Below, one piece after another: positions 1 to 64,000 of a stretch of DNA of 64,000 bases. A program made the position numbers and the translations under genes. The stretch's first letter is position 1; each line of letters opens with the position of its first letter. The DNA lies in the NCBI GenBank assembly GCA_964035545.1, contig CAXIUT010000230.1, positions 992,001 to 1,056,000 of the forward strand, in the 5' to 3' direction. The notes under the pieces were generated by a model, which saw nothing but the letters and a program-made list of their open reading frames with translations, had not been told where the DNA came from and ran no database searches. The stretch comes from Bugula neritina (taxonomy: Eukaryota > Animalia > Bryozoa).

Positions 1-1243
1 CAACATACTGAAATATAGTGCAAGTGGTGCAACATACTGAAATACACTTTGACATACTGAAATACACTGCAACATACTGCAAGATACTGCAACGTACGGA
101 AAGACAGTGTAACTTATTGAATTACACTGCATCATACTGCAACATACTGAAATACACCTTAACATATCGAAATACACTGCAACATACTGCAACATACTGA
201 AATGCACCGGAACATAATGCAATACCCTGCAACACATTGAAATATACTGCAACAGACTGAAACATAAGGTAACACAATGAAGTATACTGCGACACATTAA
301 AATATACTGCAACATACTAAAATATACTGCAACATACTGAAATGTAATGTAATATACAGAAATGTACTGTAACATACTGAAATATACTGTAACAGACTGA
401 AATATACTCTAACATACCGAAATACACTGTAACATACTGAAATATACTGCAACATACTGCAACATACTGAATTACACTTGAACATAATGAAATACACTGC
501 AACACATTGAAATATACTGCAACATATCGAAATGAATGGTAAACTAGTGTAATATACTGTAACATAATGAAACATACCGGAACATACTGCAACGTAATAA
601 AGTATAGTGTAAAACACTGAAATATGCGGCAACATACCGAAATATACTGCAACACGTTGAAAAATATTGCAACATACTGAAATATACTGCAACCTACTGC
701 AACATACTGAAATACACCGGAACATATTGAACTACACTGCAACACTCTGAAATATACTGCAACACACTGAAACATACGGCAACATACCGAAATAAACTGC
801 GACACGTTGAAAATTACTGCAACATACTGAAATATACTGCGACGCCTTAAAATATACTGCAACATACCGAAATAGACTGCAAGTGGTGCAACATACTGAA
901 ATACACTGTGACTCACTGAAATACACTGCAACATACTGCAACATACTGCAACATACTGAAATATTGTGCGACACATTAAAACTTACTGCAACATATTGAA
1001 ATATACTGCAACATACTGCAACATACTAAAATACACTGCAACACATTAAAATCTACTGCAACATACTGAAACATACTGCAACATACTGAAATACACTGTG
1101 ACACACTGAAATACACTGCAACATACAGCAACATACTGCAACATACTGAATTACACTGGAACATATTGATATACACTGCAACACATTGAAATATACTGCA
1201 ACACACTGAACCATATGGCAACATACGGAAATTTACTGCGACA

Positions 1244-4211
1244 CACTGAAAATTACTGCAACATACGAATTATACTTCAAGTGGTGCAACATACTGAAAT
1301 ACATTGCAACACATTAAAATATACTGCAACATACTGAAACATACTGCAACATACTGAAATATACTGCAACACACTGAAACATACGGCAACATACCGAAAT
1401 AAACTGCGACACGTTGAAAATTACAGCAACATACTGAAATATACTGCGACGCCTTAAAATATACTGCAACATACTGAAATAGACTGCAAGTGGTGCAACA
1501 TACTGAAATACACTGTGACACACTGAAATACACTGCAACATACTGCAACATACTGCAACATACTGAAATATTGTGCGACACATTAAAATATACTGCAACA
1601 TATTGAAATATACTGTAACATACTGCAACATACTAAAATACACTGCAATACAATAAAATGTACTGCAACATACTGAAACATACTGCAACATACTGAAATA
1701 CACTGTGACACATTGAAATACACTGCAACATACTGCAACATACTGCAACATACTGAAATACATTGCAACACATTAAAATATACTGCAACATACTGAAACA
1801 TACTGCAACATACTGAAATATACTGCAACACACTGAAACATACGGCAACATACCGAAATAAACTGCGACACAGTGAAAATTACAGCAACATACTGAAATA
1901 TACTGCGACGCCTTAAAATATACTGCAACATACTGAAATAGACTGCAAGTGCAGCAACATACTGAAATACACTGTGACACACTGAAATACACTGCAACAT
2001 ACTGCAACATACTGCAACATACTGAAATATTGTGCGACACAATAAAATGTACTGCAACATATTGAAATATACTGTAACATACTGCAACATACTAAAATAC
2101 ACTGCAACACATTAAAATATACTGCAACATACTAAAACATACTGCAACATACTGAAGCACACTGTGACACACTGAAATACACTGCAACATACTGCAACAT
2201 ACTGCAACATACTGAATTACACTGGAACATATTGATATACACTGCAACACATTGAAATATACTGCAACAGACTGAAACATATGGCAACATACCAAAATTT
2301 ACTGCGACACACGGAAAAATACTTCAACATACGAATTATACTTCAAGTGGTGCAACATACTAAAATACACTGCAACATACTGAAATACATTGCAACACAT
2401 TAAAATATACTGCAACATACTGCAACATACTGCAACATACTGAAATATTGTGCGACACATTGAAATATACTGCAATGTATTGAAATATACTGTAACATAC
2501 TGCAACATACTAAAATACACTGCAACATACTGAAATACATTGCAACACATTAAAATATATTGCGACATACTGAAACATACTGCAACATGCTGAAATATAC
2601 TGCAACATACTGAAATACACTATCACATATTGAAATATACTGCAACATACTGAATTACACTCTAACATACTGAAATATGCTGTAGCATACTGAAATACAC
2701 TGCAACACACTGAAGTATACTGTAATACACTGAAAATTACTGCAACATACGAATTATACTTCAAGTGGTGCAACATACTGAAATACATTGCAACACATTA
2801 AAATATACTGCAACATACTGAAACATACTGCAACATACTGAAATATACTGCAACACACTGAAACATACGGCAACATACCGAAATAAACTGCGACACGTTG
2901 AAAATTACAGCAACATACTGAAATATACTGCGACGCCTTAAAATATACTGCAACATACTGAAATAGACTGCAAGTGGTGCAACATACTGAAATACACTGT
3001 GACACACTGAAATACACTGCAACATACTGCAACATACTGCAACATACTGAAATATTGTGCGACACATTAAAATATACTGCAACATATTGAAATATACTGT
3101 AACATACTGCAACATACTAAAATACACTGCAATACAATAAAATGTACTGCAACATACTGAAACATACTGCAACATACTGAAATACACTGTGACACATTGA
3201 AATACACTGCAACATACTGCAACATACTGCAACATACTGAAATACATTGCAACACATTAAAATATACTGCAACATACTGAAACATACTGCAACATACTGA
3301 AATATACTGCAACACACTGAAACATACGGCAACATACCGAAATAAACTGCGACACAGTGAAAATTACAGCAACATACTGAAATATACTGCGACGCCTTAA
3401 AATATACTGCAACATACTGAAATAGACTGCAAGTGCAGCAACATACTGAAATACACTGTGACACACTGAAATACACTGCAACATACTGCAACATACTGCA
3501 ACATACTGAAATATTGTGCGACACAATAAAATGTACTGCAACATATTGAAATATACTGTAACATACTGCAACATACTAAAATACACTGCAACACATTAAA
3601 ATATACTGCAACATACTAAAACATACTGCAACATACTGAAGCACACTGTGACACACTGAAATACACTGCAACATACTGCAACATACTGCAACATACTGAA
3701 TTACACTGGAACATATTGATATACACTGCAACACATTGAAATATACTGCAACAGACTGAAACATATGGCAACATACCAAAATTTACTGCGACACACGGAA
3801 AAATACTTCAACATACGAATTATACTTCAAGTGGTGCAACATACTAAAATACACTGCAACATACTGAAATACATTGCAACACATTAAAATATACTGCAAC
3901 ATACTGCAACATACTGCAACATACTGAAATATTGTGCGACACATTGAAATATACTGCAATGTATTGAAATATACTGTAACATACTGCAACATACTAAAAT
4001 ACACTGCAACATACTGAAATACATTGCAACACATTAAAATATATTGCGACATACTGAAACATACTGCAACATGCTGAAATATACTGCAACATACTGAAAT
4101 ACACTATCACATATTGAAATATACTGCAACATACTGAATTACACTCTAACATACTGAAATATGCTGTAGCATACTGAAATACACTGCAACACACTGAAGT
4201 ATACTGTAATA
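1244..4211. repeat. Tandem block duplication, 1484-bp unit x2
   Basis: Identical ORF translations offset by 1484 (1270/2754, 1633/3117, 2299/3783). Junction near 2728. Confidence 0.88.
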
Positions 4212-7200
4212 CACTGAAATGTAATGCAAAATACTGAATTATACTGCAACATAGTGCAACATACTGAAATACACTACAACATACTGCAACATACTGAAAT
4301 ACACTGGAACATATTGAAATACACTGCGACACATTGAAACATACTGCAACATACTGAAATATACTGCAAGATACTGCAACATACTGAAACAGACTGTGAC
4401 ATACTGCAATACACTGCAACATACTGCAAGATACCGCAACCTACTGAAATACACTGTAACATATTGAAATACACTGCATCATACTGCAACATACTGAATT
4501 ACACTGGAACATATTGATATACACTGCAACACATTGAAATATACTGCAACACACTGAAACATACGGCAATTTACCAAAATATACTGCGACACCTTGAAAA
4601 ATACTGCAACATATGAAATATACTGCAAGTGGTGCAACATACTGAAATACAATGTGACACACTGGAATACACTGCAACATACTGCAACATACTGCAACAT
4701 ACTGAAATACACTGTAACATATTGATTTACACTGCATCATACTGCAACATACTGAAAAACACTGGAACATATTGATATACACTGCAACTCATTGAAATAT
4801 ACTGCAACACACTGCAACATACGGCAGCATACCGAAATATACTGCGACACCTTGACAAATACTGCAACATACAGAAATATACTGCAAGTGGGGCAACATA
4901 CTGAAATACACTGTGACATACTGAAATACACTGCAACATACTGCAAGATACTGCAACGTACGGAAATACAGTGTAACTTATTGAATTACACTGCATCATA
5001 CTGCAACATACTGAGATACACTGGAACATATTGATATACATTGCAACACATTGAAATATACTGCAACACACTGAACCATATGACAACATACCGAAATTTA
5101 CTGCGACACACTGAAAAACTTTGCAACATACGAATTATACTTCAAGTGGTGCAACATTCTGAAATACAATGTGACACACTGAAATACACTGCAACATACT
5201 GCAACATACTGCAACATACTGAAACATTGTGCGACACATTAAAATATACTGCGACATACTGAAACATACTGCAACATGCTGAAATATACTGCAACATACT
5301 GAAATACACTATAACATATTGAAATATACTGCAACATACTGAATTACACTCTAACATACTGAAATATGCCGTAGCATACTGAAATACACTGCAACACACT
5401 GAAGTATACTGTAATACACTGAAATGTAATGCAACATACTGAATTATACTGCAACATAGTGCAACATACTGAAATACACTGTGATACACTGAAATACACT
5501 GAAACATAATGCAACATACTGCAACATACTGAAATACACTGTAACATATCTAAATACACTGCAACATACTGCAACATACTGCAACATACTCAAATACACC
5601 GTAACATATCGAAATACACTGCAACATACTGCAGCATACTGAAATGCACCGGAACATGATGGAATACCCTGCAACACATTGAAATATACTGCAACAGACT
5701 GAAACATAAGGTAACACAATGAAGTATACTGCGACACATTAAAATATACTGCAACATACTGAAATATACTGCAACATACTGAAATGTAATGTAATATACA
5801 GAAATGTACTGTAACATACTGAAATATACTGTAACAGACTGAAATATACTCTAACATACCGAAATACGCTGTAACATACTGAAATATACTGCAACATACT
5901 GCAACATGCTGAATTACACTTGAACATAATGAAATACACTGCAACACATTGAAATATACTGCAACATATCGAAATGAATGGTAAACTAGTGTAATATACT
6001 GTAACATAATGAAACATACCGGAACATACTGCAACGTAATAAAGTATAGTGTAACACACTGAAATATGCGGCAACATACCGAAATATACTGCAACACGTT
6101 GAAAAATATTGCAACACTCTGAAATATACTGCAACACACTGAAACATACGGCAACATACCGAAATAAACTGCGACACGTTGAAAATTACTGCAACATACT
6201 GAAATATACTGCGACGCCTCAAAATTTACTGCAACATACTGAAATAGACTGCAAGTGGTGCAACATACTGAAATGCACTGTGACACACTGAAATACACTG
6301 CAACATACTGCAACATACTGCAAAATACTGAAATATTGTGCTACACATTAAATTATACTGCAACATATTGAAATATACTGTAACATACTGCAACATACTA
6401 AAATACACTGCAACACAATAAAATATACTGCAACATACTGAAACATACTGCAACATACTGAAATACACTGTGACACATTGAAATACACTGCAACATACTG
6501 CAACATACTGAAATACATTGCAACACATTTAAATATACTGCAACTTACTGAAACATACTGCAACATACTGAAATATACTGCAACACACTGAAACATACGG
6601 CAACATACCGAAATAAACTACGACACGTTGAAAATTACTGCAACATACTGAAATATACTGCGACGCCTTAAAATATACTGCAACATACTGAAATAGACTG
6701 CAAGTGGTGCAACATACTGAAATACACTGTGACACACTGAAATACACTGCAACATACTGCAACATACTGAAACATTGTGCGACACAATAAAATGTACTGC
6801 AACATATTAAAATATACTGTAACATACTGCAACATACTAAAATACACTGCAACACATTAAAATATACTGCAACATACTGAAACATACTGCAACATACTGA
6901 AGCACACTGTGACACACTGAAATTTATTGCAACATACTGCAACATACTGCAACATACTGAATTACACTGGAACATATTGATATACACTGCAACACATTGA
7001 AATATACTGCAACACACTGAACCATATGGCAACATACCGAAATTTCCTGCGACACACTGAAAAACACTGCAACATACGAATTATACTTCAAGTGGTGCAA
7101 CATACTGAAATACAATGTGACACACTGAAATACACTGCAACATGCTGCAACATACTGCAACATACTGAAATATTGTGCGACACATTGAAATATACTGCAA

Positions 7201-8069
7201 CGTATTGAAATATACTGTAACATACTGCAACATACTAAAATACACTGCAACATACTGAAATACATTGCAACACATTAAAATATATTGCGACATACTTAAA
7301 CATACTGCAACATGCTGAAATATACTGCAACATACTGAAATACACTATCACATATTGAAATATACTGCAACATACTGAATTACACTCTAACATACTGAAA
7401 TATGCTGTAGCATACTGAAATACACTGCAACACACTGAAGTATACTGTAATACACTGAAATGTAGTGCAACATACTGATTTATACTGCAACATAGTGCAA
7501 CATACTGAAATACACTACAACATACTGCAACATACTGAAATGTAATGTAATATACAGAAATGTACCGTAACATACTGAAATATACTGTAACGGACTGAAA
7601 CATACTCTAACATACCGAAATACGCTGTAACATACTGAAATATACTGCAACATACTGCAACATATTGAATTACACTTGAACATAATGAAATACACTGCAA
7701 CACATTGAAATATACTGCAACATATCGAAATGAATGGTAAACTAGTGTAACATACTGTAACATAATCAAACATACCGGAATATACTGCAACATAATGAAG
7801 TATAGTGTAACACACTGAAATATGCGGCAACATACCGAAATATACTTCAACACGTTGAAAAATATTGCAACATACTGAAATATACTGCAACAGACTGCAA
7901 CATACTGAAATACACTGGAACATATTGAAATACACTGCAACACTCTGAAATATACTGCAACACACTGAAACATACGGCAACATACCGAATTAAACTGCGA
8001 CACGTTGAAAATTACTGCAACATACTGAAATATACTGCGACGCCTTAAAATATACTGCAACATACTGAA

Positions 8070-9200
8070 ATAGACTGCAAGTGGTGCAACATAGTGAAAT
8101 ACACTGTGACACACTGAATTACACTGCAACATACTGCAACATACTGCAACATACTGAAATATTGTGCGACACAACAAAATATACTGCAACATATTGAAAT
8201 ATACTGTAACATACTGCAACATACTAAAATACACTGCAACACAATAAAATATACTGCAACATACTGAAACATCCTGCAACATACTGAAATACACTGTGAC
8301 ACATTGAAATACACTGCAACATACTGCAACATACTGCAACATACTGAAATACATTGCAACACATTTAAATATACTGCAACTTACTGAAACATACTGCAAC
8401 ATACTGAAATATACTGAAACACACTGAAACACACGGCAACATACCGAAATAAACTGCGACACGTTGAAAATTACTGCAACATACTGAAATAGACTGCAAG
8501 TGGTGCAACATACTGAAATACACTGTGACACACTGAAATACACTGCAACATACTGCAACATACTGCAACATACTGAAATATTGTGCGACACATTAAAATA
8601 TACTGCAACATATTGAAATATACTGTAACATACTGCAACATACTAAAATACACTGCAACACAATAAAATATACTGCAACATACTGAAACATACTGCAACA
8701 TACTGAAATACACTGTGACACATTGAAATACACTGCAACATACTGCAACATACTGCAACATACTGAAATACATTGCAACACATTTAAATATACTGCAACT
8801 TACTGAAACATACTGCAACATACTGAAATATACTGCAACACACTGAAACACACGGCAACATACCGAAATAAACTGCGACACGTTGAAAATTACTGCAACA
8901 TACTGAAATAGACTGCAAGTGGTGCAACATACTGAAATACACTGTGACACACTGAAATACACTGCAACATACTGCAACATACTGCAACATACTGAAATAT
9001 TGTGCGACACATTAAAATATACTGCAACATATTGAAATATACTGTAACATACTGCAACATACTAAAATACACTGCAACACAATAAAATGTACTGCAACAT
9101 ACTGAAACATACTGCAACATACTGAAATACACTGTGACACATTGAAATACACTGCAACATACTGCAACATACTGCAACATACTGAAATACATTGCAACAC
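8070..9200. repeat. 419-bp tandem sub-repeat (~2.7 copies)
   Basis: CAAGTGG landmarks at about 8078, 8497 and 8916. ORFs 8365/8784 and 8593/9012 are offset by 419. Confidence 0.8.
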
Positions 9201-12200
9201 ATTAAAATATACTGCAACATACTGAAACATACTGCAACATACTGAAATATACTGCAACACACTGAAACATACGGCAACATACCGAAATAAACTGCGACAC
9301 AGTGAAAATTACAGCAACATACTGAAATATACTGCGACGCCTTAAAATATACTGCAACATACTGAAATAGACTGCAAGTGCAGCAACATACTGAAATACA
9401 CTGTGACACACTGAAATACACTGCAACATACTGCAACATACTGCAACATACTGAAATATTGTGCGACACAATAAAATGTACTGCAACATATTGAAATATA
9501 CTGTAACATACTGCAACATACTAAAATACACTGCAACACATTAAAATATACTGCAACATACTAAAACATACTGCAACATACTGAAGCACACTGTGACACA
9601 CTGAAATACACTGCAACATACTGCAACATACTGCAACATACTGAATTACACTGGAACATATTGATATACACTGCAACACATTGAAATATACTGCAACAGA
9701 CTGAAACATATGGCAACATACCAAAATTTACTGCGACACACGGAAAAATACTTCAACATACGAATTATACTTCAAGTGGTGCAACATACTAAAATACACT
9801 GCAACATACTGAAATACATTGCAACACATTAATATATACTGCAACATACTGCAACATACTGCAACATACTGAAATATTGTGCGACACATTGAAATATACT
9901 GCAATGTATTGAAATATACTGTAACATACTGCAACATACTAAAATACACTGCAACATACTGAAATACATTGCAACACATTAAAATATATTGCGACATATT
10001 GAAACATACTGCAACATGCTGAAATATACTGCAACATACTGAAATACACTATCACATATTGAAATATACTGCAACATACTGAATTACACTCTAACATACT
10101 GAAATATGCTGTAGCATACTGAAATACACTGCAACACACTGAAGTATACTGTAATACACTGAAATGTAATGCAAAATACTGAATTATACTGCAACATAGT
10201 GCAACATACTGAAATACACTACAACATACTGCAACATACTGAAATACACTGGAACATATTGAAATACACTGCGACACATTGAAACATACTGCAACATACT
10301 GAAATATACTGCAAGATACTGCAACATACTGAAACAGACTGTGACATACTGAAATACACTGCAACATACTGCAAGATACCGCAACCTACTGAAATACACT
10401 GTAACATATTGAAATACACTGCATCATACTGCAACATACTGAATTACACTGGAACATATTGATATACACTGCAACACATTGAAATATACTGCAACACACT
10501 GAAACATACGGCAATTTACCAAAATATACTGCGACACCTTGAAAAATACTGCAACATATGAAATATACTGCAAGTGGTGCAACATACTGAAATACAATGT
10601 GACACACTGGAATACACTGCAACATACTGCAACATACTGCAACATACTGAAATACACTGTAACATATTGATTTACACTGCATCATACTGCAACATACTGA
10701 AAAACACTGGAACATATTGATATACACTGCAACTCATTGAAATATACTGCAACACACTGCAACATACGGCAGCATACCGAAATATACTGCGACACCTTGA
10801 CAAATACTGCAACATACAGAAATATACTGCAAGTGGGGCAACATACTGAAATACACTGTGACATACTGAAATACACTGCAACATACTGCAAGATACTGCA
10901 ACGTACGGAAATACAGTGTAACTCATTGAATTACACTGCATCATACTGCAACATACTGAGATACACTGGAACATATTGATATACATTGCAACACATTGAA
11001 ATATACTGCAACACACTGAACCATATGACAACATACCGAAATTTACTGCGACACACTGAAAAACTTTGCAACATACGAATTATACTTCAAGTGGTGCAAC
11101 ATTCTGAAATACAATGTGACACACTGAAATACACTGCAACATACTGCAACATACTGCAACATACTGAAATATTGTGCGACACATTGAAATTTACTGCAAC
11201 ATATTGAAATATACTGTAACATACTGCAACATACTAAAATACACTGCAACATACTGAAATACATTGCAACACATTAAAATATACTGCGACATACTGAAAC
11301 ATACTGCAACATGCTGAAATATACTGCAACATACTGAAATACACTATAACATATTGAAATATACTGCAACATACTGAATTACACTCTAACATACTGAAAT
11401 ATGCCGTAGCATACTGAAATACACTGCAACACACTGAAGTATACTGTAATACACTGAAATGTAATGCAACATACTGAATTATACTGCAACATAGTGCAAC
11501 ATACTGAAATACACTGTGACACACTGAAATACACTGAAACATAATGCAACATACTGCAACACACTGAAATACACTGTAACATATCTAAATACACTGCAAC
11601 ATACTGCAACATACTACAACATACTCAAATACACCGTAACATATCGAAATACACTGCAACATACTGCAGCATACTGAAATGCACTGCAACACAATAAAAT
11701 ATACTGCAACATACTGAAACATACTGCAACATACTGAAAAACACTGTGACACATTGAAATACACTGCAACATACTGCAACATACTGCAACATACTGAAAT
11801 ACATTGCAACACATTTAAATATACTGCAACTTACTGAAACATACTGCAACATACTGAAATATACTGCAACACACTGAAACACACGGCAACATACCGAAAT
11901 AAACTGCGACACGTTGAAAATTACTGCAACATACTGAAATAGACTGCAAGTGGTGCAACATACTGAAATACACTGTGACACACTGAAATACACTGCAACA
12001 TACTGCAACATACTGCAACATACTGAAATATTGTGCGACACATTAAAATATACTGCAACATATTGAAATATACTGTAACATACTGCAACATACTAAAATA
12101 CACTGCAACACAATAAAATGTACTGCAACATACTGAAACATACTGCAACATACTGAAATACACTGTGACACATTGAAATACACTGCAACATACTGCAACA

Positions 12201-14715
12201 TACTGCAACATACTGAAATACATTGCAACACATTAAAATATACTGCAACATACTGAAACATACTGCAACATACTGAAATATACTGCAACACACTGAAACA
12301 TACGGCAACATACCGAAATAAACTGCGACACAGTGAAAATTACAGCAACATACTGAAATATACTGCGACGCCTTAAAATATACTGCAACATACTGAAATA
12401 GACTGCAAGTGCAGCAACATACTGAAATACACTGTGACACACTGAAATACACTGCAACATACTGCAACATACTGCAACATACTGAAATATTGTGCGACAC
12501 AATAAAATGTACTGCAATATATTGAAATATACTGTAACATACTGCAACATACTAAAATACACTGCAACACATTAAAATATACTGCAACAGACTAAAACAT
12601 ACTGCAACATACTGAAGCACACTGTGACACACTGAAATACACTGCAACATACTGCAACATACTGCAACATACTGAATTACACTGGAACATATTGATATAC
12701 ACTGCAACACATTGAAATATACTGCAACAGACTGAAACATATGGCAACATACCAAAATTTACTGCGACACACGGAAAAATACTTCAACATACGAATTATA
12801 CTTCAAGTGGTGCAACATACTAAAATACACTGCAACATACTGAAATACATTGCAACACATTAATATATACTGCAACATACTGCAACATACTGCAACATAC
12901 TGAAATATTGTGCGACACATTGAAATATACTGCAATGTATTGAAATATACTGTAACATACTGCAACATACTAAAATACACTGCAACATACTGAAATACAT
13001 TGCAACACATTAAAATATATTGCGACATACTGAAACATACTGCAACATGCTGAAATATACTGCAACATACTGAAATACACTATCACATATTGAAATATAC
13101 TGCAACATACTGAATTACACTCTAACATACTGAAATATGCTGTAGCATACTGAAATACACTGCAACACACTGAAGTATACTGTAATACACTGAAATGTAA
13201 TGCAAAATACTGAATTATACTGCAACATAGTGCAACATACTGAAATACACTACAACATACTGCAACATACTGAAATACACTGGAACATATTGAAATACAC
13301 TGCGACACATTGAAACATACTGCAACATACTGAAATATACTGCAAGATACTGCAACATACTGAAACAGACTGTGACATACTGAAATACACTGCAACATAC
13401 TGCAAGATACCGCAACCTACTGAAATACACTGTAACATATTGAAATACACTGCATCATACTGCAACATACTGAATTACACTGGAACATATTGATATACAC
13501 TGCAACACATTGAAATATACGGCAACACACTGAAACATACGGCAATTTACCAAAATATACTGCGACACCTTGAAAAATACTGCAACATATGAAATATACT
13601 GCAAGTGGTGCAACATACTGAAATACAATGTGACACACTGGAATACACTGCAACATACTGCAACATACTGCAACATACTGAAATACACTGTAACATATTG
13701 ATTTACACTGCATCATACTGCAACATACTGAAAAACACTGGAACATATTGATATACACTGCAACTCATTGAAATATACTGCAACACACTGCAACATACGG
13801 CAGCATACGGAAATATACTGCGACACCTTGACAAATACTGCAACATACAGAAATATACTGCAAGTGGGGCAACATACTGAAATACACTGTGACATACTGA
13901 AATACACTGCAACATACTGCAAGATACTGCAACGTACGGAAATACAGTGTAACTTATTGAATTACACTGCATCATACTGCAACATACTGAGATACACTGG
14001 AACATATTGATATACATTGCAACACATTGAAATATACTGCAACACACTGAACCATATGACAACATACCGAAATTTACTGCGACACACTGAAAAACTTTGC
14101 AACATACGAATTATACTTCAAGTGGTGCAACATTCTGAAATACAATGTGACACACTGAAATACACTGCAACATACTGCAACATACTGCAACATACTGAAA
14201 TATTGTGCGACACATCGAAATTTACTGCAACATATTGAAATATACTGTAACATACTGCAACATACTAAAATACACTGCAACATACTGAAATACATTGCAA
14301 CACATTAAAATATACTGCGACATACTGAAACATACTGCAACATGCTGAAATATACTGCAACATACTGAAATACACTATAACATATTGAAATATACTGCAA
14401 CATACTGAATTACACTCTAACATACTGAAATATGCCGTAGCATACTGAAATACACTGCAACACACTGAAGTATACTGTAATACACTGAAATGTAATGCAA
14501 CATACTGAATTATACTGCAACATAGTGCAACATACTGAAATACACTGTGACACACTGAAATACACTGAAACATAATGCAACATACTGCAACATACTGAAA
14601 TACACTGTAACATATCTAAATACACTGCAACATACTGCAACATACTACAACATACTCAAATACACCGTAACATATCGAAATACACTGCAACATACTGCAG
14701 CATACTGAAATGCAC
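8654..14715. repeat. Tandem block duplication, 3031-bp unit x2
   Basis: ORFs offset by 3031 (8784/11815, 9062/12093, 10672/13703, 11379/14410). Junction near 11685. Confidence 0.88.
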
Positions 14716-15519
14716 CGGAACATAATGGAATACCCTGCAACACATTGAAATATACTGCAACAGACTGAAACATAAGGTAACACAATGAAGTATACTGCGA
14801 CACATTAAAATATACTGCAACATACTGAAATATACTGCAACATACTGAAATGTAATGTAATATACAGAAATGTACTGTAACATACTGAAATATACTGTAA
14901 CAGACTGAAATATACTCTAACATACCGAAATACGCTGTAACATACTGAAATATACTGCAACATACTGCAACATGCTGAATTACACTTGAACATAATGAAA
15001 TACACTGCAACACATTGAAATATACTGCAACATATCGAAATGAATGGTAAACTAGTGTAATATACTGTAACATAATGAAACATACCGGAACATACTGCAA
15101 CGTAATAAAGTATAGTGTAACACACTGAAATATGCGGCAACATACCGAAATATACTGCAACACGTTGAAAAATATTGCAACACTCTGAAATATACTGCAA
15201 CACACTGAAACATACGGCAACATACCGAAATAAACTGCGACACGTTGAAAATTACTGCAACATACTGAAATATACTGCGACGCCTTAAAATTTACTGCAA
15301 CATACTGAAATAGACTGCAAGTGGTGCAACATACTGAAATGCACTGTGACACACTGAAATACACTGCAACATACTGCAACATACTGCAAAATACTGAAAT
15401 ATTGTGCGACACATTAAAATATACTGCAACATATTGAAATATACTGTAACATACTGCAACATACTAAAATACACTGCAACACAATAAAATATACTGCAAC
15501 ATACTGAAACATACTGCAA

Positions 15520-18500
15520 CATACTGAAATACACTGTGACACATTGAAATACACTGCAACATACTGCAACATACTGAAATACATTGCAACACATTTAAAT
15601 ATACTGCAACTTACTGAAACATACTGCAACATACTGAAATATACTGCAACACACTGAAACATACGGCAACATACCGAAATAAACTACGACACGTTGAAAA
15701 TTACTGCAACATACTGAAATATACTGCGACGCCTTAAAATATACTGCAACATACTGAAATAGACTGCAAGTGGTGCAACATACTGAAATACACTGTGACA
15801 CACTGAAATACACTGCAACATACTGCAACATACTGAAATATTGTGCGACACAATAAAATGTACTGCAACATATTAAAATATACTGTAACATACTGCAACA
15901 TACTAAAATACACTGCAACACATTAAAATATACTGCAACATACTGAAACATACTGCAACATACTGAAGCACACTGTGACACACTGAAATTTATTGCAACA
16001 TACTGCAACATACTGCAACATACTGAATTACACTGGAACATATTGATATACACTGCAACACATTGAAATATACTGCAACACACTGAACCATATGGCAACA
16101 TACCGAAATTTCCTGCGACACACTGAAAAACACTGCAACATACGAATTATACTTCAAGTGGTGCAACATACTGAAATACAATGTGACACACTGAAATACA
16201 CTGCAACATGCTGCAACATACTGCAACATACTGAAATATTGTGCGACACATTGAAATATACTGCAACGTATTGAAATATACTGTAACATACTGCAACATA
16301 CTAAAATACACTGCAACATACTGAAATACATTGCAACACATTAAAATATATTGCGACATACTTAAACATACTGCAACATGCTGAAATATACTGCAACATA
16401 CTGAAATACACTATCACATATTGAAATATACTGCAACATACTGAATTACACTCTAACATACTGAAATATGCTGTAGCATACTGAAATACACTGCAACACA
16501 CTGAAGTATACTGTAATACACTGAAATGTAGTGCAACATACTGATTTATACTGCAACATAGTGCAACATACTGAAATACACTACAACATACTGCAACATA
16601 CTGAAATGTAATGTAATATACAGAAATGTACCGTAACATACTGAAATATACTGTAACGGACTGAAACATACTCTAACATACCGAAATACGCTGTAACATA
16701 CTGAAATATACTGCAACATACTGCAACATATTGAATTACACTTGAACATAATGAAATACACTGCAACACATTGAAATATACTGCAACATATCGAAATGAA
16801 TGGTAAACTAGTGTAACATACTGTAACATAATCAAACATACCGGAATATACTGCAACGTAATGAAGTATAGTGTAACACACTGAAATATGCGGCAACATA
16901 CCGAAATATACTTCAACACGTTGAAAAATATTGCAACATACTGAAATATACTGCAACAGACTGCAACATACTGAAATACACTGGAACATATTGAAATACA
17001 CTGCAACACTCTGAAATATACTGCAACACACTGAAACATACGGCAACATACCGAATTAAACTGCGACACGTTGAAAATTACTGCAACATACTGAAATATA
17101 CTGCGACGCCTTAAAATATACTGCAACATACTGAAATAGACTGCAAGTGGTGCAACATAGTGAAATACACTGTGACACACTGAATTACACTGCAACATAC
17201 TGCAACATACTGCAACATACTGAAATACACTGTGACACATTGAAATACACTGCAACATACTGCAACATACTGAAATACATTGCAACACATTTAAATATAC
17301 TGCAACTTACTGAAACATACTGCAACATACTGAAATATACTGCAACACACTGAAACATACGGCAACATACCGAAATAAACTACGACACGTTGAAAATTAC
17401 TGCAACATACTGAAATATACTGCGACGCCTTAAAATATACTGCAACATACTGAAATAGACTGCAAGTGGTGCAACATACTGAAATACACTGTGACACACT
17501 GAAATACACTGCAACATACTGCAACATACTGAAATATTGTGCGACACAATAAAATGTACTGCAACATATTAAAATATACTGTAACATACTGCAACATACT
17601 AAAATACACTGCAACACATTAAAATATACTGCAACATACTGAAACATACTGCAACATACTGAAGCACACTGTGACACACTGAAATTTATTGCAACATACT
17701 GCAACATACTGCAACATACTGAATTACACTGGAACATATTGATATACACTGCAACACATTGAAATATACTGCAACACACTGAACCATATGGCAACATACC
17801 GAAATTTCCTGCGACACACTGAAAAACACTGCAACATACGAATTATACTTCAAGTGGTGCAACATACTGAAATACAATGTGACACACTGAAATACACTGC
17901 AACATGCTGCAACATACTGCAACATACTGAAATATTGTGCGACACATTGAAATATACTGCAACGTATTGAAATATACTGTAACATACTGCAACATACTAA
18001 AATACACTGCAACATACTGAAATACATTGCAACACATTAAAATATATTGCGACATACTTAAACATACTGCAACATGCTGAAATATACTGCAACATACTGA
18101 AATACACTATCACATATTGAAATATACTGCAACATACTGAATTACACTCTAACATACTGAAATATGCTGTAGCATACTGAAATACACTGCAACACACTGA
18201 AGTATACTGTAATACACTGAAATGTAGTGCAACATACTGATTTATACTGCAACATAGTGCAACATACTGAAATACACTACAACATACTGCAACATACTGA
18301 AATGTAATGTAATATACAGAAATGTACCGTAACATACTGAAATATACTGTAACGGACTGAAACATACTCTAACATACCGAAATACGCTGTAACATACTGA
18401 AATATACTGCAACATACTGCAACATATTGAATTACACTTGAACATAATGAAATACACTGCAACACATTGAAATATACTGCAACATATCGAAATGAATGGT

Positions 18501-18911
18501 AAACTAGTGTAACATACTGTAACATAATCAAACATACCGGAATATACTGCAACGTAATGAAGTATAGTGTAACACACTGAAATATGCGGCAACATACCGA
18601 AATATACTTCAACACGTTGAAAAATATTGCAACATACTGAAATATACTGCAACAGACTGCAACATACTGAAATACACTGGAACATATTGAAATACACTGC
18701 AACACTCTGAAATATACTGCAACACACTGAAACATACGGCAACATACCGAATTAAACTGCGACACGTTGAAAATTACTGCAACATACTGAAATATACTGC
18801 GACGCCTTAAAATATACTGCAACATACTGAAATAGACTGCAAGTGGTGCAACATAGTGAAATACACTGTGACACACTGAATTACACTGCAACATACTGCA
18901 ACATACTGCAA
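15520..18911. repeat. Tandem block duplication, 1696-bp unit x2
   Basis: ORFs offset by 1696 (15595/17291, 15990/17686, 16546/18242). Confidence 0.88.
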
Positions 18912-21534
18912 CATACTGAAATATTGTGCGACACAACAAAATATACTGCAACATATTGAAATATACTGTAACATACTGCAACATACTAAAATACACTGCA
19001 ACACAATAAAATATACTGCAACATACTGAAACATACTGCAACATACTGAAATACACTGTGACACATTGAAATACACTGCAACATACTGCAACATACTGCA
19101 ACATACTGAAATACATTGCAACACATTTAAATATACTGCAACTTACTGAAACATACTGCAACATACTGAAATATACTGCAACACACTGAAACACACGGCA
19201 ACATACCGAAATAAACTGCGACACGTTGAAAATTACTGCAACATACTGAAATAGACTGCAAGTGGTGCAACATACTGAAATACACTGTGACACACTGAAA
19301 TACACTGCAACATACTGCAACATACTGCAACATACTGAAATATTGTGCGACACAATAAAATGTACTGCAACATATTGAAATATACTGTAACATTCTGCAA
19401 CATACTAAAATACACTGCAACACATTAAAATATACTGCAACATACTGAAACATACTGCAACATACTGAAGCACACTGTGACACACTGAAATTTACTGCAA
19501 CATACTGCAACATACTGCAGCATATTGAATTACACTGGAACATATTGATATACACTGCAACACATTGAAATATACTGCAACACACTGAACCATATGGCAA
19601 CATACCGAAATTTACTGAGACACACTGAAAAATACTGCAACATACGAATTATACTTCAAGTGGTGCAACATACTGAAATACAATGCGACACACTGAAATA
19701 CACTGCAACATACTGCAACATACTGCAACATACTGAAATATTGTGCGACACATTGAAATATACTGCAACGTATTGAAACATACTGTAACATACTGCAACA
19801 TACTAAAATACACTGCAACATACTGAAATACATTGCAACACATTAAAATATATTGCGACATACTGAAACATATTGCAACATGCTGAAATATACTGCAACA
19901 TACTGAAATACACTATCACATATTGAAATATACTGCAACATACTGAATTACACTCTAACATACTGAAATATGCTGTAGCATACTGAAATACACTGCAACA
20001 CACTGAAGTATACTGTAATACACTGAAATGTAATGCAAAATACTGAATTATACTGCAACATAGTGCAACATACTGAAATACACTACAACATACTGCAACA
20101 TCCTGAAATACACTAGAAAATATTGAAATACACTGCGACACATTGAAACATACTGCAACATACTGAAATATACTGCAAGATACCACAACATACTGAAACA
20201 GACTGCGACATACTGAAATACACTGCAACATACTGCAAGATACCGCAACCTACTGAAATACACTGTAACATATTGAAATACACTGCAACATACTGCAACA
20301 TACTGAATTACACTGGAACATATTTATATACACTGCAACACATTGAAATATACTGCAACACACTGAAACATACGGCAATATACCAAAATATACTGCGACA
20401 CCTTGAAAAATACTGCAATATACGAAATATACTGCAAGTGGTGCAACATACTGAAATACAATGTGACACACTGGAATACACTGCAACATACTGCAACATA
20501 CTGAAATACACTGTAACATATTGTATTACACTGCATCATACTGCAACATACTGAAAAACACTGGAACATATTGATATACACTGCAACTCATTGAAATATA
20601 CTGCAACACACTGCAACATACGGCAGCATACCGAAATATACTGCGACACCTTGAAAAATACTGCAACATACTGAAATATACTGCAAGTGGTGCAACATAC
20701 TGAAATACACTGTGACATACTGAAATACACTGCAACATACTGCAAGATACTGCAACGTACGGAAATACAATGTAACTTATTGAATTACACTGCATCATAC
20801 TGCAACATACTGAGATACACTGGAACATATTGATATACACTGCAACACATTGAAATATACTGCAACACACTGAACCATATGACAACATACCGAAATTTAC
20901 TGCGACAGACTGAAAAATTTTGCAACATACGAATTATACTTCAAGTGGTGCAACATTCTGAAATACAATGTGACACACTGAAATACACTGCAACATACTG
21001 CAGCATACTGCAACATACTGAAATATTGTGCGACACATTGAAATATACTGCAACATATTGAAATATACTGTAACATACTGCAACATACTAAAATACACTG
21101 CAACATACTGAAATACATTGCAACACATTAAAATATACTGCGACATACTGAAACATACTGCAACATGCTGAAATATACTGCAACATACTGAAATACACTA
21201 TAACATATTGAAATATACTGCAACATACTGAATTACACTCTAACATACTGAAATATGCTGTAGCATACTGAAATACACTGCAACACACTGAAGTATACTG
21301 TAATACACTGAAATGTAATGCAACATACTGAATTATACTGCAACATAGTGCAACATACTAAAATACACTGCAACATACTGAAATACATTGCAACACATTA
21401 AAATATATTGCGACATACTGAAACATATTGCAACATGCTGAAATATACTGCAATATACTGAAATACACTATCACATATTGAAATATACTGCAACATACTG
21501 AATTACACTCTAATATACTGAAATATGCTGTAGC

Positions 21535-24500
21535 ATACTGAAATACACTGCAACACACTGAAGTATACTGTAATACACTGAAATGTAATGCAAAATACTG
21601 AATTATACTGCAACATAGTGCAACATACTGAAATACACTACAACATACTGCAACATACTGAAATACACTAGAACATATTGAAATACACTGCGACACATTG
21701 AAACATACTGCAACATACTGAAATATACTGCAAGATACCACAACATACTGAAACAGACTGCGACATACTGAAATTGACTGCAACATACTGCAAGATACCG
21801 CAACCTACTGAAATACACTGTAACATATTGAAATACACTGCAACATACTGCAACATACTGAATTACACTGGAACATATTGATATACACTGCAACACATTG
21901 AAATATACTGCAACCCACTGAACCATATGACAACATACCGAAATTTACTGCGACACACTGAAAAACTTTGCAACATACGAATTATACTTCAAGTGGTGCA
22001 ACATTCTGAAATACAATGTGACACACTGAAATACACTGCAACATACTGCAACATACTGCAACATACTGAAATATTGTGCGACACATTGAAATATACTGCA
22101 ACATATTGAAATATACTGTAACATACTGCAACATACTAAAATACACTGCAACATACTGAAATACATTGCAGCACATTAAAATATACTGCGACATACTGAA
22201 ACATACTGCAACATGCTGAAATATACTGCAACATACTGAAATACACTATAACATATTGAAATATACTGCAACATGCTGAATTACACTCTAACATACTGAA
22301 ATATGCTCTAGCATACTGAAATACACTGCAACACACTGAAGTATACTGTAATACACTGAAATGTAATGCAACATACTGAATTATACTGCAACATAGTGCA
22401 ACATACTGAAATACACTGTGACACACTGAAATACACTGAAACATAATGCAACATACTGCAACATACTGAAATACACTGTAACATATCGAAATACACTGCA
22501 ACATACTGCAACATACTGCAACATACTGAAATACACTACAACATACTGCAACATACTGAAATACACTGGAACATATTGAAATACACTGCGACACATTGAA
22601 ACATACTGCAACATACTGAAATATACTGCAAGATACTGCAACATACTGAAACAGACTGTGACATACTGAAATACACTGCAACATACTGCAAGATACCGCA
22701 ACCTACTGAAATACACTGAAACATATTGAAATACACTGCATCATACTGCAACATACTGAATTACACTGGAACATATTGATATACACTGCAACACATTGAA
22801 ATATACTGCAACATAGTGAAATACACTATAACATATTGAAACATAATGCAACATACTGCAACATACTGAAATACACTGTAACATATCGAAATACACTGCA
22901 ACATACTGCAACATACTGCAACATACTGAAATACACTACAACATACTGCAACATACTGAAATACACTGGAACATATTGAAATACACTGCGACACATTGAA
23001 ACATACTGCAACATACTGAAATATACTGCAAGATACTGCAACATACTGAAACAGACTGTGACATACTGAAATACACTGCAACATACTGCAAGATACCGCA
23101 ACCTACTGAAATACGCTGAAACATATTGAAATACACTGCATCATACTGCAACATACTGAATTACACTGGAACATATTGATATACACTGCAACACATTGAA
23201 ATATACTGCAACACACTGAAACATACGGCAATATACCAAAATATACTGCGACACCTTGAAAAATACTGCAACATACAAAATATACTGCAAGTGGTGCAAC
23301 ATACTGAAATACAATGTGACACACTGGAATACACTGCAACATACTGCAAGATACTGCAACGTACGGAAATACAGTGTAACTTATTGAATTATACTGCATC
23401 ATACTGCAACATACTGAGATACACTGGAACATATTGATATACACTGCAACACATTGAAATATACTGCGACACACTGAACCATATGACAACATACCGAAAT
23501 TTACTGCGACACACTGAAAAATTTTGCAACATACGAATTATACTTCAAGTGGTGCAACATTCTGAAATACAATGTGACACACTGAAATACACTGCAACAT
23601 ACTGCAACATACTGCAACATACTGAAATATTGTGCGACACAGTAAAATATACTGCAACATATTGAAATATACTGTAACATACTGCAACATACTAAAATAC
23701 ACTGCAACATACTGAAATACATTGCAACACATTAAAATATACTGCGACATACTGAAACATACTGCAACATGCTGAAATATACTGCAACATACTGAAATAC
23801 ACTATAACATATTGAAATATACTGCAACATACTGAATTACACTCTAACATACTGAAATATGCTGTAGCATACTGAAAAACACTGCAACACACTGAAGTAT
23901 ACTGTAATACACTGAAATGTAATGCAACATACTGAATTATACTGCATCATAGTGCAACATACTGAAATACACTGTGACACACTGAAATACACTGAAACAT
24001 AATGCAACAAACTGCAACATACTGAAATACACTGTAACATATCGAAATACACTGCAACATACTGCAACATACTGCAACATACTGAAATACACTACAACAT
24101 ACTGCAACATACTGAAATACACTGGGACATATTGAAATACACTGCGACACATTGAAACATACTGCAACATACTGAAATATACTGCAAGATACTGAATTAC
24201 ACTGGAACATATTGATATACACTGCAACACATTGAAATATACTGCAACACACTGAAACATACGGCAATATACCAAAATATATTGCGACACCTTGAAAAAT
24301 ACTGCAACATACGAAATATACTGCAAGTGGTGCAACATACTGAAATACAATGTGACACACTGGAATACACTGCAACATACTGCAACATACTGCAACATAC
24401 TGAAATACACTGTAACATATTGAATTACACTGCATCATACTGCAACATACTGAAAAACACTGGAACATATTGATATACACTGCAACTCATTGAAATATAC

Positions 24501-27500
24501 TGCAACACACTGCAACATACGGCAGCATACCGAAATATACTGCGACACCTTGAAAAATACTGCAACATACTGAAATATACTGCAAGTGTGGCAACATACT
24601 TAAATACACTGTGACATACTGAATTACACTGCATCATACTGCAACATACTGATATACACTGGAACATATTGATATACACTGCAACACATTGAAATATACT
24701 GCAACACACTGAACCATATGACAACATACCGAAATTTGCTGCGACACACTGAAAAATTTTGCAACATACGAATTATACTTCAAGTGGTGCAACATTCTGA
24801 AATACAATGTGACACACTGAAATACACTGCAACATACTGCAACATACTGCAACATACTGAAATATTGTGCGACACAGTGAAATATACTGCAACATATTGA
24901 AATATACTGTAACATACTGCAACATACTAAAATACACTGCAACATACTGAAATACATTGCAACACATTAAAATACACTGCGACATACTGAAACATACTGC
25001 AACATGCTGAAATATACTGCAACATACTGAAATACACTATAACATATTGAAATATACTGCAACATACTGAATTACACTCTAACATACTGAAATATGCTGT
25101 AGCATACTGAAATACACTGCAACACACTGAAGTATACTGTAATACACTGAAATGTAATGCAACATACTGAATTATACTGCAACATAGTGCAACATACTGA
25201 AATACACTGTGACACACTGAAATACACTGAAACATAATGCAACAAACTGCAACATACTGAAATACACTGTAACATATCGAAATACACTGCAACATACTGC
25301 AACATACTGCAACATACTGAAATACACTACAACATACTGCAACATACTGAAATACACTGGGACATATTGAAATACACTGCGACACATTGAAACATACTGC
25401 AACATACTGAAATATACTGCAAGTGTGGCAACATACTGAAATACACTGCAACACACTGAAGTATACTGTAATACACTGAAATGTAATGCAAAATACTGAA
25501 TTATACTGCAACATAGTGCAACATACTGAAATACACTACAACAAACTGCAACATACTGAAATACACTGTAACATATTGAATTACACTGCATCATACTGCA
25601 ACATACTGAAAAACACTGTAACATATTGAATTACACTGCATCATACTGCAACATACTGAAAAACACTGGAACATATTGATATACACTGCAACTCATTGAA
25701 ATATACTGCAACACACTGCAACATACGGCAGCATACCGAAATATACTGCGACACCTTGAAAAATACTGCAACATACTGAAATATACTGCAAGTGTGGCAA
25801 CATACTGAAATACACTGCAACACACTGAAGTATACTGTAATACACTGAAATGTAATGCAAAATACTGAATTATACTGCAACATAGTGCAACATACTGAAA
25901 TACACTACAACATACTGCAACATACTGAAATACACTAGAACATATTGAAATACACTGCGACACATTGAAACATACTGCAACATACTGAAATATACTGCAA
26001 GATACCACAACATACTGAAACAGACTGCGACATACTGAAATTGACTGCAACATACTGCAAGATACCGCAACCTACTGAAATACACTGTAACATATTGAAA
26101 TACACTGCAACATACTGCAACATACTGAATTACACTGGAACATATTGATATACACTGCAACACATTGAAATATACTGCAACCCACTGAACCATATGACAA
26201 CATACCGAAATTTACTGCGACACACTGAAAAACTTTGCAACATACGAATTATACTTCAAGTGGTGCAACATTCTGAAATACAATGTGACACACTGAAATA
26301 CACTGCAACATACTGCAACATACTGCAACATACTGAAATATTGTGCGACACATTGAAATATACTGCAACATATTGAAATATACTGTAACATACTGCAACA
26401 TACTAAAATACACTGCAACATACTGAAATACATTGCAGCACATTAAAATATACTGCGACATACTGAAACATACTGCAACATGCTGAAATATACTGCAACA
26501 TACTGAAATACACTATAACATATTGAAATATACTGCAACATGCTGAATTACACTCTAACATACTGAAATATGCTCTAGCATACTGAAATACACTGCAACA
26601 CACTGAAGTATACTGTAATACACTGAAATGTAATGCAACATACTGAATTATACTGCAACATAGTGCAACATACTGAAATACACTGTGACACACTGAAATA
26701 CACTGAAACATAATGCAACATACTGCAACATACTGAAATACACTGTAACATATCGAAATACACTGCAACATACTGCAACATACTGCAACATACTGAAATA
26801 CACTACAACATACTGCAACATACTGAAATACACTGGAACATATTGAAATACACTGCGACACATTGAAACATACTGCAACATACTGAAATATACTGCAAGA
26901 TACTGCAACATACTGAAACAGACTGTGACATACTGAAATACACTGCAACATACTGCAAGATACCGCAACCTACTGAAATACACTGAAACATATTGAAATA
27001 CACTGCATCATACTGCAACATACTGAATTACACTGGAACATATTGATATACACTGCAACACATTGAAATATACTGCAACATAGTGAAATACACTATAACA
27101 TATTGAAACATAATGCAACATACTGCAACATACTGAAATACACTGTAACATATCGAAATACACTGCAACATACTGCAACATACTGCAACATACTGAAATA
27201 CACTACAACATACTGCAACATACTGAAATACACTGGAACATATTGAAATACACTGCGACACATTGAAACATACTGCAACATACTGAAATATACTGCAAGA
27301 TACTGCAACATACTGAAACAGACTGTGACATACTGAAATACACTGCAACATACTGCAAGATACCGCAACCTACTGAAATACGCTGAAACATATTGAAATA
27401 CACTGCATCATACTGCAACATACTGAATTACACTGGAACATATTGATATACACTGCAACACATTGAAATATACTGCAACACACTGAAACATACGGCAATA

Positions 27501-30068
27501 TACCAAAATATACTGCGACACCTTGAAAAATACTGCAACATACAAAATATACTGCAAGTGGTGCAACATACTGAAATACAATGTGACACACTGGAATACA
27601 CTGCAACATACTGCAAGATACTGCAACGTACGGAAATACAGTGTAACTTATTGAATTATACTGCATCATACTGCAACATACTGAGATACACTGGAACATA
27701 TTGATATACACTGCAACACATTGAAATATACTGCGACACACTGAACCATATGACAACATACCGAAATTTACTGCGACACACTGAAAAATTTTGCAACATA
27801 CGAATTATACTTCAAGTGGTGCAACATTCTGAAATACAATGTGACACACTGAAATACACTGCAACATACTGCAACATACTGCAACATACTGAAATATTGT
27901 GCGACACAGTAAAATATACTGCAACATATTGAAATATACTGTAACATACTGCAACATACTAAAATACACTGCAACATACTGAAATACATTGCAACACATT
28001 AAAATATACTGCGACATACTGAAACATACTGCAACATGCTGAAATATACTGCAACATACTGAAATACACTATAACATATTGAAATATACTGCAACATACT
28101 GAATTACACTCTAACATACTGAAATATGCTGTAGCATACTGAAAAACACTGCAACACACTGAAGTATACTGTAATACACTGAAATGTAATGCAACATACT
28201 GAATTATACTGCATCATAGTGCAACATACTGAAATACACTGTGACACACTGAAATACACTGAAACATAATGCAACAAACTGCAACATACTGAAATACACT
28301 GTAACATATCGAAATACACTGCAACATACTGCAACATACTGCAACATACTGAAATACACTACAACATACTGCAACATACTGAAATACACTGGGACATATT
28401 GAAATACACTGCGACACATTGAAACATACTGCAACATACTGAAATATACTGCAAGATACTGAATTACACTGGAACATATTGATATACACTGCAACACATT
28501 GAAATATACTGCAACACACTGAAACATACGGCAATATACCAAAATATATTGCGACACCTTGAAAAATACTGCAACATACGAAATATACTGCAAGTGGTGC
28601 AACATACTGAAATACAATGTGACACACTGGAATACACTGCAACATACTGCAACATACTGCAACATACTGAAATACACTGTAACATATTGAATTACACTGC
28701 ATCATACTGCAACATACTGAAAAACACTGGAACATATTGATATACACTGCAACTCATTGAAATATACTGCAACACACTGCAACATACGGCAGCATACCGA
28801 AATATACTGCGACACCTTGAAAAATACTGCAACATACTGAAATATACTGCAAGTGTGGCAACATACTTAAATACACTGTGACATACTGAATTACACTGCA
28901 TCATACTGCAACATACTGATATACACTGGAACATATTGATATACACTGCAACACATTGAAATATACTGCAACACACTGAACCATATGACAACATACCGAA
29001 ATTTGCTGCGACACACTGAAAAATTTTGCAACATACGAATTATACTTCAAGTGGTGCAACATTCTGAAATACAATGTGACACACTGAAATACACTGCAAC
29101 ATACTGCAACATACTGCAACATACTGAAATATTGTGCGACACAGTGAAATATACTGCAACATATTGAAATATACTGTAACATACTGCAACATACTAAAAT
29201 ACACTGCAACATACTGAAATACATTGCAACACATTAAAATACACTGCGACATACTGAAACATACTGCAACATGCTGAAATATACTGCAACATACTGAAAT
29301 ACACTATAACATATTGAAATATACTGCAACATACTGAATTACACTCTAACATACTGAAATATGCTGTAGCATACTGAAATACACTGCAACACACTGAAGT
29401 ATACTGTAATACACTGAAATGTAATGCAACATACTGAATTATACTGCAACATAGTGCAACATACTGAAATACACTGTGACACACTGAAATACACTGAAAC
29501 ATAATGCAACAAACTGCAACATACTGAAATACACTGTAACATATCGAAATACACTGCAACATACTGCAACATACTGCAACATACTGAAATACACTACAAC
29601 ATACTGCAACATACTGAAATACACTGGGACATATTGAAATACACTGCGACACATTGAAACATACTGCAACATACTGAAATATACTGCAAGTGTGGCAACA
29701 TACTGAAATACACTGCAACACACTGAAGTATACTGTAATACACTGAAATGTAATGCAAAATACTGAATTATACTGCAACATAGTGCAACATACTGAAATA
29801 CACTACAACAAACTGCAACATACTGAAATACACTGTAACATATTGAATTACACTGCATCATACTGCAACATACTGAAAAACACTGTAACATATTGAATTA
29901 CACTGCATCATACTGCAACATACTGAAAAACACTGGAACATATTGATATACACTGCAACTCATTGAAATATACTGCAACACACTGCAACATACGGCAGCA
30001 TACCGAAATATACTGCGACACCTTGAAAAATACTGCAACATACTGAAATATACTGCAAGTGTGGCAAC
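21535..30068. repeat. Tandem block duplication, 4267-bp unit x2 (each containing a 400-bp internal duplication)
   Basis: ORFs offset by 4267 (21603/25870, 23103/27370, 25631/29898) with shared private variants such as AAATTGACTG and GCTCTAGC. Internal 400-bp offset at 22536/22936. Confidence 0.9.
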
Positions 30069-33000
30069 ATACTGAAATACACTGCAACACACTGAAGTAT
30101 ACTGTAATACACTGAAATGTAATGCAAAATACTGAATTATACTGCAACATAGTGCAACATACTGAAATACACTACAACAAACTGCAACATACTGAAATAC
30201 ACTGGAACATATTGAAATACACTGCGACACATTGAAACATACTGCAACGTACTGAAATATACTGCAAGATACTGCAACATACTGAAACAGACTGTGACAT
30301 ACTGAAATACACTGCAACATACTGCAAGATACCGCAACCGACTGAAATACACTGTAACATATTGAAATACACTGCATCATACTGCAACATACTGAATTAC
30401 ACTGGAACATATTGATATACACTGCAACACATTGAAATATACTGCAACACACTGAAACATACGGCAATATACCAAAATATACTGCGACACCTTGAAAAAT
30501 ACTGCAACATACAAAATATACTGCAAGTGGTTCAACATACTGAAATACAATGTGACACACTGGAATACACTGCAACATACTGCAAGATACTGCAACGTAC
30601 GGAAATATTGTGCGACACAGTGAAATATACTGCAACATATTGAAATATACTGTAACATACTGCAACATACTAAAATACACTGCAACATACTGAAATACAT
30701 TGCAACACATTAAAATATACTGCGACATACTGAAACATACTGCAACATGCTGAAATATACTGCAACATACTGAAATACACTATAACATATTGAAATATAC
30801 TGCAACATACTGAATTACACTCTAACATACTGAAATATGCTGTAGCATACTGAAAAACACTGCAACACACTGAAGTATACTGTAATACACTGAAATGTAA
30901 TGCAACATACTGAATTATACTGCATCATAGTGCAACATACTGAAATACACTGTGACACACTGAAATACACTGAAACATAATGCAACAAACTGCAACATAC
31001 TGAAATACACTGTAACATATCGAAATACACTGCAACATACTGCAACATACTGCAACATACTGAAATACACTACAACATACTGCAACATACTGAAATACAC
31101 TGGGACATATTGAAATACACTGCGACACATTGAAACATACTGCAACATACTGAAATATACTGCAAGATACTGAATTACACTGGAACATATTGATATACAC
31201 TGCAACACATTGAAATATACTGCAACACACTGAAACATACGGCAATATACCAAAATATACTGCGACACCTTGAAAAATACTGCAACATACGAAATATACT
31301 GCAAGTGGTGCAACATACTGAAATACAATGTGACACACTGGAATACACTGCAACATACTGCAACATACTGCAACATACTGAAATACACTGTAACATATTG
31401 AATTACACTGCATCATACTGCAACATACTGAAAAACACTGGAACATATTGATATACACTGCAACTCATTGAAATATACTGCAACACACTGCAACATACGG
31501 CAGCATACCGAAATATACTGCGACACCTTGAAAAATACTGCAACATACTGAAATATACTGCAAGTGTGGCAACATACTGAAATACACTGTGACATACTGA
31601 ATTACACTGCATCATACTGCAACATACTGATATACACTGGAACATATTGATATACACTGCAACACATTGAAATATACTGCAACACACTGAACCATATGAC
31701 AACATACCGAAATTTACTGCGACACACTGAAAAATTTTGCAACATACGAATTATACTTCAAGTGGTGCAACATTCTGAAATACAATGTGACACACTGAAA
31801 TACACTGCAACATACTGCAACATACTGCAACATACTGAAATATTGTGCGACACAGTGAAATATACTGCAACATATTGAAATATACTGTAACATACTGCAA
31901 CATACTAAAATACACTGCAACATACTGAAATACATTGCAACACATTAAAATATACTGCGACATACTGAAACATACTGCAACATGCTGAAATATACTGCAA
32001 CATACTGAAATACACTATAACATATTGAAATATACTGCAACATACTGAATTACACTCTAACATACTGAAATATGCTGTAGCATACTGAAATACACTGCAA
32101 CACACTGAAGTATACTGTAATACACTGAAATGTAATGCAACATACTGAATTATACTGCAACATAGTGCAACATACTGAAATACACTGTGACACACTGAAA
32201 TACACTGAAACATAATGCAACAAACTGCAACATACTGAAATACACTGTAACATATCGAAATACACTGCAACATACTGCAACATACTGCAACATACTGAAA
32301 TACACTACAACATACTGCAACATACTGAAATACACTGAGACATATTGAAATACACTGCGACACATTGAAACATACTGCAACATACTGAAATATACTGCAA
32401 GTGTGGCAACATACTGAAATACACTGCAACACACTGAAGTATACTGTAATACACTGAAATGTAATGCAAAATACTGAATTATACTGCAACATAGTGCAAC
32501 ATACTGAAATACACTACAACAAACTGCAACATACTGAAATACACTGGAACATATTGAAATACACTGCGAGACATTGAAACATACTGCAACATACTGAAAT
32601 ATACTGCAAGATACTGCAACATACTGAAACAGACTGTGACATACTGAAATACACTGCAACATACTGCAAGACACCGCAACCGACTGAAATACACTGTAAC
32701 ATATTGAAATACACTGCATCATACTGCAACATACTGAATTACACTGGAACATATTGATATACACTGCAACACATTGAAATATACTGCAACACACTGAAAC
32801 ATACGGCAATATACCAAAATATACTGCGACACCTTGAAAAATACTGCAACATACAAAATATACTGCAAGTGGTGCAACATACTGAAATACAATGTGACAC
32901 ACTGGAATACACTGCAACATACTGCAACATACTGCAACATACTGAAATACACTGTAACATATTGAATTACACTGCATCATACTGCAACATACTGAAAAAC

Positions 33001-36000
33001 ACTGGAACATATTGATATACACTGCAACTCATTGAAATATACTGCAACACACTGCAACATACGGCAGCATACCGAAATATACTGCGACACCTTGAAAATT
33101 ACTGCAACATACTGAAATATACTGCAAGTGTGGCAACATACTGAAATACACTGCAACACACTGAAGTATACTGTAATACACTGAAATGTAATGCAAAATA
33201 CTGAATTATACTGCAACATAGTGCAACATACTGAAATACACTACAACAAACTGCAACATACTGAAATACACTGGAACATATTGAAATACACTGCGACACA
33301 TTGAAACATACTGCAACATACTGAAATATACTGCAAGATACTGCAACATACTGAAGCAGACTGTGACATACTGAAATACACTGCAACATACTGCAAGATA
33401 CCGCAACCGACTGAAATACACTGTAACATATTGAAATACACTGCATCATACTGCAACATACTGAATTACACTGGAACATATTGATATACACTGCAACACA
33501 TTGAAATATACTGCAACACACTGAAACATACGGCAATATACCAAAATATACTGCGACACCTTGAAAAATACTGCAACATACAAAATATACTGCAAGTGGT
33601 TCAACATACTGAAATACAATGTGACACACTGGAATACACTGCAACATACTGCAAGATACTGCAACGTACGGAAATATTGTGCGACACAGTGAAATATACT
33701 GCAACATATTGAAATATACTGTAACATACTGCAACATACTAAAATACACTGCAACATACTGAAATACATTGCAACACATTAAAATATACTGCGACATACT
33801 GAAACATACTGCAACATGCTGAAATATACTGCAACATACTGAAATACACTATAACATATTGAAATATACTGCAACATACTGAATTACACTCTAACATACT
33901 GAAATATGCTGTAGCATACTGAAAAACACTGCAACACACTGAAGTATACTGTAATACACTGAAATGTAATGCAACATACTGAATTATACTGCATCATAGT
34001 GCAACATACTGAAATACACTGTGACACACTGAAATACACTGAAACATAATGCAACAAACTGCAACATACTGAAACACACTGTAACATATCGAAATACACT
34101 GCAACATACTGCAACATACTGCAACATACTGAAATACACTACAACATACTGCAACATACTGAAATACACTGGGACATATTGAAATACACTGCGACACATT
34201 GAAACATACTGCAACATACTGAAATATACTGCAAGATACTGAATTACACTGGAACATATTGATATACACTGCAACACATTGAAATATACTGCAACACACT
34301 GAAACATACGGCAATATACCAAAATATACTGCGACACCTTGAAAAATACTGCAACATACGAAATATACTGCAAGTGGTGCAACATACTGAAATACAATGT
34401 GACACACTGGAATACACTGCAACATACTGCAACATACTGCAACATACTGAAATACACTGTAACATATTGAATTACACTGCATCATACTGCAACATACTGA
34501 AAAACACTGGAACATATTGATATACACTGCAACTCATTGAAATATACTGCAACACACTGCAACATACGGCAGCATACCGAAATATACTGCGACACCTTGA
34601 AAAATACTGCAACATACTGAAATATACTGCAAGTGTGGCAACATACTGAAATACACTGTGACATACTGAATTACACTGCATCATACTGCAACATACTGAT
34701 ATACACTGGAACATATTGATATACACTGCAACACATTGAAATATACTGCAACACACTGAACCATATGACAACATACCGAAATTTACTGCGACACACTGAA
34801 AAATTTTGCAACATACGAATTATACTTCAAGTGGTGCAACATTCTGAAATACAATGTGACACACTGAAATACACTGCAACATACTGCAACATACTGCAAC
34901 ATACTGAAATATTGTGCGACACAGTGAAATATACTGCAACATATTGAAATATACTGTAACATACTGCAACATACTAAAATACACTGCAACATACTGAAAT
35001 ACATTGCAACACATTAAAATATACTGCGACATACTGAAACATACTGCAACATGCTGAAATATACTGCAACATACTGAAATACACTATAACATATTGAAAT
35101 ATACTGCAACATACTGAATTACACTCTAACATACTGAAATATGCTGTAGCATACTGAAATACACTGCAACACACTGAAGTATACTGTAATACACTGAAAT
35201 GTAATGCAACATACTGAATTATACTGCAACATAGTGCAACATACTGAAATACACTGTGACACACTGAAATACACTGAAACATAATGCAACAAACTGCAAC
35301 ATACTGAAATACACTGTAACATATCGAAATACACTGCAACATACTGCAACATACTGCAACATACTGAAATACACTACAACATACTGCAACATACTGAAAT
35401 ACACTGGGACATATTGAAATACACTGCGACACATTGAAACATACTGCAACATACTGAAATATACTGCAAGTGTGGCAACATACTGAAATACACTGCAACA
35501 CACTGAAGTATACTGTAATACACTGAAATGTAAAGCAAAATACTGAATTATACTGCAACATAGTGCAACATACTGAAATACATTACAACAAACTGCAACA
35601 TACTGAAATACACTGGAACATATTGAAATACACTGCGACACATTGAAACATACTGCAACATACTGAAATATACTGCAAGATACTGCAACATACTGAAACA
35701 GACTGTGACATACTGAAATACACTGCAACATACTGCAAGACACCGCAACCGACTGAAATACACTGTAACATATTGAAATACACTGCATCATACTGCAACA
35801 TACTGAATTACACTGGAACATATTGATATACACTGCAACACATTGAAATATACTGCAACACACTGAAACATACGGCAATATACCAAAATATACTGCGACA
35901 CCTTGAAAAATACTGCAACATACAAAATATACTGCAAGTGGTGCAACATACTGAAATACAATGTGACACACTGGAATACACTGCAACATACTGCAACATA

Positions 36001-39000
36001 CTGCAACATACTGCAACATACTGAAATACACTGTAACATATTGAACTACACTGCATCATACTGCAACATACTGAAAAACACTGGAACATATTGATATACA
36101 CTGCAACTCATTGAAATATACTGCAACACACTGCAACATACGGCAGCATACCGAAATATACTGCGACACCTTGAAAAATACTGCAACATACTGAAATATA
36201 CTGCAAGTGTGGCAACATACTGAAATACACTGCAACACACTGAAGTATACTGTAATACACTGAAATGTAATGCAAAATACTGAATTATACTGCAACATAG
36301 TGCAACATACTGAAATACACTACAACAAACTGCAACATACTGAAATACACTGGAACATATTGAAATACACTGCGACACACTGAAACATACTGCAACATAC
36401 TGAAATATACTGCAAGATACTGCAACATACTGAAACAGACTGTGACATACTGAAATACACTGCAACATACTGCAAGATACCGCAACCGACTGAAATACAC
36501 TGTAACATATTGAAATACACTGCATCATACTGCAACATACTGAATTACACTGGAACATATTGATATACACTGCAACACATTGAAATATACTGCAACACAC
36601 TGAAACATACGGCAATATACCAAAATATACTGCGACACCTTGAAAAATACTGCAACATACAAAATATACTGCAAGTGGTTCAACATACTGAAATACAATG
36701 TGACACACTGGAATACACTGCAACATACTGCAAGATACTGCAACGTACGGAAATATTGTGCGACACAGTGAAATATACTGCAACATATTGAAATATACTG
36801 TAACATACTGCAACATACTAAAATACACTGCAACATACTGAAATACATTGCAACACATTAAAATATACTGCGACATACTGAAACATACTGCAACATGCTG
36901 AAATATACTGCAACATACTGAAATACACTATAACATATTGAAATATACTGCAACATACTGAATTACACTCTAACATACTGAAATATGCTGTAGCATGCTG
37001 AAAAACACTGCAACACACTGAAGTATACTGTAATACACTGAAATGTAATGCAACATACTGAATTATACTGCATCATAGTGCAACATACTGAAATACACTG
37101 TGACACACTGAAATACACTGAAACATAATGCAACAAACTGCAACATACTGAAATACACTGTAACATATCGAAATACACTGCAACATACTGCAACATACTG
37201 CAACATACTGAAATACACTACAACATACTGCAACATACTGAAATACACTGGGACATATTGAAATACACTGCGACACATTGAAACATACTGCAACATACTG
37301 AAATATACTGCAAGATACTGAATTACACTGGAACATATTGATATACACTGCAACACATTGAAATATACTGCAACACACTGAAACATACGGCAATATACCA
37401 AAATATACTGCGACACCTTGAAAAATACTGCAACATACGAAATATACTGCAAGTGGTGCAACATACTGAAATACAATGTGACACACTGGAATACACTGCA
37501 ACATACTGCAACATACTGCAACATACTGAAATACACTGTAACATATTGAATTACACTGCATCATACTGCAACATACTGAAAAACACTGGAACATATTGAT
37601 ATACACTGCAACTCATTGAAATATACTGCAACACACTGCAACATACGGCAGCATACCGAAATATACTGCGACACCTTTAAAAATACTGCAACATACTGAA
37701 ATATACTGCAAGTGTGGCAACATACTGAAATACACTGTGACATACTGAATTACACTGCATCATACTGCAACATACTGATATACACTGGAACATATTGATA
37801 TACACTGCAACACATTGAAATATACTGCAACACACTGAACCATATGACAACATACCGAAATTTACTGCGACACACTGAAAAATTTTGCAACATACGAATT
37901 ATACTTCAAGTGGTGCAACATTCTGAAATACAATGTGACACACTGAAATACACTGCAACATACTGCAACATACTGCAACATACTGAAATATTGTGCGACA
38001 CAGTGAAATATACTGCAACATATTGAAATATACTGTAACATACTGCAACATACTAAAATACACTGCAACATACTGAAATACATTGCAACACATTAAAATA
38101 TACTGCGACATACTGAAACATACTGCAACATGCTGAAATATACTGCAACATACTGAAATACACTATAACATATTGAAATATACTGCAACATACTGAATTA
38201 CACTCTAACATACTGAAATATGCTGTAGCATACTGAAATACACTGCAACACACTGAAGTATACTGTAATACACTGAAATGTAATGCAACATACTGAATTA
38301 TACTGCAACATAGTGCAACATACTGAAATACACTGTGACACACTGAAATACACTGAAACATAATGCAACAAACTGCAACATACTGAAATACACTGTAACA
38401 TATCGAAATACACTGCAACATACTGCAACATACTGCAACATACTGAAATACACTACAACATACTGCAACATACTGAAATACACTGGGACGTATTGAAATA
38501 CACTGCGACACATTGAAACATACTGCAACATACTGAAATATACTGCAAGTGTGGCAACATACTGAAATACACTGCAACACACTGAAGTATACTGTAATAC
38601 ACTGAAATGTAATGCAAAATACTGAATTATACTGCAACATAGTGCAACATACTGAAATACACTACAACAAACTGCAACATACTGAAATACACTGGAACAT
38701 ATTGAAATACACTGCGACACATTGAAACATACTGCAACATACTGAAATATACTGCAAGATACTGCAACATACTGAAACAGACTGTGACATACTGAAATAC
38801 ACTGCAACATACTGCAAGACACCGCAACCGACTGAAATACACTGTAACATATTGAAATACACTGCATCATACTGCAACATACTGAATTACACTGGAACAT
38901 ATTGATATACACTGCAACACATTGAAATATACTGCAACACACTGAAACATACGGCAATATACCAAAATATACTGCGACACCTTGAAAAATACTGCAACAT

Positions 39001-42000
39001 ACAAAATATACTGCAAGTGGTGCAACATACTGAAATACAATGTGACACACTGGAATACACTGCAACATACTGCAACATACTGCAACATACTGCAACATAC
39101 TGAAATACACTGTAACATATTGAATTACACTGCATCATACTGCAACATACTGAAAAACACTGGAACATATTGATATACACTGCAACTCATTGAAATATAC
39201 TGCAACACACTGCAACATACGGCAGCATACCGAAATATACTGCGACACCTTGAAAAATACTGCAACATACTGAAATATACTGCAAGTGTGGCAACATACT
39301 GAAATACACTGCAACACACTGAAGTATACTGTATTACACTGAAATGTAATGCAAAATACTGAATTATACTGCAACATAGTGCAACATACTGAAATACACT
39401 ACAACAAACTGCAACATACTGAAATACACTGGAACATATTGAAGTACACTGCGACACATTGAAACATACTGCAACATACTGAAATATACTGCAAGATACT
39501 GCAACATACTGAAACAGACTGTGACATACTGAAATACACTGCAACATACTGCAAGATACCGCAACCGACTGAAATACACTGTAACATATTGAAATACACT
39601 GCATCATACTGCAACATACTGAATTACACTGGAACATATTGATATACACTGCAACACATTGAAATATACTGCAACACACTGAAACATACGGCAATATACC
39701 AAAATATACTGCGACACCTTGAAAAATACTGCAACATACAAAATATACTGCAAGTGGTTCAACATACTGAAATACAATGTGACACACTGGAATACACTGC
39801 AACATACTGCAAGATACTGCAACGTACGGAAATATTGTGCGACACAGTGAAATATACTGCAACATATTGAAATATACTGTAACATACTGCAACATACTAA
39901 AATACACTGCAACATACTGAAATACATTGCAACACATTAAAATATACTGCGACATACTGAAACATACTGCAACATGCTGAAATATACTGCAACATACTGA
40001 AATACACTATAACATATTGAAATATACTGCAACATACTGAATTACACTCTAACATACTGAAATATGCTGTAGCATACTGAAAAACACTGCAACACACTGA
40101 AGTATACTGTAATACACTGAAATGTAATGCAACATACTGAATTATACTGCATCATAGTGCAACATACTGAAATACACTGTGACACAATGAAATACACTGA
40201 AACATAATGCAACAAACTGCAACATACTGAAATACACTGTAACATATCGAAATACACTGCAACATACTGCAACATACTGCAACATACTGAAATACACTAC
40301 AACATACTGCAACATACTGAAATACACTGGGACATATTGAAATACACTGCGACACATTGAAACATACTGCAACATACTGAAATATACTGCAAGATACTGA
40401 ATTACACTGGAACATATTGATATACACTGCAACACATTGAAATATACTGCAACACACTGAAACATACGGCAATATACCAAAATATACTGCGACACCTTGA
40501 AAAATACTGCAACATACGAAATATACTGCAAGTGGTGCAACATACTGAAATACAATGTGACACACTGGAATACACTGCAACATACTGCAACATACTGCAA
40601 CATACTGAAATACACTGTAACATATTGAATTACACTGCATCATACTGCAACATACTGAAAAACACTGGAACATATTGATATACACTGCAACTCATTGAAA
40701 TATACTGCAACACACTGCAACATACGGCAGCATACCGAAATATACTGCGACACCTTGAAAAATACTGCAACATACTGAAATATACTGCAAGTGTGGCAAC
40801 ATACTTAAATACACTGTGACATACTGAATTACACTGCATCATACTGCAACATACTGAAAAACACTGGAACATATTGATATACACTGCAACTCATTGAAAT
40901 ATACTGCAACACACTGCAACATACGGCAGCATACCGAAATATACTGCGACACCTTGAAAAATACTGCAACATACTGAAATATACTGCAAGTGTGGCAACA
41001 TACTTAAATACACTGTGACATACTGAAATACACTGCAACACACTGAAGTATACTGTAATACACTGAAATGTAATGCAAAATACTGAATTATACTGCAACA
41101 TAGTGCAACATACTGAAATACACTACAACAAACTGCAACATACTGAAATACACTGGAACATATTGAAATACACTGCGAGACATTGAAACATACTGCAACA
41201 TACTGAAATATACTGCAAGATACTGCAACATACTGAAACAGACTGTGACATACTGAAATACACTGCAACATACTGCAAGACACCGCAACCGACTGAAATA
41301 CACTGTAACATATTGAAATACACTGCATCATACTGCAACATACTGAATTACACTGGAACATATTGATATACACTGCAACACATTGAAATATACTGCAACA
41401 CACTGAAACATACGGCAATATACCAAAATATACTGCGACACCTTGAAAAATACTGCAACATACAAAATATACTGCAAGTGGTGCAACATACTGAAATACA
41501 ATGTGACACACTGGAATACACTGCAACATACTGCAACATACTGCAACATACTGAAATACACTGTAACATATTGAATTACACTGCATCATACTGCAACATA
41601 CTGAAAAACACTGGAACATATTGATATACACTGCAACTCATTGAAATATACTGCAACACACTGCAACATACGGCAGCATACCGAAATATACTGCGACACC
41701 TTGAAAATTACTGCAACATACTGAAATATACTGCAAGTGTGGCAACATACTGAAATACACTGCAACACACTGAAGTATACTGTAATACACTGAAATGTAA
41801 TGCAAAATACTGAATTATACTGCAACATAGTGCAACATACTGAAATACACTACAACAAACTGCAACATACTGAAATACACTGGAACATATTGAAATACAC
41901 TGCGACACATTGAAACATACTGCAACATACTGAAATATACTGCAAGATACTGCAACATACTGAAGCAGACTGTGACATACTGAAATACACTGCAACATAC

Positions 42001-45000
42001 TGCAAGATACCGCAACCGACTGAAATACACTGTAACATATTGAAATACACTGCATCATACTGCAACATACTGAATTACACTGGAACATATTGATATACAC
42101 TGCAACACATTGAAATATACTGCAACACACTGAAACATACGGCAATATACCAAAATATACTGCGACACCTTGAAAAATACTGCAACATACAAAATATACT
42201 GCAAGTGGTTCAACATACTGAAATACAATGTGACACACTGGAATACACTGCAACATACTGCAAGATACTGCAACGTACGGAAATATTGTGCGACACAGTG
42301 AAATATACTGCAACATATTGAAATATACTGTAACATACTGCAACATACTAAAATACACTGCAACATACTGAAATACATTGCAACACATTAAAATATACTG
42401 CGACATACTGAAACATACTGCAACATGCTGAAATATACTGCAACATACTGAAATACACTATAACATATTGAAATATACTGCAACATACTGAATTACACTC
42501 TAACATACTGAAATATGCTGTAGCATACTGAAAAACACTGCAACACACTGAAGTATACTGTAATACACTGAAATGTAATGCAACATACTGAATTATACTG
42601 CATCATAGTGCAACATACTGAAATACACTGTGACACACTGAAATACACTGAAACATAATGCAACAAACTGCAACATACTGAAACACACTGTAACATATCG
42701 AAATACACTGCAACATACTGCAACATACTGCAACATACTGAAATACACTACAACATACTGCAACATACTGAAATACACTGGGACATATTGAAATACACTG
42801 CGACACATTGAAACATACTGCAACATACTGAAATATACTGCAAGATACTGAATTACACTGGAACATATTGATATACACTGCAACACATTGAAATATACTG
42901 CAACACACTGAAACATACGGCAATATTCCAAAATATACTGCGACACCTTGAAAAATACTGCAACATACGAAATATACTGCAAGTGGTGCAACATACTGAA
43001 ATACAATGTGACACACTGGAATACACTGCAACATACTGCAACATACTGCAACATACTGAAATACACTGTAACATATTGAATTACACTGCATCATACTGCA
43101 ACATACTGAAAAACACTGGAACATATTGATATACACTGCAACTCATTGAAATATACTGCAACACACTGCAACATACGGCAGCATACCGAAATATACTGCG
43201 ACACCTTGAAAAATACTGCAACATACTGAAATATACTGCAAGTGTGGCAACATACTGAAATACACTGTGACATACTGAATTACACTGCATCATACTGCAA
43301 CATACTGATATACACTGGAACATATTGATATACACTGCAACACATTGAAATATACTGCAACACACTGAACCATATGACAACATACCGAAATTTACTGCGA
43401 CACACTGAAAAATTTTGCAACATACGAATTATACTTCAAGTGGTGCAACATTCTGAAATACAATGTGACACACTGAAATACACTGCAACATACTGCAACA
43501 TACTGCAACATACTGAAATATTGTGCGACACAGTGAAATATACTGCAACATATTGAAATATACTGTAACATACTGCAACATACTAAAATACACTGCAACA
43601 TACTGAAATACATTGCAACACATTAAAATATACTGCGACATACTGAAACATACTGCAACATGCTGAAATATACTGCAACATACTGAAATACACTATAACA
43701 TATTGAAATATACTGCAACATACTGAATTACACTCTAACATACTGAAATATGCTGTAGCATACTGAAATACACTGCAACACACTGAAGTATACTGTAATA
43801 CACTGAAATGTAATGCAACATACTGAATTATACTGCAACATAGTGCAACATACTGAAATACACTGTGACACACTGAAATACACTGAAACATAATGCAACA
43901 AACTGCAACATACTGAAATACACTGTAACATATCGAAATACACTGCAACATACTGCAACATACTGCAACATACTGAAATACACTACAACATACTGCAACA
44001 TACTGAAATACACTGGGACATATTGAAATACACTGCGACACATTGAAACATACTGCAACATACTGAAATATACTGCAAGTGTGGCAACATACTGAAATAC
44101 ACTGCAACACACTGAAGTATACTGTAATACACTGAAATGTAAAGCAAAATACTGAATTATACTGCAACATAGTGCAACATACTGAAATACACTACAACAA
44201 ACTGCAACATACTGAAATACACTGGAACATATTGAAATACACTGCGACACATTGAAACATACTGCAACATACTGAAATATACTGCAAGATACTGCAACAT
44301 ACTGAAACAGACTGTGACATACTGAAATACACTGCAACATACTGCAAGACACCGCAACCGACTGAAATACACTGTAACATATTGAAATACACTGCATCAT
44401 ACTGCAACATACTGAATTACACTGGAACATATTGATATACACTGCAACACATTGAAATATACTGCAACACACTGAAACATACGGCAATATACCAAAATAT
44501 ACTGCGACACCTTGAAAAATACTGCAACATACAAAATATACTGCAAGTGGTGCAACATACTGAAATACAATGTGACACACTGGAATACACTGCAACATAC
44601 TGCAACATACTGCAACATACTGCAACATACTGAAATACACTGTAACATATTGAACTACACTGCATCATACTGCAACATACTGAAAAACACTGGAACATAT
44701 TGATATACACTGCAACTCATTGAAATATACTGCAACACACTGCAACATACGGCAGCATACCGAAATATACTGCGACACCTTGAAAAATACTGCAACATAC
44801 TGAAATATACTGCAAGTGTGGCAACATACTGAAATACACTGCAACACACTGAAGTATACTGTAATACACTGAAATGTAATGCAAAATACTGAATTATACT
44901 GCAACATAGTGCAACATACTGAAATACACTACAACAAACTGCAACATACTGAAATACACTGGAACATATTGAAATACACTGCGACACACTGAAACATACT

Positions 45001-48000
45001 GCAACATACTGAAATATACTGCAAGATACTGCAACATACTGAAACAGACTGTGACATACTGAAATACACTGCAACATACTGCAAGATACCGCAACCGACT
45101 GAAATACACTGTAACATATTGAAATACACTGCATCATACTGCAACATACTGAATTACACTGGAACATATTGATATACACTGCAACACATTGAAATATACT
45201 GCAACACACTGAAACATACGGCAATATACCAAAATATACTGCGACACCTTGAAAAATACTGCAACATACAAAATATACTGCAAGTGGTTCAACATACTGA
45301 AATACAATGTGACACACTGGAATACACTGCAACATACTGCAAGATACTGCAACGTACGGAAATATTGTGCGACACAGTGAAATATACTGCAACATATTGA
45401 AATATACTGTAACATACTGCAACATACTAAAATACACTGCAACATACTGAAATACATTGCAACACATTAAAATATACTGCGACATACTGAAACATACTGC
45501 AACATGCTGAAATATACTGCAACATACTGAAATACACTATAACATATTGAAATATACTGCAACATACTGAATTACACTCTAACATACTGAAATATGCTGT
45601 AGCATGCTGAAAAACACTGCAACACACTGAAGTATACTGTAATACACTGAAATGTAATGCAACATACTGAATTATACTGCATCATAGTGCAACATACTGA
45701 AATACACTGTGACACACTGAAATACACTGAAACATAATGCAACAAACTGCAACATACTGAAATACACTGTAACATATCGAAATACACTGCAACATACTGC
45801 AACATACTGCAACATACTGAAATACACTACAACATACTGCAACATACTGAAATACACTGGGACATATTGAAATACACTGCGACACATTGAAACATACTGC
45901 AACATACTGAAATATACTGCAAGATACTGAATTACACTGGAACATATTGATATACACTGCAACACATTGAAATATACTGCAACACACTGAAACATACGGC
46001 AATATACCAAAATATACTGCGACACCTTGAAAAATACTGCAACATACGAAATATACTGCAAGTGGTGCAACATACTGAAATACAATGTGACACACTGGAA
46101 TACACTGCAACATACTGCAACATACTGCAACATACTGAAATACACTGTAACATATTGAATTACACTGCATCATACTGCAACATACTGAAAAACACTGGAA
46201 CATATTGATATACACTGCAACTCATTGAAATATACTGCAACACACTGCAACATACGGCAGCATACCGAAATATACTGCGACACCTTTAAAAATACTGCAA
46301 CATACTGAAATATACTGCAAGTGTGGCAACATACTGAAATACACTGTGACATACTGAATTACACTGCATCATACTGCAACATACTGATATACACTGGAAC
46401 ATATTGATATACACTGCAACACATTGAAATATACTGCAACACACTGAACCATATGACAACATACCGAAATTTACTGCGACACACTGAAAAATTTTGCAAC
46501 ATACGAATTATACTTCAAGTGGTGCAACATTCTGAAATACAATGTGACACACTGAAATACACTGCAACATACTGCAACATACTGCAACATACTGAAATAT
46601 TGTGCGACACAGTGAAATATACTGCAACATATTGAAATATACTGTAACATACTGCAACATACTAAAATACACTGCAACATACTGAAATACATTGCAACAC
46701 ATTAAAATATACTGCGACATACTGAAACATACTGCAACATGCTGAAATATACTGCAACATACTGAAATACACTATAACATATTGAAATATACTGCAACAT
46801 ACTGAATTACACTCTAACATACTGAAATATGCTGTAGCATACTGAAATACACTGCAACACACTGAAGTATACTGTAATACACTGAAATGTAATGCAACAT
46901 ACTGAATTATACTGCAACATAGTGCAACATACTGAAATACACTGTGACACACTGAAATACACTGAAACATAATGCAACAAACTGCAACATACTGAAATAC
47001 ACTGTAACATATCGAAATACACTGCAACATACTGCAACATACTGCAACATACTGAAATACACTACAACATACTGCAACATACTGAAATACACTGGGACGT
47101 ATTGAAATACACTGCGACACATTGAAACATACTGCAACATACTGAAATATACTGCAAGTGTGGCAACATACTGAAATACACTGCAACACACTGAAGTATA
47201 CTGTAATACACTGAAATGTAATGCAAAATACTGAATTATACTGCAACATAGTGCAACATACTGAAATACACTACAACAAACTGCAACATACTGAAATACA
47301 CTGGAACATATTGAAATACACTGCGACACATTGAAACATACTGCAACATACTGAAATATACTGCAAGATACTGCAACATACTGAAACAGACTGTGACATA
47401 CTGAAATACACTGCAACATACTGCAAGACACCGCAACCGACTGAAATACACTGTAACATATTGAAATACACTGCATCATACTGCAACATACTGAATTACA
47501 CTGGAACATATTGATATACACTGCAACACATTGAAATATACTGCAACACACTGAAACATACGGCAATATACCAAAATATACTGCGACACCTTGAAAAATA
47601 CTGCAACATACAAAATATACTGCAAGTGGTGCAACATACTGAAATACAATGTGACACACTGGAATACACTGCAACATACTGCAACATACTGCAACATACT
47701 GCAACATACTGAAATACACTGTAACATATTGAATTACACTGCATCATACTGCAACATACTGAAAAACACTGGAACATATTGATATACACTGCAACTCATT
47801 GAAATATACTGCAACACACTGCAACATACGGCAGCATACCGAAATATACTGCGACACCTTGAAAAATACTGCAACATACTGAAATATACTGCAAGTGTGG
47901 CAACATACTGAAATACACTGCAACACACTGAAGTATACTGTAATACACTGAAATGTAATGCAAAATACTGAATTATACTGCAACATAGTGCAACATACTG

Positions 48001-50100
48001 AAATACACTACAACAAACTGCAACATACTGAAATACACTGGAACATATTGAAGTACACTGCGACACATTGAAACATACTGCAACATACTGAAATATACTG
48101 CAAGATACTGCAACATACTGAAACAGACTGTGACATACTGAAATACACTGCAACATACTGCAAGATACCGCAACCGACTGAAATACACTGTAACATATTG
48201 AAATACACTGCATCATACTGCAACATACTGAATTACACTGGAACATATTGATATACACTGCAACACATTGAAATATACTGCAACACACTGAAACATACGG
48301 CAATATACCAAAATATACTGCGACACCTTGAAAAATACTGCAACATACAAAATATACTGCAAGTGGTTCAACATACTGAAATACAATGTGACACACTGGA
48401 ATACACTGCAACATACTGCAAGATACTGCAACGTACGGAAATATTGTGCGACACAGTGAAATATACTGCAACATATTGAAATATACTGTAACATACTGCA
48501 ACATACTAAAATACACTGCAACATACTGAAATACATTGCAACACATTAAAATATACTGCGACATACTGAAACATACTGCAACATGCTGAAATATACTGCA
48601 ACATACTGAAATACACTATAACATATTGAAATATACTGCAACATACTGAATTACACTCTAACATACTGAAATATGCTGTAGCATACTGAAAAACACTGCA
48701 ACACACTGAAGTATACTGTAATACACTGAAATGTAATGCAACATACTGAATTATACTGCATCATAGTGCAACATACTGAAATACACTGTGACACAATGAA
48801 ATACACTGAAACATAATGCAACAAACTGCAACATACTGAAATACACTGTAACATATCGAAATACACTGCAACATACTGCAACATACTGCAACATACTGAA
48901 ATACACTACAACATACTGCAACATACTGAAATACACTGGGACATATTGAAATACACTGCGACACATTGAAACATACTGCAACATACTGAAATATACTGCA
49001 ACATACTGAATTACACTGGAACATATTGATATACACTGCAAAACATTGAAATATACTGCAACAGACTGAACCATATGGCAACATACCAAAATATACTGCG
49101 ACACCTTGAAAAATACTGCAACATACGAAATATACTGCAAGTGGTGCAACATACTGAAATACAATGTGACACACTGGAATACACTGCAACATACTGCAAC
49201 ATACTGCAACATACTGAAATACACTGTAACATATTGAATTACACTGCATCATACTGCAACATACTGAAAAACACTGGAACATATTGATATACACTGCAAC
49301 TCATTGAAATATACTGCAACACACTGCAACATACGGCAGCATACCGAAATATACTTCGACACCTTGAAAAATACTGCAACATACTGAAATATACTGCAAG
49401 TGTGGCAACATACTGAAATACACTGTGACATACTGAATTACACTGCATCATACTGCAACATACTGATATACACTGGAACATATTGATATACACTGCAACA
49501 CATTGAAATATACTGCAACACACTGAACCATATGACAACATACCGAAATTTACTGCGACACACTGAAAAATTTTGCAACATACGAATTATACTTCAAGTG
49601 GTGCAACATTCTGAAATACAATGTGACACACTGAAATACACTGCAACATACTGCAACATACTGCAACATACTGAAATATTGTGCGACACAGTGAAATATA
49701 CTGCAACATATTGAAATATACTGTAACATACTGCAACATACTAAAATACACTGCAACATACTGAAATACATTGCAACACATTAAAATATACTGCGACATA
49801 CTGAAACATACTGCAACATGCTGAAATATACTGCAACATACTGAAATACACTATAACATATTGAAATATACTGCAACATACTGAATTACACTCTAACATA
49901 CTGGAATATGCTGTAGCATACTGAAATACACTGCAACACACTGAAGTATACTGTAATACACTGAAATGTAATGCAACATACTGAATTATACTGCAACATA
50001 GTGCAACATACTGAAATACACTGTGACACACTGAAACACACTGAAACATAATGCAACCTACTGCAACATACTGAAATACACTGTAACATATCGAAATACA
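29900..50100. repeat. Homogeneous 3079-bp higher-order repeat domain (~6.5 copies; variant units of 3069 and 2451 bp)
   Basis: A landmark ORF recurs at 30815, 33884, 36963, 40042, 42493, 45572 and 48651 (steps 3069, 3079, 3079, 2451, 3079, 3079). Confidence 0.9.
32410..49400. repeat. 8609-bp super-HOR duplication (3079+3079+2451), second copy incomplete
   Basis: Copy-private variants recur exactly 8609 bp apart (ORF pairs 32479/41088, 33884/42493, 34974/43583, 36818/45427, 38053/46662, 40042/48651). Confidence 0.88.
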
Positions 50101-50455
50101 CTGCAACATACTGCAACATACTGCAACATACTGAAATACACTACAACATACTGCAAGATACCGCAACCTACTGAAATACACTGAAACATATTGAAATACA
50201 CTGCATCATACTGCAACATACTGAATTACACTGGAACATATTGAAATACACTGCGACACATTGAAACATACTGCAACATACTGAAATATACTGCAAGATA
50301 CTGCAACATACTGAAACAGACTGTGACATACTGAAATACACTGCAACATACTGCAAGATACCGCAACCTACTGAAATACGCTGAAACATATTGAAATACA
50401 CTGCATTATACTGCAACATACTGAATTACACTGGAACATATTGATATACACTGCA

Positions 50456-50457
50456 AC
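50456..50457 (+). other. 2-bp target-site duplication AC (second copy at 55885-55886)
   Basis: ...CTGCA[AC] insert [AC]ACATTGAAAT, versus the empty site GCA[AC]ACATTGAAAT at 63491-63505. Confidence 0.8.
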
Positions 50458-50479
50458 CACAGCATAGTTAAGGTCATCC
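50458..50479 (+). repeat. Left terminal inverted repeat (22 bp)
   Basis: CACAGCATAGTTAAGGTCATCC, matching the reverse complement of 55863-55884 at 19/22 positions. Confidence 0.88.
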
Positions 50480-52031
50480 CCAGTGAAATATCATCTCATA
50501 ATCTAGTCTCAGTTCCTAGTTGCTATTGCTCTGTGGGCGGCATGCGTATTGCCTACTTGTCATAATTTAGCATGAGATATAACAATTGCCAACAGACCAT
50601 GAAATTAGCTAGGGCTGCACCTGTTTGCATTACAACCATTGCTACAATCTATTGAGCAAGTATGTGGTCATGGCAAGCCTCAGCATCACCTCATTATTAT
50701 TATTACAAGAGACCAGTGGTTTGTTTCATGTGCAATGTACTTGATGTACAAAGGAAGATAATTTTTGTAACTTCTTTTTCAACTAACCATGTAAAACTCT
50801 TTCAGATTCTGGAAGCAAGCTAAATGCTAAAGCTAACTCAATATTTATCCATTTGCCTAGTCTAATAAAGTTGTTAATAATTACAGGCTTGACTACAACT
50901 TGACAAATAATTTAGAGATGCTCTTCTCTCAAAGCATACTGTTTTTATGCTAGACTAATAATCTATCTGTTCACTACCATTGACTAACTTAAAGCCAAAA
51001 TTACCTTCATCATTAAAATCCTCTTCTAGTTGCAAAAACACTTTTCATTGCTAAACTATTACAATCAGTTACAGACTCTGCACAATAGCTTAGAATAGTA
51101 AAGAGACTTGCATATAGGTCAGATAGTCATGTGTGAGATTTTGTTGGTAGCTGTAATGATCAGATATGCAGAATTTTGTGTGGCCACTTTGAGTTTAGAT
51201 GGTTTTGGTAAAGGATTTGATTGCTGCAAGTTTCTAATATAGCTAGTAGGTACTTTTGTGGTCCCATTGTACATTATTATAAGCATTAATCAACACTTAT
51301 TGAAGTGAGTTGGAACTTGGAACTATATAATAGGTTAGACTGTGAGCCTGTGCTTTAAATATATTCTATTCGCTCTCTGCTGTATACAGTCTAAACTTTA
51401 AAAGGTCCAATCAACCTTAAATTGCTTCTAGCTAAATGTCCAAAAATTGGCTATGAGCTGTATCTTGTTGCCTTGCACTGAGAAATAAATTTGAGGCCAG
51501 CAAACAACTGGGCTCCTTTGTACTCCTGGCAGCTACGATCAATAGTTGGTTATCATAGCTGCGCAGTGTTCACTCAAGCATGATATCATCGGCTTGCTGT
51601 ATACCAACTCAGAGCCAAGATTATCAACTATTTTATGTTTCTAAATTTAGCATCTAATAGAAAAAGCTGCGTCTAGTTAGACTGACTGACGCTATGCTTG
51701 CCTGAGTGAAACACCCAAGATGAACAGTTTTAATCTTAGCTAGGCAAGAATTGAGAATTTGAAGAGAAAATCTCCTTAAGATAAAAGAAGATGTCCAGTG
51801 AATTCAGTTTTGTTTCCGGCCTGATAGGTGTCAGTTAATCAGCTCAGATATAACTAGCAATGCATTTTCCATTATTCTGATGCTGCAATTATAATATTCC
51901 ATAACAATAATTGACTTAATAATTTAGGAATATGCAACAAATCAACCAGTTTTATTCAAGTTAACACCAGATAGCCATTGCTAAAGATCAAAACGAAAAT
52001 CAGTGTGGATTTTCAAACATAATATAATATA

Positions 52032-52038
<7 letters not shown>

Positions 52039-52108
<70 letters not shown>
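52039..52108. repeat. (TA)35 microsatellite inside the insert
   Basis: Uninterrupted TA run of about 70 bp, preceded by an imperfect AT-rich run from about 52020. Confidence 0.97.
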
Positions 52109-52110
<2 letters not shown>

Positions 52111-55100
52111 CCTACACGTATGATCAGGCATAGAAGTAGCAAGTTCAATAAATAATGCAAACATGCAGAAGGTGTAACAGCTGTGTACTTTTGTGAAGGA
52201 ATAAGTCACGGCTTTTTTATAGCAATACATCCTATAAGTATCTTACAAACATGGGGGAAATAATATGTTAGTTCTCTAATTACTTTTCTTAAACATACAT
52301 TACAATATTGAATGTCAAAACCAATTTTGTAAAAAAGCAGAATCTATAAAAATTCAAGCTGCAAAAGCCTAACTAAAAGGCACATTGCTCGGGTGATTAG
52401 TCCTGTCAATTATTAATAATTTTAGTTTTTATATCCGTTGATAAAGTGTCCTATTTTTGCAGGTAGGGTCTTGATATATAGGTGTCAGTTGTAGAGTATT
52501 ATGCTTTTTAAACATAAAAATATATCGTCTTGCAAGAGTAGAGAATCTAAAAATCCTAAGAGCTGATGCTGAGCACACATGCTATAGCATTTCTTTGACA
52601 AAACCTAATCATCTAGTAGCCCACTTGTTTTTGGAACTCAATCTAAAAATATAAATAGCAGTTTTCTCAATACATTGAAAAGTAATTTGCAACATTTTGA
52701 ATTTGAATTAAATTGTTCATACACCACAGTTAGTACTATAGAGTAGGCTAATCTATATTCTGTAAAATCTACCTATACTGTAATCAGATCAAAGCTGCCA
52801 GCTGATAACTTTTTAAAAAACACAGCTCATAATTACAATTACTATTAGGTTGGATGCTCCCTTGAAATTGTATTTTTTAAATAATTTTTTAGTAGATATG
52901 ATTGTCGTGATGACTCCAATTCTTTTGAAACATATGCTTATAATGTATTTTAAGTTGGTCACTCACAGTAAATGTAGTTTGGTATGCAAGTAGTAGTACA
53001 ATTAGAGTTACTAAACAGAAGATTTTTAGTGCAAAACTATATTTTCTATGTGCCTACTCAACTACAGTACTCTAAATAATTGGAGAAAAAAGTGAGTCAA
53101 TAATAAATTTGGCCATTTTTCTTACATAATGATGAAATGAACTCTGACAATTTTGATCTAGTCTTACAGTCTTAGTAATAGTTCTACCATCAATGCATTC
53201 TTATTATACTATGCCTTTTTTATGAATATAAAACTCAATTTTGAAGTTTAGTTATACTGTGCAATGCTATAATAATAATAACAATATGAATATGAATATA
53301 ATATTAATAATAGATATAATACGCAGTATAGGTCTACTGTAATACTAATAGTAATAGTACAACTATACAAATCTTATAAAATTAATTAAAAATAAATATA
53401 TTATTGCTTGAAAGCAATATGAAATATGCGAATTTGCTGAAGGAAGCAGTGGTACTCACTTACCCTTGAAGTTAAACTCTTAAAGTTAATCAAAGTACAC
53501 TCTTTCATCCTAGGTTTGAGAGGTAAAAGACGTTTTTCACTCCATTTTGAAATGATATTCCCACCGCCAGTTGGCAAGTTCACTTCACAGATTGCGTTTT
53601 AACATCGAATTTTTTATTTACCGAGCTAGCTTTTACTAGTAACATATCCAATCGGGCTAGATGAGTAACGCTTACAGCTACGTATGATATTATGCAGAGC
53701 AGTTTGTTTGAGGACAGTGCACTGCAGCTGCGGAATTACTGGGGTAGGTTTTGGGGGGGTGAATGTGAATTATAAACGTTCTATGTGCTTTTTTGAAAGC
53801 ATTATGATAGCATACGCTTTAGTCATTTATATGTAAAATAAAACTTATTGTTTTATAAATTATAATTTACTTATTTATTTATTTTACTATTGTTTTAAAA
53901 ACTTGATAAAACTTTGAACACCCCCTCATAATACCACAACCGCACTCCACTCCTTTAGTTATAACCTAATTAGATTAGAAGTCACATCTTCAATACAAAC
54001 AAGCTATTCCGATGTCTGCTGCTGGCATTAGCTTGAAACTGCAGTGAAGCTTTTATAACTGAGCTAGTAGGCTGAAAGTGCACTACCTATAGTTAGCTAC
54101 CAATGTTATGAATTGGTGTAAGCAGTAAAGGAAATGAGTAGTATATATGTGTACAGAAACTTGTACTCAAATGCTTATAGAACCCCATCGTTACGGTTAT
54201 TTGAGATTCAATCAGGTCCAAAAGAAATTGTGAAATTAAATACCCATTTATATTACATCATGCTGAATCTGGTCACAGAATTGGCTATTTAAAGCTAATT
54301 GTAATTAAAACCATATTGCAATATAAAATAACCTGCCTGAGTTGCTCCTTATTGACGAGTAGTCTAGTTGGGCATTTAAGTTCAAACCATGAGCTCATTT
54401 CAGCTAAAAATAGCAGCACCTTGTCACTGCCTATGAATGGCTTGCATGCATGGTCACTGCCAGAGCCATTAGCAAAATGGCTTACTGCTACATACAAGCC
54501 TGCTACATACCAGCCTCCTACGTGCAAGAACTATTTATCAATCAGAAACTACTTATTTAATTGTAAGCTACCAGAATTTTAATACCATAATATTATAAAA
54601 AAAAAGTTGCCTGGTAGGTGCGATATAAGCAGAAAAGCTAAAACAGCCTAAATTCTTAAAAATTTTTAAGAAATTCTAATTTGGTAACATGTCGGAATTC
54701 TCTCTAAATTTCTTAAGCTGCATCTCACCGCCTGTAATAGGCCCAATAATCTGAAATGCAGGGTTTAATTTCTCAATACCCTCATCACTGCACATACCTC
54801 ATACTTATTATACTTAGCTGATAAGACTTTACTACTATTGTTGAAAGAAAGTTATGCAATTACTATTCAATTGACTAAAAATTTTCTCCAACAATTTTGT
54901 AGATTCTGAAAACAAAGTTAATGTTTTAAAATAACAATACAGTGAGTTTGGTTACAGATATATTATTAGTATAATTTAGATTACTCTACAGAACAACAAA
55001 TTTGCATTGAAATCACACACAAAAGGCATAAAATTTAGTGGCCTTAACTCTCACTAGCATCCTAAGATGTCTGGGTTATCATACAGACTGTATTACTAAA

Positions 55101-55535
55101 CTGCTTTGCACTAAAAAGAAACAAGTCAAAGCAAGAAATGTACGCAGGCTTCAGAAACCGCTTCATATAAATACAACTGAAATCAAGATTCAGGTTAGAT
55201 TGCGCATTGTACAGCCTCGCGTCTATAGGCAGTACAACAATATTGCAACCACCAAGATTCCAACTACTAGCTACTAAAATAATATAATAACCAGCCTCAT
55301 ACCGCCTTTTACCCATACCACAGTTTACTGCAGAGATGAACTTTAACCCTTTGGTTTAGCGCGCACAACATGAATCGTAGGCCGCATGAGCTCCCTGTAA
55401 TCATTATGATGGCTACAATGCAGCGCAGCTCTACCGTGTTCAACCAAGCGTGCAGACTAAGCGATATGTAAAATTTTTAATAAAATCAGTGTATAAATTA
55501 CACGTTTACACCAATTCTATTGAGGTTATCTGAAA

Positions 55536-55814
55536 ACTTTAAAAAGCCTCTAATACACAAATATCTTATAACACTATATTCCAATTTTTGCAGAGATATG
55601 TTGCTTGGGAATTGAATAATTCGTGGGGCACTGAGACCATGTTTTTTTATGCGAAAATGGGCAATTTTTGACTGTTTTTGGAGCATAAAAATGCAACGGG
55701 TTGGGTAGGTAAAGACTTTAAAAAAGCCTCTAATAGAGCAGCAAAATATTTACAAGATGGTTTTTGAATTTTGATTCTAGCCTCAAAATTAGTCGAGTTA
55801 TGAGTGGGGCACTG
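55536..55814 (+). repeat. Degenerate ~180-bp subterminal direct repeat at the right end of the insert
   Basis: ACTTTAAAAA(A)GCCTCTAATA at 55536 and 55715; GTGGGGCACTG at 55623 and 55804. Offsets are 179-181 bp. Confidence 0.7.
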
Positions 55815-55862
55815 TTTCATATATGATTATAATGGAGCAATGAAATTACTGATTCAGTAGAA

Positions 55863-55884
55863 GGATGACCTTAATCAAGCTGTG
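55863..55884 (-). repeat. Right terminal inverted repeat (22 bp)
   Basis: GGATGACCTTAATCAAGCTGTG on the + strand; reverse complement CACAGCTTGATTAAGGTCATCC. Confidence 0.88.
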
Positions 55885-58800
55885 ACACATTGAAATATAC
55901 TGCAACATACTGAAATACACTATAACATATTGAAATATACTGCAACATACTGAATTACACTCTAACATACTGAAATACGCTGTAGCATACTGAAATACAC
56001 TGCAACACACTGAAGTATACTGTAATACACTGAAATGTAATGCAAAATACTGAATTATACTGCAACATAGTGCAACATACTGAAATACACTACAACAAAC
56101 TGCAACATACTGAAATACACTGGAACATATTGAAATACACTGCGACACATTGAAACATACTGCAACATACTGAAATATACTGCAAGATACTGCAACATAC
56201 TGAAACAGACTGTGACATACTGAAATACACTGCAACATACTGCAAGATACCGCAACCGACTGAAATACACTGTAACATATTGAAATACACTGCATCATAC
56301 TGCAACATACTGAATTACACTGGAACATATTGATATACACTGCAACACATTGAAATATACTGCAACACACTGAAACATACGGCAATATACCAAAATATAC
56401 TGCGACACCTTGAAAAATACTGCAACATACAAAATATACTGCAAGTGGTGCAACATGCTGAAATACAATGTGACACACTGGAATACACTGCAACATACTG
56501 CAAGATACTGCAACGTACGGAAATACAGTGTAACTTATTGAATTACACTGCATCATACTGCAACATACTGAGATACACTGGAACATATTGATATACACTG
56601 CAACACATTGAAATATACTGCGACACACTGAACCATATGACAACATACCGAAATTTACTGCGACACACTGAAAAATTTTGCAACATACGAATTATACTTC
56701 AAGTGGTGCAACATTCTGAAATACAATGTGACACACTGAAATACACTGCAACATACTGCAACATACTGCAACATACTGAAATATTGTGCGACACAGTGAA
56801 ATATACTGCAACATATTGAAATATACTGTAACATACTGCAACATACTAAAATACACTGCAACATACTGAAATACATTGCAACACATTAAAATATACTGCG
56901 ACATACTGAAACATACTGCAACATGCTGAAATATACTGCAACATACTGAAATACACTATAACATATTGAAATATACTGCAACATACTGAATTACACTCTA
57001 ACATACTGAAATATGCTGTAGCATACTGAAAAACACTGCAACACACTGAAGTATACTGTAATACACTGAAATGTAATGCAACATACTGAATTATACTGCA
57101 TCATAGTGCAACATACTGAAATACACTGTGACACACTGAAATACACTGAAACATAATGCAACAAACTGCAACATACTGAAATACACTGTAACATATCGAA
57201 ATACACTGCAACATACTGCAACATACTGCAACATACTGAAATACACTACAACATACTGCAACATACTGAAATACACTGGGACATATTGAAATACACTGCG
57301 ACACATTGAAACATACTGCAACATACTGAAATATACTGCAGGATACTGAATTACACTGGAACATATTGATATACACTGCAACACATTGAAATATACTGCA
57401 ACACACTGAAACATACGGCAATATACCAAAATATACTGCGACACCTTGAAAAATACTGCAACATACGAAATATACTGCAAATGGTGCAACATACTGAAAT
57501 ACAATGTGACACACTGGAATACACTGCAACATACTGCAACATACTGCAACATACTGAAATACACTGTAACATATTGAATTACACTGCATCATACTGCAAC
57601 ATACTGAAAAACACTGGAACATATTGATATACACTGCAACTCATTGAAATATACTGCAACACACTGCAACATACGGCAGCATACCGAAATATACTGCGAC
57701 ACCTTGAAAAATACTGCAACATACTGAAATATACTGCAAGTGTGGCAACATACTGAAATACACTGTGACATACTGAATTACACTGCATCATACTGCAACA
57801 TACTGATATACACTGGAACATATTGATATACACTGCAACACATTGAAATATACTGCAACACACTGAACCATATGACAACATACCGAAATTTACTGCGACA
57901 CACTGAAAAATTTTGCAACATACGAATTATACTTCAAGTGGTGCAACATTCTGAAATACAATGTGACACACTGAAATACACTGCAACATACTGCAACATA
58001 CTGCAACATACTGAAATATTGTGCGACACAGTGAAATATACTGCAACATATTGAAATATACTGTAACATACTGCAACATACTAAAATACACTGCAACATA
58101 CTGAAATACATTGCAACACATTAAAATATACTGCGACATACTGAAACATACTGCAACATGCTGAAATATACTGCAACATACTGAAATACACTATAACATA
58201 TTGAAATATACTGCAACATACTGAATTACACTCTAACATACTGAAATATGCTGTAGCATACTGAAATACACTGCAACACACTGAAGTATACTGTAATACA
58301 CTGAAATGTAATGCAACATACTGAATTATACTGCAACATAGTGCAACATACTGAAATACACTGTGACACACTGAAATACACTGAAACATAATGCAACAAA
58401 CTGCAACATACTGAAATACACTGTAACATATCGAAATACACTGCAACATACTGCAACATACTGCAACATACTGAAATACACTACAACATACTGCAACATA
58501 CTGAAATACACTGGGACATATTGAAATACACTGCGACACATTGAAACATACTGCAACATACTGAAATATACTGCAAGTGTGGCAACATACTGAAATACAC
58601 TGCAACACACTGAAGTATACTGTAATACACTGAAATGTAATGCAAAATACTGAATTATACTGCAACATAGTGCAACATACTGAAATACACTACAACAAAC
58701 TGCAACATACTGAAATACACTGGAACATATTGAAATACACTGCGACACATTGAAACATACTGCAACATACTGAAATATACTGCAAGATACTGCAACATAC

Positions 58801-61800
58801 TGAAACAGACTGTGACATACTGAAATACACTGCAACATACTGCAAGACACCGCAACCGACTGAAATACACTGTAACATATTGAAATACACTGCATCATAC
58901 TGCAACATACTGAATTACACTGGAACATATTGATATACACTGCAACACATTGAAATATACTGCAACACACTGAAACATACGGCAATATACCAAAATATAC
59001 TGCGACACCTTGAAAAATACTGCAACATACAAAATATACTGCAAGTGGTGCAACATACTGAAATACAATGTGACACACTGGAATACACTGCAACATACTG
59101 CAACATACTGCAACATACTGCAACATACTGAAATACACTGTAACATATTGAATTACACTGCATCATACTGCAACATACTGAAAAACACTGGAACATATTG
59201 ATATACACTGCAACTCATTGAAATATACTGCAACACACTGCAACATACGGCAGCATACCGAAATATACTGCGACACCTTGAAAAATACTGCAACATACTG
59301 AAATATACTGCAAGTGTGGCAACATACTGAAATACACTGCAACACACTGAAGTATACTGTAATACACTGAAATGTAATGCAAAATACTGAATTATACTGC
59401 AACATAGTGCAACATACTGAAATACACTACAACAAACTGCAACATACTGAAATACACTGGAACATATTGAAATACACTGCGACACATTGAAACATACTGC
59501 AACATACTGAAATATACTGCAAGATACTGCAACATACTGAAACAGACTGTGACATACTGAAATACACTGCAACATACTGCAAGATACCGCAACCGACTGA
59601 AATACACTGTAACATATTGAAATACACTGCATCATACTGCAACATACTGAATTACACTGGAACATATTGATATACACTGCAACACATTGAAATATACTGC
59701 AACACACTGAAACATACGGCAATATACCAAAATATACTGCGACACCTTGAAAAATACTGCAACATACAAAATATACTGCAAGTGGTTCAACATACTGAAA
59801 TACAATGTGACACACTGGAATACACTGCAACATACTGCAAGATACTGCAACGTACGGAAATATTGTGCGACACAGTGAAATATACTGCAACATATTGAAA
59901 TATACTGTAACATACTGCAACATACTAAAATACACTGCAACATACTGAAATACATTGCAACACATTAAAATATACTGCGACATACTGAAACATACTGCAA
60001 CATGCTGAAATACACTGCAACATACTGAAATACACTATAACATATTGAAATATACTGCAACATACTGAATTACACTCTAACATACTGAAATATGCTGTAG
60101 CATACTGAAAAACACTGCAACACACTGAAGTATACTGTAATACACTGAAATGTAATGCAACATACTGAATTATACTGCATCATAGTGCAACATACTGAAA
60201 TACACTGTGACACACTGAAATACACTGAAACATAATGCAACAAACTGCAACATACTGAAATACACTGTAACATATCGAAATACACTGCAACATACTGCAA
60301 CATACTGCAACATACTGAAATACACTACAACATACTGCAACATACTGAAATACACTGGGACATATTGAAATACACTGCGACACATTGAAACATACTGCAA
60401 CATAGTGAAATATACTGCAACATACTGAATTACACTCTAACATACTGAAATATGCTGTAGCATACTGAAATACACTGCAACACACTGAAGTATACTGTAA
60501 TACACTGAAATGTAATGCAACATACTGAATTATACTGCAACATAGTGCAACATACTGAAATACACTGTGACACACTGAAATACACTGAAACATAATGCAA
60601 CATACTGCAACATACTGAAATACACTGTAACATATCGAAATACACTGCAACATACTGCAACATACTGCAACATACTGAAATACACTACAACATACTGCAA
60701 CATACTGAAATACACTGGGACATATTGAAATACACTGCGACACATTGAAACATACTGCAACATACTGAAATATACTGCAACACACTGAAACATACGGCAA
60801 CATACCGAAATAAACTGCGACACGTTGAAAATTACTGCAACATACTGAAATATACTGCAAGTGGTGCAACATACTGAAATACACTGTGACACACTGAAAT
60901 ACACTGCAACATACTGCAACATACTGCAACATACTGAAATATTGTGCGACACAATAAAATATACTGCAACATATTGAAATATACTGTAACATACTGCAAC
61001 ATACTAAAATACACTGCAACACATTAAAATATACTGCAACATACTGAAACATACTGCAACATACTGAAATACACTGTGACACCCTGAAATACACTGCAAC
61101 ATACTGTAACATACTGCAACATACTGAATTACACTGGAACATATTGATATACACTGCAACACATTGAAATATACTGCAACACACTGAACCATATGGCAAC
61201 ATACCGAAATTTACTGCGACACACTGAAAAATACTGCAACATACGAATTATACTTCAAGTGGTGCAACATACTGAAATACAATGTGACACACTGAAATAC
61301 ACTGCATCATACTGCAACATACTGCAACATACTGAAATATTGTGCGACACATTGAAATATACTGCAACGTATTGAAATATACTGTAACATACTGCAACAT
61401 ACTAAAATACACTGCAACATACTGAAATACATTGCAACACATTAAAATATATTGCGACATACTGAAACATACTGCAACATGCTGAAATATACTGCAACAT
61501 ACTGAAATACACTATCACATATTGAAATATACTGCAACATACTGAATTACACTCTAACATACTGAAATATGCTATAGCATACTGAAATACACTGCAACAC
61601 ACTGAAGTATACTGTAATACACTGAAATGTAATGCAAAATACTGAATTAGACTGCAACATAGTGCAACATACTGAAAGACACTACAACATACTGCAACAT
61701 ACTGAAATACACTGGAACATATTGAAATACACTGCGACACATTGAAACATACTGCAACATACTGAAATATACTGCAAGATACTGCAAACATACTGAAACA

Positions 61801-64000
61801 GACTGTGACATACTGAAATACACTGCAACATACTGCAAGATACCGCAACCGACTGAAATACACTGTAACATATTGAAATACACTGCATCATACTGCAACA
61901 TACTGAATTACACTGGAACATATTGATATACACTGCAACACATTGAAATATACTGCAACACACTGAAACATACGGCAATATACCAAAATATACTGCGACA
62001 CCTTGAAAAATACTGCAACATACAAAATATACTGCAAGTGGTGCAACATACTGAAATACAATGTGACACACTGGAATACACTGCAACATACTGCAAGATA
62101 CTGCAACGTACGGAAATACAGTGTAACTTATTGAATTACAGTGCATCATACTGCAACATACTGAGATACACTGGAACATATTGATATACACTGCAACACA
62201 TTGAAATATACTGCAACCCACTGAACCATATGACAACATACCGAAATTTACTGCGACACACTGAAAAACTTTGCAACATACGAATTATACTTCAAGTGGT
62301 GCAACATTCTGAAATACAATGTGACACACTGAAATACACTGCAACATACTGCAACATACTGCAACATACTGAAATGTTGTGCGACACATTGAAATATACT
62401 GCAACATATTGAAATATACTGTAACATACTGCAACATACTAAAATACACTGCAACATACTGAAATACATTGCAACACATTAAAATATACTGCGACATACT
62501 GAAACATACTGCAACACGCTGAAATATACTGCAACATACTGAAATACACTATAACATATTGAAATATACTGCAACATACTGAATTACACTCTAACATACT
62601 GAAATATGCTGTAGCATACTGAAATACACTGCAACACACTGAAGTATACTGTAATACACTGAAATGTAATGCAACATACTGAATTATACTGCAACATAGT
62701 GCAACATACTGAAATACACTGTGACACACTGAAATACACTGAAACATAATGCAACATACTGCAACATACTGAAATACACTGTAACATATCGAAATACACT
62801 GCAACATACTGCAACATACTGCAACATACTGAAATACACTACAACATACTGCAACATACTGAAATACACTGGAACATATTGAAATACACTGCGACACATT
62901 GAAACATACTGCAACATACTGAAATATACTGCAAGATACTGCAACATACTGAAACAGACTGTGACATACTGAAATACACTGCAACATGCTGCAAGATACC
63001 GCAACCTACTGAAATACACTGAAACATATTGAAATACACTGCATCATACTGCAACATACTGAATTACACTGGAGCATATTGATATACACTGCAACACATT
63101 GAAATATACTGCAACATACTGAAATACACTATAACATATTGAAACATAATGCAACATACTGCAACATACTGAAATACACTGTAACATATCGAAATACACT
63201 GCAACATACTGCAACATACTGCAACATACTGAAATACACTACAACATACTGCAACATACTGAAATACACTGGAACATATTGAAATACACTGCGACACATT
63301 GAAACATACTGCAACATACTGAAATATACTGCAAGATACTGCAACATACTGAAACAGACTGTGACATACTGAAATACACTGCAACATACTGCAAGATACC
63401 GCAACCTACTGAAATACGCTGAAACATATTGAAATACACTGCATCATACTGCAACATACTGAATTACACTGGAACATATTGATATACACTGCAACACATT
63501 GAAATATACTGCAACATACTGAAATACACTATAACATATTGAAATATACTGCAACATACTGAATTACACTCTAACATACTGAAATACGCTGCAGCATACT
63601 GAAATACACTGCAACACACTGAAGTATACTGTAATACACTGAAATGTAAAGCAAAATACTGAATTATACTGCAACATAGTGCAACATACTGAAATACACT
63701 ACAACATACTGAAATACACTGGAACATATTGAAATACACTGCGACACATTGAAACATACTGCAGCATACTGAAATATACTGCAAGATACTGCAACATACT
63801 GAAACAGACTGTGACATACTGAAATACACTGCAACATACTGCAAGATACCGCAACCGACTGAAATACACTGTAACATATTGAAATACACTGCATCATACT
63901 GCAACATACTGAATTACACTGGAACATATTGATATACACTGCAACACATTGAAATATACTGCAACACACTGAAACATACGGCAATATACCGAAATTTACT
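55885..64000. repeat. Same 10-bp satellite array, right arm; runs off the window end
   Basis: Same monomers, variants and orientation. It resumes in register directly after the insert (ACACATTGAAATATACTGCAAC...). Confidence 0.98.
56700..60400. repeat. Further ~1.2 copies of the 3079-bp HOR right of the insert
   Basis: ORFs 56846/59925 and 56991/60070 are offset by 3079, with the same variant order as in the 30-50 kb domain. Confidence 0.85.

Follow-up and report, generated by a model that had tools for sequence, protein, structure and literature searches.

A geneless 5.4-kb transposon with CACAGC termini, cleanly inserted in satellite DNA

Introduction

The window analysed here, a stretch of 64,000 bp, is satellite DNA throughout except for one insert of about 5.4 kb. 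The locus raises the questions of what the insert is, how it came to lie in the satellite, and to which group of mobile elements it belongs. An earlier note on this DNA had proposed a non-autonomous element of the CMC/EnSpm type. We find that the insert is a cleanly inserted cut-and-paste transposon with no gene of its own, and we consider below what its ends, its interior and its insertion site indicate about its origin.

Results

The satellite, built on a 10/20-bp unit, covers positions 1–50457 and 55885–64000 of the window, and strand skew and composition change only at 50–56 kb, in agreement with the description of the insert as the sole non-satellite DNA in the 64 kb. The commonest satellite 24-mer had no match in prokaryote genomes. 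A paralogous empty site lies in the same satellite at 63386–63605 (plus strand). When the flanks of the insert are joined with one AC, they align to this region without gaps at 218 of 220 positions, whereas joining them with both ACs, or with none, lowers the best match to 67–72%. The paralogy with the empty-site region is patchy (93–100% identity) and extends at least 2.4 kb leftward and at least 0.5 kb rightward. Because excision of the insert together with one AC restores the 218/220 match, the event is a true transposition accompanied by a 2-bp target-site duplication (TSD). The left AC occupies 50456–50457 and the right AC 55885–55886, the latter established by reading the flank and by comparison with the empty site, which holds a single AC. 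Both the AC duplication and the restoration of the satellite register on excision had been put forward in the earlier note, and the uninterrupted paralogue bears out each of them. The coordinates given there, 50456–55886, enclosed a real insert but took in both AC copies; the element proper spans 50458–55884 on the plus strand (5,427 bp, 33% G+C).

The element is bounded by terminal inverted repeats (TIRs) of 22 bp. The left end, 50458–50479 on the plus strand, is CACAGCATAGTTAAGGTCATCC, and the right end, 55863–55884, is the reverse complement of CACAGCTTGATTAAGGTCATCC; read inwards, the left TIR is CACAGC-ATAG-TTAAGGTCATCC and the right TIR, on the minus strand, is CACAGC-TTGA-TTAAGGTCATCC. 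The two agree at 19 of 22 positions, with all three mismatches confined to positions 7–10, giving a bipartite layout of 6 invariant, 4 variable and 12 invariant nucleotides. For fixed positions, at least 19 matches in 22 have a chance probability of about 1.8e-8. Shuffling the window never yielded a match to the TIR pair, and, a (TA)n run aside, the insert contains no other 22-nt inverted pair of such quality; these results substantiate the 19/22 repeats first reported. Past the 22 nt the left and right ends have no similarity, and the terminal 500 bp show no enrichment of any 8–10-mer. Next to the right end, on its inner side, a unit of about 180 bp is imperfectly duplicated in tandem (55524–55880, plus strand; copies at 55524–55700 and 55703–55880).

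The coding capacity of the element was assessed in several ways. ORF lengths do not exceed those of shuffled sequences, whether read with the standard code or with a ciliate code of the TGA-only type, and a Pfam search with the 20 longest reading frames of the element returned no match. Exact look-up of ten element ORFs in the protein collection found none of them present, and word-based protein searches with frames of 97 and 83 aa gave no match. A 1,038-aa tandem-repeat product (P0002) gave 14 weak stretches against a two-sequence profile and was treated as spurious. Searches of the element for tRNA genes, Rfam families and B-boxes found nothing real, the mir-297 matches being merely the (TA)n microsatellite at 52022–52108 in the AT-rich middle of the element. 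Self-comparison of the element revealed no nested TIR pair. The comparison of ORF lengths with shuffles and the Pfam result on the longest frames uphold the absence of coding capacity, and together with the precise empty site and the TIRs they support the insertion of a non-autonomous transposon, as had been suggested.

Part of the interior has a separate origin. The segment 53597–55196, designated module R, is a copy of a dispersed repeat distinct from the element, colinear with positions 1215–2839 of contig L032 (75–83% identity) and in part with positions 232–1136 of contig L031, both from one JGI metagenome. It is bracketed on the plus strand by exact copies of the 8-nt direct repeat AGATTGCG at 53589–53596 and 55197–55204; the 8-mer occurs nowhere else in the window, and that number of matches is attained in 3 of 100 shuffles. 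The borders of module R carry this direct repeat and no inverted ends. The one frame common to the element and L031 has 11, 12 and 20 mismatches at the three codon positions (chi-square p ~ 0.18), which is no significant codon-position bias. In L032, module R adjoins a gag-like ORF that is GC-rich, carries a CCHC zinc knuckle and terminates at TAG. The element is composite: it has either captured a 1.6-kb dispersed-repeat copy or received one by nested insertion. The interior had been called unexplained; module R now accounts for roughly 30% of it, and the remainder is unique non-coding DNA.

Other copies of the element were sought with the terminal pattern CACAGCNNNNTTAAGGTCATCC and with the element itself, later searches of the collections using the element outside 53856–53897. 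Metagenome contigs contained 23 single matches of the pattern, which showed no similarity outside it in blastn with the element and were attributed to chance; the 7 single matches in bacterial genomes were likewise judged chance, and viral contigs contained no match. Of the words of the element, 57% occur in one sequencing run, X1, the only run to contain a large part of it. Since the remaining runs from the organism contain only 6–8%, about what is expected from 324 satellite letters alone, the family appears to be low-copy, strain-limited or poorly assembled.

By its ends the element resembles the CACTA/EnSpm group, and it does not appear to be a new type. CACAGC starts at 50458 and GCTGTG ends at 55884, giving CAC...GTG termini like those of CMC elements, and the duplicated AC falls within the short TSDs of that group, which measure 2–4 bp and, in animal CACTA and Mirage, 2 bp. 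Mirage elements have a 2-bp target duplication, which they share with the present element together with CA/CAC-type ends; Mirage is, however, defined by its transposase, which this element does not carry. ENS1_Cis of Ciona savignyi, an animal CACTA element, and the MITEs CMC-NA_1 and CMC-NA_2, known from parasitoid wasps and their polydnaviruses, likewise combine 5'-CAC/GTG-3' ends with a 2-bp TSD; this group, too, includes non-autonomous derivatives lacking a transposase, and transposition is again evidenced by a paralogous empty site (PMC6004678). The taking of CAC...GTG termini with a 2-bp TSD as CMC-type hallmarks agrees with this published animal pattern. At 5.4 kb the present element is not MITE-sized, and its TIRs were compared with those of these elements as far as CAC. 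More broadly, the CMCT clade, including Mirage, has 5'-CA..TG-3' ends and TSDs of 2–5 bp (PMC12730594).

Several other groups fit less well. Tc1/mariner/pogo elements duplicate TA and hAT elements 8 bp; the whole element here is flanked by a duplication of 2 bp, AC, and both groups were rejected. Transib elements make 5-bp duplications, and the related RAG recombination signal heptamer is CACAGTG. The element end likewise opens with CACAG; the flanks GCAAC and ACACA differ, however, with only 2 bp duplicated rather than 5, and Transib was also set aside. Plant CACTA elements (En/Spm, Tam1) have a 3-bp duplication and subterminal repeat arrays; the present element has a 2-bp duplication and no subterminal motif arrays, and is not of the plant type. 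A length of 5.4 kb without a gene is nothing unusual among non-autonomous DNA transposons, as the CACTA derivatives of plants and animals illustrate, and the remark that the element is unusually long for one with no coding capacity was overstated. Plant CACTA and Chapaev elements resemble it in having CAC...GTG ends and large non-autonomous derivatives carrying captured or nested DNA, but they terminate in CACTA rather than CACAG and have TSDs of 3 bp or, in Chapaev, 3–4 bp (PMC4079192) rather than 2.

Discussion

The combination of CAC...GTG ends with a 2-bp duplication points to the CMC group, as animal CACTA/EnSpm or Mirage, an affiliation drawn here from six terminal bases and the duplication length in a group that is itself defined by its transposase. 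The element is a non-autonomous class II TIR transposon that moved by cut-and-paste in a fairly recent jump, and we consider it probable that it belongs to the CMC elements of animal type. Counting against this assignment are the missing subterminal motifs, which classic plant CACTA elements possess, the lack of likeness between the ends past 22 nt, the yield of nothing but chance matches to the end pattern in the metagenome, viral and prokaryote collections, and the small share of the element present in runs other than X1. By this account, a DDE transposase supplied by another locus of the genome would bind the element ends, probably at the invariant inner 12-mer TTAAGGTCATCC, and cut at the CAC/GTG tips. 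The element would then be joined to target DNA whose strands are cut 2 nt apart, and repair of this stagger would yield the AC duplication.

The alternative that fares best, which we hold to be possible but clearly less probable, assigns the non-autonomous TIR transposon to some other lineage, described or not, that makes 2-bp duplications, be it another CMCT branch, an ISL2EU/Harbinger-like element or one linked to the KDZ type. The narrow basis of the class assignment, six terminal bases and a duplication length, leaves room for such a lineage, as do the lack of subterminal repeats and a 6+4+12 TIR layout that was not matched to a described family. The lineages that might be named nevertheless differ from the element: Kyakuja-Dileera-Zisupton (KDZ) elements, which we exclude, have duplications of 7–8 bp against the 2 bp found here; Plavaka elements have 2-bp duplications but end in TGT..ACA or CATCA..TGATG; and ESTA and PHISTA are restricted to TA targets, where this copy has AC (PMC12730594). 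CAC/GTG ends with 2 bp, by contrast, are exactly the published pattern of animal CACTA (PMC6004678).

It is unlikely, though worth weighing, that the insert is germline-limited DNA of a peritrich ciliate, that is, a micronuclear transposon or eliminated sequence in a micronuclear satellite under a ciliate code. The satellite does recur in 'symbiont metagenome' runs from a second study, as such an origin might predict, but the lack of an ORF excess in the element under the TGA-only code speaks against it, and the TAG that closes the CCHC gag-like ORF beside module R in L032 is a better fit to an animal host. The literature searched gave no description of a CMC-type element in peritrich ciliates. 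With still less confidence, we note that mobilisation of the family may depend on a transposase lineage undescribed for ends of this kind, with a bipartite 6+12-nt TIR, a TTAAGG core and a 2-bp duplication free of sequence preference; it could represent a new CMCT branch or peritrich germline-limited DNA.

Another reading takes its cue from the TTAAGG found 10 nt in from either end; from its TTAA inwards, 12 bases are perfectly inverted. The working ends might then be the inner TTAA-GG...CC-TTAA, of piggyBac or Kolobok type, with the outermost 10 bases at either end being carried-over flank. In piggyBac and Kolobok, however, the duplicated TTAA target lies immediately outside the element ends, and the empty-site paralogue has neither the TTAA nor the outer 10 bases, so the inserted unit ends at CACAGC/GCTGTG; we regard this reading as very improbable. 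That the insert arose as an assembly chimera, or as foreign DNA ligated into the satellite during repair, is hardly credible, since a misjoin would produce neither 19/22 inverted ends exactly at both borders with a 2-bp duplication nor a return to register with a 99%-identical paralogue. What speaks for it is that most of the element's words occur in one run, X1, which may be the source sample.

The preferred assignment, a non-autonomous CMC-type transposon, makes this locus in most respects a matter of routine repeat annotation: a non-autonomous DNA transposon that contains another repeat and lies in a satellite. Greater significance would attach to it only if its autonomous partner turned out to encode a transposase of a new lineage, or its host turned out to be the peritrich ciliate. 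The exact ends defined here allow annotators to collect the family and to seek that partner, and the 99%-identical empty paralogue beside a precise insertion shows that this genome recently harboured an active transposase that cuts with a 2-bp stagger.

An element precisely inserted in a satellite array

The window consists of a single satellite array (1-50457 and 55885-64000) with a base unit of 10 bp, best described as a 20-bp dimer, and its sole interruption lies at about 50.4-55.9 kb. The array has a G+C content of 34% and a strong, uniform strand skew (GC about -0.27, AT about +0.30). The mutual likeness of its units is just 65-73%, and patchy blocks of 93-100% identity, spaced 7.6-13 kb, point to recent segmental duplication or conversion within the array. 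Long open reading frames in the satellite (e.g. 266 aa at 55846-56646, minus strand) were rejected as genes, being artefacts of the stop-free repeat.

The interruption is a 5,427-bp insert (50458-55884), flanked by AC on each side (50456-50457 and 55885-55886). The left flank up to 50457 reads ...ACTGCAAC, and the right flank from 55885 reads ACACATTG.... The 5' 22 bases of the insert, CACAGCATAGTTAAGGTCATCC, match the reverse complement of its 3' 22 bases, CACAGCTTGATTAAGGTCATCC, at 19 of 22 positions. Since all three mismatches fall within positions 7-10, the terminal inverted repeat (TIR) is bipartite, with two invariant blocks, of 6 and 12 positions, separated by 4 variable ones. Given the base composition of the insert, the chance of at least 19 matches of 22 at fixed positions is about 1.8e-8, and no second inverted 22-mer pair as good was found in the insert, the (TA)n run aside. 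With up to three mismatches allowed, the end pattern occurs at two places in the window, both of them insert ends, and at none in shuffled sequences. The two ends share no similarity past 22 nt, and neither subterminal motif arrays nor nested inverted-repeat pairs were found inside the element. Immediately interior to the right end, a stretch of about 180 bp is imperfectly duplicated in tandem.

For an empty-site comparison, 110 nt of the left flank and 110 nt of the right flank were joined in three versions, each of which was compared with every position of the remaining window. Joined with a single AC, the flanks gave an ungapped match of 218/220 to 63386-63605; joined with both ACs or without AC, their best match anywhere was 67-72%. 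As the match appears only when a single AC is kept, the target-site duplication (TSD) is exactly 2 bp (AC). Within 200 nt on either side of the site, likeness to this paralogue is 99-100%; farther out, allowing for a few 10-nt indels, it becomes patchy (93-100%) and extends at least 2.4 kb to the left and at least 0.5 kb to the right, where it reaches the window end. The satellite block that holds the site was therefore duplicated recently, and one of its copies is filled and the other empty. An earlier note had described a TIR element with an AC duplication cleanly inserted in the satellite; the 19/22 ends and the 218/220 empty site bear this out, and the insertion is precise, with inverted ends and a 2-bp duplication.

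Comparison with known transposon groups

The element resembles animal CACTA (ENS1_Cis) and CMC-NA MITEs, which have 5'-CAC/GTG-3' ends and a 2-bp TSD (PMC6004678). Chapaev elements have 5'-CAC/GTG-3' ends and a TSD of 3-4 bp (PMC4079192), and the CMCT clade as a whole has 5'-CA..TG-3' ends and a TSD of 2-5 bp (PMC12730594). The same source gives 7-8 bp for KDZ elements, 2 bp with different termini for Plavaka, and TA only for ESTA and PHISTA (PMC12730594). On these terminal features, animal-type CACTA/EnSpm or Mirage is therefore the best fit and the probable affiliation, membership being defined by the transposase. Other groups each differ from the insert in a defining feature: the TSD is 5 bp in Transib and 8 bp in hAT, against 2 bp here, and is TA in Tc1/mariner, against AC here, while the TTAA that stands outside the ends of piggyBac and Kolobok elements is not found outside those of the insert. 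Inner TTAA motifs as the working ends are argued against by the empty site, which lacks both TTAA and the outer 10 bases.

Coding and RNA content of the element

With the standard code the longest frame in the element spans 125 codons, and with TGA as sole stop it spans 320; in neither case is there an excess in length over block-shuffled controls. A Pfam search with the 20 longest stop-to-stop frames gave no match below E = 0.05. These results uphold the proposal that the element is without coding capacity. Searches of the element for tRNAs and other RNAs (ARAGORN, Rfam and a B-box pattern) found nothing; two Rfam mir-297 rows corresponded to the (TA)44 run at 52022-52108.

A dispersed repeat within the element

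A word-based protein search with a chance frame (54205-54579) retrieved one 80-aa product (P0001) from JGI metagenome 3300002729, and a two-sequence profile built from the chance frame and P0001 retrieved a second product (P0003) from the same metagenome. Fourteen weak stretches of P0002, a 1,038-aa tandem-repeat product with a unit of about 76 aa, also matched this profile and are probably spurious.

The element was then compared at the DNA level with the contigs that carry P0001 and P0003, L031 and L032, omitting 53856-53897. Positions 53590-55199 of the window align colinearly with L032:1215-2839, identity being 83% across 270 nt and 75% across 1,257 nt; similarity to L031:232-1136 is confined to 53957-54006 and ~54322-54766. 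The shared segment of about 1.6 kb (53597-55196), here termed module R, occurs in contigs whose remainder is unrelated to the element, and is therefore one copy of a dispersed repeat that exists independently of the element. The CACAGC end is absent from L032. An exact 8-nt direct repeat, AGATTGCG, brackets module R (53589-53596 and 55197-55204) and occurs nowhere else in the 64 kb. Either nested insertion, with 8 bp duplicated, or microhomology-mediated capture would fit this arrangement. Module R lacks inverted ends, and neither Pfam nor Rfam gave a match to it. In the frame shared with L031, mismatches by codon position are 11/12/20, a bias that is not significant, so module R is probably non-coding. 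The element's interior, previously considered unexplained, is thus accounted for over about 1.6 kb.

L032 begins with a GC-rich, gag-like frame (L032:2-484), which terminates at a TAG. The frame lies 0.7 kb from module R and contains a CCHC zinc knuckle of borderline score (20.7 bits, Pfam cut-off 20.8). This suggests that the metagenome's eukaryote harbours retrotransposons and reads the standard code; with such a standard-code frame beside module R, an animal host would fit better than a peritrich ciliate. Separately, and as a weak lead, the atlas look-alikes of the frame are eukaryotic, with some clusters mostly molluscan.

Copies and proposed mode of insertion

In metagenome, viral and prokaryote collections, the end pattern gave chance single matches only. 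Of the words sampled from 50300-56050, 57% were present in one sequencing run (X1). Seven further runs, belonging to the study of X1 or to a 'symbiont metagenome' study of 2016, contained 6-8%, roughly the fraction that the 324 satellite letters make up in that interval. This pattern may reflect presence/absence polymorphism or low coverage. The results are compatible with an element that is low-copy or sample-limited, the contigs showing presence, not absence.

In analogy to the established behaviour of cut-and-paste transposons, we propose that a DDE transposase, supplied in trans, would bind the element ends, excise the element at its CAC/GTG tips and insert it at a target whose strands are cut 2 nt apart. 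Taken as a whole, the element is a genuine TIR transposon of recent insertion, non-autonomous and composite, whose ends are CMC-like.
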